Below, in pieces: positions 1 through 64,000 of a stretch of DNA of 64,000 nucleotides. This stretch comes from an uncultured Clostridia bacterium. Lineage in GTDB: Bacteria; Bacillota; Clostridia; TANB77; CAG-508. Made by a program: the position numbers and the translations under genes. Location of the stretch: assembly GCA_944387405.1 (NCBI GenBank), contig CALXET010000002.1:129316-193315 (forward strand). The letters run 5' to 3'. How positions within the stretch are numbered: position 1 is the first letter of the stretch; every line of letters starts with the position of its first letter. The notes under the pieces are model-generated. The model saw only the letters and a list, made by a program, of their open reading frames with translations. It was not told the origin of the DNA and made no database searches.

Positions 1-170
1 AAAAAGGAAATTACTATGCACACACACTAAATAACACTGTTGTTGCTCCACCTCGTATGTTAATCGCATTCTTAGAAAATCACTATCAAGAAGATGGTAC
101 AATTACAATTCCTGAAGTTTTATGGCCATATATGGGTGGAACAAAAGAATTAAAACCTAAAAAGAAATAA
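1..170 (+). CDS. serS: seryl-tRNA synthetase, C-terminal end (partial, continues upstream of window)
   Basis: Frame from nt 3 reads ...[39 protein letters not shown]...K*, matching the conserved SerRS C-terminus; stop TAA at 168-170. Confidence 0.7.
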
Positions 171-249
171 AAATAATTCAAATTTAAACTTAAATAAAAA
201 TAGCTATAACCACATTATATTTAAAATATTATAGTTGTAGTAATACAAA

Positions 250-290
250 AATGAATCTATAAGTATATTTATAGATTCATTTTTTATTTA
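250..290 (+). terminator. intrinsic terminator after serS
   Basis: 11-bp perfect stem aatgaatctat/atagattcatt with 9-nt loop, followed by tttttatttattt. Confidence 0.6.
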
Positions 291-396
291 TTTCATAGCT
301 TTTTTCTTATACAACAATTTTAGATTTTTAAAAATTATAAATAAAAAAATAAACCCCTTTGCAGGGGAAAGACTCTAAGTCTTTTTTAGTCGAGTT

Positions 397-651
397 CTAG
401 CTAGGAAGCCCCTCAAAAACGTATGCCCCATCGGCATTTTTCCTAAGAGGACTTAGCTGGCTCGAGTGCGAATCTATAAGATATGCAAACATCTGCCCAT
501 CTCTTTGGAAAACCGCACTTCTTTCAGCATCTGCCTTAGTGAAGTTTACGATGTTAAACTGATACCCCCTACCAAGATATGAAAAGCCAAACGTTTTGAG
601 ATTCTCGATAGCCTTCCTAAGTTCTTGGTCTTCCCTATAAACCTTCATCAT
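397..651 (-). CDS. hypothetical 84-aa protein on higher-GC cassette A
   Basis: ORF with start ATGATG and RBS agaaagg; GC visibly higher than flanks; a TGTTATAAT -10 lies about 100 nt upstream (revcomp of ~735-745); hairpins cccctgcaaagggg and aagacttagagtctt lie just downstream (345-395). Confidence 0.5.
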   Translation of the reverse strand: MMKVYREDQELRKAIENLKTFGFSYLGRGYQFNIVNFTKADAERSAVFQRDGQMFAYLIDSHSSQLSPLRKNADGAYVFEGLPS

Positions 652-848
652 TAGCCTTTCTACTAGACTTTTTACAAGACATTTCTCGTTATGTAGAGAT
701 AAACATTTAATGTCCTTTCTCTATTTTCTTAATCGACTTGCTTAAAATTATAACATAATTTAAATTTTATGTAAAATTGCTCTATCTACATATTTATGTT
801 ATAATACATTTACTATTTTTTATAAAATTTAGAAAGAGAGAAATATTT

Positions 849-1442
849 ATGATAATTAAAAATCCTAAATTTGAAATATCTGCAGTAAGACCTGCTCAAT
901 ATCCAAAAGGAAATTTGCCTGAAATTGTTTTAGTAGGAAAATCAAATGTCGGTAAATCTTCTTTTATAAACACTATGCTTAATAGAAAAAACTTAGCAAG
1001 AACTAGCAATACTCCAGGAAAGACTAGACAAATAAACTTTTATAATATAGATAATAACTTTTACTTTGTTGACTTACCTGGATATGGTTATAGTAAGCTA
1101 TCAAAAGAAGAACAAATCAATATGGGAAAGTTTATAGAAGATTATCTTCAAAAATCGAGAAACATAAAACTAATCATACTTCTTTTAGATATTAGGCACA
1201 AACCAACACCAGATGATCTATTAATGTATAAATATATATTAAAAACTAACTTGCCTTTTATGCTAGTTGCAAACAAAGCTGATAAAATTGCTATAACTAA
1301 AGTTGATTCTGTTATAGAAAATTTAAAAAAAGAACTTGGAATATCTTTTACTACTCTAATTCCATTCTCTTCTGAAAGAAAAATCTATACAGAAAAATCA
1401 TGGGAAATTATAGAAGAATTTTTAAATAATTCAAATATATAA
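849..1442 (+). CDS. engB: ribosome biogenesis GTP-binding protein EngB/YsxC
   Basis: G1 motif GKSNVGKSSFIN, DLPGYGY, NKADK motifs; RBS agaaagagag before ATG at 849 (the ORF track starts earlier at 777 with no RBS); promoter tatgttataat at ~805. Confidence 0.85.
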   Translation: MIIKNPKFEISAVRPAQYPKGNLPEIVLVGKSNVGKSSFINTMLNRKNLARTSNTPGKTRQINFYNIDNNFYFVDLPGYGYSKLSKEEQINMGKFIEDYLQKSRNIKLIILLLDIRHKPTPDDLLMYKYILKTNLPFMLVANKADKIAITKVDSVIENLKKELGISFTTLIPFSSERKIYTEKSWEIIEEFLNNSNI

Positions 1443-1487
1443 ATATTAAAAATATTTAACACAATAAAATTTAAATAAAAAGCAAAA

Positions 1488-1524
1488 ATGAGCTTAAAGA
1501 ATATTTAAGTTCATTTTTGTTTTT
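1488..1524 (+). terminator. intrinsic terminator after engB
   Basis: Hairpin atgagcttaaa-gaatat-tttaagttcat (one G-U) followed by ttttgttttt. Confidence 0.55.
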
Positions 1525-1618
1525 ATTCTATATATTAAGAATTACTCGTTAACATAACTCTTTATTTTTTGCTAATTTTGTGGTATAATTAAAAGTACTT
1601 CAAAGGAGGTATGACTCA

Positions 1619-1822
1619 ATGTTGTATGCAGAGCAAAAAAAGGAAAAGACTTTTAGGTTTGCGTCTAGCAAGACGGCCTACTACGTCGCATTCGAGAAGC
1701 TGGCAACCTTTTGCCACTACTTCGAGTTCGATGTGCAAGGAAGCTGTGTAACTATACCTGCTGGATGCCCTGCCGGAGTTGTTAACACCATGATTCAATA
1801 TGGTGGAACACTTGTGGCATAA
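1619..1822 (+). CDS. hypothetical 67-aa Cys-containing small protein on higher-GC cassette B
   Basis: Strong SD aaggaggt 7 nt before ATG; TGTGGTATAAT extended -10 at ~1589-1599; GC-rich coding sequence; followed by a GC-rich terminator. Confidence 0.55.
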   Translation: MLYAEQKKEKTFRFASSKTAYYVAFEKLATFCHYFEFDVQGSCVTIPAGCPAGVVNTMIQYGGTLVA

Positions 1823-1838
1823 ATTTTTCTTAGGCTCG

Positions 1839-1877
1839 AAGGCGACGCCCCACACTAAGGGCGCCGCCTTTTAATTT
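1839..1877 (+). terminator. intrinsic terminator of cassette B
   Basis: 12-bp GC-rich stem aaggcgacgccc/gggcgccgcctt (one mismatch), loop cacactaa, then ttaattt. Confidence 0.7.
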
Positions 1878-1880
1878 GCT

Positions 1881-2237
1881 TTAAATTCTAAGATCAATCG
1901 AACCATTTCTGATAATACTAATCTCGTATGTTTTGCAAGGTTCCTTTACTTTTACGCTAACCATGGCATCAAAATCAAAAAAAGCAGACATGATTTCGAC
2001 TATAATCACATGTAATTCATCTAGGTCTCCTGCATCAATTGGTTTGATATTTTTTCTCACAAATTCAATCAAATCTCGAGCTTTTTCTTCTTCGATGTAT
2101 TCATTCGAATATAGGGTAAATGATCTCCCATCATCGAACTTGAAATGTCTTTGATACTTTTTTCCCTCTTCTTTTTCCTTCTTGTTAAAATGCCTCATTA
2201 AAAACCGGGTAAAAATCTTACTAAACATTTCTTTCAT
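1881..2237 (-). CDS. hypothetical protein (118 aa), distant paralog of the 2573-2956 product
   Basis: ORF with intermediate GC; shares an FxxDD...YI...E...DxxxDDELxxI pattern with the cassette C protein. Confidence 0.45.
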   Translation of the reverse strand: MKEMFSKIFTRFLMRHFNKKEKEEGKKYQRHFKFDDGRSFTLYSNEYIEEEKARDLIEFVRKNIKPIDAGDLDELHVIIVEIMSAFFDFDAMVSVKVKEPCKTYEISIIRNGSIDLRI

Positions 2238-2339
2238 CCTCCTAAAATTTTTATCTATAATATAATAACATATTTCCTTCTCAAATACAAATAACGAGCC
2301 TATTACAAGGCTCGTTTAATAATTAATTAATTTATTTGT

Positions 2340-2510
2340 TTATTTTTTCTTAATCATTTTTAATGCTTTAGGTCTCTCTACAGTAATTATATGTTCACAT
2401 CCTAAACATTTAAATTTAAAATCAACACCTACTCTTATAATTTGCCATCTATTACTTCCACATGGATGTTTTTTCTTCATTTCTACTATATCACCTATAT
2501 TATACTCCAT
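2340..2510 (-). CDS. DUF951-family small zinc-ribbon-like protein
   Basis: MEYNIGDIVEMKKKHPCGSNRWQIIRVGVDFKFKCLGCEH matches DUF951 (GDIVxMKKxHPCG...CxGC). RBS aaaggtgg precedes ATG at 2510. The ORF-track extension to 2564 reads through the terminator hairpin of the upstream cassette and is probably not translated. Confidence 0.6.
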   Translation of the reverse strand: MEYNIGDIVEMKKKHPCGSNRWQIIRVGVDFKFKCLGCEHIITVERPKALKMIKKK

Positions 2511-2520
2511 ATCTACCACC

Positions 2521-2561
2521 TTTATAAAAAAACATCTGGCACACGCTTTACATGTGCCAGA
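2521..2561 (-). terminator. intrinsic terminator of cassette C, embedded in the apparent 5' extension of the DUF951 ORF
   Basis: Minus-strand hairpin tctggcacatgtaaagcgtgtgccaga followed by tgtttttttat. Confidence 0.6.
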
Positions 2562-2572
2562 CATTTCACAGC

Positions 2573-2956
2573 TTACACCTTACTAAAGAATTTCTTTTTC
2601 ACTGTAATAGTGATTTTCCTTGTTCTCATTTTCACAGGTGCTGATGCCATGATCTCTTTCTCGTCTACGAGGCTCCCCATTTTGTCACCTGACAAAACAA
2701 CACTCGCAAACTTAAGATGCAAGGGCATCTCTTCGGTACAGGTCTTTGTGTAGACTCTTACCTTGTAGGTTTTTCGAAGAATGTCAAGCTCATCATCAAA
2801 CCGTCCATCAGTAAAAGCCTCAAGCAGCTTAACTGCAATGTCTTTTTCAAGCTGCCCTACCCAATCTTCCACTTCAAGCGAAATATACTGCGAATTATAT
2901 AAGTCATCCTTCCGGAACAACTCCGCAGAAAAAACGCTCATAGGTACACTGTTCAT
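2573..2956 (-). CDS. hypothetical 127-aa protein on higher-GC cassette C
   Basis: Higher-GC ORF; SD aaggaggg upstream; TGTGCTATAAT extended -10 on the minus strand at ~2985-2995. Confidence 0.5.
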   Translation of the reverse strand: MNSVPMSVFSAELFRKDDLYNSQYISLEVEDWVGQLEKDIAVKLLEAFTDGRFDDELDILRKTYKVRVYTKTCTEEMPLHLKFASVVLSGDKMGSLVDEKEIMASAPVKMRTRKITITVKKKFFSKV

Positions 2957-3025
2957 TGGATAAAAACCCTCCTTATTAATTAAGAATAGACTTAATTATA
3001 GCACATTTATTTAATTTATTCAACT

Positions 3026-4669
3026 TTACTTACTTGCTCTTTTTAAAACAGATTCCTTGCCAAGTACTTTTAATATTTCATATAAATCAGGAGTATTTGC
3101 CCTACCTGTTATTTTTACTCTAATTACTGTACTTATATCTCCAACATGACCTTTGTATGCATCTGGATTTGCTTTATATTCTTTAACTTCCCTCGCATAT
3201 CCTAGCTCTTCTGATAAATCCTTCATCTTATTAAACCATGTTTGTTTGTCATCATTTTCATCATAATATTTATCAAAATAAGTAGTTACTATCTTCTTAA
3301 TCTCATCTTCGTCAGTTACCTTTTGATACTCATATTCTATGTTTGAAGTTAAAAATCTATCATCAAACATATATATAATTGAATCTTTAACATCAGACCA
3401 TTTAGCAATATCTTTTCTAGGTTTTACATTTCCTCTTTCAATTCCAAAAATTTTTAAAGCATATTCTTTATCTCTATTTAATAATTCATATAAATCTTTA
3501 TCATATGTACTTGCCCAATTTAAAACATCTTCTAAAACTTTTTCAGCTGAATAAGTAGAAATTACTGTTTTTGATACATCTAATAATTTTACCATATCAA
3601 ATAAAGCTCCACTTACTCCCATTTTCTTAATATCAAAATTAAAATCATCTACTGATTTATCTTTATTTCCTTTTTTCCAAGCCTCAAAATTAGAATTTGC
3701 AATATTCATTAAATATTCAATAACTGCTTCTTTTGGAATTCCTTCTTCTCTATAATAACTAACTGCAGCCTCTGGATCTTTTCTTTTACTTAGTTTTCTC
3801 TTATTTCCATCTTCTTCTTTCATTATAGGAGCAATATGTGCATATTTAGGCGCTTTAAATCCTAACATATAAAATAATTGTAAGTGAAGTGGTACTGAAG
3901 CTACCCATTCATCTGCTCTTATTACTAAATTAGTTCTCATTAAATGATCATCTACTGCATGAGCAAAATGATATGTTGGAAGTCCATCTGATTTAATAAT
4001 TACTATATCTTGATCATTTTCTGGAAACTCTATATTACCTTTTATTAAATCTTTATGCTTAATTTTCTTATCTGGATTTCCTGGTGATTTTAATCTTACT
4101 ATATAACTATCACCATTTTTTATTTTTTCTATAGCCATATCTACAGGCATATTTCTACATCTTGTCCATTTTCCATAATATCCTGTTCTTTGTCTTGCTT
4201 TTGTTTGATTTTCTCTTATTTCATTTAAATCTTCTGCAGAACAAAAACATGGATATGCTAGTCCTTTTTCAAGTAAACTTTTAGCATATGCTTGATATAT
4301 TTCTTTTCTTTTACTTTGAATATATGGTCCATAATTTCCATTATCTGTTCCATCTTCATTTAAAGATTCATCTGGTGATAAATCATATTCTTTTAAAGAA
4401 GTTAATATTTCAGATACACCATTTTCTATTTCTCTTTTTTGATCTGTATCTTCTATTCTTACAAAAAATACACCATCAGTTTGTTTTGCCATTTTTTTAG
4501 CAACTAAACTTTGATATAAACCTCCTATATGTACAAATCCTGTTGGGCTTGGTGCAAATCTAGTAACTATAGCACCTTCTTTTAAATTTCTTTCTGGATA
4601 TTTCTCTTCATAATAAGATACATCCTTTGCATCTGGAAATATTAAATCTGCTAATTCTTTATATCCCAT
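3026..4669 (-). CDS. gltX: glutamyl-tRNA synthetase (class I, with insertion domain)
   Basis: HIGH-type motif FAPSPTGFVHIGG, VRIEDTDQKR, KLSKR (KMSKS-type). Start MGYKELADLIF at 4669 with RBS agagaggtag; the ORF-track start at 4744 lacks an RBS. Confidence 0.8.
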   Translation of the reverse strand: MGYKELADLIFPDAKDVSYYEEKYPERNLKEGAIVTRFAPSPTGFVHIGGLYQSLVAKKMAKQTDGVFFVRIEDTDQKREIENGVSEILTSLKEYDLSPDESLNEDGTDNGNYGPYIQSKRKEIYQAYAKSLLEKGLAYPCFCSAEDLNEIRENQTKARQRTGYYGKWTRCRNMPVDMAIEKIKNGDSYIVRLKSPGNPDKKIKHKDLIKGNIEFPENDQDIVIIKSDGLPTYHFAHAVDDHLMRTNLVIRADEWVASVPLHLQLFYMLGFKAPKYAHIAPIMKEEDGNKRKLSKRKDPEAAVSYYREEGIPKEAVIEYLMNIANSNFEAWKKGNKDKSVDDFNFDIKKMGVSGALFDMVKLLDVSKTVISTYSAEKVLEDVLNWASTYDKDLYELLNRDKEYALKIFGIERGNVKPRKDIAKWSDVKDSIIYMFDDRFLTSNIEYEYQKVTDEDEIKKIVTTYFDKYYDENDDKQTWFNKMKDLSEELGYAREVKEYKANPDAYKGHVGDISTVIRVKITGRANTPDLYEILKVLGKESVLKRASK

Positions 4670-4771
4670 ATAATCTACCTCTCTATTCTTCTTTTTATTT
4701 ATAAAATTCAGCTCAATTATACCAAAGCTTCCTTTATTTTTCAATATTTATACGCAAAAGAAGATTAAGAA

Positions 4772-5446
4772 CTAGAAAATATTTTCTAGTTCTTTTAAAT
4801 CTTTTATAACTATATAATCTTTTGCATCTTCTGCTTGTTTTAAATCTCGCGTACCATCTATATCTAAAAGAATTGCTTTCATACCTACTCTATTTGCTCC
4901 AGATATATCTGTACGCTTGTCATCACCAATCATTATACATTCATCTTTGGTTGCTCCAATTTCTTTTAACAAATTATCAAAAGCTTCTTTAAAAGGTTTT
5001 GCACCAATTTCATCTGATCCAAATACTCTTATAAAATATTTATCTAAAGAAAGATTTTTTATTCTCTCTTTTTGTATTCTAGAGTAAAAGTTAGAGAAAA
5101 CATATAGGTTATAACCTTTATTTATTAAATATTCTAATGTCTCTTTTGTAACTAGAGCTTCTCTACAAAACTTGCTTCCTATAACTTCAATTATTTCTTC
5201 CATAAACTCTACCTGAAAATCAGTATCTAATTCTTTATTTACAAAGTCAGTCATATCTTTTAAGTTATAATATATATTTTCTCTTGTAAAATCACAATCA
5301 TAATTTCCAATAGACCTGTATATATCATTATAAAGACTTTCATCATAACCATATTTTTTTAAAACTTTTTTATATTCTAGTTTATCTTCTTCTTCATTTT
5401 TTACAATAGTATTATCTACATCAAATATTATATTTTTTATTTTCAT
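4772..5446 (-). CDS. HAD-superfamily hydrolase
   Basis: Motif I IIFDVDNTIV plus MIGDDKRTDISGA (motif IV-like). Confidence 0.7.
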   Translation of the reverse strand: MKIKNIIFDVDNTIVKNEEEDKLEYKKVLKKYGYDESLYNDIYRSIGNYDCDFTRENIYYNLKDMTDFVNKELDTDFQVEFMEEIIEVIGSKFCREALVTKETLEYLINKGYNLYVFSNFYSRIQKERIKNLSLDKYFIRVFGSDEIGAKPFKEAFDNLLKEIGATKDECIMIGDDKRTDISGANRVGMKAILLDIDGTRDLKQAEDAKDYIVIKDLKELENIF

Positions 5447-5488
5447 TTATTCCCCATTTTTTATTTTTGCTATTTTACTTTTATTTTT

Positions 5489-7381
5489 TTAGACTTCCAT
5501 AATAATTGGTAATATCATTGGATTTCTCTTTGTTTTAGCAAATATATAATCACGTAAACTATCTTTTAATTTTGCTTTTATAGTAGCCCAATCTCTTACA
5601 CCTGATTGTTCTAATTTCTCAATTTCATCTCTTAATACATGTTTTACTTCTTCCATTAGGTTTTCAGATTCTTTAACATAAACAAATCCTCTTGAAATAA
5701 CATCTGGACCTGCTAAAATCTCTCCTGTTGAAGAATCCATAGTAAGAACTACTATAATTAATCCATCTTGTGATAAATGTTGTCTGTCTCTTAAAACAAT
5801 ATTTCCAACATCTCCAACTCCAAGTCCATCAACCATAACTTTACCAAATGGCACTACTCCCGTAAGTTTTGCTTCTTCTTCATTAAGCTCTAAAATTCTA
5901 CCATTAGTCATTAAGAAAATATTTTCTGGTGGAATTCCTACTTTTTTAGCAGTCTCACTATGTGCAATTAATTGTCTATATTCTCCATGAACTGGTATAA
6001 AATATTTAGGTCTTATTAATGAAAGCATTAATTTTTGTTCTTCTTGACATGCGTGACCTGAAACATGTATAGCCTCTAAAGAACTATAAACAACTTCAGC
6101 ACCAATTTTCATTAAATCATCTATAACTTTAGCAACATATTTTTCATTACCTGGAATAGGATTTGCAGAAATAATTACCAAATCATTTGGTGTTATAGTA
6201 ACTTTTTTATGCTCTCCTGCTGCCATTCTAGTTAATGCAGACATTGTCTCTCCTTGGCTCCCAGTTGTAATTATAACTAATTGCTCATCTGGATAATTTT
6301 TAATCATATCAATATCAATAAACACATGGTCTGGGACATTTATATATCCAAGTTCCATAGCAGTATCTATCATATTTATCATACTTCTTCCACATACTGC
6401 AATTTTTCTATTATTTGCTACTGCTGAATTTACTATTTGTTGTACTCTATGAACATTTGAAGCAAATGTTGCAACTACTATCCTTTTTGTACAATTAAAG
6501 AATAATTTATCTAAAACCTCTCCTACAGAACTTTCAGACATAGTATATCCTTTTCTTTCAGAGTTTGTACTATCAGACATAAGTGCTAATACGCCTTTAT
6601 TACCAAGTTCAGCAAGTCTTCCAAAATCCATTTTTTCATCATCTATTGGTGTATAATCTATTTTAAAGTCACCTGTATGAACAACAGTACCTACCGGTGT
6701 GTGTATAGCTAAAGCGACAGCATCAGGAATACTATGACAACTCCTAATAAATTCTACTCTTATTTTTCCAAGTACTATTGTTTGTCCTTGATTTACTATT
6801 TTAAGTTTTGTACTTTTTAATAATTTATGTTCTTCTAATTTATGACTTATTAAACCTGCTGTAAGTTTTGTAGCATAAATTGGAACATTTATTTTACTTA
6901 ATAAATATGGAATAGCTCCTATATGATCTTCATGACCGTGAGTTATTACTAATCCTCTAATTTTTTCTCTATTTTTCTCTAGATAAGTAAAATCTGGTAT
7001 TACTAAATCAATACCAAGCATATCGTCTTCAGGAAATGCTAAACCACAGTCTACAAGTACTATATCATCGCCATATTCAAAAACAGTAATATTTTTACCG
7101 ATTTCTTGGATACCTCCTAAAGGTATTATTTTTAGCTTTTCTTGTTTAAATCTAAAATCTAATTTACCATCATTTTTCTTATTTTTTTGTCCTTTTTGAA
7201 TATTACGAGTATTTGTTGCATTAACATTTTTTCTAACACTTGATTTTTTTATTAATTTAGCATTTTCATTTACATTAGTATTTACATTATTTTTTTCTGA
7301 CTTTGTTACTTTTTCAGTTCTTTTTTTACTCTTCTTTTGAACTGGTTTTACATTATTTACTTTATTTTTATTTTCTTCCAT
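5489..7381 (-). CDS. rnj: ribonuclease J with Lys/Asn-rich N-terminal extension
   Basis: KIIPLGGIQEIGKNITVFEY, HGHEDHIGAIPYL metallo-beta-lactamase/beta-CASP motifs; ~95-aa low-complexity N-terminus. Confidence 0.85.
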   Translation of the reverse strand: MEENKNKVNNVKPVQKKSKKRTEKVTKSEKNNVNTNVNENAKLIKKSSVRKNVNATNTRNIQKGQKNKKNDGKLDFRFKQEKLKIIPLGGIQEIGKNITVFEYGDDIVLVDCGLAFPEDDMLGIDLVIPDFTYLEKNREKIRGLVITHGHEDHIGAIPYLLSKINVPIYATKLTAGLISHKLEEHKLLKSTKLKIVNQGQTIVLGKIRVEFIRSCHSIPDAVALAIHTPVGTVVHTGDFKIDYTPIDDEKMDFGRLAELGNKGVLALMSDSTNSERKGYTMSESSVGEVLDKLFFNCTKRIVVATFASNVHRVQQIVNSAVANNRKIAVCGRSMINMIDTAMELGYINVPDHVFIDIDMIKNYPDEQLVIITTGSQGETMSALTRMAAGEHKKVTITPNDLVIISANPIPGNEKYVAKVIDDLMKIGAEVVYSSLEAIHVSGHACQEEQKLMLSLIRPKYFIPVHGEYRQLIAHSETAKKVGIPPENIFLMTNGRILELNEEEAKLTGVVPFGKVMVDGLGVGDVGNIVLRDRQHLSQDGLIIVVLTMDSSTGEILAGPDVISRGFVYVKESENLMEEVKHVLRDEIEKLEQSGVRDWATIKAKLKDSLRDYIFAKTKRNPMILPIIMEV

Positions 7382-7893
7382 AAAATCTCCCTCTTTATAA
7401 TTGTTTTTTCTTATGTTTATTATAAAAACGCATAAAAAATTAGCTTAAAATAAAACATATTTCTCTTTTAATATATTTTACTTAAACTAATGATTCTAAA
7501 AATATTAAAATATTATTTTATTTCACAACAAATTAAAATTATATTTCAATAAAACAAATATAATATATTAATTTCCATTTTCAATTTTAAATCCGCTCAC
7601 ATACTTTTTATTAATATTATTCCGATCTCTTTTACTTATTATTATCTTATAAAAGATAATATTACATATTATTACGCACTACAAAAAAATTATTTAACTA
7701 CACACCTTTTAAATAATTTAATTAATAATATTTAATTTTTTCCGAACCATTAATTTAAATTTTTATAAAAACATCTCTTTTTTATACCACAAATCTCTAT
7801 ATATGTGGTAACAACTGTAAAATATTATACTATTTTTTATTTACTTTGTCAAATTATTAATCTTCAAAAACCTCATTTTACTTGTATATTACA

Positions 7894-8808
7894 TTATTTT
7901 TCAATATATCTTGCAACCATTATACTCTTGTCAAATCTATTTTCGAAACCAATTTTTAAATAAAAATCATTTACTAATTTCGTTAATAAAACTTTATTAA
8001 AAATTTCTTTTCCATTTGTATATGAAGCGTGCACTATATATCCATCGCCAAAATACATCATAATATGATTCATGTGTATATTTGGATTATGATTTTCATT
8101 TTCCTTATCTATAATTCCAATAATAAAATCTCCTATTTGCATTTTGCTTATATCTATTTTCTCACCAAATTTATCCACAAATTGCACAACTTTTATTTTC
8201 TTCTTAATTGCATCATCTTCTAAAAAAGCATTTGCATAATAATCTCTTGTTACCCAAATATTTGGTTTAAATAGTCCTTTTTTTACTTCTATCTTACTTA
8301 ATCCCTCTCTTACCATATTTTCTTTAAATACTCTGTTTAAAATAGTATTACAAAAAGCAGAACAATCATAAGAATAATATTCTTGAATATTATCATCTTC
8401 ATCTTTTTCATAATATGGAATATTAAAATAACCATTTAGTCTTGTCTTTCCAGATTCATAAAACTTATAATCCAATTTGGCTGAATAAGAATTATTTTGA
8501 TTTAAAATTCTTATAGCTTCATTTATCATTTTAATTTTTCCTTGTTTAGATACATCTTTTATTTTTTTATAATCATTATCTTTTTCATTTATATTCTCAA
8601 TTAATTTTATTTTTTCATCACTCAAACTAGATTTAATTACATATCCATATGATTCTTTATATTTAACTTTACAATAAATTTCATTCTCATCTTTATCTAT
8701 TATATTATTCTCTATTATTTCTACTTCATCATTTACATATAAAATATCAATTACCTCTGATTTTAAATTTACATTTTTTCTTAAAATTGCTTCTCTTACA
8801 ATAAACAA
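7894..8808 (-). CDS. SH3b-domain plus NlpC/P60-like cell-wall peptidase
   Basis: N-terminal SH3b-like region; YSYDCSAFCN (Cys motif) and HIMMYFGDGYIVHAS (His) of NlpC/P60. Confidence 0.55.
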   Translation of the reverse strand: MFIVREAILRKNVNLKSEVIDILYVNDEVEIIENNIIDKDENEIYCKVKYKESYGYVIKSSLSDEKIKLIENINEKDNDYKKIKDVSKQGKIKMINEAIRILNQNNSYSAKLDYKFYESGKTRLNGYFNIPYYEKDEDDNIQEYYSYDCSAFCNTILNRVFKENMVREGLSKIEVKKGLFKPNIWVTRDYYANAFLEDDAIKKKIKVVQFVDKFGEKIDISKMQIGDFIIGIIDKENENHNPNIHMNHIMMYFGDGYIVHASYTNGKEIFNKVLLTKLVNDFYLKIGFENRFDKSIMVARYIEK

Positions 8809-9012
8809 AAAACCACCTCATTATTTCAAAATTTATATTTTAATTTAACTTTTCTTACAACTTAAATATCTTATTAATTTTAATTATTATATCATAAATA
8901 TTATTATTAAAAATTGTAATTAGTATTTTATATTTTAAAGTTTATTTAATTGTTTTATGTAAACTATTGTGCTATAATAAATTAAGGCAACATAGAAAGG
9001 AGGTCACCAGTT

Positions 9013-9480
9013 TTGGATAGACCTGTTTATATACGGAAACTAACCACTGCTGATGCTAAAATTTACAAAAACATTTCTTATGGAGAATCTCTCCATAGAT
9101 ATGTTTCTTTTATGGAAGCAAAAAGCATATCAGAAGCAGAAAGGATCATATCCTTCAACACCTGCCTGTTTTCTACTATGTATGGAATCTTTCGAGCTAG
9201 TGATAACAAGCTAGTTGGAGCTTTAATTACCTCATGGTATGAACCAGACAGTGAGATCACGGTTCACTACTTCATAGGAGAATATTACAGAAGGAAACAC
9301 TATGCTTACGAGTCCCTAATTGTTCTCTCTCGGCTCGTAAAGCAGAAGTACCCCGAAGTAAAGACTCTCTTATTCGAAGTCAGAAAAACTAACAAGGCAA
9401 GTATCGCTCTGCAGAAAGCCTTAGGATCTGAACTTGTGAAGGAAAATGATAAAATTTACTTCTACTATTTATCCGTATAA
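9013..9480 (+). CDS. GNAT-family N-acetyltransferase on higher-GC cassette D (TTG start)
   Basis: Strong SD aaggaggt; TGTGCTATAAT extended -10 at ~8965-8975 with TTGTTT -35 17 nt upstream; GNAT-like C-terminal motif KASIALQKALGSELV; higher GC than flanks. Confidence 0.55.
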   Translation: MDRPVYIRKLTTADAKIYKNISYGESLHRYVSFMEAKSISEAERIISFNTCLFSTMYGIFRASDNKLVGALITSWYEPDSEITVHYFIGEYYRRKHYAYESLIVLSRLVKQKYPEVKTLLFEVRKTNKASIALQKALGSELVKENDKIYFYYLSV

Positions 9481-9482
9481 GC

Positions 9483-9528
9483 CTAGCCCAAGGTTCCCCT
9501 AAAAAGGAGCCCGGGCTTTTCTTTTGTC
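9483..9528 (+). terminator. putative terminator of cassette D
   Basis: GC-rich palindromic segment agcccaagg...gagcccgggc followed by ttttcttttg. Confidence 0.4.
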
Positions 9529-9667
9529 TAATTATTAATATTTTTGTCTTACTATTTTTCTTGAATTTTATATTTTATCATTTTATACTTTTATCATAAC
9601 AATTTTGAATTTATAATTTTATTATTGCTTCTTTCTTGTTTAAAAATACAATAAAAGGAGTGATATT

Positions 9668-9982
9668 ATGAATTTTGATAATATTTTAGATAGTTTTAAT
9701 ATTGATGATTTTTCAAATGATTTACACAATTTCTTAAATAATATTACTGAAGAGGAACCTGTTTTATATACTTTAGATAGAGTTGAAGGAAATTTTGGTG
9801 TACTAGAAAATAGAGATACTGGAAAAATGTCAGATGTTCCTATTGAAAAATTACCAGAAGATCTAAAAGATGGTGATATTTTTAGATATTTTAATGGTGT
9901 TTTCGAAAAAGATATAGAAGCTTATAGTAAAACTAAAGAAAGAATAGATAGTTTAAGAGAAAATTTAAAAACAAATACTTAA
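9668..9982 (+). CDS. DUF3006-family small protein (native composition)
   Basis: YTLDRVEGNFGVLENRDTGKMSDVPIEKLPEDLKDGDIF pattern; RBS aaaaggag. Confidence 0.5.
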   Translation: MNFDNILDSFNIDDFSNDLHNFLNNITEEEPVLYTLDRVEGNFGVLENRDTGKMSDVPIEKLPEDLKDGDIFRYFNGVFEKDIEAYSKTKERIDSLRENLKTNT

Positions 9983-10060
9983 AATAGCAAAATTTGAATT
10001 TTTATGTTAACTGTGGTATTATTAATATATATACCCTATTTAGGAAGGAGGTATCAAGAA

Positions 10061-10828
10061 ATGGCAGGACACAAATTGTACCTTAAGTATGTACAACCTG
10101 TTGTTTCTGGCATTGATGGGGTATTCTCCCTTCTTGAGGGAATTGATGTCCTTAAGTGCTTTGTCCCTGATCTTCGGGAGCACTATAATGACTGCCCAAT
10201 AACATCTTTGCCAACCGTCACAGAAGAGGATCTTAAAAAACTGCTCAAGCCTAACAGCTTTGAGTATGTTCTAAAGACCTCAAAGGTGTTGGAAATCGAG
10301 TCGCCTAAGCTGGTGATTTCTGTATACACGATCTTCGAAATCGGAGGTTACGTTGCAGTAATCAAGTCTGGACGCAAGGTAAGCGCGAAAGTGCTGGGGT
10401 ACTACAACACCAGGGAGTTCAAGTCTGGTACCCACGCACTCTTCGATTTGCTGAAGAAACGTCACATGATTTCAGCTGAGTGCGAAGAGATCCAACCCGA
10501 TCGTCTGGACGTTCTCGATTTTGACGAGCTTGCAGATTGGCTATCTGGCTTCTTGGAGCCGGGTGTCACTCTCACGGTCAAGCACCGGCTCCCAACTTAC
10601 GAAGAGCTCGATGGAAAGCATACCACTTGGTATAACGATGGGAGTGCGCTTTCTCCTATCTACATCGAGATCGTAAACGTGAGTTGTGAGTGCTTCGTCA
10701 TATACGCCATGGTAAACTACGAAAACAAAGACGAGTACAGCTCCCTGGCTAAGAGCCATGGGTTCCAAGCTTACGAATCTGCGTTCTGTGATTCCGGCGT
10801 ATTTGAGGAACTGTTCTACACGGACTAG
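10061..10828 (+). CDS. hypothetical 255-aa protein on strongly higher-GC (~50%) cassette E
   Basis: SD aggaaggaggt before ATG 10061 (MAGHKLYLKY...). The ORF-track start at 10004 is upstream of the RBS. No recognisable motifs. Followed by a GC-rich terminator. Confidence 0.6.
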   Translation: MAGHKLYLKYVQPVVSGIDGVFSLLEGIDVLKCFVPDLREHYNDCPITSLPTVTEEDLKKLLKPNSFEYVLKTSKVLEIESPKLVISVYTIFEIGGYVAVIKSGRKVSAKVLGYYNTREFKSGTHALFDLLKKRHMISAECEEIQPDRLDVLDFDELADWLSGFLEPGVTLTVKHRLPTYEELDGKHTTWYNDGSALSPIYIEIVNVSCECFVIYAMVNYENKDEYSSLAKSHGFQAYESAFCDSGVFEELFYTD

Positions 10829-10846
10829 CCCTGTGACAGGAAAGGT

Positions 10847-10888
10847 GCCCGCATGCTAAACACATGCGGGCGCCTTCTTTTATTTTTT
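10847..10888 (+). terminator. intrinsic terminator of cassette E
   Basis: 9-bp stem gcccgcatg/catgcgggc, loop ctaaaca, then gccttcttttatttttt. Confidence 0.75.
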
Positions 10889-11043
10889 ATATATTTTTGA
10901 TGTTTTTTATATATTTTTTATACTTATATTTATTTTTTATGATTTTTATTTATACTTATTTTTGCTTTCATTTTTAATTTTATTTATTTTTATTTAATTC
11001 TTTTGTTTTAATTTTTTCATATTTTATTTGTTTTCTATTTTAA

Positions 11044-11598
11044 TTAAACATTATAAAAATATGTAGCTTCTAAATCAGCTTCATGCATTAACAATGCAAG
11101 TGGATATTTTTTATATGCTAAAGAAATTGTGCCATATAATTCTTTTGGCTCTGTAAATCCCATATGCCATCTTATACAATATTTCTCTTCACTTGTTAAT
11201 TTCATATATTCTGTAATCATCATAACAGATTTTTCTCCATGTCCATATGGAATTGTATCATCTACTGTATAATAAGGAACTTTTTCCCATTCTCCTCTTT
11301 CATTTTTAGCATTTCTAAAATCAACTTTATAATAATTTGCTTTACAAATATCATGTAAAAGAGCAACTATAATTAAAGTATCATCGCCTACATTAATATC
11401 GATTACCGAATTTTTAACTTTATATTTTAATATTTCATAAACTTTCATGCTATGCTCTAACAAACCACCTTCATAATTTCCATGAAACCTTGTACTTGCT
11501 GGAGCTTTAAAAAAGTCTGTCTTCTCTAAAAAATTAATTATTTCTTCTATTCCATCTCTTTTTGTACTTTTTAATAATTCTATAAATTCTTCTTTCAT
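11044..11598 (-). CDS. HD-domain phosphohydrolase
   Basis: HD motif VALLHDICK ... HMGFTEP. Confidence 0.65.
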   Translation of the reverse strand: MKEEFIELLKSTKRDGIEEIINFLEKTDFFKAPASTRFHGNYEGGLLEHSMKVYEILKYKVKNSVIDINVGDDTLIIVALLHDICKANYYKVDFRNAKNERGEWEKVPYYTVDDTIPYGHGEKSVMMITEYMKLTSEEKYCIRWHMGFTEPKELYGTISLAYKKYPLALLMHEADLEATYFYNV

Positions 11599-11782
11599 AT
11601 TATATCCTCCAATAACTTTTACTTTTATTTTCTTTTGTAGCGCTTTTCTTTTACTCTAACTTAATTTAATATTATTTTATATTTCTCTATCTCTCTATTT
11701 CTAATAGTAAAAATATTATAACAAAAACTAATTTTTATAACAAGAAAAAAAGAGAAAAAGTGTGATTTCTCACACCTTTTCC

Positions 11783-12748
11783 TCAATTAGATTCTCTTAG
11801 CTGCCTTCCACTTAAATAATCGCCATTTTCTTTGTCAAATACTATTTCGCCATCATCTTTTACTGTTATTACAATATCTCCTAATTCATCAGTCCGGTAT
11901 AATGGAATATTTTTATCCTCAAAGCGCTTTGTAACAGCACCATATGGATGATTATAATCATTTCCGTTTCCACAACTTACGACTGCATATTTAGGATTCA
12001 CCATATCTAGAAACTCATCAGTTGTTGATGTTTTACTACCATGATGCCCTATCTTTAAGATGTCTGAAGATAAATTAGCACCGCTTTCTAATAGCTCTTT
12101 TTCCACCTCAGATTCTGCATCTGCCATAAAAAGCATTGAAAAGTCGCCATAAACAAGCTTAAAAACTATTGACTTGTTATTAACATTTACTGCATCATTG
12201 TTCTGACTCAAGGTATAAACTTTAGCATCTCCAACATCAAAATTTTTTAGCTTATTATTCTCACACGCAGATTCCATGAAAATTGACATGCTTCCAAAAG
12301 TCTCTCTTATACTACGAGAAATTGACATATCAATATACCAAAATCGTTCTTGCATTGTAGATAAATCACTAAACTTATGACACACTATTTTTTTCACATC
12401 AAGCGAACTTATTATCTTGTGTGCTCCTCCAGCATGGTCTCTATGAAAATGAGTAATCAAAAATATGTCAATTTTATCAATTCCTAAACTCTTAATATAT
12501 TTTACTACATCATCTCCAGTAAAGTTATCTCCTGAATCGACTAACATAGTAAATCCATCTTGAACTATAAGAATTGATTCTGCTTGACCTACATCGATTA
12601 TGTGAATCTGAAGCTCATCTTCACTATTGTATTGTGTAACAGTAATAGTATTATACGAAATACTTGTATATCTATTGACAATAACAGAAAAAATAACAAG
12701 TATTATAATGAAAGTAAGAATCTTTTTCCGTTTTTTAGATTCTCTCAA
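11783..12748 (-). CDS. MBL-fold metallo-hydrolase (ComEC C-terminal-domain-like), membrane-anchored
   Basis: N-terminal TM; HIIDVGQAESILIV ... ITHFHRDHAGG (HxHxDH) motif. Confidence 0.7.
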   Translation of the reverse strand: MRESKKRKKILTFIIILVIFSVIVNRYTSISYNTITVTQYNSEDELQIHIIDVGQAESILIVQDGFTMLVDSGDNFTGDDVVKYIKSLGIDKIDIFLITHFHRDHAGGAHKIISSLDVKKIVCHKFSDLSTMQERFWYIDMSISRSIRETFGSMSIFMESACENNKLKNFDVGDAKVYTLSQNNDAVNVNNKSIVFKLVYGDFSMLFMADAESEVEKELLESGANLSSDILKIGHHGSKTSTTDEFLDMVNPKYAVVSCGNGNDYNHPYGAVTKRFEDKNIPLYRTDELGDIVITVKDDGEIVFDKENGDYLSGRQLRESN

Positions 12749-12872
12749 CAGAAAATCCTCCCTTCTAAAAAAGCAAAAAAACTTGTGCCTAATAATATTT
12801 TAACATCTTAGGTCAAGTCTTTTTTATTTCTATACTATTTTATTACTCTATTTTAAATATTTTCTTAAAAAA

Positions 12873-13730
12873 TTATATAAGTATAACCATACTACTAAAA
12901 TACTTTTCTTGAAAATTAACAATATCTAAAACTTCGTCTTCTGTATATTTTTTATTATTATTAATATCTACGACAATCAATTTATCATCTTCATCATTTA
13001 TTCTTTGTATAATTCCTATACATTTTCCTTTAAATGTCTCTAACGGGATTTTAGAGTCAATTATGAATACATCTAGTTCTTTTCCATCACCACTTTTTGT
13101 ATTTGGAATATACCCATAATTTATTGGATATATCATATCTGGATATTTTGGATGTGAATCTCCCATTTTTCTGTCTATAATTATATTTACTTCTTTTCCT
13201 AAAAAATCATAAGACATTCTTTGTTTAGTATTTATTATCTCATCATACATTGTAACTATATAATAAAATATATCTCTGATTTCACTATATTCTAACATTC
13301 TTTCAAATTCTTCTTTAGTAACATATTTTGCATCTTGTACTTCTCCATCTGAAAAAACTAAATCTGATAAATTAATATCTTTTCTTACTACCCATTTATC
13401 TACAATCGCATGATGTGTTTTATCTACTTTATTACCAAAATATATTAAATCTTTTAAATTTAACTCCAGTCCAATTTCTTCTTTTATTTCTCTTAGAGCT
13501 CCTTCGTATGTTGTTTCACCTTTTAAGACAGATCCTGCAGTACATTCCCATTTTAAAGGATTAGATTTTTTATTTTTTGATCTTTGCGTAAGTAAAATTT
13601 CACCTTTACTATTTATAATCCATATTTCTTCTACAATATGATATTCATTTTCTTTAAATACAGATACATCTCTTATTAAATCGTATCCTAATTTCTTTCT
13701 ATTTTCATTATATGCATCCCAATATTCCAT
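12873..13730 (-). CDS. Nudix hydrolase fused to family-I inorganic pyrophosphatase
   Basis: Nudix box GETTYEGALREIKEEIGLEL in the N-terminal half; C-terminal half NYGYIPNTKSGDGKELDVFIIDSKIPLETFKGKCIGIIQRINDEDDKLIVVD aligns with PPase NYGFIPQT..DGDPLDVLVL...DDKIIAV. Confidence 0.65.
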   Translation of the reverse strand: MEYWDAYNENRKKLGYDLIRDVSVFKENEYHIVEEIWIINSKGEILLTQRSKNKKSNPLKWECTAGSVLKGETTYEGALREIKEEIGLELNLKDLIYFGNKVDKTHHAIVDKWVVRKDINLSDLVFSDGEVQDAKYVTKEEFERMLEYSEIRDIFYYIVTMYDEIINTKQRMSYDFLGKEVNIIIDRKMGDSHPKYPDMIYPINYGYIPNTKSGDGKELDVFIIDSKIPLETFKGKCIGIIQRINDEDDKLIVVDINNNKKYTEDEVLDIVNFQEKYFSSMVILI

Positions 13731-13818
13731 AAAAACTCCTTAAATAAAAATCGTTTTTATTATACATTAAAGAGTAAAAAATAAAAAGTCTAAAACATAA
13801 TGTTCTAGACTTTTTATT

Positions 13819-14982
13819 TTAACCGAAAATTCCTCTTTTTTTAATTGGTGGTTGTTCATTCATTGTAAGTGCAAGTTTAGTAATAAGTTCTCTTTGCTCT
13901 TGAGTTAATCTCTTTGGAACTTGAACTACAACAGTAAATACAAAGTCACCACTCCAGTTCTTATTATTTACAGATTTAAATCCTTTATTTTTTATAACAA
14001 ATTTTGTTCCAGTCTGTGTTCCTGCTGGAATAGTATATTTTTGTTTTGTACCATCTACCATTGGAACTTCTATTTCTGTTCCTAAAGTTGCTCCTGTAAA
14101 TGTAATTGGTATATCACATAAAACATGATCTGCTTTTCTTGTATAAATGTCATGTTTTTTAACATGAATATTTATATATAAATCACCTTTTGGTCCACCT
14201 TTTTCTCCAGGCTCGCCTTCTCCTCTTAGTACTATAGTCTGACCATCATTAATACCTGCTGGAATTTTAACTTTTATTTTACTTGTTTGTCTTGTATATC
14301 CTTTTCCTTTACAGTTTGGACATGGGTCATCTATTATTTTTCCTTCACCACCACAATTTGAACAAATCTTTTGAGTTGCCATTTGTCCAAATGGAGTTGT
14401 AACTACTTGTCTTATTTGTCCAGTACCTTTACATACACTACAAACATGAGCTTCACTTCCATCTCTAGTACCATTTCCATGGCATTTTGGACATTCTCTA
14501 TTTCTATTTACACTTATAGTCTTTTCTGTTCCAAGATAAGATTCTTCAAATGTAATTTCTATATTAGCTTTCATATCAGTACCTTTTCTAGGACCATTAC
14601 GTCTTCTAGATCTAGTACCTCCACCAAAAGCTGCAGAAAATATATCACTAAAACTTCCAAATCCAAAGTCATCGAATCCGAATCCTTCAAATCCTGATCC
14701 ACCAAATCCAGAACCTCCATATGAATAATGTCCTCCTTGACCTCCACCAAATTGTGGCCCGTCTGGATTTCCAAAATTATCATAATTACTTCTTTTTTGT
14801 TTATCAGATAATACTTCATATGCTTCGCTAACTTCTTTAAATTTAGCTTCTGCTTCTGCTTTATTATCCGGATTAGCATCAGGGTGATATTTTTTTGCAA
14901 GTTTTCTATATGCTCTTTTAATTTCATCATCAGAAGCACTTTTTGTTACTCCTAATATTCCATAATAATCTTTATTTGCCAT
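13819..14982 (-). CDS. dnaJ: chaperone DnaJ
   Basis: J domain DYYGILGV...HPD; Gly-rich region; four CxxCxGxG zinc-finger repeats. Confidence 0.9.
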
Positions 14983-15002
14983 CTTGTACTCCTCCATGAT
15001 AA

Positions 15003-15368
15003 TTAAACATATTTCTTTTTATTGTCTTCAACATAATTTCTTTTTAAATTACCATTATATTTTTTCATATATACTTCTGTAAATTCTTCTGCTGATATAT
15101 TTGTTCTATTTAAAACATCTATATAATACATTAGAACATCACCAAATTCTTCAATAAATCGTTCTCTTATATTTTTGTCGTTCATTATAGAATCTATTCC
15201 TTTTTTCTTAATAATAGAAATTGTCTCTCCTAATTCTTCTACCATATATAAAATATTATTTTTAGCATATTCTGGCTCCATAGGCTCCCAATTATTTTTA
15301 TTAAGTTCCCATAATTTATATTGCATATCTTTTAATTCTGATATTTTTAAATCTTTTTTATTTTCCAT
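15003..15368 (-). CDS. MazG-like nucleotide pyrophosphohydrolase (small all-alpha NTP-PPase)
   Basis: EELGE and EEFGDVLMY motifs typical of the MazG/YpjD family; lies between dnaK and dnaJ. Confidence 0.55.
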
Positions 15369-15396
15369 ATAAGAAAACTCCTTACTAAAAATTATG

Positions 15397-15421
15397 GGCA
15401 GCAATTATTCCATAGCTGCCC
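15397..15421 (-). terminator. hairpin terminator after dnaK
   Basis: Stem gggcagc/gctgccc with 12-nt loop, T-rich after it on the minus strand. Confidence 0.45.
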
Positions 15422-15453
15422 TTATCTTTTATTCTTTTTTATACTAAATAAGA

Positions 15454-17340
<1,887 letters not shown>

Positions 17341-17436
17341 TTATTTATTTTAACTTTAATCTTTATTTTCTTTTGTATATTTTGTATAAACTTTATGAAT
17401 TCAAAATATATATTAATTAAATATTAATATCTTAAA

Positions 17437-17982
17437 TTAATTTGCAACAATTACCATTGAATGTCTAATTACTCTATTTCCTATTTTATAACCTTTTCTA
17501 AATTCTTCTATTATTACATTTTCACCATGTTTTTCATCTGTTACATGGCTGACAGCTTCGTGAAGTTCTGGATCAAACTTCTTTCCTACTGTCTCTATTT
17601 CTTTTACTCCATTATAAAGTAATACATCTTGTAATTGCTTTAATACTAATTTTACACCGTCTTGATAAGCTTTATCCTCTGTTTGTACTTTTACTGCCTT
17701 TTCTAGATTATCAATAACAGGTAATATTGATGTCATAATATCTGATACTAATAAATCTTTAAGTCCTTCTTTATCTTTTTGAGTTCTTTTCTTATAATTT
17801 TCAAACTCAGCTAAAAGACGCTTATATCTATCATTCATTTCGTCTATTTCATCTTTGATTTTATTTTTTTCTTCTTCAAAAACTTCAGCTTTATTTTCTT
17901 CTATTTCTGTTTTTACTTCTTGTTTATTTTCTTTTTCATCATTTTTCATTTCATTTTCTTTTTCTTTATTTTCATTTGCCAT
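17437..17982 (-). CDS. grpE: nucleotide exchange factor GrpE
   Basis: RLLAEFENYKKR and C-terminal GrpE beta-domain. Confidence 0.9.
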   Translation of the reverse strand: MANENKEKENEMKNDEKENKQEVKTEIEENKAEVFEEEKNKIKDEIDEMNDRYKRLLAEFENYKKRTQKDKEGLKDLLVSDIMTSILPVIDNLEKAVKVQTEDKAYQDGVKLVLKQLQDVLLYNGVKEIETVGKKFDPELHEAVSHVTDEKHGENVIIEEFRKGYKIGNRVIRHSMVIVAN

Positions 17983-18003
17983 AGTTTTTTAACCTTCTTT
18001 CTT

Positions 18004-19023
18004 TTAGAAATCTTCATCTCCATATTCTTCTTTTAACTTCTTACTTATATATTTCATAACAGAAATTACCTTTGCATAATCCATCCTTTTAGGTCCTATA
18101 ATACCAATTGTACCAATATCTTTATCGCCTAAAATATGATTAAAAGTTATTACACTAAAATTCTTTAACTTCTCATCTGAAAGTTCATCACCAATATATA
18201 CATTTATATCTTCTGCTATACCTGTATTTAAAACGTCAGCTACTAAATCCTTTGCATCTAATGCATTCATAAAATCTTTTGCGATTTCTGCTTTTTTAAA
18301 TTCAGGTAAATCAAATGATTTATTTGTTCCTTCTAAATAAACTTCATTAGATGTAATTTTTAAAACCTTATTAATTTCATCAATTATCTTTCTTATAACT
18401 TTTATACCTGCTTTAAGCTCTGTTCCTAGATATTCTTCAAAAGAACCATTAATCTCATCCATAGATTTTCCAATTAATTTATTTGCAAATATATAATTCA
18501 AATTTCTGACTTGTTCTTCTGTAATATCTTCATCAAATTTTATTGTCGCTTCTCTTATAATTCCTGACTCTGTTAAAATTATTGCCATTAAAACATTTGA
18601 ACCTAATAAAACAAATTTAATATCCATAATAGTATGTTCTTCAACATTAGGTCCTACTGCAATCGTTGTATAATGAGTTACCTCTGAAAGAGTCGTTGTA
18701 GCTATCTTTGTTATATCTTCAAGCTCATTTACCTTTGTCTCTAGCTTAGATTTTATATATTCTATTTCTTTTTTTGTAAGTTTATCTTCTGTTAATAATT
18801 CATCTATATAATATCTATAACCTTGTTGAGATGGAATTCTACCAGCTGAAGTATGAGGCTTATCTAAATAACCTGCCTGCTCAAGTTCTGCCATTTCATT
18901 TCTTATTGTAGCACTACTACAATTTAGTGCTTTTACTAGGCTTCCCGAACTTACTGGCTCAGCTTTGTCAATGTATTCTTCTACTATTGCTTGAAGTATT
19001 TTTTTCTTTCTATCGTCAAGCAT
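18004..19023 (-). CDS. hrcA: heat-inducible transcription repressor HrcA
   Basis: LDDRKKKILQAIVEEY...winged-helix N-terminus. Start at 19023 with RBS gagaggtga; the ORF-track start at 19038 overlaps the RBS. Confidence 0.9.
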   Translation of the reverse strand: MLDDRKKKILQAIVEEYIDKAEPVSSGSLVKALNCSSATIRNEMAELEQAGYLDKPHTSAGRIPSQQGYRYYIDELLTEDKLTKKEIEYIKSKLETKVNELEDITKIATTTLSEVTHYTTIAVGPNVEEHTIMDIKFVLLGSNVLMAIILTESGIIREATIKFDEDITEEQVRNLNYIFANKLIGKSMDEINGSFEEYLGTELKAGIKVIRKIIDEINKVLKITSNEVYLEGTNKSFDLPEFKKAEIAKDFMNALDAKDLVADVLNTGIAEDINVYIGDELSDEKLKNFSVITFNHILGDKDIGTIGIIGPKRMDYAKVISVMKYISKKLKEEYGDEDF

Positions 19024-19039
19024 ATTTTCACCTCTCATA

Positions 19040-19066
19040 TTAGCAAACTATATTCTCTTTTGCTAA
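19040..19066 (-). promoter_or_regulatory. CIRCE-like HrcA operator 1
   Basis: TTAGCAaaC-N9-ttTTGCTAA, a 9-9-9 inverted repeat resembling consensus TTAGCACTC-N9-GAGTGCTAA; directly upstream of the hrcA RBS. Confidence 0.6.
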
Positions 19067-19102
19067 CATAAATATATTATACCCATTTTTAGCAATTGTC
19101 AA
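19067..19102 (-). promoter_or_regulatory. sigmaA-type promoter of hrcA operon
   Basis: Minus strand TTGACA-15nt-TATAAT (ttgacaattgctaaaaatgggtataat). Confidence 0.5.
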
Positions 19103-19115
19103 TAGAGATTGCTAA
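19089..19115 (-). promoter_or_regulatory. CIRCE-like HrcA operator 2 overlapping -35
   Basis: TTAGCAatT-N9-gAtTGCTAA inverted repeat. Confidence 0.6.
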
Positions 19116-19272
19116 TTTTTTTATTATTTATTTAATTTTTTTATCAAATGATAATAGACAGTAAGAAAAAATAAATAAATATATAATCATATTTATCATG
19201 AGCATGGATACTCCATTTTTCTTACAGCTTGTGATATACTTTGCAAAAACACTTTGAAATAGAGGTGCTTTT

Positions 19273-19482
19273 ATGGATGCTTTAAAAGATAAGTTTTTTT
19301 CTGCATATGCAGAAGTATTTGATGAAAAAGGAAACCCAAAAGCCTGTGGAAGGCGGAAGTGTTCTGAGCTTATAGAACTCTGCTATCAGATTGATGGCAA
19401 AAGTGATTTTGGAAATGTACAGACCGGAATCATGAATGTTTCAAATATCCTTAGTCTTAAGGAAAAACTTTCTCAAAATTAA
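19273..19482 (+). CDS. hypothetical 69-aa protein on higher-GC cassette F
   Basis: RBS agaggtg; TGTGATATACT extended -10 at ~19230; higher GC; followed by a strong terminator shared with the convergent hemW. Confidence 0.5.
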   Translation: MDALKDKFFSAYAEVFDEKGNPKACGRRKCSELIELCYQIDGKSDFGNVQTGIMNVSNILSLKEKLSQN

Positions 19483-19556
19483 TTTTTTGGCCTTTATGGA
19501 GTATCCAAGAAAGCTAATATAGCATCTGTATTACGCAGAACTTATGTTACATGAAA

Positions 19557-19598
19557 AAGAGGGTGACTTTGATAAAGTTCACCCTCTTTTTGCTTTTT
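19557..19598. terminator. bidirectional intrinsic terminator (cassette F / hemW)
   Basis: Stem aagagggtgacttt/aagttcaccctctt around loop gata, T-tract downstream on the plus strand and A-tract upstream. Confidence 0.7.
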
Positions 19599-20727
19599 AT
19601 ATAAATTCTTCCCATACTATATTTGCAAAATCTAATCCTTTTTTAGTAAGTTTTATATCATCTAAATCTACTTCGATTAGATCTTCATCTGTAAGTTTAC
19701 TAATTTCGAATCTAAAATATAATAATGGATTTAAATTAAACTTTCTTTCAAATTCTGATATAGACACTCCATCTATTTTTCTAAGTCCTAACATCATATA
19801 TTCTTTTGCAAGTTCTTCTCTATTCATTTTTTCTTCTATATCTCTACTTTTAAAATTAAAAATATATTCTGATAGAATCTTTTTATTCGAAAATCTTATT
19901 CCATCTATAAAACTATGAGCTGCCGCACCAAATCCAAAATATTCTTTTTGATTCCAACAATTTAGATTGTGTTTTGATTCATATCCTTCTTTTGCGAAAT
20001 TAGATATCTCATAATGTCTATACCCTTTTTCTTCTAACGTGTTTTTTATATACCAATACATTTGTCTTTCTATATCTTCACTTGGTAAGTTATACCCATC
20101 AGCATTTTCTTCTATTAGTTCCTTTATTTTAGTTCCATTTTCAACTATTAATGAATATGTAGAAATATGCTCTGGGCTAAGTTCTATAATTTTTTCTAAA
20201 TCTAATTTTAAATCATCTAAACTCTCATCTGGCAGAGAAAATATCAAATCAACATTAATATTACTAAATCCTAATTTTCTTGCTAAATTATACGTACTTA
20301 AAAATTCACTATATGTATGTATTCTTCCAATCTTTTTAAGCAAATTATCATTTGTCGTTTGCAAACCTATACTTAATCTGTTTATTCCACACATTTGATA
20401 TGTCTTTAACTTTTCTTCTGTTATTGTACCTGGATTTACTTCTAAGGTTATTTCTGCATTAGAAGAAATATTAAAATTTCTTCTTATATTTTCTAAAAGT
20501 AATTTAATATATTTACTCTCCAAAAATGAAGGAGTTCCTCCGCCAAAATAAATTGTTGATACAATGTGATTTTTAGTAAATTCATTTGACGTATCTTCAA
20601 TCTCTTTTTTTACTGTCTCTACATATGAGTCTATTTTTTCATATTTGTTATCATATGATACAAAATCACAATAATAACATTTCCTTTTACAAAAAGGTAT
20701 ATGCACATATATTCCTATTTCTTTCAT
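19597..20727 (-). CDS. hemW: radical SAM heme chaperone HemW (coproporphyrinogen III oxidase-like)
   Basis: HIPFCKRKCYYCDF (CxxxCxxC), GGGTPS, HemN/HemW C-terminal domain. Confidence 0.85.
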   Translation of the reverse strand: MKEIGIYVHIPFCKRKCYYCDFVSYDNKYEKIDSYVETVKKEIEDTSNEFTKNHIVSTIYFGGGTPSFLESKYIKLLLENIRRNFNISSNAEITLEVNPGTITEEKLKTYQMCGINRLSIGLQTTNDNLLKKIGRIHTYSEFLSTYNLARKLGFSNINVDLIFSLPDESLDDLKLDLEKIIELSPEHISTYSLIVENGTKIKELIEENADGYNLPSEDIERQMYWYIKNTLEEKGYRHYEISNFAKEGYESKHNLNCWNQKEYFGFGAAAHSFIDGIRFSNKKILSEYIFNFKSRDIEEKMNREELAKEYMMLGLRKIDGVSISEFERKFNLNPLLYFRFEISKLTDEDLIEVDLDDIKLTKKGLDFANIVWEEFI

Positions 20728-20730
20728 ACA

Positions 20731-21582
20731 TTAACTTCCTTTTCTTATTTCATCTGCATATTCTTGAATTTTTTTTAGTCTATGGTTAACTCCAGATTTT
20801 CCTATTGGATTTTCTAACATTTGTCCTAATTCCTTTAAACTTATATCAGGATTTTCAAGTCTTAATTCAGCAATTTCTACTAGATAATCTGGCATTGAAT
20901 CAAACTTTTTCATTTTCTTTAAAAACTTAATATCTTCAATTTGTTTAACAGATGCATTTACAATTTTATTTAAATTCGCTGTTTCACAGTTTACAAGTCT
21001 ATTTACATTATTTCTTGTGTCTCTCAACACTCTTATCTCTTCAAAAGAAAGAACTGATTTAGTAGCTCCAATTAAAGCTAAAAATTTAGAAATTTCTTCT
21101 CCTTCTTTAATATAAATCGTATTATTTGAATCTAATAATTTAATTTTTATTCCAAACATTTTTATAATATTTTGCAAATACATTGCATTTTCTTTACTCT
21201 TAAGTAATATCTCCAAATGATATTTTTTATTTGGATCATTTATTGAACCGCTTCCCAAGAAAGCTCCTCTAACTATTGCCTTTAATTCTTCTTCATCTGT
21301 AATAGTTTCTTCTCTTTTTAATTTTGATAAATCACTTTTTTTTATTTTTGAAACAAAGACTTTTCTTTTTATTTCTGGTTCATAATCTATTTTTAAATTA
21401 AATAACAGTTTATATAATCTTTCGATATTAAATTCATTTTCAGTGATAAAATAAACATAATCATCTTCTATAGTTGTATTTCCTGATAGCATATATCCAA
21501 GCACTTCTGCCTCTACTATGTTAATCTTATGAAATATATTCATTTTACTTAATTCCTCTTTTACACTCGATGAAAAAGACAT
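20731..21582 (-). CDS. whiA: sporulation/cell-division transcriptional regulator WhiA
   Basis: MSFSSSVKEELS N-terminus; C-terminal HTH GKSGVNHRLKKIQ typical of WhiA. Confidence 0.75.
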   Translation of the reverse strand: MSFSSSVKEELSKMNIFHKINIVEAEVLGYMLSGNTTIEDDYVYFITENEFNIERLYKLLFNLKIDYEPEIKRKVFVSKIKKSDLSKLKREETITDEEELKAIVRGAFLGSGSINDPNKKYHLEILLKSKENAMYLQNIIKMFGIKIKLLDSNNTIYIKEGEEISKFLALIGATKSVLSFEEIRVLRDTRNNVNRLVNCETANLNKIVNASVKQIEDIKFLKKMKKFDSMPDYLVEIAELRLENPDISLKELGQMLENPIGKSGVNHRLKKIQEYADEIRKGS

Positions 21583-21585
21583 CTC

Positions 21586-22458
21586 CTACCCCTTTCTAGA
21601 AATAATTACTCGATCATTTTCTCCATAATCTTTTAAACAACTAATATCAACATAACCATTTTTTATTAAAATATCTGATACACTTTCTTTTTGATTATAT
21701 CCTATTTCATAACACAAAAATCCATTTTTATTTAAATATTCTTTAGCTATCTTCGATATTTTTCTATAAAAATCTAAACCATCTATTCCACCATCTAATG
21801 CAATTACTGGTTCTTTTTTTACATTTTCATCTAAGTTTTTAATTACACCTTTTTCGATATATGGAGGATTTGAAACGATTATATCAAATTTTATATTCTT
21901 TATATTAGTAAACAAATCTGATTCTATAAAATTAATTTCTACATTATTTCTTAATGCATTCTCTTTTGCAATATCTAAAGCTTTTATACTTACATCAGAT
22001 GCAAAGTATTTTATATTATAATCTTTTAAATATTTTGCTAAAGAAATTATTATAGCTCCAGTGCCTGTACACATGTCTAATATATTAATTTCTTCTTTTT
22101 TAACCTTTTTAAAAGTTTTACTATAATTATTTTTTACTAAATTTATAACATTTTCGACTAACACTTCTGTGTCACTTCTTGGAATTAACACATTTTCATT
22201 TACTAATAATTCAAGTCCCATGAATTGCTGCTTTTTTAAAATATATTGTATTGGTTCATTTTCTATTAATCTATCTATATAACATAAAAATAAACTTTCA
22301 TCACTTTTTTTTACGTCTTCATCTTGATGAATCATTAAATATTCTCTTTTTTTATTTAAAACATATTCTAATAACATTTTAGATTTTAACAAAGACTCAT
22401 CTATATTATTTTTATCTAATTTATTTTTACCATATCTTATTAGATCTTTTATAGTCAT
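21586..22458 (-). CDS. prmC: release factor glutamine methyltransferase PrmC/HemK family
   Basis: MCTGTGAI (SAM binding) and VSNPPYI (NPPY) motifs. Confidence 0.8.
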   Translation of the reverse strand: MTIKDLIRYGKNKLDKNNIDESLLKSKMLLEYVLNKKREYLMIHQDEDVKKSDESLFLCYIDRLIENEPIQYILKKQQFMGLELLVNENVLIPRSDTEVLVENVINLVKNNYSKTFKKVKKEEINILDMCTGTGAIIISLAKYLKDYNIKYFASDVSIKALDIAKENALRNNVEINFIESDLFTNIKNIKFDIIVSNPPYIEKGVIKNLDENVKKEPVIALDGGIDGLDFYRKISKIAKEYLNKNGFLCYEIGYNQKESVSDILIKNGYVDISCLKDYGENDRVIISRKG

Positions 22459-22516
22459 TATATCCTCCTATTTTTCGATATAATTTTACCATCTTAACGT
22501 AAAAAAAGCAATAAAA

Positions 22517-22549
22517 TAAACTCTTCTAGAAAATCTCTCTAGAAGAGTT
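22517..22549 (-). terminator. intrinsic terminator between the GC-rich non-coding element and prmC
   Basis: Perfect 13-bp palindrome aaactcttctaga/tctagaagagttt with loop aaatctc, T-rich after it on the minus strand. Confidence 0.55.
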
Positions 22550-22559
22550 TATTATAAAA

Positions 22560-22765
22560 TTTAATATAAAAACATGCCCCACATTAGCCGTTAATGTAAA
22601 GAATTTTTAATGGACCTGTACTCACACAGGTGGGTGCCCTCCTGAATACTCCTGGGTTTCTTATATAAATATAAGCATACACGCCATACTCAGAGACCGA
22701 AGCTCCCTTCTCCAAACTTGTAGGTTCTAAAAACTCTGTCCTCACGCACCATGCAGGGATTGATA
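22560..22765 (-). ncRNA. candidate structured small RNA (about 200 nt; 6S-like size; identity unresolved)
   Basis: Only GC-richer non-coding stretch in a 515-nt ORF-free gap. Several stems form with G-U pairs only when read on the minus strand: long-range CCCUGCAUG...CAUGUGGGG closing helix about 185 nt apart, hairpin CCUGU-GUGAGU-ACAGG, C(UUCG)G tetraloop. A possible -10 (gataat) lies upstream and a terminator downstream. Confidence 0.4.
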
Positions 22766-22973
22766 TTATCTATTCATCATTTATTTTTTATTATATTATC
22801 ATATAAAAAAGCTATTATCAAAATATAAAAAATCTTCTATAACACTATTATATTCGAATTTAATATAATTTACTTTATTTTTTATATATTATTCTCACTA
22901 ATTTATATCATTTTACCATTTGATTTTTTTGTAGTTTTCTAGTATCTATGCAGAATAAAATATATTATGAATA

Positions 22974-23861
22974 TTATTTTTTAAAATCAGGAACATATTT
23001 CTCTTCATTTTCATCTTCAATATAATCCTGCATATATCCATTTTCTACATCAAGTGAAAATAAGAAATCTTCTACCTCTTTATATTCATCATAATTAATT
23101 TTTCTATTAATATCTTTAATGTTTTTGGCTTTATAACTTGGAAAATATTGAGTCATCAGACTAATATATACATCTTTATCAATATTATCATTTATCCACT
23201 GTAAAACTTTTTTAGTATTATCTATATGATTTGGAAGAATCAAATGTCTTATAATTAGTCCTTTTTCTATTATTCCATACTTATTTAATTTTGGAGATCC
23301 AACTTGTCTATACATTTCTTTTATTGCTTCTTTAGCTATTTCAAAATAATTATCTATACCAGATAATCTTTTGGCAAGTTCATTATCTGAATATTTAAAA
23401 TCCGGTAAATAAATATCAACATAACCATCTAAAAGTTTTAAAGTTTCAATTTTCTCATATCCACTTGTATTATATAATATTGGAATTTTTAATCCTTTCT
23501 CTTTAGCTATTTTTATCGCATTTATAATTTGATATACATATGGTGTTGGTGTAACTAAATTTATATTATTTGCTTTTTTATTTTGAAGCTCAATAAAAAT
23601 ATCAGCTAATTCTTCATCTGAAATCTCTTTTCCATATTCCTCACTACTTATCTCATAATTCTGACAAAAAACACATTTTAAATTACAATTACTAAAAAAT
23701 ACTGTGCCAGAACCTGATTTTCCACTTATACATGGCTCTTCATTATAATGAAGAGATGATATTGCATATCTTACATTTTTCCCAGCCCTGCATTTTCCTA
23801 AAAAGCCTTCCTTTCTATTTACATTACAATTAAATGGACATAAGTTACACTTATCTAGCAT
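22974..23861 (-). CDS. radical SAM protein, PflX/COG1313-like activating-enzyme family
   Basis: CNLCPFNCN... and SNCNLKCVFCQNYEIS Cys clusters. Confidence 0.65.
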   Translation of the reverse strand: MLDKCNLCPFNCNVNRKEGFLGKCRAGKNVRYAISSLHYNEEPCISGKSGSGTVFFSNCNLKCVFCQNYEISSEEYGKEISDEELADIFIELQNKKANNINLVTPTPYVYQIINAIKIAKEKGLKIPILYNTSGYEKIETLKLLDGYVDIYLPDFKYSDNELAKRLSGIDNYFEIAKEAIKEMYRQVGSPKLNKYGIIEKGLIIRHLILPNHIDNTKKVLQWINDNIDKDVYISLMTQYFPSYKAKNIKDINRKINYDEYKEVEDFLFSLDVENGYMQDYIEDENEEKYVPDFKK

Positions 23862-23998
23862 ATTCTACTCCTTTTTTATTTTCATTACATTATATCATAT
23901 TTTTTTACATTTTTAACAAACAAAAAGAAGATAGCTTTTATTTTTTATATTTCTCAACTATCTTCTTTTACAAATTTTATATTTTTTGTGTTTATTTA

Positions 23999-24625
23999 TT
24001 ATTTTATACCAAAAATCCTATCTCCCGCATCACCAAGTCCAGGCACAATATATCCAATTTCATTTAAATGATCATCTATTTGTGCGCAATATATATCTAC
24101 ATCTGGATATGCCTCTGTTACTCTTTTTAGTCCCTCTGGAGCTGCTATTAAGCATAAAAATTTAATTTTCTTTACTCCATCTTCTTTCATCATTTTAATA
24201 GCATCTAAAGCAGATCCACCCGTAGCAAGCATTGGATCTAATAATAAAACTTCTCTATTTTTTATATCCTTTGGAACTTTATAATAATACCTTACAGGCT
24301 CTAATGTTTCTTCGTTTCTATATAAACCAATAACACCTATTTTAGCATTTGGTACGATTTTAGTAATTCCATTAGACATTCCTAGTCCAGCTCTCAAAAT
24401 TGGAACAAAAGCATATCTATCTTCATTTATTCTTTTCCCTTTTGTTTTTGCCATTGGTGTTTCTATATCTACATCATCTAAAACAGCATCTTTCATAGCT
24501 TCATAACATAAAAACATAGCTATTTCTTCTGCAAGTTCTCTGAATTCTTTTGTTCCAGTAGACTTATCTCTTAAAATAGACACTTTATGCAATACTAAAG
24601 GATGATTTAATTCAATAACACTCAT
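23999..24625 (-). CDS. upp: uracil phosphoribosyltransferase
   Basis: HPLVLHKVSILRD...LLDPMLATGGS PRPP-binding motif. Confidence 0.9.
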   Translation of the reverse strand: MSVIELNHPLVLHKVSILRDKSTGTKEFRELAEEIAMFLCYEAMKDAVLDDVDIETPMAKTKGKRINEDRYAFVPILRAGLGMSNGITKIVPNAKIGVIGLYRNEETLEPVRYYYKVPKDIKNREVLLLDPMLATGGSALDAIKMMKEDGVKKIKFLCLIAAPEGLKRVTEAYPDVDIYCAQIDDHLNEIGYIVPGLGDAGDRIFGIK

Positions 24626-24699
24626 TTACATACCTCTTTTCTATATATAATTTATTTTATCTTTTGTACTTCTATAATTATATTTATTTTTATTAATTA

Positions 24700-26208
24700 T
24701 TATTTCTTCTTTTTATTTTGCTTATTATTTTTATTATTCTCCTGACCTTTTTTACTATTTTCATCTTTATTCTTATTGTTACCTACATCTTTACTCAAAT
24801 CATTTTTTATTGATTTGATCTCTTCTTTTATTTCTATAATATCTTCTTTTATTTTTTTAATTTCTTCTTTAGTCTCTCCCACTTCTATTTTTTCATCTTT
24901 ATTTTCTTTATCTTCTTTAGCACTTTCATCTACTTCATTAGGTAATAAAAGATTTAATAAGATACCTATTACGGCTGCTAAACTCATACCTGAAATTGTA
25001 ACTGATAAATCTCCATGAACTATTGATATTGCAGCTCCTCCAAGGCCTAGTACAAGCATTGTTGAAGCAACGATTACATTTTTTGTTTTATTAAAATCTA
25101 TTTGGTTTTCAATTAATACTTTTAAACCATTAACTGAAATAAATCCATATAAAAGTAATGATACTCCTCCAAGTACAGGATCTGGAATCGTAGTTACTAG
25201 AGCCGTAAATTTTCCTAAAAATCCAAGTGCTATAGCTATTATAGCTGCAAGACCTATTACCCATACAGAAGCAATTTTCGTCATACCTACTACTGAAGTA
25301 TTTTCACCATATGTTGTATTAGCAGGTCCTCCTAAAGCTCCTGCTACAAATGTAGCAATACCGTCTCCTAAAAGAGTTCTATTCAATCCAGGATTTTTTA
25401 ATAAATCTTTTCCTATTATAGCACTTAATGCTGTATGATCTCCTATATGTTCTGCCATTGTTACTAGTGCAATCGGTGCAATTGTAAGAATTGCAGAGAA
25501 GTTAATACTATAATGTACAAATGGAATTATAAATTTTGGAACACTAAAGAATGCAGCTTCTGCAACTGGAGTAAAATCTATCATTCCAAGAACAACTGCT
25601 GTTAAATATCCTGAAACAATTCCTATTAAAAATGGGATTATTTTTAAAAATCCTTTTCCTCTAACTGCAACTATCGCAGTTACTAAAAAGGATACTAGTG
25701 CAACTATTACACCTTTCCACTCTATTGCCCCTTCTCCTGCAATTCCTATTTGTCCAATTGCAGATGGAGCTAAACCTAAACCTATAATCATAATCATTGG
25801 TCCTATAACAACCGGAGGTAATAATTTATCAATCCAGCCTTTGCCTATTAAAGTAATTATGATTGCAAATACTACATATATCAAACCTACAACCATAATT
25901 CCTGTCATTGCTCCTGATATTCCACCTTTTAAATAAGCGGCTGTTATGGGAACAATGAAGGCAAAAGAACTTCCTAAATATACTGGTGATTTAGCTTTTG
26001 TACATAAAATATAAATTAAAGTTCCTATACCTGATGTAACTAGTGCTACAGGTATTGTAAGTACTTCTGTTCCTGCTGCTGAATTTACTAAGATTGGAAC
26101 TAAGATAGTTGCTCCAAACATAGCAAATACGTGTTGGAAAGCAAGTATTATCCACTTTCCAATAGTTGGTTTCTCATTAACGTCTAATACTAGTTCTGTT
26201 TTACTCAT
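24700..26208 (-). CDS. pyrP: uracil/xanthine permease (NCS2) with ~85-aa Lys/Glu-rich C-terminal tail
   Basis: Multi-TM NCS2 permease body directly upstream of upp; charged low-complexity tail EIKKIKEDIIEIKEEIK...NKQNKKKK. Confidence 0.8.
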   Translation of the reverse strand: MSKTELVLDVNEKPTIGKWIILAFQHVFAMFGATILVPILVNSAAGTEVLTIPVALVTSGIGTLIYILCTKAKSPVYLGSSFAFIVPITAAYLKGGISGAMTGIMVVGLIYVVFAIIITLIGKGWIDKLLPPVVIGPMIMIIGLGLAPSAIGQIGIAGEGAIEWKGVIVALVSFLVTAIVAVRGKGFLKIIPFLIGIVSGYLTAVVLGMIDFTPVAEAAFFSVPKFIIPFVHYSINFSAILTIAPIALVTMAEHIGDHTALSAIIGKDLLKNPGLNRTLLGDGIATFVAGALGGPANTTYGENTSVVGMTKIASVWVIGLAAIIAIALGFLGKFTALVTTIPDPVLGGVSLLLYGFISVNGLKVLIENQIDFNKTKNVIVASTMLVLGLGGAAISIVHGDLSVTISGMSLAAVIGILLNLLLPNEVDESAKEDKENKDEKIEVGETKEEIKKIKEDIIEIKEEIKSIKNDLSKDVGNNKNKDENSKKGQENNKNNKQNKKKK

Positions 26209-26554
26209 TTTACCCTCCCTATTTTATAAATTTTTTGCATACAAAAAAATCACTAAATAAATTAGTGATTTTATGTAATACAATATAAAATTAAAAATGA
26301 AATTAAAAAAATAAATGCAAAATATGGCAAATCTAATTTGCCTGTTAAATTTGTAATTTTTAAACTTTCCTTTATACTTCCCACTTTTTGCACCTCTTTT
26401 AATTCTTTTTAAAATCTTACTATATAAAATAATAAATTGCAAGTAGAATTTTAAATTTTAAATTGCATATTTTCAACTTTTAGTAATATTTTTATTTTTT
26501 TATTGACACGCACTATTAAAATTTTTCTGCATATATTTTGATATACACATTAAA

Positions 26555-27265
26555 ATGGAGGTATATTTAATGTCTATTATTTCAATTACAGGATTTTTAA
26601 CTTTTTTAAGTACCTCTGTATTCTTTTTTGGTTATATATCTAACAATGCTTTATTTCCAGAACCTTTATCTAAAGAAGAAGAAAAGAAATATGTTGAGTT
26701 ATTTGAATCTGGAAATTTGGAAGCTAAAAATATTTTGATAGAAAAAAATTTAAGACTTGTCGCTCACATTGCAAAAAAATATTCAAACAATAACAATTTA
26801 GACGATCTTATTTCTATTGGTACAATTGGACTAATAAAAGGAATTAATAGTTTTAATTCTTCAAAAGGAGTTAAGCTATCTACATATGTTTCAAGATGTA
26901 TTGATAACGAAATATTAATGTATATAAGAAGTACAAAAAAACTAAATTCAGAAGTGTTTCTAAATGAGCCTATTGGAAGAGATAAAGATGATAATGTCGT
27001 AACTCTACAAGAAGTCTTAGAAAATAATGAAAAGAATATTGAGGACTCTGTTGATTTAAAATTAAAAATAAATCTATTAAAAGAAAAAATGGATACAGTA
27101 TTAACAGATAGGGAAAAATATATATTAAATATGAGATTTGGTCTTCTAGGAACTAAACCTCAAACTCAAAATCAAATAGCAGATACTTTAAATATTTCTA
27201 GATCATATGTATCTAGACTCGAAACAAAGGCTATCGAAAAATTAAGTACAGAATTTCTAAAATAA
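26555..27265 (+). CDS. sigK: sporulation sigma factor SigK (pro-sigma-K, intact)
   Basis: Pro-sequence then NNALFPEPLSKEEEKKYVEL, NLRLVAHIAKKY, ISRSYVSRLE, closely paralleling B. subtilis pro-sigmaK. Confidence 0.8.
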   Translation: MEVYLMSIISITGFLTFLSTSVFFFGYISNNALFPEPLSKEEEKKYVELFESGNLEAKNILIEKNLRLVAHIAKKYSNNNNLDDLISIGTIGLIKGINSFNSSKGVKLSTYVSRCIDNEILMYIRSTKKLNSEVFLNEPIGRDKDDNVVTLQEVLENNEKNIEDSVDLKLKINLLKEKMDTVLTDREKYILNMRFGLLGTKPQTQNQIADTLNISRSYVSRLETKAIEKLSTEFLK

Positions 27266-27425
27266 TTTTATTTTCATAATTATAATTAAATAAATGTTTT
27301 TCATTTTTGAATACAATTTGAATTATTTCATTCATTTTTGTATTCTTTTTCTTTTTATTTGGATTTTTTGTAAATATTGTGATAAAATACGAAAAGAAAT
27401 ATATAATAATTTTTTAGGAGGATTT

Positions 27426-28598
27426 ATGAAAGATACTTTTATTTCAAATGATATTATATATATCGGAGCAGATGATAAAGAAATAGATTTATTTGAGAAT
27501 CAATATAATGTACCAAATGGCATTTCTTATAACTCTTACTTAATTAAAGATGAAAAAATAGCTGTTATGGATACTATTGATAAAAGAAAAACAGAAGAAT
27601 GGATAAATAATTTAGAAAATGCTTTAGATGGAAAAAGTCCAAACTATTTAGTAATATCTCATTTAGAACCAGACCATGCTTATAACATTGAATATTTATC
27701 AAAAAAATACCCTGAAATGAAACTAGTTGGAAATGATAAAACTTTTGCTTTCATTCCACAATTCTTTAACATTCCTAACTTAGAAAAAAGAAAAATTGTA
27801 GTAAAAGAAGGCGATACTTTATCTCTTGGAAAACACACATTGAAATTCTTTATGGCTCCCATGGTACATTGGCCAGAAGTCATGGTAGAATATGAAGAAT
27901 ATGAAAAAATATTATTTTCAGCCGATGCCTTTGGAAAATTTGGTTCATTAGATACAGATGAACCATGGGATGATGAAGCTAGAAGATATTATATAAATAT
28001 TGTTGGAAAATATGGACTTCAAGTTCAGACTTTACTAAAAAAAGCTTCTACGCTAGATATAAAAACAATTTGCCCTTTACATGGTCCAATATTAAAAGAT
28101 AATTTAGAATATTATATTAATAAATATGATGTTTGGAGCTCTTATAAACCTGAAGAAGATGGCATTTTTATAGCTTGCAGTTCTATTCATGGAAATACTT
28201 TTGAAGCTTGCAAAATTTTAAAAGATATTCTTGAAAAAAATGGAGCTAAAAAAGTTGTTTTATCAGATTTAAGTAGAACTGATATGGCAGAATCAGTTGC
28301 AAATGCTTTTAAATATTCTAAAATAATATTTGCTTCTTCTAGCTATAATTTTGGCGTATTTACTCCTATGAAACATTTATTAATGCATCTTCAAGAAAGA
28401 AATTTCCAAAATAGAACAGTTGGAATTATAGAAAATGGTACATGGGCTCCAACCGCTGGAAAATGTATGCAGGATATTTTAGTAGCAATGAAGAATATTA
28501 ATATCATAGATCCAATAGTAACTATTAGATCTAGATTAAATGAAGAAAGTAAATTAAAATTAGAAGAACTTTCTAAAAACATATTAGAAATAAGCTAG
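27426..28598 (+). CDS. flavodiiron protein (rubredoxin-oxygen oxidoreductase FprA-like)
   Basis: Metallo-beta-lactamase-like diiron motif HLEPDHAYN plus C-terminal flavodoxin-like domain. ATG at 27426 after RBS aggagg; the ORF-track start at 27294 is upstream of the RBS. Confidence 0.75.
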   Translation: MKDTFISNDIIYIGADDKEIDLFENQYNVPNGISYNSYLIKDEKIAVMDTIDKRKTEEWINNLENALDGKSPNYLVISHLEPDHAYNIEYLSKKYPEMKLVGNDKTFAFIPQFFNIPNLEKRKIVVKEGDTLSLGKHTLKFFMAPMVHWPEVMVEYEEYEKILFSADAFGKFGSLDTDEPWDDEARRYYINIVGKYGLQVQTLLKKASTLDIKTICPLHGPILKDNLEYYINKYDVWSSYKPEEDGIFIACSSIHGNTFEACKILKDILEKNGAKKVVLSDLSRTDMAESVANAFKYSKIIFASSSYNFGVFTPMKHLLMHLQERNFQNRTVGIIENGTWAPTAGKCMQDILVAMKNINIIDPIVTIRSRLNEESKLKLEELSKNILEIS

Positions 28599-28610
28599 GA
28601 GGTGAAATAA

Positions 28611-28748
28611 ATGAAATATAGATGTACAGTATGTGGATATATTTATGATGATGAAGCTGAAGGTACTCCATTTGAATCATTACCAGATGATTGGACTTGC
28701 CCTCTATGCGGAGTTGGAAAAGATTTATTTGAAAAAGTTGAGGAATAG
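28611..28748 (+). CDS. rubredoxin (45 aa)
   Basis: [14 protein letters not shown]...[18 protein letters not shown] with two CxxC pairs; RBS aggaggtg; below the ORF-track size cutoff. Confidence 0.8.
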
Positions 28749-28841
28749 TTAAATAAATTTTTATCTAAAATCAAATATTGTAAACATAAAAATAATCGTA
28801 TTATTAAATTAATACGATTATTTTTTTAGCTTTCTTTTTTA

Positions 28842-29642
28842 TTATTTTACTTTCAAATAATATGTTGTTATATCAGGATATAAACTATCCATATAAATTA
28901 TTTTATTATCATTATCTATAATTCGCAAATTTGGAAAACTCTTAAGCATTTTCTCATTTCCCCAAAATGTATAAATAAAATCAGAAAGAGTTTTATTATT
29001 ATAAATATTTTCATAAAGTTCCTCTACTTGAAGTTTATCACCTACATTTAAATCATTTTGTGCTATAGTTCTTAAATAAAACATTTCTAAGGCAATACCT
29101 GTTAATATGCAATCTAAAATAACAAAAATAATTAATATTATAAGAATAATTTTCATTATTCTATTCCCTATTTTTACTTTTAAGAAATGATATAATTTAT
29201 CAATTCTAGGATTAAAATATGTAATTAAATAAATTGCAAGTAATCCCCAAAATATAGAATAGTATGCACATATTCTCCCATTTATGTTCAAAGGTTTATC
29301 ATAGTAATCCCACCATCTAATATTAAACACAAATTCACCTATAACACTTAGCATATATTCTATAATAGATCCTAGAAAAAAGCCTCCCCAAAACACAGTA
29401 TTACTATTTTTTCTGTATTTGTACAGTACTAGAATCATTATTACTGCGCCGATACCATAAATCCCACAGAAAGGCCCATATAAAAAGCTTTTTCTACTTT
29501 CAACTACTCCTTTTGTTACAACTCCAAATAATGATTCTACAATAAATCCCAAGACACTATAAATTAAAAAATAAAAACATATTCTATCTATAGTAAATCC
29601 TCTTATAGTTCTTTTATTTTTAATAACCTCTTCTTTTTTCAT
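28842..29642 (-). CDS. polytopic membrane protein (hypothetical)
   Basis: About 6 predicted TM helices. Confidence 0.5.
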   Translation of the reverse strand: MKKEEVIKNKRTIRGFTIDRICFYFLIYSVLGFIVESLFGVVTKGVVESRKSFLYGPFCGIYGIGAVIMILVLYKYRKNSNTVFWGGFFLGSIIEYMLSVIGEFVFNIRWWDYYDKPLNINGRICAYYSIFWGLLAIYLITYFNPRIDKLYHFLKVKIGNRIMKIILIILIIFVILDCILTGIALEMFYLRTIAQNDLNVGDKLQVEELYENIYNNKTLSDFIYTFWGNEKMLKSFPNLRIIDNDNKIIYMDSLYPDITTYYLKVK

Positions 29643-29676
29643 ATCTTCCTTTACCTAAAAAATTTCTATTTTTAAT

Positions 29677-30396
29677 TTATTCTTCCCCTAATTTATCTAT
29701 TAAATTATTAAATTCATCAGAAAGTTTTTCTGATGTAAAAACAAGCTCATTATTTTCTACATTCCATTCATTTTTATTTTCTTTTAAAAATTCTAATACT
29801 TCCTTCATAGAATCTAAAAAAGAAATCACGTCACTTGTTGATTTGTTCATATTTTCCATGTCAGTTTTATTTGCATTCTCATCTACACTAATTAATTCCT
29901 TATAAAAATTAATATAGTATTTCTTATCTTCATTTGTATTAAATGTTTGATTTTCAATAAATTTTAATTTCTCACTATCGTCCATAAGTAGTATTAATTT
30001 ATCGCTTGCTTCTTTTATAGTATTTTTAGAATCTTCAATATATTTTAAAGATTCTTCAAATTCTGGTCCGTCATTTTTATAATTTTCTGGTGTTAGCACA
30101 TTATATATTTTCTCATTTTCTAATATATTTCTAATCTTCTTTGTCTCTTCATACTCTGCTTTCACATATTCTTTTAAAGCCTTTTCTACTTTAGCACAAT
30201 CTCCTTTTGTTATAGTTCTATTTAATACTTCTGAAATTTTAGAATCATCATATTCTTCAGCATTAGTTAGCTCTAATAAGAGTTCTGACTCGTCTCTTAA
30301 CTTATTTTCCTCTAATATATCTTTTATACTAAAAGCTCCAACTACTACTATAAAAATAAATATTAAAATCAATATAATTGTTATAACCTTTTTCAT
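29677..30396 (-). CDS. membrane-anchored coiled-coil hypothetical protein
   Basis: N-terminal TM/signal anchor, then a charged helical region. Confidence 0.5.
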   Translation of the reverse strand: MKKVITIILILIFIFIVVVGAFSIKDILEENKLRDESELLLELTNAEEYDDSKISEVLNRTITKGDCAKVEKALKEYVKAEYEETKKIRNILENEKIYNVLTPENYKNDGPEFEESLKYIEDSKNTIKEASDKLILLMDDSEKLKFIENQTFNTNEDKKYYINFYKELISVDENANKTDMENMNKSTSDVISFLDSMKEVLEFLKENKNEWNVENNELVFTSEKLSDEFNNLIDKLGEE

Positions 30397-30476
30397 TTAA
30401 AAAATCTCCTTAAAAATATATTCTAATTTTACCATAGTAGTATTATTATTACTATACTATATTAATATAATTTATT

Positions 30477-31556
30477 TTATCTGTCACATCCACCTTGTGT
30501 CCTTAATGATGAACTAAACTTATAAATTTCTCTACATAGTGGATGATCTCTTTTTCCTCCTGGAACATTTATACTTTCTAAATCTTCATATATATTATAT
30601 AAAGTAATTCCATATGCTCTTAATATTTCTTCATCTATTTCTTTAAATGCTGGGCATGGTAAAACTGTACCATCATATTTTATGTCCAATTTCTCTGTTC
30701 CAGCTGTACAACTATGAGAAACATCGCCAAGAAGTGGTATACCAACTCTTATTCGCCCTTTATAATTTTTTCTTGCCTCTTGAAATATTTCTGAAAACTC
30801 CCTCATCTCATCATCAGAAAGCATTAATATATCTTTATTTTGTTTTCCTCTTCCTTGAGGCACAAAATTTAAAAGACTAATATTTTCTATCCCTGCTATA
30901 TCTAAACATTCTAGTATATCCTTAAATTCTCTATAATTTGATTTCATTGGTATAAAATGCACATCTACTTTAAGTCCGTTCATTCTTGCTCTAATCATTG
31001 AAGTTATTACATCTGTCATAAGAGATCTTGTTCCCATAAGCATATTATATGTCTCTTCTTCTGCAGCTTGATAATCAAAAACTATTTTATCTAAACCTAA
31101 AGCTTTTAATTTTTGAAATTCTTCGTTAGAAATTGCAGAAAAATCAGTTCCTTGTATCATTCTTTCATAAAACTTTCTTATTCCTTCTTTTGATCTTTCA
31201 TTCCAAGGTTCATATCTCTCTATTTCTTCAATACTAGAACTACACTCTTTTATTAATGCAGATATTTCTTCTTCTGATAGTTTTTCACTTCTTTTTATTC
31301 CACTTGTAAATATAACTGTTCTAATATTATTTTCTTTGCAAAACCTTACCATTTCAAATAAGTCTGGATGTAAAAATGGCTCTCCTCCTGATATAGATAT
31401 TTCACCAATACCACCATTATCTAAAAAATGCTCCACTGTTTTCTTAAATACATCTATTGGAATAATGTTTTTAGCATTAATTGATGAATTTGAAGAACAA
31501 AATTTGCAATTATTAGGACATGTTTGTATTACTTCAAAACATAAATCTTTTAACAT
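30477..31556 (-). CDS. radical SAM enzyme with Cys-rich C-terminal (SPASM/twitch-like) extension
   Basis: CPNNCKFC (CxxxCxxC), GGEPFLHPD; C-terminal cysteines SHSCTAG...LPCPAF...HPLCREI...GGCDR. Confidence 0.65.
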   Translation of the reverse strand: MLKDLCFEVIQTCPNNCKFCSSNSSINAKNIIPIDVFKKTVEHFLDNGGIGEISISGGEPFLHPDLFEMVRFCKENNIRTVIFTSGIKRSEKLSEEEISALIKECSSSIEEIERYEPWNERSKEGIRKFYERMIQGTDFSAISNEEFQKLKALGLDKIVFDYQAAEEETYNMLMGTRSLMTDVITSMIRARMNGLKVDVHFIPMKSNYREFKDILECLDIAGIENISLLNFVPQGRGKQNKDILMLSDDEMREFSEIFQEARKNYKGRIRVGIPLLGDVSHSCTAGTEKLDIKYDGTVLPCPAFKEIDEEILRAYGITLYNIYEDLESINVPGGKRDHPLCREIYKFSSSLRTQGGCDR

Positions 31557-31747
31557 AATATACCTTCTTATTAATAAATTAGATAAATTATACTACGATT
31601 TCTCTTATTCTTCAATAATTTATTGTGTTTTTATGTAAACTGTGTTATAATTTTGTTTGTCCTGTATGACAGCTATTATATTTCTAAATGAGCAAGACCG
31701 ACTTAGAAGTACAATAGTTTATTAACTTTTAGAAAGGGGATGTTTTT

Positions 31748-33160
31748 ATGCAGTACAGAGACATTTTGCAGCAGGAGATCGATAAACGGTTAACCGAAGC
31801 TGCAGCATTTTCACTTTGCCCACTTGATGGGCGCTATGTAGCAATCGCCAAAGCGCTTGCTCCGTATCTTTCCGATTGGGCACTTCAGTACCATCGGGTA
31901 AACGTAGAAGTCGAGTGGTTCATTGCAATGACCGAACTGGTTGAATCATCTGATTTTCTTATGGATTTTGATCCTAATATGACGATGATTATTCGCAGTA
32001 TTGCAGAAGAGTTTACCATCGATGACTACTACGAAATCAAAGACATCGAAAAGGTAACAAACCACGATGTCAAGGCGGTGGAAGTATTTCTGCAAAGAAG
32101 GTTCAAGGTCATCGGTCTTGAGAAGTTTGTAAGCTTTATTCACTTTGGATGTACATCCGAAGACATTAACAATTTGGCTTACGGGCTCATGATTAAGTCG
32201 GCTTTGAATGATGTCATTATTCCGAAAATGGCTGAACTTGCTGATAAGATCAATGACTTTTCAACATCATTTGCAAGAGTCCCGATGCTCGCGCATACAC
32301 ACGGACAAAAAGCCTCTCCGACAACAGTTGGAAAAGAATTTGCTGTATACCGTGAGCGCCTCTACTCAGTAATCGATGATTTATCATATATTCCTATTAC
32401 TGGAAAATTTAACGGCGCAACCGGAAATCATTCAGCTGTTTCAGTGGCTTTCCCTTGCGAAGATTGGCCGGCAATTGCAGAGCAGTTCGTAACAGATTAT
32501 ATGGGGCTTGAATTCAAGCTGGTTACTACACAGATTGAACCTCATGATTATATCTGTGAGATTTGTGATGCTATCCGTCACTACAACAACATTCTCATCG
32601 ACTTTGATCTGGATATGTGGCTTTATATCAGTATGGACTACTTAAAACAGATCCCGGTTAAGGGTGAAGTTGGTAGTTCTACTATGCCGCATAAGGTAAA
32701 TCCGATTAAGTTCGAAAACTCGGAAGCATCTGTGTGGTTCTCAAATGCGCTGCTGATTGCATTGTCTGAAAAGCTTCCGCGCTCTCGTATGCAGAGAGAT
32801 CTCTCTGACTCTGCTACACAGAGAAATATCGGAATCGCTTTTGGATATGCACTGCAGGCAATAAATCAGACCATATCCGGGCTCGAAAAAATCGATGTCA
32901 ATACAGATGTAATCTCTGAAGATCTCGATAGTAGCTGGGAAGTCCTTGCAGAACCGATTCAGACCGTTATGCGCAAATACGGTATTTCCGATGCCTATGA
33001 TAGGCTTAAACAGCTTACTCGTGGCAAAGAGATTACTCGTGAAGACATTCAGGAATTTATCAAGACTCTTGATTTTATTTCCGAAGACGATCGAGAAGAT
33101 CTCTTGAAGTTGAAACCGTCAGATTATACGGGCTACGCTGTAGAAATTACAGAAAATTAA
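31748..33160 (+). CDS. purB: adenylosuccinate lyase, E. coli-type (class II) PurB, on higher-GC (~46%) cassette G
   Basis: LCPLDGRY, TNHDVKAVE, HFGCTSEDINN, GSSTMPHKVNP signature, about 456-aa type. TGTGTTATAAT extended -10 at ~31641; SD agaaagggga. Confidence 0.85.
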   Translation: MQYRDILQQEIDKRLTEAAAFSLCPLDGRYVAIAKALAPYLSDWALQYHRVNVEVEWFIAMTELVESSDFLMDFDPNMTMIIRSIAEEFTIDDYYEIKDIEKVTNHDVKAVEVFLQRRFKVIGLEKFVSFIHFGCTSEDINNLAYGLMIKSALNDVIIPKMAELADKINDFSTSFARVPMLAHTHGQKASPTTVGKEFAVYRERLYSVIDDLSYIPITGKFNGATGNHSAVSVAFPCEDWPAIAEQFVTDYMGLEFKLVTTQIEPHDYICEICDAIRHYNNILIDFDLDMWLYISMDYLKQIPVKGEVGSSTMPHKVNPIKFENSEASVWFSNALLIALSEKLPRSRMQRDLSDSATQRNIGIAFGYALQAINQTISGLEKIDVNTDVISEDLDSSWEVLAEPIQTVMRKYGISDAYDRLKQLTRGKEITREDIQEFIKTLDFISEDDREDLLKLKPSDYTGYAVEITEN

Positions 33161-33198
33161 CATTTTTCCTACAAAACTGAATAGCAACAAAAACTAAA

Positions 33199-33241
33199 GG
33201 GCTCTGGCACATTACGTGTCAGGGCCCTCCCCTTTTATTTT
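33199..33241 (+). terminator. intrinsic terminator of cassette G (abuts convergent recN stop)
   Basis: 12-bp stem gggctctggcac/gtgtcagggccc (two G-U pairs only in the plus-sense RNA), then tccccttttatttt. Confidence 0.7.
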
Positions 33242-34865
33242 ATGCTACTCTATCTTTTCTTAATTCTTTTGCATGCTTCATAGAAATCTCTGTAACTTCT
33301 CCTGTTGAAATTCTAGCTATTTCTTTTATTACTTCATCTTCATCTAATAATTTGATAGATGTTCTTGTTTTATCATTATCAACACTTTTTGAAATAAAAT
33401 AATTATAATCAGCTTTAGCAACTATAGTAGCTAAATGAGTAACACATATTACCTGATGTTTTTTTGAAATTTCTCTAATTTTATAACCAACTCTTTTTGC
33501 CGCTACTCCGCTTATTCCTGTATCAATCTCATCAAATATTAATACTGGAACTTTATCTACATCAGATAGTACTTTCTTTATGCCAAGCATAATTCTTGAC
33601 ATCTCTCCACCAGATGCAATTTTTACAAGTGGTTTAGCTTCTTCTCCAACATTAGTTACAATTAAGAATTCTACTTTATTTAATCCATTACTATTAAACT
33701 TTTCTTCATCAGAAATACTAACTTCAAATTTAGCATTTTTCATTTCCATATCATATAATTCTAAATTAATTCTTTCAGCTAGTTCTTTTGATACTTTTCT
33801 TCTAAGTGTATTCATAGTTAAAGATAGTTCTCTTAATTTTTCTTCTATCTCTATTTTATCTTTTTTTAGTTTATTTATATATTCATCTAAATTTTCTATA
33901 TCAAATAATTCTTTTTCTATTTTTTCTCTATACTTTAGTATTTCTAGAATATTGTTTCCATATTTTCTTTTCAAATCTTGAATTAAATCTAATCTTCTCT
34001 CTAAATTTTGTTTTTCTTCTTCATCATACTCAATATCATCTTTATATGAATCTAAGTCTCTTTCAGTCTCTTCTAATTCATAATATGAGCTTCTTATTCT
34101 AGAAGCTAAGTCTAAATATTTATCATCTATATTTGAAATTTTGTCTATTGATTTTAATACATCGCTTAAGCTACTTAAAATATTTTCACTTAATCCATAA
34201 TAAGCTTCGTTTAAATTTGATGATATTTTTTCAGAATTATTTATTATTCTAAGTTTGCTTTCAACTTCATCTTCTTCATTTTCTTTTAATTCAGCTTCAT
34301 CAATTTCATTTAGTTGATATCTAAGCAAATCTATTTTTCTTTGCTTTTCCATATCGTCTCCATAATTTTGTTTAAGCTCTGATTTTACTTTCAAATACAT
34401 GTCATATTGTTTTTTATATTCATCTTTTATTCCTTTAATTTCAGTTCCTATATAATCATCTAAAAACTCAATATGACTCTTTGGATCTAATATTGTTTGA
34501 TTATCATTTTGTCCATGAATATCTATTATATTTTGCATAAAATCTTTAAGTTCATTAACAGTAACTAATCTTCCGTTTATCTTACATAAATTTCTACCAG
34601 CAATATTTACTTCTCTTGAAACAATAATATTTTCCTCTTCACCTTGTTCATTTTTTATATAAATAGAAGCCTCTACATATGAATTTTTTTCGCCTCTTCT
34701 AATCATTTCTTTTGAAAATCTACCACCTGCTAATATTTGAAGAGAATCTATTATTAAAGTCTTTCCAGCTCCTGTTTCTCCTGTTAAAACATTAAAGCCT
34801 TCATGTAAGTTTACTGACATATCATCTATTATACCTATATTTTTTATATGTAATGTATCTATCAT
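33240..34865 (-). CDS. recN: DNA repair protein RecN
   Basis: IKNIGIID...LTGETGAGKT Walker A, coiled coil, C-terminal DEIDTGISG. Start MIDTLHIKN. Confidence 0.85.
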   Translation of the reverse strand: MIDTLHIKNIGIIDDMSVNLHEGFNVLTGETGAGKTLIIDSLQILAGGRFSKEMIRRGEKNSYVEASIYIKNEQGEEENIIVSREVNIAGRNLCKINGRLVTVNELKDFMQNIIDIHGQNDNQTILDPKSHIEFLDDYIGTEIKGIKDEYKKQYDMYLKVKSELKQNYGDDMEKQRKIDLLRYQLNEIDEAELKENEEDEVESKLRIINNSEKISSNLNEAYYGLSENILSSLSDVLKSIDKISNIDDKYLDLASRIRSSYYELEETERDLDSYKDDIEYDEEEKQNLERRLDLIQDLKRKYGNNILEILKYREKIEKELFDIENLDEYINKLKKDKIEIEEKLRELSLTMNTLRRKVSKELAERINLELYDMEMKNAKFEVSISDEEKFNSNGLNKVEFLIVTNVGEEAKPLVKIASGGEMSRIMLGIKKVLSDVDKVPVLIFDEIDTGISGVAAKRVGYKIREISKKHQVICVTHLATIVAKADYNYFISKSVDNDKTRTSIKLLDEDEVIKEIARISTGEVTEISMKHAKELRKDRVA

Positions 34866-34945
34866 ACATATCTTCCTTTCGCACATTTGTTTGTATAGAT
34901 ATAATACTAATATTTTTAAAAGTTGTCAATACATTTGTTCGCTTT

Positions 34946-35569
34946 TTATAAATTTCTTTTTTTAAATTCCTCTGCAAGCATTCTCATCGCTTTTTCTCTG
35001 TGATTATGACTATCTGCATATTCCTCTTCGTCCATTTCACTCATTGGCTTATCAAATCCTTCCGGTATAAATATTGGTGAATAAGTAAGACCTCCTAATT
35101 TTCCAGCTTCTTTTGCAATTCTTCCAAAACACTCTCCTCTTTTAACAATCATCTCTCCGTCATCTAGAATTGCTGTTAATACACATACAAAAGTACATTT
35201 TCTTTCTTCATCACTTTTTGCATCTTTCATATTTTCTAAAACCTTATTTATACTATCTATTTGTGGAGCATGATCTCCTGCATATCTTGCTGTATGCACT
35301 CCTGGATCTCCATTTAAATAATCAATACAAAGTCCTGCATCATCAGTTATTATTATTCTTCCATGAATATCTTTTTCATTACAATACTCTTTTATAGCTT
35401 TTGCTTTTATTTGAGAATTCTCTTCAAATGTTTTGCCATCTTCTATTATTTCTCTATCAAATCCTATATCTTTCAAAGTCTCAACCTCTGCATCTATATG
35501 TAGATTTTTTAATATTTTTCTAAATGCAACTACTTTTTCCTTATTTCCTGTACCATAAATTATTTTCAT
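34946..35569 (-). CDS. rdgB: non-canonical purine NTP pyrophosphatase (RdgB/Ham1 family)
   Basis: KIIYGTGNKEK ... TARYAG ... FVCVL ... GGLTYSPIF pattern of Ham1/RdgB. Confidence 0.8.
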   Translation of the reverse strand: MKIIYGTGNKEKVVAFRKILKNLHIDAEVETLKDIGFDREIIEDGKTFEENSQIKAKAIKEYCNEKDIHGRIIITDDAGLCIDYLNGDPGVHTARYAGDHAPQIDSINKVLENMKDAKSDEERKCTFVCVLTAILDDGEMIVKRGECFGRIAKEAGKLGGLTYSPIFIPEGFDKPMSEMDEEEYADSHNHREKAMRMLAEEFKKRNL

Positions 35570-35689
35570 AATAACCTCCAAAATAAAAAATCATAAAATT
35601 TTATATTTTATGTAATTTTACTTATTTTATATCATATAAAAATAAAAAAACAAATAACAAATTATTCGTTTTTTTATTTGTTACTTGTT

Positions 35690-36322
35690 TTATAATAATA
35701 AACTCTTTTCCTCTTCATCACTCGCTAATTTTAAATTTAATTTATTTCTTATAGTTCCTGTATTTTCCTCATTTCCGGTAAAAATCAAATATCTTAGTAC
35801 TGTATCTATTTCATCTACTACTTCATCATTTTCTACTATTCTAATTATATCTTTTTTAGGAAGTACATTTATAAATATATCTGATTTGTTATCATTTTCA
35901 GCAAAGTTTTTATATCCTTCACTTAAAAAGCTTAATATGTCACTTTTATCTATTATTCTATTTGAATCTAATAACTTATAACATACTGAAAGCTTTGCCA
36001 TAATCTCATCATCGTCTTCTATACGAGTTCTATTTGCTTCTAAGTATCTTAAGAATTTATTAAAATCTAATAATACCGGATAATTAATTAATGCATAAAT
36101 TTCAAGTAATATATAAGTTATTATGTTTTTTTCATCATCTTCTTTTTCAAATATCTTTGCATAGTTTTCAACTTCTAAATCTAGTATTCTCATCATATGA
36201 TCATCATATTTAATAAGTTTACGAATTGTATCTCCACTCTTTGATTTAGTAACAATGTATTTGTTGTCGTATTCTTTATAAAAATTAATTTCTTCTCTTA
36301 ATTTCTTAATTTCGTTTTCCAT
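35690..36322 (-). CDS. hypothetical protein (210 aa)
   Basis: ORF only. Confidence 0.4.
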   Translation of the reverse strand: MENEIKKLREEINFYKEYDNKYIVTKSKSGDTIRKLIKYDDHMMRILDLEVENYAKIFEKEDDEKNIITYILLEIYALINYPVLLDFNKFLRYLEANRTRIEDDDEIMAKLSVCYKLLDSNRIIDKSDILSFLSEGYKNFAENDNKSDIFINVLPKKDIIRIVENDEVVDEIDTVLRYLIFTGNEENTGTIRNKLNLKLASDEEEKSLLL

Positions 36323-36437
36323 CTTATTCTCCTATACACAAATATTTTGCATAAATATTATATCATATTTGTCAAATCTGTAACAATTGCTTTTGTAGGT
36401 AGCACAGCCTAAGCCATGCCACCTAACCTTTGATACA

Positions 36438-36782
36438 TCATTTAGCAATTTTCAAAGATGCTGCATGCGGTAATAAACCGAGCTTAGCAAAGAACAATGA
36501 CAGCTCAACATATGTGTAATCCTGATGACCTTTAATGGCCAAAATCTTCACATATCCATCACTTTCATTTACAAGTTCATGACTCTCTCCTTTTGGACAG
36601 ATATAGACATTTTTCTTGTCGAGCCATATCCATACCTCCCATTGGTCGTTATGATCATGCATTGTAATTGTTGTGTACGGTGCTACGCTCAGATATTGAA
36701 TCTCGTCAATCTCTGTCAAGACTATCTTCCGCACTTCATCGCCTTTGATAAATTTTTCTGGGAGCTTTACTTCTGGTATCAT
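36438..36782 (-). CDS. cupin-domain small protein on higher-GC cassette H
   Basis: HDHNDQWEVWIWL...ICPKGESHEL cupin-like His motifs; SD taggagga; TATAAT on minus strand at ~36815; higher GC than flanks. Confidence 0.55.
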   Translation of the reverse strand: MIPEVKLPEKFIKGDEVRKIVLTEIDEIQYLSVAPYTTITMHDHNDQWEVWIWLDKKNVYICPKGESHELVNESDGYVKILAIKGHQDYTYVELSLFFAKLGLLPHAASLKIAK

Positions 36783-37103
36783 ATGCTTCCTCCTATAAAT
36801 ATATCAAATCCTCATTGTTACGCAACTATTATACTATACTTTACATAAAAAAGCAATGTATTAGTATTTTATATTCATCTATATTTTACATTATATTTAA
36901 TTCTATAACACAAATTTTTAATATATCTTATTTGCAATGTAATAATTAATATCTTTATATAAAATGCATTTTGTGTAAAAATATGGTATAATATAAATAT
37001 ATATTATAATAAACAAAATAATTAAATATGGAGCGAAATTTAACACTAAAAGAATTTATAATTTTAATAACTGAGTCTCACATAAGATAAGGAGGATTTT
37101 AAT

Positions 37104-37754
37104 ATGAAAATTAAAAAAGTTTTAAAAATATTAGGAATTATAATTGTAATTTTAATTATACTTATATTAATTCATACTATTAGAAATTATATAATTATAA
37201 GAGATTTACAAAATAAATTTTCACAATATTCCGGTAGCTCAAACTACTATATAAAATCAGTTTCAACAGAAAGTAGTGGAACTATTGTAACAACAGAATA
37301 CTATCAAAAAGATAACAAACAGGCTATATTTATAAAAAAGGATTTAAACGGTGAAACTTCAAAAATTTCAATGTATAATAATGGTGAAAGAACAAATATA
37401 TTTTGGGACAATAATGAAAATAAAACCGCTCAATTAGATAGCGGAACAATTATATCAATGAACATTTATAACTATTTAGAAACAGATAATAATTGGCAAA
37501 CATTTTTAGGTTGTTTAACTTCTAGAATAAAATCAACAAGCTATAACGGAAAAGATTGTTATTTAATAAAAGGCTTTATGTCATCAACATCTCTAACTTC
37601 TGAAGATGCAGAAATATATATAGATAAAGGAACTGGATTATTCATAAAAACAAATGAAGCCGGAATAGTTAATGAAAGAGAATATGAATTTGATAATGTT
37701 GATGATTCTATATTTGAGGAACCAGATATAAGTCAATATACAATAAAAAAATAG
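37104..37754 (+). CDS. membrane-anchored secreted hypothetical protein
   Basis: RBS aaggagg; N-terminal TM; Ser/Thr/Asn-rich ectodomain. Confidence 0.5.
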   Translation: MKIKKVLKILGIIIVILIILILIHTIRNYIIIRDLQNKFSQYSGSSNYYIKSVSTESSGTIVTTEYYQKDNKQAIFIKKDLNGETSKISMYNNGERTNIFWDNNENKTAQLDSGTIISMNIYNYLETDNNWQTFLGCLTSRIKSTSYNGKDCYLIKGFMSSTSLTSEDAEIYIDKGTGLFIKTNEAGIVNEREYEFDNVDDSIFEEPDISQYTIKK

Positions 37755-37900
37755 AGATTTCAAAATGAAATCTCTATTCTTATTAACATAATTAACAAAA
37801 AGTAATATATTTATTTAATTTACTTTATTCTACTATTTTTATTCTCGTTAATGCTGTCCATCTTTATAATAACTCTAAAGAAGTATTTAAATTAATTTTT

Positions 37901-38395
37901 CTATTCTTTTAGATTGTCAATAGCATATTGAGCTTCTTCCTTAGTAAATTTTTCACCATATTCTGATATTAATTGATCATATATTGCCTGTTTAGACATA
38001 CTCATCGTTTCTTGATAACTTTCAGCTTTTTTTAAAGCATTTTCTTTCCAATTAGCTTTTATATTATCCATTGCATATTCTGCAGCATCTTTTGAAAACT
38101 TTTCCCCATATTCTGATACTAATTGATCATATATTGCTTGCTTTGACATAAACATATTTTCAGAGTATGACTCTGCTTTTTTTAGAGCATTTTTATATTC
38201 TTTTGGAACATCGTCTTCTTTTTCTTCATTTTCATTATTACTTGATTGTTGAACGCTACTCTCTCCATCTGAAGAAGTTTGTATGCTATTTTCTCCTTGA
38301 GTTCCACCTATTGCTGCAACAATAATAATTATTATTATCAACCAAAACCACCATTTTTTATATACTGGTTTCTTTTCTTCCGAATTATTTGACAT
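37901..38395 (-). CDS. Ltp-family (phage superinfection-exclusion-like) protein with two tandem Ltp repeats, TM-anchored
   Basis: Two 51-aa repeats NALKKAESYxExMxMSKQAIYDQLxSEYGEKFxKxxAxYAxDN matching the Ltp repeat (host-cell-surface-exposed lipoprotein) pattern; N-terminal TM, no lipobox Cys. Confidence 0.6.
   Translation of the reverse strand: MSNNSEEKKPVYKKWWFWLIIIIIIVAAIGGTQGENSIQTSSDGESSVQQSSNNENEEKEDDVPKEYKNALKKAESYSENMFMSKQAIYDQLVSEYGEKFSKDAAEYAMDNIKANWKENALKKAESYQETMSMSKQAIYDQLISEYGEKFTKEEAQYAIDNLKE
37930..38200. repeat. 153-bp tandem direct repeat (2 copies, ~85% identical) inside the Ltp-like gene
   Basis: 37948-38043 vs 38101-38196 nearly identical. Confidence 0.7.
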
Positions 38396-38644
38396 TTTTT
38401 ACTCCCCCTTTTTCCTCTTTAATAAAATTATTATATATCCATATTAGAATATTGTCAATATTTTCCATAGAAACGTTCTTTTTAAGAAAAAATTTTTAAA
38501 AATTGTTTTTAGATTATTTAAATACTATTGTTGATTAATCCAACTTTAACTCATAATATAAAACCAAATTATTAAAATTTAAAATTTTAAAATAAAAAAC
38601 TGGAAAAGTTTTCTTTTCCAGAATAATTGAATTTTTTGAAGATA

Positions 38645-39850
38645 TTACACTTTAGTACACTTTTTTACTATCTCAATTAAAATTTCAGAAGATTTTATCA
38701 TATCTTCTAAACATATGTATTCATATATACTATGAAAATTATGTCCACCAGTTCCAAGATTAGGACAATTAAGTCCCATATAAGTTAGCTCTGCCCCATC
38801 TGTTCCACCTCTTATTGGTACAACTTGCGGCTCTATATCTATTTTTTTCATTGCTTCTTTTGCAATATCAACAACTTTCATATTATTTGTTATCTTTTCT
38901 TTCATATTATAGTATGTATCTTCAATAACTAATTTTATACAATTATTATATTTACTATTTAAATTACCTACAATTTCTTCAAATTTCTTTTTTCGCAATT
39001 TAAAATTATTTAAGTCAAAATCTCTTATTTTAAATTGTAATTTTGTATTAGTACAATTACCAGTAATACTATCTAAATGATAAAAACCTTCTCTTCTATC
39101 TGTATTTTCTGGTCTTTCATTTGGAACATTATTTATTATTTCATTTGCAATAAGCATAGAATTTACCATAGTATTTTTAGCACTTCCTAAATGAGCAGAT
39201 ATTCCTTTAATATCTATTTTAACAGTAGCAGCATTAAAGTTTTCATACGAAATCTCTCCCACAGAAGAACCATCAACAGTATATGCAAAATCTACTTTAA
39301 ACTTACCTAAATCAAATTTTTCTGTACCTCTTCCTACTTCTTCATCAGGAGTAAAAGCAACATAAATATCACCATGATCTATCTTATTATTCTTAAAATA
39401 TTCTAACATGTTCATTATTTCAGCAATTCCAGATTTATCATCTGCTCCAAGTAAAGTAGTACCATCTGTTGTAATTAAAGTCTTTCCTATATGATTTTTT
39501 AAATCTGGAAACTCATCTACTTTTAAAATAACATCATCATTTAATTTAACATCTTTTCCATCATAATTTTTGATTATTTTAGGATTTACATTTTCATCAC
39601 TTACTTCTTCTGATGTATCTAAATGAGATATAAATCCTATTTTAGGTAATCTTTCATTTCCTTTTAAAATAGCATATATATAACAATTAGTTTCATCAAA
39701 ATATACCTCATCTAAATTCATTTCTCTTAATTCTAATACTATGTTTTTGGCCAAATTTCTTTGACACTCTGTACTTGGGATTTTATCAATGTCTGATTTA
39801 GAATTAGTTGGAATTTTTATATATTTTATAAATCTATCTAATATATCCAT
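38645..39850 (-). CDS. pepT: peptidase T (M20B tripeptide aminopeptidase)
   Basis: MDILDRFIKYIKIPT N-terminus and M20 metal ligands HxD...E...H. Confidence 0.8.
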   Translation of the reverse strand: MDILDRFIKYIKIPTNSKSDIDKIPSTECQRNLAKNIVLELREMNLDEVYFDETNCYIYAILKGNERLPKIGFISHLDTSEEVSDENVNPKIIKNYDGKDVKLNDDVILKVDEFPDLKNHIGKTLITTDGTTLLGADDKSGIAEIMNMLEYFKNNKIDHGDIYVAFTPDEEVGRGTEKFDLGKFKVDFAYTVDGSSVGEISYENFNAATVKIDIKGISAHLGSAKNTMVNSMLIANEIINNVPNERPENTDRREGFYHLDSITGNCTNTKLQFKIRDFDLNNFKLRKKKFEEIVGNLNSKYNNCIKLVIEDTYYNMKEKITNNMKVVDIAKEAMKKIDIEPQVVPIRGGTDGAELTYMGLNCPNLGTGGHNFHSIYEYICLEDMIKSSEILIEIVKKCTKV

Positions 39851-39904
39851 TTTGCCTCCTAAAAAATTAATATACTATAATTATTTATATCTTAAAGCTA
39901 ATTA

Positions 39905-40690
39905 TTATTCTTTAAAATGTGTTGTTGTTTTATTACTATTATCTCTAGATTTTCCTTTATAATTTAAGTTTTTATCATAATAATTTGTATTTCCATTACT
40001 TTGTTTTTCACTTTTACCTTCATAGTTTAATTTACTATCAAAATATGTTTTAGTATTGCCATTTGATGTAGATTTACCAACATATTTCATATTTTCATTC
40101 CAATATGTTGTTTCTCCTGTTTTTTCATTATATCTAGACATACCAATCGTTTTTCCATTTGCATCTTTATATATTTTAGCACCATCTGGTCTTTCAAAAG
40201 TAGTTTTAGTAGAACTCATCAAAGATCCTACATTATCTACACCTGACCCTATAAATATTTCAGGCATTGCCATTACACCAAAGAAAGATTTTGCTATAAT
40301 AATCAATACTTTATCAAAGTAAGCAATAACTAAACTAAAAAGTATAATCTCTATAATTCCCATTTCTTCACGTCCTAAAGCAACACTTAAACAGCATAAA
40401 ATAAAGAAACCTATAAATACTGAAATTCTACTAATACCATTAAATAAATTTGTATTTTCAGGTCTACCTGCTTTTTTTACTATCCATAAAATAATATTAC
40501 AAATTAATCTATATATTACTGGAACTACTGCAAGTCCTATAACTGCATTTCCATCAAATATATTTAAAGCAATTATTATTGGAACTATTGTACATATTCC
40601 TAAAATCATTGTTACTATATTATTCTTTAATTCAAATTTTATCCTACCCATAAATTCAACAAAACGTTCTTTTAAACTAGCTTTTTCCAT
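39905..40690 (-). CDS. membrane protein with C-terminal Y/N/G/K-rich repeats
   Basis: 4 TM, then repeats of NGNTKTYFDSKLNYEGKS-like units. Confidence 0.45.
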   Translation of the reverse strand: MEKASLKERFVEFMGRIKFELKNNIVTMILGICTIVPIIIALNIFDGNAVIGLAVVPVIYRLICNIILWIVKKAGRPENTNLFNGISRISVFIGFFILCCLSVALGREEMGIIEIILFSLVIAYFDKVLIIIAKSFFGVMAMPEIFIGSGVDNVGSLMSSTKTTFERPDGAKIYKDANGKTIGMSRYNEKTGETTYWNENMKYVGKSTSNGNTKTYFDSKLNYEGKSEKQSNGNTNYYDKNLNYKGKSRDNSNKTTTHFKE

Positions 40691-40769
40691 TCTTTTTCCT
40701 CCACAAAATCATTATTTTACTTTTTAAATCTTATTTTATTTTTTAATTATTTTTAATTATTATCAAAAT

Positions 40770-41012
40770 TTAATCCCCTGTTCTTAATCCTATTAAAGTA
40801 TATATTCCTAATAAATAAAATGATACTATTCCTATAATTATTGATATAATCAATGTTAATGTTATTTTTAAAACAAACTTAAAATAATATTTTTTATTCT
40901 TTTTTACTTTATCTTCTTTTCTATTTTTCTCTAATATAAAAAATAATTGAATTAGAAATACTATTAAAAATATTATACATGGATATATTATTAATTCCAT
41001 ATATTCCTCCAC
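40770..41012 (-). CDS. small membrane protein (80 aa)
   Basis: Two TM helices. Confidence 0.4.
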   Translation of the reverse strand: MEEYMELIIYPCIIFLIVFLIQLFFILEKNRKEDKVKKNKKYYFKFVLKITLTLIISIIIGIVSFYLLGIYTLIGLRTGD

Positions 41013-41023
41013 AATACTAAAAT

Positions 41024-41380
41024 TTACTTTTTATCTGTTAACCCAAAGCTTATATCAATTAATTCACATATTTTTTCTTTTGAAACTGCACCATCTAATA
41101 ATACAGTAATCCAATGTTCTTTATTCATATGATATGCCGGAAGTATTCCCTCTTCTTTTCTAAGACTACCTATCATTTCTGGAAAGTTTTTAAGATTTAT
41201 TATATTTACTATACCTTCTTTATTTATCTTTAACTTTTCAAAAGGCACATCCATTATTATTGCAAACCACTTCTTATTACTTTTATGTTTAAATGTTGTA
41301 TAATTAGGACAATCTTTCCATGGATACTCTTGCAAAATATCATATCTTTCATTTATATATTTTTCAATTTCATCTCTCAT
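41024..41380 (-). CDS. MmcQ/YjbR-family protein
   Basis: YPWKDCPNYTTFKH...KWFAIIMD...HMNKEHWITVLLDG pattern of the YjbR/MmcQ family. Confidence 0.6.
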   Translation of the reverse strand: MRDEIEKYINERYDILQEYPWKDCPNYTTFKHKSNKKWFAIIMDVPFEKLKINKEGIVNIINLKNFPEMIGSLRKEEGILPAYHMNKEHWITVLLDGAVSKEKICELIDISFGLTDKK

Positions 41381-41514
41381 AGTCTTTCTCCTAAGAAAAT
41401 CTTTGATATATTACAAAAAAATATTATCACAAAAATATTACTGTATCAATTACTAATGTTAAAATTGCAAAAAAAGAAGAAGCTTCTAACTTCTTCACTA
41501 TAATTTTTATTTAT

Positions 41515-41959
41515 TTATCTATCTAACTTCATATATAAAACAGGATAAGGATTTCCTTGATCATCTAATTCATTTCTTTGATAAACTTTAAATCCCATAT
41601 GTTCATAAAATCCTTTAGTTTGTGGATTATCCTCATTAACAGCAAGATCAGTTACTCCATAATTTTCTATTCCGTATGACAACATTTTTTACCAATTCCT
41701 TTTCCTCTATAGTCAGAAGTAATAAATAACATTTCAAGTTTATTTTCTTCAATTCCCATAAACGCAATTAAATTTCCGTTTTCATCATTATCAATAATTA
41801 AATGAGATATACCAGCTAGTGCTTCTGGTACATATTTTTTATCTTTAAAATTTCTTCATTTGATAAAAATTTGTGAGTTGCTCTTACAGAATTTTCCCAA
41901 ACTTTTAATAATTCTTGAATTAAATTTTCATTTCTCTCTTCCTTTTTTATTTCTTTCAT
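41515..41959 (-). pseudogene. GNAT acetyltransferase disrupted by two -1 frameshifts in A6 homopolymers
   Basis: Conceptual translation MKEIKKEERNENLIQELLKVWENSVRATHKFL... / ...ALAGISHLIIDNDENGNLIAFMGIEENKLEMLFITSDYRGKGIGKK / MLSYGIENYGVTDLAVNEDNPQTKGFYEHMGFKVYQRNEL... needs one extra A at the T6 runs 41836-41841 and 41685-41690. No ORF of 60 aa or more in the track here. Confidence 0.6.
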
Positions 41960-42010
41960 AATTCATCCTCAACCCAAACTTAAATCTATATTCAATTTAA
42001 ATTTTACTCT

Positions 42011-42217
42011 TTATTTTTTTATTAAAGAGCCTATACCTAAACCAATACATAAACCTATACTTATTCCAAAACAAATACAAATTGGAATATTGTTAATAAA
42101 TATTCCTACAACCACTCCTAATGCTGTTCCAATACACATTCCAATTGACATTCCCTCTTGCATATATGTTTTTGATTCATCTTTAATTTCTTTTGAATTA
42201 TTTTCTTGTTTCTCCAT
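42011..42217 (-). CDS. small glycine-zipper membrane protein (68 aa)
   Basis: GMCIGTALGVVVGIFI...GISIGLCIGLGIGSLI motifs. Confidence 0.45.
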   Translation of the reverse strand: MEKQENNSKEIKDESKTYMQEGMSIGMCIGTALGVVVGIFINNIPICICFGISIGLCIGLGIGSLIKK

Positions 42218-42429
42218 AAAATTCTCTCTTTCTTATTATTCTTTAGAAGTAACACTAAAAACCACTAGAAATAACATTGGTATAACTATACTATCTAATC
42301 TTTTAGTTATTACTATAAATGCTCCAATAAAACCTAAAATTGCAAATATAATATTTAAGAAATATCTTTATTTTAAATTATTCTTTTTTCATATTTATAA
42401 CTATTTATCTACTTATAGATTGTAATTAA

Positions 42430-42681
42430 TTATCCTATAAAAACATTATAAATAACTACAACATATAAAAACACCGCTGTAATAACAGTTAGTATAGAAC
42501 TACTATTTTCTCTACTTTTCTTATATTCAACACTTCTTAATACTAATAAAGTAGCAAGTGCTAAAAACATTATTGGATTTGCAATATCAAAAGATACAAC
42601 TTTTAATAATCCTAGTAATGCAAATAGCATTGTAATTATTGATAATATAATCTTTGCAATTTTCATTTTATACCTCCTCAA
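42430..42681 (-). CDS. small membrane protein (83 aa)
   Basis: Two to three TM helices. Confidence 0.4.
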   Translation of the reverse strand: MRRYKMKIAKIILSIITMLFALLGLLKVVSFDIANPIMFLALATLLVLRSVEYKKSRENSSSILTVITAVFLYVVVIYNVFIG

Positions 42682-42719
42682 TAAATTACTATAAATCTCT
42701 CAAATTACAAAATTGTAAT

Positions 42720-42896
42720 TTATGTAAAACTTTTTTTCAAACCTTTTTTAAATACTAAAATTGCTTTTGCTGTTCCTGTAATTGACATTGTAACTAACTC
42801 ATAGCCATTTTCTAACATTTCATTTGCTTTTTCTTCTACTTTTTGTGCCATATCATCTGCCTTTGGAGAATACTCTATAACAACAGTTTTATACAT
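42720..42896 (-). CDS. DUF4177-like small protein (58 aa)
   Basis: MYKTVVIEYSPKADDMAQKVEEKANEMLENGYELVTMSITGTAKAILVFKK; below the ORF-track cutoff. Confidence 0.45.
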   Translation of the reverse strand: MYKTVVIEYSPKADDMAQKVEEKANEMLENGYELVTMSITGTAKAILVFKKGLKKSFT

Positions 42897-42924
42897 TTTT
42901 TTACCTCCTTACTTTTATATATAA

Positions 42925-43125
42925 TCATTTATTTTTTTCATTTTTTGAAATATATAATACCAATAATATTATTCCTGTTAGATTAATTCCTATCGACAAA
43001 CCTAATAGCAGACCTGAACTAAATTCACTAAATGGTGTAACTTCATTACCACAAAAGAATGTATAAGCCAAGTACAATATATTTCCTAATATTATTAATA
43101 ATATTCCAGTTTTTCCTTTATTCAT
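42925..43125 (-). CDS. small membrane protein (66 aa)
   Basis: Two TM helices. Confidence 0.35.
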   Translation of the reverse strand: MNKGKTGILLIILGNILYLAYTFFCGNEVTPFSEFSSGLLLGLSIGINLTGIILLVLYISKNEKNK

Positions 43126-43185
43126 AAGTAATCCTCCCTATAAATTACTATTTAAATTCCACTAAAACCTAAATAGTTTCAAATT

Positions 43186-43695
43186 TTAATTGTTTAGTAT
43201 TTTTGTATCTACCCAATTCTTAACATTATTTATGTCTTCATCATTTGGATGAGATAAAGCCCTATCAAAATTTTCTATTGATAATTTTAATCTACTATCT
43301 CCTGGATTTTCTTCAAGCATTTTTTCATATCTTGTCTTAACCTGCATAGGCATTTTACCTTGACAATAAAAATATCCTAATATTTTATTAGATGAGTCAA
43401 TATTAATTTTCACTCTTTCAAACAACTTTTTAAAATATTCTTCACTACCTCCAAAGCCAGCAGTTCCAAAATAAGCAATTTTTTTACTTTTAATTTTTTT
43501 AAGAACATTTATAATTTCGTCAGTTGGATTACCTTTGTCAGTCCATGAGCCAATAATATAAATGTCTGCCTCAGGCAAATCTTCGGTAGGATTCCCAAAA
43601 TAAACTATATTTTCTTTTTGTAATGATTCTTTAATTGTCTCAGCAATAATCCTTGTGTTTCCAGTTATACTAGAATAAATGATTGCAATATTCAT
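43186..43695 (-). CDS. flavodoxin
   Basis: MNIAIIYSSITGNTRIIAE FMN-binding loop. Start at 43695; the ORF-track extends to 43728. Confidence 0.7.
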   Translation of the reverse strand: MNIAIIYSSITGNTRIIAETIKESLQKENIVYFGNPTEDLPEADIYIIGSWTDKGNPTDEIINVLKKIKSKKIAYFGTAGFGGSEEYFKKLFERVKINIDSSNKILGYFYCQGKMPMQVKTRYEKMLEENPGDSRLKLSIENFDRALSHPNDEDINNVKNWVDTKILNN

Positions 43696-43746
43696 ATATA
43701 AACTCCTTCTTTCACTATTCTTTGTCATATTAAATGGAAAATGTAT

Positions 43747-44127
43747 CTACAAATACCTTCCTGTAATACTCTTTTTATTTTCCTTTATATCTTGCACAGT
43801 ACCTGTCCCGACTACCTTGCCTCCAAGGTATCCGCCTTCTGGTCCCATATCAATAATATAATCAGAATTTTTAATTACATCTAAATCATGTTCAATTACT
43901 ACTATTGTAGCTCCATTATCTATTAATTTTTGAAATATATTTAATAGCGTCTTTACATCTTTAGGGTGCAAACCTATACTTGGTTCATCAAATATAAATA
44001 CACTACCATCTTGAATTTTTCCTATTTCTGAGGCAAGTTTCAATCTTTGTGCCTCTCCTCCTGAAAGTGCTGGAGTTGCCTCTCCAAGTGTTAAATATCC
44101 TATTCCTAAATCTAATAAAACTTGTAA
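43747..44127 (-). pseudogene. uvrA: 3'-terminal fragment (about 127 codons) of a UvrA-family ABC ATPase gene
   Basis: LLDLGIGYLTLGEATPALSGGEAQRLKLASEIGK...IFDEPSIGLHPKDVKTLLN...IVVIEHDLDVIKNSDYIIDMGPEGGYLGGKVVGTGT matches the C-terminal NBD of UvrA. A stop lies immediately upstream in frame and the neighbouring membrane-protein gene abuts it. Confidence 0.65.
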
Positions 44128-44131
44128 TTTG

Positions 44132-44527
44132 TTAGTCTTTTATCTTTTTATCAATAACAAAATATGCAATTACCATGCACAAAGAAATTATTAATCCAAC
44201 ATAAAATGCTGGAAATACATTATTTAAACTATGTTGCAAATTTATTGAATTTTCATAATTAGGTATATACCAAGTTAAAAATTTATAAATTTCTGATAAT
44301 ACAATTCCTAGAACACCCAGAATATTCAAAATCTTATTTATTTTTTTATTTTTTAACGGAACCCATACTCCTATAAAAAATATAATAAAAGATATTAACC
44401 CTATTGGATTTAATAAATTAATTATACCAGATATTTCTTGAACACCTTTAGCTCCTCCATATTGATTAAATAACATAGGTATTAAACTAACTATAAATAA
44501 TACTGATAATACTATTTTCTTTTTCAT
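44132..44527 (-). CDS. membrane protein (131 aa)
   Basis: Four TM helices. Confidence 0.45.
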   Translation of the reverse strand: MKKKIVLSVLFIVSLIPMLFNQYGGAKGVQEISGIINLLNPIGLISFIIFFIGVWVPLKNKKINKILNILGVLGIVLSEIYKFLTWYIPNYENSINLQHSLNNVFPAFYVGLIISLCMVIAYFVIDKKIKD

Positions 44528-44794
44528 AAATTTATATTCCCTTTACAAATTACTATTTGTCCTTTAGATATTATCATAAAAGAAAACGATTATCAATTAT
44601 TCTCTTTTACTTATTATAAACTATCTTTCTAATGATTCATCCCGAAACTTATTTGCCATTAAAAGTTTTTTTATAAATTCTTTCTCTAGTTCGAAAATCT
44701 ATTAATTCTGTATAGATTCTTTATATAATGAATATTATCTATAACAATTGAAAATAGAAGGTGTTATAAAATATTTTGCAAATTAATAAGAACT

Positions 44795-44858
44795 TTTTGA
44801 AAAACAACAAAAAAAGATGAAAAAGGTTATCTTTTTCATCTAAAGTGGTGACCCCTAC
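44795..44858. repeat. 64-bp direct repeat, copy A (tRNA-Glu 3'-end 13 nt plus its terminator hairpin plus flank)
   Basis: 63/64 identical to 46564-46627. Confidence 0.85.
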
Positions 44859-46563
44859 CCTGATTGAGAGGCTATTTTTATTGATTTATCAACATTTTAT
44901 TCAAAAAGTGTTCAATTTTGTGTTGCAATAAAATCAAAAAATACTGTTTTTTAAAAAAACTTCAATTACTCAGACTTTAATTTTATAAATCAATCATGTA
45001 CTTACATTTTATAATATTTTTAATCTCTTTTCTAAAATGAAATTTAGTCTGAATTTTATTAATTTAATTATCTAATCAATATAATGTTTTTTATGTCATT
45101 AATATATTTAATTAATTTGCTAACCAATTAGCTATATCGTATATTTGTATTCCTTCATATTGGTAATCTTCGTGTTTTGTTCTTGCTATTATTATCTTTG
45201 GATATGCATCTTTTATTTGTAATAATGGCTCGACTTCTCTTTTCAAAGTCTTTTCGTACTCTATATTATCTGAAACTTGAATATAAATTTTTTCGTTTCT
45301 TTTTAGTGCTATAAAATCCACTTCTTTATTATATAACATCCCTGTATATACTTCATAACCCCTTCTTAATAATTCGATTGCGACAATATTTTCATATATC
45401 CTACCATAATCTAAAGATTTTGTGCCTAAGCGAGCATATCTAAATGCATGATCACATAAATAATATTTTTCATCACTATTTAAATATTTTTTACCTTTTA
45501 TGTCATATCTACTAATTTTATAAAAGGCAAACGCCTCACATAAATATTCAATATAATTACCAACTGTTTTATGGTTTGTTTCCAAATTAATATTATTTAA
45601 TGAATTTGCAACATTTCTTAAAGATGTTCTATTAGATATATTATCCATTAGAAAATCATTTAATGAACTCATTAGTTTTTCATCTTTTATCTTGTTTCTT
45701 TCAAAAATATCTCTAACTATTAGAGTATTATATATATCATTTAAATAATCATATTTTTTATCTATTGAATTATATAAATATGAACCTGACATTCCACCTT
45801 CCATTACATACTTATCGAATGCTTTATCGATATCCTCATATTGAAAATATTCAAGATATTCTTTAAACGAAAATGGATAAACTTCAATTTCAAATGTTCT
45901 TCCAGTAAATAATGTAGCTAAATCACTACTTAATAAAAAAGCATTAGAGCCAGTTATATATATGTCATATTTTTCTTCTGAGTGTAGACTATTTATAGTC
46001 TTTTCAAAACCTTCACACATTTGCACTTCATCAATTAATACAAAATTGTTCATTCCTTTTTTATATCTTTGTGTTATATAATCATTCAATTTATGATATT
46101 CTTTTAAGTGCTCAAAATCTAATGAGTTATAATTTATATCAATTATATTGTAATTTTTTACATTATTTTTTATATATTCTTTAAAAAGTTCTAATAATTT
46201 AGATTTTCCACTTCTTCTAACTCCTGTGATGACTTTTATATCAGGAGTTCCCATTACTTCTATTAAAGTATTAAGATAATTTCTTTCTATTAATTTCATA
46301 TTTTCACCTCAAAAAAATTATACCATATTACTTCCCAAAAATCAAATATTTTTAAAAATGGGAAGTGGCAATTTTTATTATGTAACATTTCTAAATTAGT
46401 ATACATTTATAATAAATATTTTTTCTCAATATTTAATATAAACAAACTTAATCTTAACTATTTTTTAAAGTTCACTAATTTCAAGCAGTGTACAAAATAG
46501 TATATACATTTTGGCAAAAAACAAGTAAAGTCTTAAACTTCACTTATTTAGGCAAATACAGCG
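44859..46563 (-). mobile_element. putative tRNA-Glu-associated mini-island or remnant bounded by the 64-bp direct repeats
   Basis: att-like duplication of the tRNA 3' end; single cargo gene (AAA+ ATPase); no integrase in the bounded segment. Confidence 0.4.
45112..46299 (-). CDS. AAA+ ATPase of the AAA_14/DUF4143 (COG1373) family
   Basis: Walker A GVRRSGKSKLLE, Walker B FVLIDEVQ, C-terminal DUF4143-like region. Confidence 0.7.
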   Translation of the reverse strand: MKLIERNYLNTLIEVMGTPDIKVITGVRRSGKSKLLELFKEYIKNNVKNYNIIDINYNSLDFEHLKEYHKLNDYITQRYKKGMNNFVLIDEVQMCEGFEKTINSLHSEEKYDIYITGSNAFLLSSDLATLFTGRTFEIEVYPFSFKEYLEYFQYEDIDKAFDKYVMEGGMSGSYLYNSIDKKYDYLNDIYNTLIVRDIFERNKIKDEKLMSSLNDFLMDNISNRTSLRNVANSLNNINLETNHKTVGNYIEYLCEAFAFYKISRYDIKGKKYLNSDEKYYLCDHAFRYARLGTKSLDYGRIYENIVAIELLRRGYEVYTGMLYNKEVDFIALKRNEKIYIQVSDNIEYEKTLKREVEPLLQIKDAYPKIIIARTKHEDYQYEGIQIYDIANWLAN

Positions 46564-46627
46564 TTTTGAAAAACAATAAAAAAAGATGAAAAAGGTTATC
46601 TTTTTCATCTAAAGTGGTGACCCCTAC
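46564..46627. repeat. 64-bp direct repeat, copy B (overlaps the tRNA-Glu 3' end)
   Basis: See copy A. Confidence 0.85.
46574..46609 (-). terminator. intrinsic terminator after tRNA-Glu
   Basis: Stem gatgaaaaag/ctttttcatc with loop gttatc (minus-sense GAUGAAAAAG-AUAACC-UUUUUCAUC) followed by UUUUUUUAUUG. Confidence 0.65.
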
Positions 46628-46689
46628 GGGAATCGAACCCATGATTCCACCTTGAGAGGGTGGCGTCTTAACCGCTTGACCAAGGGGCC
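46615..46689 (-). tRNA. tRNA-Glu (anticodon CUC)
   Basis: Minus-sense GGCCCCUUGGUCAAGCGGUUAAGACGCCACCCUCUCAAGGUGGAAUCAUGGGUUCGAUUCCCGUAGGGGUCACCA: 7-bp acceptor stem, D loop, anticodon loop CUCUCAA, T-loop GGUUCGAUUCC, encoded CCA; near-identical to Bacillus tRNA-Glu. Confidence 0.85.
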
Positions 46690-46744
46690 ATAAATGGTAC
46701 TATCTATTTATACCATAAAACATCGTTTTCAGTCAAGCAATTTA

Positions 46745-47164
46745 TTAAATATTATCTATATTATCAACTTTTTGTATACACAAGTCTAAAATTTCTTTTA
46801 ATCTTTCATCCCTTTTAGTTAAATATAAATACCCTATTAAAGCTTCAAAAGCCGTTGCATACATATAATCTGCAGGATCCGCATTTTTAGGTAAATGATG
46901 ATTCTCAGCATTTCTACCTCTTCTTACAATATCTTTTTCTTCTTCTGTCAATACATCTTCTATACTTTTTAAAATATCTGCTTGTGATTTTGCTTTAACA
47001 AACTTAATTGCTTCTATATGCAATCTATGAGGTTTTAATTTTGTCTTATTTATTAAATATGTTCTAACATATAATTCATAAACACTATCACCAACATATG
47101 CCCATGTTAGTGGTGATAACATTTTTATATCCATCTCTTCTTTTTCTCTATCTATTAATTCCAA
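46745..47164 (-). CDS. mrnC: mini-ribonuclease III (Mini-III, MrnC)
   Basis: LSPLTWAYVGDSVYELYVR (RNase III signature) in a ~140-aa protein. Confidence 0.8.
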   Translation of the reverse strand: MELIDREKEEMDIKMLSPLTWAYVGDSVYELYVRTYLINKTKLKPHRLHIEAIKFVKAKSQADILKSIEDVLTEEEKDIVRRGRNAENHHLPKNADPADYMYATAFEALIGYLYLTKRDERLKEILDLCIQKVDNIDNI

Positions 47165-47217
47165 ATTATTCTCTCCTTTAAATATATAAGTAGACTAAAT
47201 CTTAGTCTACTCATATA

Positions 47218-48105
47218 TTATACCACTTCTAATGTGATTTTTCCAGTTCTTCCGCTTCTAAAATCATCCAAGATAATTCCAGAAACCCTTTCTAAATCAA
47301 TCTCTCCTCCAGATATTAAAGCTCCTCTTTTTCTTCCAATCTCATACATAAATTCTAATGCATAATTATCTTCTTTTATAAGTTCACTAAACTTTTCTTC
47401 AGATAACTTATATCTATCCATAAATAACTTTTTATGATTATTTACTAATATTTTAGTTAAATTATATGCCACATCTATTCTATCTAAGATATCATCTTTA
47501 ATACTACCTGTATAAGCAAGCATAAGACCAGTATTCTCATCAAACTTTGGCCATAAAACACCTGGTGTATCTAATAATTCAATCTGATTTCCTATTCTAA
47601 TCCATTGTTTTTGTCTTGTAACACCTGGTCTATTTCCTACTTCCATTGTAGTCTTTTTAGATATTCTATTAATAAATGAAGATTTACCAACATTCGGAAT
47701 TCCAAGAATCATAACTCTTATAGTTTTTCTAACTATTCCTTTAGCTTGCATTTTTTCTATATCTTCACTCATTAATTTTTCTATTTCTTTTTCTATTTTA
47801 TTAACACCTTTTCCAGAATTCGAATCAACTGCTAAAGCTGGAATATTTTTTGAATTATAATACTCAATCCATCTTTTATTTTCTATTTCATTAGACAAGT
47901 CTGATTTGTTTAAAATTACTATTCGTTTTTTATTCCTAATAATATTATCAAAATCAGGATTCCTACTAGATATAGGAATTCTAGCATCTAAAAGTTCTAT
48001 TACTACATCTATTAATTTTAAATCTTCTTGTATTTCTCTTTTTGTTTTTGCCATATGTCCTGGATACCAGTTAATATTTACTTTATTTTCACCCATTATT
48101 TTCAT
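47218..48105 (-). CDS. rbgA: ribosome biogenesis GTPase A (RbgA/YlqF)
   Basis: INWYPGHMAKTKRE, circularly permuted GTPase motifs NKSDL ... GIPNVGKSS ... DTPG. Confidence 0.85.
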   Translation of the reverse strand: MKIMGENKVNINWYPGHMAKTKREIQEDLKLIDVVIELLDARIPISSRNPDFDNIIRNKKRIVILNKSDLSNEIENKRWIEYYNSKNIPALAVDSNSGKGVNKIEKEIEKLMSEDIEKMQAKGIVRKTIRVMILGIPNVGKSSFINRISKKTTMEVGNRPGVTRQKQWIRIGNQIELLDTPGVLWPKFDENTGLMLAYTGSIKDDILDRIDVAYNLTKILVNNHKKLFMDRYKLSEEKFSELIKEDNYALEFMYEIGRKRGALISGGEIDLERVSGIILDDFRSGRTGKITLEVV

Positions 48106-48118
48106 CCTTTCTCTAACT

Positions 48119-48985
48119 TTATAATTGAACTTGTTTTAAATTCTTTTTATTTTTTAATTCTATTCCAAGATTAATACCTTCTTCAATCTCTTCATCTGTC
48201 ATAGGACACTTTATTTTTTTACCTAAAATAATATTTCTTTCACCCTTTTCCATATTTCCTGAAAGTTCTTTTTTTAGTCTATTTAGATAATCTTTAAAAT
48301 CCATTTGAACCATGTTTCTTGCTGCAATTAACTTCATTCTATCAAACATATTTTCATAATCTAATAAATAATTTTCAAACCCTTTTTCTAACATAAAGTC
48401 TCCACCATCTAATCTACACTCAGATATTCCTGACTTTTCTTTTTCATCATATAGACTTACTAAAATAGCTACCATAGAAGAATTAATTATACTTCTTTCA
48501 TCTTCTGAAAATCTTCTAAAATGGTATGTTGGTTCTGGTATCCACATTCCCCATGAAGTGGTTTCCACTCCAATACATCTTGCTTGATAATAATATGGTG
48601 TCACATATGCCTCTCTAGATCTATTATCTTTATCCTGAAAATAATACATGGGTTTTATGACATTACCACTCCTAGCACTCAATTGTTTTAAGTTTGTAAA
48701 TTCTCTTTTCCCAATATTTTTTTCTGCTGCAGGCTGTGTAACTAAAAAGGTATATTGTCTATTTTCATCAACAGTAAGTACATATACAAGTTGAGTTCTA
48801 CCATAATTGATAAACTCCATTCTTCTATTCTTTCCTTCAAGCTCTGGTGCAACTTTACTACGAACTAACTTATTTAAAAATCTATGTATATTCTGCATCT
48901 CTTCTATTGCAATTTGCTCTGGTAATGTTTCTAAATACCATACTCCATAATTCGGTATTCCTAAAGAATCATTTTTATTTATCAT
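48119..48985 (-). CDS. hypothetical protein (288 aa)
   Basis: ORF only. Confidence 0.4.
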   Translation of the reverse strand: MINKNDSLGIPNYGVWYLETLPEQIAIEEMQNIHRFLNKLVRSKVAPELEGKNRRMEFINYGRTQLVYVLTVDENRQYTFLVTQPAAEKNIGKREFTNLKQLSARSGNVIKPMYYFQDKDNRSREAYVTPYYYQARCIGVETTSWGMWIPEPTYHFRRFSEDERSIINSSMVAILVSLYDEKEKSGISECRLDGGDFMLEKGFENYLLDYENMFDRMKLIAARNMVQMDFKDYLNRLKKELSGNMEKGERNIILGKKIKCPMTDEEIEEGINLGIELKNKKNLKQVQL

Positions 48986-49616
48986 TTAATCCTCCATCAG
49001 ATTTATATCTTTCATTTGATTTTTTCTCTTCTTCAACTATTTCTCTTAAATTTAAAAATATATTATTCCAATATATGGGTTTATTATTATTTAAACCTTT
49101 TGTATAAATAAGACATGTACCATCATAATTAATATCTTCTGGATTATTATAATATTCTTTTAAATCCATTACCTTCTCATATAGTGGCTGAGCAATTTTA
49201 TCATCTCTTTCTGAAGTATACAACCTAAAATATTTAATTGGATATTTTTTTGCAAGTTTTTTTGCCATTTCAATTGTATCTATTAAAATTCTTTTACCAT
49301 AACCTTTTAATCTATATTCTTCAAGTACTCCAAACCATCCAAGCCATAAACTATTTGTTATATTTATATCTTCATTTGAATATAGTCCAGTTACTCCAAT
49401 TACAATATCACTATCATAGACTAAAAAATATTTTTCATACTCTAAATCTCTTTCAATAGTAAACTTAAAATGTTCATATGCAGATTCATTTGGGAATATT
49501 TTCATTTGTATTTTAGTTGCAAATTCAATGTTATCATTTGTTATTTCTACATATTTTAGCATATACTTCTTCACCCCATATATATTATATAATACTTTTA
49601 CTTTTAATCTATACAA
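48975..49616 (-). CDS. GNAT-family acetyltransferase
   Basis: GVTGL...WFGVLEEYRLKGYGKRIL acetyl-CoA-binding motif. The true start may be the internal MLKYVEI. Confidence 0.55.
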   Translation of the reverse strand: MYRLKVKVLYNIYGVKKYMLKYVEITNDNIEFATKIQMKIFPNESAYEHFKFTIERDLEYEKYFLVYDSDIVIGVTGLYSNEDINITNSLWLGWFGVLEEYRLKGYGKRILIDTIEMAKKLAKKYPIKYFRLYTSERDDKIAQPLYEKVMDLKEYYNNPEDINYDGTCLIYTKGLNNNKPIYWNNIFLNLREIVEEEKKSNERYKSDGGLNDK

Positions 49617-49630
49617 TTAATATTTTTCTT

Positions 49631-50212
49631 CTATTTTTCACAATTATCGTCTATACTACTTTTTAAATATTCTTCTATTTCTTTTTTATCTAAATTATCG
49701 TACAAGTCTATTAATCCATCCTCTATTACTTTAATATATTTATCACTCGGATTTGCTAGATTTTTTAACTTGTATTTTGCTGTAAAAGTAAGTACTGGAA
49801 TCTTATCTATATAATCTATCAATAAAATAGCATCATATAACCTATTACTTTGCTCTTGTTGTAATATTTCTTTAAACTGGCTTAATTTTAATTTATATAT
49901 TTTGCCATAACTTTTACCTGCATGTTCATAATCTAAAAAAGCCATACCTCCACCCCATCTTTTGCTTTTGCCTGCAAAATAGATTGGGCGATTAAATATA
50001 TATTTTCTTTCTTCTATTGGAAGAGATTTATCTGTGCATCCTTTGTTTGTACTATATTTTTCATTTTCATCTCCATTTATATAATACATAAATCTTTTAA
50101 AATTAATATTTGAGCCATAACAAGCATACCACACATAACAATTACTATCTAATTTATCTAAATATTCTTTATCTATTAATTTCATTTTTTTCTCTTTTCT
50201 TTTTTTCTTCAC
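49631..50212 (-). CDS. gamma-glutamyl cyclotransferase-like (AIG2/GGCT fold) protein
   Basis: YVWYACYGSNIN motif resembling YFAYGSNL of GGCT-like proteins. Confidence 0.4.
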   Translation of the reverse strand: MKKKRKEKKMKLIDKEYLDKLDSNCYVWYACYGSNINFKRFMYYINGDENEKYSTNKGCTDKSLPIEERKYIFNRPIYFAGKSKRWGGGMAFLDYEHAGKSYGKIYKLKLSQFKEILQQEQSNRLYDAILLIDYIDKIPVLTFTAKYKLKNLANPSDKYIKVIEDGLIDLYDNLDKKEIEEYLKSSIDDNCEK

Positions 50213-50248
50213 GATTTCTATTTTAATATCTTTTTTAATCTTATTATT

Positions 50249-50725
50249 TTATAACTTTTTTGTCATCTCTATAAGCCTTGTATGATATCCATTTTTTTCA
50301 TAAAAACTAAATGCTTTTTCATTATATCCAAAAACATCTAAAAGAATATCCTTACATCCAACTGATTTTAAATAATTTTCCATTGTTTTTAGAAGAATGC
50401 TTCCTATTCCATTATTACGAGTATTCTTTGATACTACTAAATCAGTTATCTTTCCTCTCTTTGGTGCCTCAAAATCAAAAGTATTTTCTTCTTCGTTATT
50501 TATTATTCCTATAATAAGTCCTACTATTTTACCTTTATGTTCATATAATAAAATCTTACCTTTATTTTTAGAAACATTATCTAAGACCATCTCAAAATTC
50601 TTTTCTCTATATTCTTTTGTTACTCTATTGTATCCTTCAATGTCTATACTCTGAATATATTCTTGAAGTTCTACTAACAAATTCTTTATCTCTTGATCAT
50701 ATTTTTTATCATATTCTATAATCAT
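50249..50725 (-). CDS. GNAT-family acetyltransferase
   Basis: VVSKNTRNNGIGSILLKTME acetyl-CoA-binding motif. Confidence 0.6.
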   Translation of the reverse strand: MIIEYDKKYDQEIKNLLVELQEYIQSIDIEGYNRVTKEYREKNFEMVLDNVSKNKGKILLYEHKGKIVGLIIGIINNEEENTFDFEAPKRGKITDLVVSKNTRNNGIGSILLKTMENYLKSVGCKDILLDVFGYNEKAFSFYEKNGYHTRLIEMTKKL

Positions 50726-50748
50726 CTAATTATCCCTTATTCTTCACT

Positions 50749-51573
50749 TTATTTCATCCATGAAATTATATCATTATACATTTCTTGACTTATATATTTA
50801 CAATTCATATTATATCTATTATTTCCATGATAGTCTGAACCACATGAAATAAGTAAATTATTATTCTTGGCAAACTTGTATAAAAAATCAACTTCTGCTT
50901 TGCTATTTGGATTATTACATATCTCTATTCCATCTACATAACATTTTGCTTCAGATAAAACATCTTCTACTTTTTTATTATATCTATAAGGATGGGCTAA
51001 AAACACTTTTCCATTATTTTTATGTATAACATCTAAAAGTTCTTCTATATCTGGCCATACTATATGCATATCAATATATAGAGGAAATTTCTCATCAATT
51101 GTACTTCTTCTATAAAAATCATTAGCATTAGAAATATTATGATAATCTAAAAAGTATTTATTTAACATTCTATATATAGCTGGATGAGCATATTCTTCTC
51201 TTGGATTATATGATTCTATATTGTTTATTCTAATATTTTTCTTATAACATAATTTTACTAATTCATTAAAAATCTTATTTTGTCTTTCTTCTATAGTTTT
51301 ATATTTTTCTGTACAATATTTAGACACGTTTTCTATATCAAAATCATAACATAAAAAATCATACGTATGATTATTTATAATTGCATCCGCTTCTAATCCA
51401 TTAACAATCTTTATATCACTATAAGGTTTTATTTTCTCATATTCTTTACATGTATTATGATCAGTTACAGAAATAATATCAAAATTTTCTTTTTTACATT
51501 TTTCTATTAAATCATTAATATCAAATGCACCATCTAACGAATAATTTGAATGCATATGTAAATTTATTTTCAA
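50749..51573 (-). CDS. PHP-domain phosphoesterase
   Basis: INLHMHSNYSLDG ... SVTDHN ... LAHPYRY PHP motifs. Confidence 0.6.
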   Translation of the reverse strand: MKINLHMHSNYSLDGAFDINDLIEKCKKENFDIISVTDHNTCKEYEKIKPYSDIKIVNGLEADAIINNHTYDFLCYDFDIENVSKYCTEKYKTIEERQNKIFNELVKLCYKKNIRINNIESYNPREEYAHPAIYRMLNKYFLDYHNISNANDFYRRSTIDEKFPLYIDMHIVWPDIEELLDVIHKNNGKVFLAHPYRYNKKVEDVLSEAKCYVDGIEICNNPNSKAEVDFLYKFAKNNNLLISCGSDYHGNNRYNMNCKYISQEMYNDIISWMK

Positions 51574-51617
51574 ATTTGATACCTCCTAAACACATAATAC
51601 TTAAATCTAAATTATTT

Positions 51618-52454
51618 TTATATTTTATCTGTCTCTATTCCTCTTAATTCAAAGCTTTTATAAATCTTTTCCATATTTCTATACTTTCCGCTTCTAAGCT
51701 CTTCTTCATAAGATTCCATTTCAATATTATCTTCATTTTCTTTTAATTCTTTTTCTATATCATATGGAACATTCACTAGTTCAAATGATATTTCTTCATT
51801 TATATCTTTTGAATCATATTTTCCGGAAAGAATAACATAATTTGCAAGAGTAGTATTTTTAACATCTGCATCTTTATCTATATTTCTAAATACATCTATT
51901 GCATTTCCTACTGAACCTGAATTAATAATTGTTCTATTATATATTCTTTGAATAAAAGGTGTATGAATATGTCCATATACTATAATATCTGCTTTTTCAT
52001 TAGAAAGAGTATTTTCACTTGGCAAAAATAATGAATATAATCTGCCTATAGTATCTATATTTCCAATAAATCCGTTAATCTTTTCTGGTGTTGCATGAAA
52101 AAGTCTCACAAGTCTACCGCTTAAATAAAACTCAAATGAATATGGCAAATTTCTAAGATATTTTTTACTCTCATTTGATAATTTACTGTTTATCCAATCA
52201 ATTCTTTTAAGTTCTATTTCAGGTTTTGTTTCTCTTTCTACTTCACTTGTAAAATATGCATCACAATTTCCTTTTAAAACTATTTCGCAATTTTCTTTAA
52301 TCAAATTAACACATTCTTCTTGATGAGTTCCTTTTGCCACTATATCTCCTAAACAAAAAATCTTTTCTATATTTCTTTCTTTTATATCTTTTAAAACCAC
52401 TTTTAGTGCTTCTAAATTTCCATGTATATCTGAAATTATTGCTATTTTATCCAT
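51618..52454 (-). CDS. calcineurin-like metallophosphoesterase
   Basis: AIISDIHGNLEAL, LGDIV, GHIH motifs. Confidence 0.65.
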   Translation of the reverse strand: MDKIAIISDIHGNLEALKVVLKDIKERNIEKIFCLGDIVAKGTHQEECVNLIKENCEIVLKGNCDAYFTSEVERETKPEIELKRIDWINSKLSNESKKYLRNLPYSFEFYLSGRLVRLFHATPEKINGFIGNIDTIGRLYSLFLPSENTLSNEKADIIVYGHIHTPFIQRIYNRTIINSGSVGNAIDVFRNIDKDADVKNTTLANYVILSGKYDSKDINEEISFELVNVPYDIEKELKENEDNIEMESYEEELRSGKYRNMEKIYKSFELRGIETDKI

Positions 52455-52689
52455 TACTTTTATTTCCTTTTACTTATTTATTTTAATATCTCAACATTAA
52501 AATCTTTATGTAATGCATATTATACCATATTTATGAGTATATATAAAGATTGATATATTTATAAAATTTTTTTATTTTTACTATTACATGAAAATTTTTG
52601 CCATGATATAATATATATGCATGTAAACATGTAATAAGGTTTTCTATCCAATTACATGTTATTTTTCTGTGAGGAAAGGAGGAAGACAT

Positions 52690-53190
52690 ATGCCAAGTAA
52701 TAAAAAAGAAGGTATTATTTATGGAATTAGTATATGTTTTATTATGGTATTCTTTATGGGCCTTTTAAATATTTCAATTCATTTAGGAGGTTTTAACTTA
52801 AACTCTATTAAAACAACGCTTATTGCTTTTCCAGTAACTTTTGTAATTGCATTTGTTTTAGAAACATTTTTTGTTGGAAAAATAAATCATATACTATTAG
52901 ATAAATTCACTTCAAAAACAGACAGTATAAATGCTTTTATTCTATTCAATTGTTTTTTCATTGTTACTTTAATGTCACTTATTATGACAATCATTGGTGG
53001 CTTTTTAGGTGGAGATAATGCTAAAACAATATTTAGCGAATTTTTTATTAGATGGCCTAGAAATTTCTGTGCAGCATTCTTTTTAAATATATTAGTTGCA
53101 GGACCTATTAGTAGATTAATATTAAGAGCTATTCAATCAAAAAATACTCCTAATGAAAATACTAATTTATCATTTGAAAATAATATTTAA
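52690..53190 (+). CDS. DUF2798-like membrane protein
   Basis: Four TM helices. RBS aaggagg precedes ATG at 52690; the ORF-track start is 52669. Confidence 0.45.
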   Translation: MPSNKKEGIIYGISICFIMVFFMGLLNISIHLGGFNLNSIKTTLIAFPVTFVIAFVLETFFVGKINHILLDKFTSKTDSINAFILFNCFFIVTLMSLIMTIIGGFLGGDNAKTIFSEFFIRWPRNFCAAFFLNILVAGPISRLILRAIQSKNTPNENTNLSFENNI

Positions 53191-53265
53191 TTTCTATATA
53201 TTTCACGCAAAAAAATACACTATATATTACTTTAAAATAAAACATAGTGTATTTTTTTATTTATA

Positions 53266-53736
53266 TTAAGTTCTATAATTATTTCTATCTGCCCTTTCAT
53301 CAAACTCTCTATCATACGCCTTATTTCTATAAAACCAGTCTGTTTTCTTATCACCAGATTTTCCAACTCTATTTTTATTAATATAAACATCTATTAAATT
53401 AAATACTGGTATACCAACACCTACAAAAGCTGCAATAGCAGTAGATGTTGTTGCAACACCAACATTGCCTTCCATCATTGACGATATTGTAAATATTAAA
53501 TCGGAACCAAAATATAGCCAATACATCATAGCATATATAAATGTTGCTAGTAAATTTCTTTTTATCATTAATATAATACATGGAACAGAAGCAAATAATA
53601 AAGCAATCTCTATTCCCATGTTAAGTGGTACAAATCCTATATCTATTTCCATTGAAAAACAATATGCTACTACAAATCTAAATCCCCAAAATATTATAGT
53701 TAAAAAGGTCAGCAAATAGCTTATCATACTTATCAT
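53266..53736 (-). CDS. membrane protein (156 aa)
   Basis: Four TM helices. Confidence 0.4.
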   Translation of the reverse strand: MISMISYLLTFLTIIFWGFRFVVAYCFSMEIDIGFVPLNMGIEIALLFASVPCIILMIKRNLLATFIYAMMYWLYFGSDLIFTISSMMEGNVGVATTSTAIAAFVGVGIPVFNLIDVYINKNRVGKSGDKKTDWFYRNKAYDREFDERADRNNYRT

Positions 53737-53915
53737 AAAATATGCATCTCCTTTGTATAAATATATATAAATTTTAACATACTAAAAAATTAAAAGCAAT
53801 AATTTAATTAATGTTAATATATATAAAAAATAAAATTGAATATTAAAATTCAAATTGCATAAAAAAGAAAAAGGACCTTAAACATTTCTGTTTAGGTCGA
53901 ACTTTATTTAAGATT

Positions 53916-54626
53916 TTAATCATGTAATAATTTAATCATTTCTCCCATTGATAAATGGTAAGTTAAGAGTTTAATGTCATGTGCAAATCTCAAATCATCT
54001 ATTCCTTGCTTATGACAATCTCCTATAATCTCCTGTAGAGTCATATCTGTAAAATATGCTTCACAAACCTTTTCAATACCAATCGTAAAAGAAAATCTCA
54101 TATCTACTAATCTATTTAATAAAAAGAATTCTTCTCTTCGATTTTCTAAATCACCATTTATTTTAACTAGATCTCTTATAAAAAAGTCCCCCATTTTATA
54201 AGGATATACATATGGTTTATTTTTATAATAAAAAATCATTCCTGTATTCTTGAAGTTTTCCATATAATATAAATAATAATTTTGAATATTTACTAATCTT
54301 TCTTTCATTAATTTAGTAAAATATGATTTATTATATACCTGTCCATATTCATCCATCTTTTCGATTAATTTTATATCTTCTTTTGATAAGATGGCTTTCA
54401 TTTCTTCATCTGTTGCTTCATCTAAATAAAGTTTTTGTAGTGTTTGGATTTGTTCTTTTGCCTCATCAAATGCCGTTATAGCATCATCTTCATTTGGCTT
54501 AAAAGCAACTCTAGCATTTGATTTTTCTTTATCTGACATATATGTCAATAAAAAAGTTTGTTTTGTTAAAATGCAATATTCCTCAAAACTTGTAACTACT
54601 AATCCTCTTAATTTTTCTGTTTTCAC
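53916..54626 (-). CDS. hypothetical protein (236 aa)
   Basis: ORF only. Confidence 0.4.
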   Translation of the reverse strand: MKTEKLRGLVVTSFEEYCILTKQTFLLTYMSDKEKSNARVAFKPNEDDAITAFDEAKEQIQTLQKLYLDEATDEEMKAILSKEDIKLIEKMDEYGQVYNKSYFTKLMKERLVNIQNYYLYYMENFKNTGMIFYYKNKPYVYPYKMGDFFIRDLVKINGDLENRREEFFLLNRLVDMRFSFTIGIEKVCEAYFTDMTLQEIIGDCHKQGIDDLRFAHDIKLLTYHLSMGEMIKLLHD

Positions 54627-54925
54627 ATTGATCTACATGTATCCACCAGTCTTATTTGGATACGTCTCCTTTTAATATTTTTTCTTTTGTGAATAAATCT
54701 TAAATAAAATACAATTATTATTCAGGAACTTTTATCTTCCCTCCTTTATAATAATTCTTTTCCGAAATAAATACTGTACTTTATTCCTAATAAATTAATC
54801 ACGTATTATATTATATCATGTATTATGCATTATGTCTACCAACATCATTCTCATCAAAAAAATACCCTATAACAATTGCTATAGGATATTTACTCTTAAT
54901 ATTTAATTTTTATTTCAATCTAATA

Positions 54926-55246
54926 TTAGTCTTCATCTACAAAGTTAAATTCATCTTTGAATTTTTCTTTAAATATTTCAAATACTGCATTTAATGTTTC
55001 TTCGTCATCAACACTAACATAAGATTCTTCGTCTTCGTTTTCTGTTTCTTCAACCTTTAATATAACAACTTCTCCAAGATCTTCCTCTCCTTCAGCTGTT
55101 ACAGGTAATAATATAACATATTCTTCTGAATCATATTCTACTAAATCTAAGAATTCAAATTGAACTTCTTCGCCATTTTCATCATTTAATACGATTATGT
55201 TATTTAAATCTTCATTTAATTCTAAATCGTCCTTGTTCTCATCCAT
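54926..55246 (-). CDS. DUF1292 (YrzB-like) acidic protein
   Basis: Highly acidic ~100-aa protein in the conserved ireB-ruvX-DUF1292 neighbourhood. Confidence 0.6.
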   Translation of the reverse strand: MDENKDDLELNEDLNNIIVLNDENGEEVQFEFLDLVEYDSEEYVILLPVTAEGEEDLGEVVILKVEETENEDEESYVSVDDEETLNAVFEIFKEKFKDEFNFVDED

Positions 55247-55355
55247 TTTTATTTTCTCCTTTCATATTATAAATCTTCTTGTTTATTTTAAAATATTAAT
55301 ATCGATTTATAATTGCTGTATATAATATATACTAAATTACATATTATTGCAACAA

Positions 55356-55785
55356 TTAATTTGATTTTATTTTATTCATATACATTTCTAATATATAAAC
55401 AGCAGAAATTGTATCTACTAAGTTCCTTTTATTTTTCTTGTTAATATTCAAATCATTCATTGTTCTATGAGCTTCTACAGTAGTTAATCTTTCGTCTATT
55501 GTCTCTATTTTTATTTTATTATATTTGCATTTTAATTTATGAATAAATTTATTTGTTACATCCACTCTATCAGAAGATGATCCATTCATATTATATGGCA
55601 TTCCGACTACTATAGTAGATATCTCATATTCTTGCATAATTTCATCTAATCTTTTAAGTAAAATCTTATCATTTCCTTTATGATGTATTGTTTCCAATCC
55701 TTGAGCAGTTATTCCGAAGTGCATCAGATATAGCAAGTCCTACTCTACTATCACCATAATCAATTCCTAAAATTCTTTTTCCCAT
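55356..55785 (-). pseudogene. ruvX: Holliday-junction resolvase-like RuvX/YqgF carrying a +1 frameshift (430 nt instead of 429)
   Basis: ATG at 55783-55785 gives MGKRILGIDYGDSRVGLAISDAL and then leaves the frame. The rest of the protein (GITAQGLETIHHK...VGMPYNMNGS...) is in the +1 frame, starting at about 55716 (sequence cttCgga where ctt gga is expected). The catalytic Asp of GIDYGD is in the orphaned N-terminal piece. Confidence 0.6.
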
Positions 55786-55786
55786 A

Positions 55787-56038
55787 TTATTCAAGTCCTA
55801 TATAATTTTTTAACATTTTTTCTAATAATTCATCTCTTTCTACAGATCTTATTAAGTTTCTTGCATTTTTATGGCTAGTTATATAAGTTGGGTCTCCTGA
55901 TAAAATATATCCAACTAATTGATTTATAGGATTATATCCTTTTTCTACTAAAGCCTCATAAACTTCTTTCATTATCTCTTGAGTTTTAGCATTATCTTCT
56001 TTTTCAACACTAAATTTCATTGTCTTATCAAAATCCAT
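55787..56038 (-). CDS. ireB: UPF0297/IreB-family protein
   Basis: [36 protein letters not shown] is the IreB signature. Confidence 0.75.
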
Positions 56039-56052
56039 ATAATATCACTCCT

Positions 56053-57138
56053 TTATATAAAATTAATATTGTGTTCACTCTTATCAGCAGTATCTAGATA
56101 TTCTTCTAGTTTAGCTGTAACTTTCTCGACCCCAGTTCCTTTATAATAAGTTGATACTACAAAATCAACTAAAGGTTTTGCATATTTTTTCTCTCCAGTA
56201 GGTGATACATATTCTATTTCTATACTCTCTAAATCATCTCTTAATTCTTTTGTAACTTTTGTTACATAATCATCATCTTTTCCAACAAATACTATAACAA
56301 ATTTAGGTCCCATATATCTTACAAAAATCTCTCCGGCATCTATTGAAGTCTTAACCCAATTTGCTACTGAAATAATTATATTATTTCCAGTTTCTCTACT
56401 ATATGCCTTATTTATTTCCTCAATGTTCATTATTCTAAACATACATACTGTAGATGTAGGCTGTGAGTCAATTTTTGCTTTAGCTTGTCCATATAAATAT
56501 TCTGCTGAATATAAGCCTGTAAATTGATCTGTTCTTACTATACTTTCCATTGCTTCCTGATAAGATACTGTTTTTACTAATGCAACTATATCATCTCTTA
56601 TAACTTCCAAAAGTGTTGTATCAACTTTATCAAAAGCATGCATAACTGAACTTTCTATAATCCAGTATCCAATATATACATTATCTATAAATAATGGGAA
56701 AAACATTGCTGATTTTGCTCTACCAAAATCCATCTTTTGATATGGAAGTTTTTCTCCTTCTTGATCAACTGTTATATATTTTGGTACTGCATTTGTAATA
56801 CTTTCTTTAAAAACTTCTTCTGTATGAAGATTTGTTAAATTTGGCCAATATTTTTGATCTGTATTTGAAGCTTTTAAAATATATTCAGCTCCATTGAACA
56901 CTACAATAGTTGAATACTTAATCTCAAATTTTTCAATTAAAACATCATTAACCTTTTTTATCTTCTCATCTACAGATATATCCTCACCAGTAATATCCAT
57001 AAAATCTTGCAATACGTTCAAATTATTAATTTTTTTAGAAATATTATTATAAGTATTTAATTTATTTTTTATATCAATATTATAAAAAATTAAAATTGCA
57101 ACTATTGCTACCAGTATCACTATAGGTACTAAAGCCAA
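56053..57138 (-). CDS. membrane sensor protein with degenerate GGDEF domain (GGDEF replaced by MGPKF)
   Basis: N-terminal TM, central GAF-like region, C-terminal DQFTGLYSAEYL...RYMGPKFVIVF resembling an inactive diguanylate-cyclase fold. Confidence 0.5.
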   Translation of the reverse strand: MALVPIVILVAIVAILIFYNIDIKNKLNTYNNISKKINNLNVLQDFMDITGEDISVDEKIKKVNDVLIEKFEIKYSTIVVFNGAEYILKASNTDQKYWPNLTNLHTEEVFKESITNAVPKYITVDQEGEKLPYQKMDFGRAKSAMFFPLFIDNVYIGYWIIESSVMHAFDKVDTTLLEVIRDDIVALVKTVSYQEAMESIVRTDQFTGLYSAEYLYGQAKAKIDSQPTSTVCMFRIMNIEEINKAYSRETGNNIIISVANWVKTSIDAGEIFVRYMGPKFVIVFVGKDDDYVTKVTKELRDDLESIEIEYVSPTGEKKYAKPLVDFVVSTYYKGTGVEKVTAKLEEYLDTADKSEHNINFI

Positions 57139-57165
57139 AATAATTCACCTCTTCTATATAGTATT

Positions 57166-60516
<3,351 letters not shown>

Positions 60517-60543
60517 TTGTTAAAACCTCCAAACGTAATTGTT

Positions 60544-61032
60544 TTACAATACCCATCCTCTAGTTACTACTGCAAACACTAAAGGTAAAACCTGACATAT
60601 TACTAAAGCTGTAACAAAAGCAATTACTAAATTAAAACCTCTATCTCTAACATCCAACTTTCTAATACCAATAACATATTGGTATATTGCACCAACTGCA
60701 ATACCTACGAAGCAGAATGGAATACTATAAATCCTAAGAGTATCTAATATAAGCGCTACTACACCATATACATCTGATCCATATTTATCTGAATATTGTT
60801 CAAATTTTGATTTAAACTCTTCTTTCATTTGTGCAAATTTTGTAGCGTTCTCTGTTTCTAAGACGTTTTTTTCTGTAGCAATTTGCGTACCTTGCGTACT
60901 TTCCTGTCCGGCATTATTCGTGCTAGATGTATTAGCAGGAACGTTTGTCATATTTGAAGTTGCATATATTGGCATTGCGAACATTATAATTAACATAAAT
61001 ATTACTACAGAATAATATAAGAATTTTTTCAT
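60544..61032 (-). CDS. secreted/membrane hypothetical protein (162 aa)
   Basis: Signal peptide plus two C-terminal TM helices. Confidence 0.45.
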   Translation of the reverse strand: MKKFLYYSVVIFMLIIMFAMPIYATSNMTNVPANTSSTNNAGQESTQGTQIATEKNVLETENATKFAQMKEEFKSKFEQYSDKYGSDVYGVVALILDTLRIYSIPFCFVGIAVGAIYQYVIGIRKLDVRDRGFNLVIAFVTALVICQVLPLVFAVVTRGWVL

Positions 61033-61230
61033 CTATGTATCCCCCATTTTTTTGATTTTCGCCTAATTTTATACATATATAATCATACAATAATTTAAAA
61101 AAAATAGCAATAAAATAACAATAAAAAATGTTACAATTACGCATTATTTTAATAAAATCATTAAAACTTAATAAAATTTAATATAAAGTTTAGTGGCATT
61201 TAGTATTTTAACTAGATGCCACTAAAAATC

Positions 61231-62502
61231 TTATAACCTTTCATATAAATATTTCATCCATTTAAAAGTTGCATTTGCCCAATTCTTATCACTTGCATAT
61301 CTTTTATTTACACCTTTTAAATTTGGTCCATTATAGTATTTTCCAGTTGCTGTTTCTCCATCATATATTTCTGTACCTTTCTCATTTAAATAATGTTTAA
61401 CTAAAACTCTTGCAACTAAATCTATTCCTTCAGAATACGTTTCAAAATCATATGCTCCACCATAAGGATTACTATCATATGCACCATATCCAAATAAGTT
61501 TTTCTTATCTTGTGCTATTTTAGATGTTCCCCATCCACCTTCATGTATCGCCATTGCAGCCAAATAAATACCATTTATATTATATTGTTTTTCAGCATAA
61601 TAAAAATATTCTGCATTATCTTCTATAACATGTTTTTTATCTTCTTTATTTCCTGATAAAACTTTTTTGAATTGTTCTAGTGTAAATCCACTTGGTTTAT
61701 TTAAATCCATATCAATATCAAGTGATGCTAGAAGCTCCTCTTTTGAATATTCTACACCATCTTTAAACTCACCAACAGCATTAGGATTTTTTGCTGTAAA
61801 ACAATTAGCTTGGGCATATCCTAAAAAGTTTTCATACTTTACTTTATACCATTCACCAGAAATCTCAACTAATCTAACCTCATCATTTTGTTTTAAGACA
61901 CACACTTTGTTAGATTTATTATTTGCCGCTTCTCTTAAAGTTAGTGATGATGGAGTAACATATAACTTATCTCCGACCTCAGGCGTATATGTATATGTTC
62001 CAGAACCTGTGCCTATCTCTACAATCTTATCAATAGTACCTTTAGTAATTCTACTAGTTACTCTTTCTTCTCCTATGTATTCATTTCCAAGATAAGATTT
62101 TACAACAATAACCTGCTGTGATCCATCTACACCTTCTTGTACCGTCTTAAGTTGTCCTTGTGGAAGTTCTGGATTTTCTCTATATAATGTTTTATAATCT
62201 AAATCCATTTCATCTACTACTAATGTTTTTGTTTCTACATCTTTTGTATTTTCATTTAATATGTTTTTTATATCTAATACATCCATGTTTTTCTCGATAG
62301 TAATCTCCTTTTTAGCCTCAGCTTCTTTTTGTGTATCTATAGATTCCCTACTTAAAACATCTTCTGCTGCATTAGAGTTTTTAACTAAAAATCTTGTAAG
62401 TAATAATGCACAAACTATTATAACTATAAGTAGTATAATGACAATTATTCTTCTTTTTTTACTTTTCTTTGCTGGTTCAATTACATATTCTACTCTTTTC
62501 AT
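61231..62502 (-). CDS. peptidoglycan hydrolase (G5 and SH3-like regions plus mannosyl-glycoprotein endo-beta-N-acetylglucosaminidase domain)
   Basis: GIYLAAMAIHEGGWGTSKIA...FGYGAYD glucosaminidase motif; N-terminal TM anchor. Confidence 0.6.
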   Translation of the reverse strand: MKRVEYVIEPAKKSKKRRIIVIILLIVIIVCALLLTRFLVKNSNAAEDVLSRESIDTQKEAEAKKEITIEKNMDVLDIKNILNENTKDVETKTLVVDEMDLDYKTLYRENPELPQGQLKTVQEGVDGSQQVIVVKSYLGNEYIGEERVTSRITKGTIDKIVEIGTGSGTYTYTPEVGDKLYVTPSSLTLREAANNKSNKVCVLKQNDEVRLVEISGEWYKVKYENFLGYAQANCFTAKNPNAVGEFKDGVEYSKEELLASLDIDMDLNKPSGFTLEQFKKVLSGNKEDKKHVIEDNAEYFYYAEKQYNINGIYLAAMAIHEGGWGTSKIAQDKKNLFGYGAYDSNPYGGAYDFETYSEGIDLVARVLVKHYLNEKGTEIYDGETATGKYYNGPNLKGVNKRYASDKNWANATFKWMKYLYERL

Positions 62503-62640
62503 ACATTTTCTCCTATAAATATTTTAATATCTACATAACTTTTTGTCAATTAAATAAAATAGGATTTAATTCCTTTAATTTCCTTGAAAAAATGCTAAAT
62601 CTGGTATATATTAATAATATAAAATTTCACGGAGGATAAA

Positions 62641-63492
62641 ATGATTTTAGAAAACGATAGAAAAAAAGTAATAACTTTTAGAATTGTTTTTGGTATTGTG
62701 ATTTTTATCATAATTATAGGTGTTATTATCTATTTTAATTTAATTAATAAAACAGATGATGCATCTTCAAAAAATAATCAAAACATTTCTCAAGGAAGTA
62801 AATCTAATGAAGATGAGAAAACAATTTTTGAAATAGATAATATCTTATTATACAGTTCAGCAAACGCTTTAAACAACTCTGAAACACAAAAAGATTATTG
62901 GAATTTGAACATATACCAATATACAGATATGTCTATTAGTATTAATAATCACGTTTATTCTGACAAATTGACTTCTAAGAATTTAGTAAGTAAGCTTTAT
63001 ATTGATAATGTTAATTTTTCTGTAAAACCTACTCTTGGCTCTCCAGGACTTTTTTATAAAAATCCTAATTCTTTAGGAATGCCAGTTGTAGATGATTTAG
63101 ATAATCAAATTACAGATAGAATGGATTTTACAGTTAATTCTGTAAATAGCACAGTCGATTATACTAAACCTTCTTTTTATACAGACTGTTCTAATCCACT
63201 TACATTATCATATGTTAATTCAAATGTTTATTCTAGCTTAATAATTAAAAACAATGCATCTTCTGTAACCTTCGATGGATCACTTCTACAAAAATCAGGA
63301 ACAAAACTTTCTAATATCCAAGCAACTGTTAATTTTACAATTCATATTGAAAATGCACTTGGTGAAGAATATATTTGTGATGTAGAAATTCCTATCCCAC
63401 TTGAAGATGAATCTCAATCAATACTTGATGGTCACTATGTTACTGAATTAACAAATTTGGAAGAATATAAATTTACTAGAGTAATAAAATAG
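62641..63492 (+). CDS. membrane-anchored extracellular hypothetical protein
   Basis: RBS ggagg; N-terminal TM. Confidence 0.45.
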   Translation: MILENDRKKVITFRIVFGIVIFIIIIGVIIYFNLINKTDDASSKNNQNISQGSKSNEDEKTIFEIDNILLYSSANALNNSETQKDYWNLNIYQYTDMSISINNHVYSDKLTSKNLVSKLYIDNVNFSVKPTLGSPGLFYKNPNSLGMPVVDDLDNQITDRMDFTVNSVNSTVDYTKPSFYTDCSNPLTLSYVNSNVYSSLIIKNNASSVTFDGSLLQKSGTKLSNIQATVNFTIHIENALGEEYICDVEIPIPLEDESQSILDGHYVTELTNLEEYKFTRVIK

Positions 63493-63507
63493 AAAGGACT
63501 TTATTTT

Positions 63508-64000
63508 ATGAATAAAAGTAATCCAAAATCAAAAATAAATTATATTGAAAAACATTACTTTAAAAGAGATGATTTCTCTGATTTAAAAGAAATGATTTAT
63601 ACTGTTGGTAAAAAGTATTCTAGTAAAACTGCTTTTAAGCTAAAAGATAATGCTGGTCAAATATATAATGTATCATATTTTGAATTTTTAAAAGATGTTG
63701 AAGCATTAGGAACTGCATTAATTAATAATGGATTTAAAAATAAATTTATTGCTATTGTTGGAAAAAACAGTTATAAATGGTCTGTGTCATATCTTGCTGC
63801 TTGTATAACAGGAGTTGTAGTTCCGATAGATAAAGAATTAAAAGTACATGATATGATAACTTTTCTAAATGAATCTAACTCTCAAGTAATTCTTGGTGAT
63901 TCAAAATATTTAGAAGAAATAAAGGCAAATGAAAATTTATTAAATAATAAAAATTTAATATACATAGACTTTAATAAAGAATCTTCTAGTACAGATAATG
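63508..64000 (+). CDS. AMP-dependent synthetase/ligase (acyl-CoA synthetase family), 5' part
   Basis: N-terminal region of an AMP-binding enzyme (YNVSYFEFLKDVEALGTAL..., IAIVGKNSYKWSVSYLAAC); continues beyond the window. Confidence 0.55.
   Translation, partial: MNKSNPKSKINYIEKHYFKRDDFSDLKEMIYTVGKKYSSKTAFKLKDNAGQIYNVSYFEFLKDVEALGTALINNGFKNKFIAIVGKNSYKWSVSYLAACITGVVVPIDKELKVHDMITFLNESNSQVILGDSKYLEEIKANENLLNNKNLIYIDFNKESSSTDN

Follow-up and report, generated by a model that had tools for sequence, protein, structure and literature searches.

The analyzed window, a 64-kb stretch of DNA, belongs to an uncultured lineage of small-genome gut Clostridia. On its minus strand a complete tRNA-Glu(CUC) gene was located at 46615-46689 by ARAGORN and Rfam (tRNA, 63.3 bits), and a 64-nt direct repeat was found in two minus-strand copies, 44795-44858 (copy A) and 46564-46627 (copy B), which were 63/64 identical and spaced 1769 nt apart. 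Because of the position and strand of the tRNA gene, copy B covers its last 13 nt (46615-46627), and an identical 13-nt 3' end was duplicated at the distal junction (44846-44858). This core, GTAGGGGTCACCA, runs from the last 2 nt of the T stem through the 3' acceptor strand and the discriminator base to CCA. Each copy also contained an intrinsic-terminator-like hairpin with an 11-bp stem followed by a T-run (hairpin 1; 46584-46610 in copy B and 44815-44841 in copy A) and the sequence TTGTTTTTCAAAA, and no other terminator-like sites were detected in 44600-46800 (shuffle mean 0.2). A 50-nt core of the repeat occurred exactly twice in the window versus 0 in 100 shuffles, and with up to 2 mismatches allowed the 13-nt core was matched at exactly two places in the window (0.09 in shuffles). 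Recomputation of the repeat, the tRNA and the hairpins bore out the description in the earlier note of two near-identical 64-nt copies, each with the 3' end of tRNA-Glu(CUC) and a terminator.

Between the copies, the only ORF longer than 45 aa encoded a 395-aa ATPase (45112-46299, minus strand) with AAA_14 (Pfam, 7.6e-31) and DUF4143 (1.5e-18) domains, a Walker A motif GVRRSGKSK and a Walker B motif VLIDEVQ, so that the lone AAA_14/DUF4143 gene noticed earlier was found again. The best sigma-70-like promoter match for this gene lay at 46317-46345 on the minus strand (TTGATT-17-TATAAT, extended TG) and was bracketed by the inverted repeat ACTTCCCA/TGGGAAGT (46330-46337/46359-46366). Relatives of the ATPase with 84-93% identity were found in unrelated contexts, where DNA homology was confined to the gene and the approximately 70 nt upstream that stay with it. 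The protein matched the PADLOC candidate defence family PDC-S01 (PDLC04787) over its full length (residues 1-394, 9.3e-147), which is in line with the defence-related cargo suspected before. PDC-S01 is a single-gene family of COG1373 AAA+ ATPases with DUF4143, whose status in phage defence is that of a candidate only; the window gene resembles it in the full-length HMM match and in being carried on mobile elements beside other defence genes. No solved structure was matched in a PDB sequence search with the ATPase.

The ends of the 1.77-kb unit were compared with those of other elements. Copy B, where the left end of the unit starts, and hairpin 2 (GTGAAGTTTAAGACTTTAC; 46519-46549, minus strand; fold -29.3 kcal/mol, z = -3.7), which was conserved in a left-end alignment of 25 junctions, aligned with the left ends of intact integrase-bearing elements (L054-L058). 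At the other side, 44859-44930 (minus strand), comprising the arm-like repeats TTGCAACAC/TTGAACAC, then AAAATGTTGATAAATCAA, and finally CTCAATCAGG abutting the core, aligned with the right ends of the integrase-bearing L041, L054 and L057 and of eight other islands; an 18-mer of this right end had one exact match in the window. The unit therefore keeps the approximately 70-nt right end of the intact element and most of its left end, the latter retained as the 13-nt tRNA 3' core and two hairpins. The arm-like triplet TTGCACAC x3, which normally follows hairpin 2 and was present in every intact element, was absent in the window. The arm-like repeats co-varied with the integrase at both ends, TTGCAAACA/TTGCAACAC with the P0121 type and TTGTGCAG with the P0129 type, and judging from sequence the triplets may be arm sites of the integrase or excisionase.

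The window unit contained neither an integrase nor a relaxase. At E<=1, tblastn with the integrase and relaxase (Mob_Pre) of the family matched nothing in the whole 64-kb window, and the earlier observation that an integrase was missing was upheld. The 323-aa and 314-aa genes adjoining the tRNA in L001 and L008 were considered as recombinases and rejected, with no Pfam or PADLOC match. A transposon or insertion sequence with a target-site duplication was also rejected, given that no terminal inverted repeats bracketed the unit and no transposase was found by Pfam. As an integrative mobilizable element (IME) has its own integrase and a relaxase and/or oriT, the unit, with neither an integrase nor a Mob_Pre homologue, does not belong to this class.

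An intact IME of about 11.5 kb, encoding a tyrosine integrase and a relaxase of the Mob_Pre family, occupied this site (YlqF, mini-RNase III, tRNA-Glu) in a sister species. The order in L054-L058 was YlqF, mini-RNase III, tRNA-Glu, the element with Phage_integrase (3.6e-27) and Mob_Pre (1.2e-38), and the core again. The intact element began with the core, the hairpin-1 terminator, hairpin 2 and the triplet of 8-9-nt arm-like repeats, continued with genes for a regulator and DUF3846, a small gene for a 94-aa HTH_17-like protein that is probably an excisionase, the tyrosine integrase, the Mob_Pre relaxase and DUF6809, and finished with cargo and the right end of about 70 nt bearing the same arm-like repeats. 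In the parent family (L054-L058 and L072-L075), a tyrosine integrase was combined with one relaxase, a small gene for a putative excisionase and cargo, and integration restored the tRNA 3' end. The existence of an integrase-bearing relative with homologous ends at the same tRNA supported the earlier proposal that the repeats mark attL and attR of an integration into the tRNA 3' end. Tyrosine-integrase IMEs with MobV/Mob_Pre relaxases in tRNA 3' ends include NBU1 (tRNA-Leu) and IME_Sag2603_tRNAlys (Table 1, PMC5704250). The parent family shares their architecture and differs by carrying its own terminator hairpins, whereas the window unit has none of their genes.

The intact elements also gave the true size of the duplication. 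Identity between attL and attR extended over 18 nt in L054 and 13 nt in L072/L073, whose host terminator differs; since the identity spans only 13-18 nt and the host terminator is different, the terminator is element-borne. The core GTAGGGGTCACCA is the probable crossover region because intact family members duplicate nothing else, and attB lies in the 3' end of the target tRNA. The 64 nt are therefore not the size of the att duplication. Copy A is an att junction together with the start of the left end of a second element, so that the earlier reading of the 64-nt repeat as an att signature stood with regard to integration at the tRNA end and needed refinement with regard to its length. As the parent family carries its own terminator hairpins, long repeats result when two elements are arranged in tandem.

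A remnant of this second, older element was recognized at 44545-44794 (minus strand). It consisted of a left-end piece, TATTAATTTGCAAAATATTTT, whose short matches to the left end of element 2 of L057 were collinear, and of the 3' part of the DUF6809 backbone gene, including its terminator and the RBS region that follows, 78-83% identical to the DUF6809 regions of L047, L043, L055-58 and L063. A 131-aa ORF with no family match (44132-44527, minus strand) lay in the position of cargo, downstream of this DUF6809 remnant, and may belong to the second element. Tandem arrays of integrase-less islands were also present in L047 (a complete MAG chromosome), L063, L072 and L051. The ATPase unit took the first array position in L039 and the window and the second in L051 and L063. 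In another species, whose housekeeping genes were 70-75% identical to those of the window, the ATPase unit was 95.7-96.8% identical, a level of sequence identity that suggests past transfer; the most likely route would be a composite with a functional relative or recombination via the conserved ends.

Strains of the species of the window were then considered; all comparison sequences were metagenome contigs or MAGs, in which chimeric joins at the shared tRNA/hairpin repeat are possible for individual contigs. The mini-RNase III protein of L011, a strain of this species, was identical to that of the window. At its tRNA-Glu, L011 contained a piece of the integrase gene whose product matched residues 164-313 of the intact protein at 91% identity; it carried a stop codon in frame, and the C-terminal catalytic part was gone. 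This pseudogenised integrase at the same site in the same species supported the decayed island, one of two readings offered before. The island content differed among strains; in L001 the repeats enclosed 6.4 kb with four further genes. The earlier note had held that the ATPase gene at this position without any repeat structure would speak against integration. Taken literally, this arrangement exists in L009 and L063, where the 3' flank of the ATPase gene was fused to the backbone of the next element; both are deletion derivatives, and the model is therefore not refuted.

In the suggested search for an empty site, no unoccupied tRNA-Glu site was found for the window species, including about 40 same-species contigs, or for the sister species, and insertion was accordingly deduced by comparison. 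JGI metagenome contigs were scanned for two junctions: in the window species, the 3' end of the tRNA running straight into the distal flank, with 0 matches, and in the sister species, the tRNA running into its native terminator, again with 0 matches; the latter outcome is uninformative, since the organism seems poorly represented there. In assemblies an excision junction is indistinguishable from a tandem junction. In L050 and L046, which come from other species, the tRNA was followed by hairpin 1 with no island, and these could be scars instead of unoccupied sites.

Collectively, the 1.77-kb unit is very probably a CIME-like derivative of an IME family that targets the last 13 nt of tRNA-Glu(CUC), placed in a tandem array. 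The IME family was observed in a host clade of Candidatus Scatovivens-like gut Clostridia. Integration would proceed by a tyrosine-recombinase crossover inside the 13-nt core, and the tRNA stays intact because the incoming DNA brings a substitute for the 3' end along with a terminator of its own. We infer that an older element decayed to its left end, the DUF6809 remnant and downstream cargo, and that another one came to sit between this remnant and the tRNA by tandem accretion. The tRNA-proximal element would then have lost its regulation, integrase and relaxase modules together with the left-arm triplet, and would now hold only the acquired ATPase gene with its own promoter. With two elements in tandem and the older one decayed, both 64-nt copies are explained as their left ends. 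The unit is unable to move by itself, and the ATPase gene itself is not the maker of the repeat. Stripped-down, integrase-less remnants are a well-known product of genomic-island decay.

The definition of CIMEs (cis-mobilizable elements) and their accretion scenario (PMC5704250) fit the unit in several respects: it has att-type direct repeats at a tRNA 3' end, the ATPase as its sole gene with no integrase, Mob_Pre or other transfer gene, ends homologous to those of an integrase-bearing IME family using the same site, and a place in a tandem decayed array. It differs in its uncultured Scatovivens-like Clostridia host, its tRNA-Glu CUC target and the integrase family member concerned. Both cores and the right arm were intact in the window and the left-arm triplet was deleted; attL is therefore possibly non-functional, and the unit may not be a CIME in the strict sense, which retains functional attL and attR.

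Among the other explanations, a tentative place may be given to homologous recombination, by which island content would be swapped through conserved flanks while the repeats are the legacy of an old integration. Two flanks would serve for such swapping, one formed by the left end with the tRNA and the hairpins, the opposite one by the right end with core and hairpin. In the end blocks (left about 170 nt, right about 140 nt) conservation exceeded 90% between species and between elements that differ in cargo, and the boundaries of strain indels sat at short internal repeats (TTGTTTTTCAAAA, GCACACCAAA and TTTTTTG), both of which are consistent with this process. However, it leaves the origin of the ends and arrays unexplained and complements the CIME-like derivative rather than replacing it.

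It is rather unlikely that the unit remains active as a cassette without an integrase, relying in trans on that of a resident or incoming family member for excision and integration, within an array whose cassettes, mostly for defence, can be exchanged. In favour of this, the right end was intact, as was each 13-nt core, the unit was 96-97% identical in the species with 70-75% housekeeping identity and stood first or second in the array depending on the genome, and both ends are complete in island 1 of L047, which likewise lacks an integrase. Against this, the window copy lacks the left-arm triplet of every intact element, no integrase was found in the window and the sole same-species integrase seen was the pseudogene of L011. 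Within the species the ATPase unit was 98% identical and its flanks 96-98%, which fits vertical descent with indels, and the shifts in position are equally explained by new elements integrating beside the tRNA. Similarly doubtful is the extension of this idea to the clade, with tRNA-Glu(CUC) as the anchor of an integron-like array whose cassettes would keep the IME arms and be shuffled in trans, within and between species, by any family integrase that happens to be present. The units do resemble integron cassettes in being small, mostly promoter-poor or single-gene, with a repeated recombination site and a fixed chromosomal anchor. Unlike integrons, they have no IntI-type integrase beside the array and no attC-type folded single-strand sites, and the asymmetry between their left and right arms is typical of att sites of the lambda-like kind; an integron proper was rejected on the missing integrase in the window and these junctions.

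A self-mobile AAA+ ATPase with a PD-(D/E)XK-like DUF4143 domain, homing to the tRNA 3' end and creating the 64-nt duplication on insertion, is very improbable. DUF4143 has been placed in the PD-(D/E)XK nuclease superfamily (PMC3424549), and the relatives in unrelated contexts share the gene and its short upstream stretch. Nevertheless, no tRNA and no bracketing direct repeat accompanied them there, on which ground the idea was rejected; islands free of the ATPase were bracketed by the same repeat and ends (L011, L047, element 1 of L063 and L054), and the longer interval of L001 with its further genes also argues against it. That the distal copy was left behind by a tandem duplication of tRNA-Glu or is, as the earlier note had considered, a common intergenic repeat, with no relation to mobile elements, is scarcely credible: although the hairpin-1 terminator also follows tRNA-Glu in the island-free L050 and L046, the similarity of the distal copy to the tRNA ends exactly at the 13-nt core, the 70 nt upstream of this core are the conserved right end of an element and not tRNA, and the repeat occurs only twice in the window.

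A striking sequence feature is thus explained by ordinary mobile-element biology, and current concepts are unchanged. The IME family with a tyrosine integrase and Mob_Pre that uses the last 13 nt of tRNA-Glu CUC, and its decay products, had not been described previously, and the conserved ends provide a simple sequence handle for finding further such cargo in metagenomes. The cargo at the tRNA-Glu elements included the PDC-S01 ATPase, HEPN/RM, HEPN_AbiU2/Mrr and Schlafen-AlbA2 genes. Restriction-modification (RM), HEPN, Mrr, Schlafen-like or PDC-S01 genes are frequent cargo of the elements inserted here, and the locus therefore offers a natural example of a defence island arising from repeated integration and decay.

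The direct repeat of 64 nt was located at 44795-44858 (copy A) and 46564-46627 (copy B) of the window, with 63/64 positions identical and a spacing of 1769 nt, and a 50-nt core within it occurred exactly twice in 64 kb and 0 times in 100 shuffles. A single tRNA-Glu(CUC) was placed at 46615-46689 on the minus strand, so copy B takes in the final 13 nt of the tRNA, a hairpin of 11-bp stem and T-run at 46584-46610, and a further ~20 nt. Copy A has this hairpin too (44815-44841), and the two were the only terminator-like sites in the region (shuffle mean 0.2). The sole substantial ORF between the copies was 45112-46299 on the minus strand, encoding a 395-aa ATPase that combines an AAA_14 domain with DUF4143 and has GVRRSGKSK as its Walker A motif. 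The earlier note's description, a 64-bp repeat of the tRNA-Glu 3' end and terminator around a lone ATPase gene, proved accurate by repeat search, ARAGORN, Rfam, ORFs and domains. Elsewhere in the window, a 6S/SsrS RNA was matched over the full-length Rfam model (22572-22762, minus strand, 77 bits).

A scan for the 13-nt tRNA core plus hairpin, with one genome per species, revealed 15 loci in MAGs of Candidatus Scatovivens and related uncultured Clostridia; all comparison sequences were metagenome contigs or MAGs. Every distal-type junction was preceded by a conserved ~70-nt right-end block, TTTTGCAACAC-AAATTTGCAACAC ... AAAATGTTGATAAATCAA ... (~20 nt) ... CAATCAGG / GTAGGGGTCACCA, with which window 44859-44930 aligned. 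Proximal-type junctions were followed by a conserved left end of ~170 nt, comprising hairpin 1, a T-run, TTGTTTTTCAAAA, hairpin 2 and three 8-9-nt repeats at 12-nt spacing, e.g. AAATTGCACCCG TTTTTGCACACC AAATTGCACACC. At locus L041, an intact tyrosine integrase (P0121) and a Mob_Pre relaxase lay upstream of such a right end, and fetching the contigs encoding P0121 yielded a complete element of ~11.5 kb in a sister species, in the same context as in the window: YlqF GTPase, mini-RNase III, tRNA-Glu, element, then Ham1 and SMC. Its order was left end; Spo0A_C-like gene, HTH_3 regulator, DUF3846 and small genes; integrase (399 aa), 88-aa gene and Mob_Pre; cargo; right end and the core again. A second subfamily, with an 83% identical integrase (P0129), showed the same order and had two further genes: an HTH_17-like one of 94 aa directly preceding the integrase, and a DUF6809 one following the relaxase. 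The cargo of sister islands at tRNA-Glu was largely defence-like: HEPN_Apea, EcoRI methylase and REase_II (L011, 4323-8221), Schlafen AlbA_2/HATPase_c_4 matching a PADLOC pAgo-associated model at 5e-47 (L047, 3479-4939), HEPN_AbiU2 and Mrr_cat (L063, 2458-4688) and type I RM genes (L059, 1-6445).

A look-up in public assemblies with the exact ATPase, the mini-RNase III beside it and a 98-aa protein gave ~40 same-species contigs with 95-99% identity. The distal copy always adjoined the same left flank and always had CTCAATCA[A/G]G before it, and the content between tRNA and distal copy differed between strains. The window and L010/L023 had the ATPase alone; L001, L017 and L018 had a 6.4-kb island in which a 323-aa gene and an ABC transporter of three genes accompanied the ATPase; L011 had an island lacking the ATPase, with HEPN_Apea, a methylase of EcoRI type and a type II restriction enzyme. 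Also in L011 was a tyrosine integrase fragment of 159 codons (Phage_integrase, 7e-9) with an in-frame stop and without the C-terminal catalytic part, 91% identical to P0121 residues 164-313. This pseudogene and the intact integrase-bearing element at the same site in the sister species supported the proposal of integration into the tRNA 3' end with the integrase missing. No unoccupied tRNA-Glu site was found among the ~40 same-species contigs, and neither an empty site nor an excision product in all assemblies and contigs searched; the strain-to-strain similarity of the unit was about that of its flanks. A 323/314-aa protein was encoded beside the tRNA in many strains (L001 4635-5606 and L008 6848-7792, both minus strand) and had no match in Pfam or PADLOC; in L001 the module of the 323-aa gene was nested between GCACACCAAA copies. 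The 98-aa ORF (43747-44043, minus strand), 100% conserved in many strains, matched only the AAA_21 C-terminal end (positions 258-295/304), below the Pfam cut-off, and looks like the remnant of a larger ATPase gene. L009 has a second mini-RNase III/YlqF pair in inverted orientation (8858-10148) with ~70% identity to the first, to be explained either by a chimeric joining of two species during assembly or by a genuine inverted duplication.

In intact elements, attL and attR were identical over 18 nt in L054 (GTAGGGGTCACCAATTTT) and 13 nt in L072/L073, and the terminator after attR was a different, host-type hairpin. From these two features we infer that the crossover must fall within the final 13 nt of the tRNA and a few adjoining nt; because of the differing terminator, hairpin 1 is part of the element's left end. 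The repeat triplets differed by integrase subfamily (TTGCAAACA/TTGCAACAC for P0121, TTGTGCAG for P0129) and matched between the two ends of each element, and this co-variation and agreement would fit arm-type sites bound by the integrase or the excisionase. Such direct-repeat triplets (8-9 nt, 12-nt spacing) were seen at the left ends in L001 (4468-4640 and 5768-5782), L011 (~4075-4115) and L073 (~3790-3830), varying by subfamily (TTGCACAC, TTGCAAAC, TTGTGCAG) and recurring at the matching right end. In L041 (573-705) and L055 (17270-17414), a longer tRNA-like piece (GGGTAGATTCCC; the tRNA has GGGTTCGATTCCC) and a hairpin preceded the second core; this piece may derive from a different tRNA-Glu and have been brought in by an element.

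Beyond copy A, the window was collinear with the element left end minus hairpin 2 (TTTTTTGTTGTTTTTCAAAAA, TATTAATTTGCAAAATATTTT, TTCAATTGTTATAGA), followed by the 3' portion of the DUF6809 backbone gene, with its terminator and the RBS region downstream (44545-44736, 78-83% identical to L047, L043, L055-58 and L063). Copy A would thus start a second, older, heavily decayed element, and the two 64-nt copies would be the left ends of two tandem elements. The earlier reading of these copies as attL/attR therefore held for integration but not for length, as the att identity is 13-18 nt. The same accretion pattern has been described for IMEs and CIMEs (PMC5704250). Three loci showed tandem arrays directly: L047, a complete MAG chromosome of 1.8 Mb, with two integrase-less islands each beginning with DUF6809; L063, with a HEPN_AbiU2/Mrr element and then the ATPase unit; and L072, with an Abhydrolase element and then an intact IME.

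The window's unit kept both cores, hairpins 1 and 2 and the right end, and lacked the three left-arm repeats, with hairpin 2 abutting the ATPase upstream region at ...ACTTGTTTTT/TGCCAAAATG. In L010 and L063, part of the triplet was kept and hairpin 2 was absent. Breakpoints fell at short internal repeats (TTGTTTTTCAAAA, TTTTTTG, GCACACCAAA), as is typical of deletion. The ATPase at this position with no repeat, named beforehand as refuting the integration reading, did occur in L009 and L063; there the ATPase 3' flank was joined directly to the DUF6809-3' module, and right end and core were absent. These arrangements are further deletion derivatives, which accounts for the missing repeat, and they do not count as a refutation.

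The ATPase gave a full-length match (9.3e-147) to PDC-S01, a candidate defence family in PADLOC, in agreement with the suggested defence cargo; DUF4143 is counted among the PD-(D/E)XK nuclease families (PMC3424549). No sequence match was found among solved structures. Relatives with 84-93% identical proteins occupied unrelated genomic places: among type IV secretion (T4SS) genes in L027-L032, with ABC/FtsX on one side and NUDIX on the other in L033-L038, and adjoining a large serine recombinase in L068 and L070. Their DNA homology to the window was confined to the gene and ~70 nt upstream, ending at the stop codon, and no tRNA or bracketing repeats were found at these loci, which ruled out the ATPase gene as maker of the repeat. 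The ATPase is a promiscuous cargo gene. Since the ~70-nt stretch is the sole non-coding DNA accompanying the gene in every other context, it may be an operator. Within 46317-46372 on the minus strand, the ATPase promoter match (TTGATT-17-TATAAT with TG) lay between 8-nt inverted repeats ACTTCCCA and TGGGAAGT. At L064-L071, where the relatives showed 93% identity (P0008), ~1.4 kb upstream was without called genes, the locus gene did not correspond exactly in translation to the query, and in L068/L070 the recombinase lay downstream.

In a second species (L039, L063), Ham1, SMC and other genes showed only 70-75% DNA identity to the window, whereas the tRNA-proximal left end and ATPase unit reached 96.8% over 722 nt and 95.7% over 1583 nt. 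The unit adjoined the tRNA in L039, was pushed outward by another element in L063, and was also second in position in L051, a further species-level MAG. This identity and the varying array position point to recent between-species transfer of the unit and new integrations at the tRNA-proximal site. Site-specific mobilisation in trans, carriage within a composite with a functional element, and homologous exchange via the conserved end blocks would each explain the transfer, and the data fit all three alike. In at least two other species (L039, L044, L063), tRNA-Glu and island were inverted relative to Ham1-SMC, with the tRNA divergent from an acetyltransferase or deaminase and Ham1; in the window it follows mini-RNase III.

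Taken by its sequence, the window's unit reads as CIME-like, without an integrase, and derived from an IME family that targets tRNA-Glu and has a tyrosine integrase and a Mob_Pre relaxase; the functions given to the element ends are putative. It stands in tandem with an older remnant, and its cargo is a candidate defence ATPase. The unit itself, having neither integrase nor relaxase, was rejected as an IME, and it is neither an integron cassette nor a transposon. As a known mobile-element type the finding is conceptually unsurprising; the unit and its ends can serve as markers of a defence-gene hotspot in this uncultured gut lineage.
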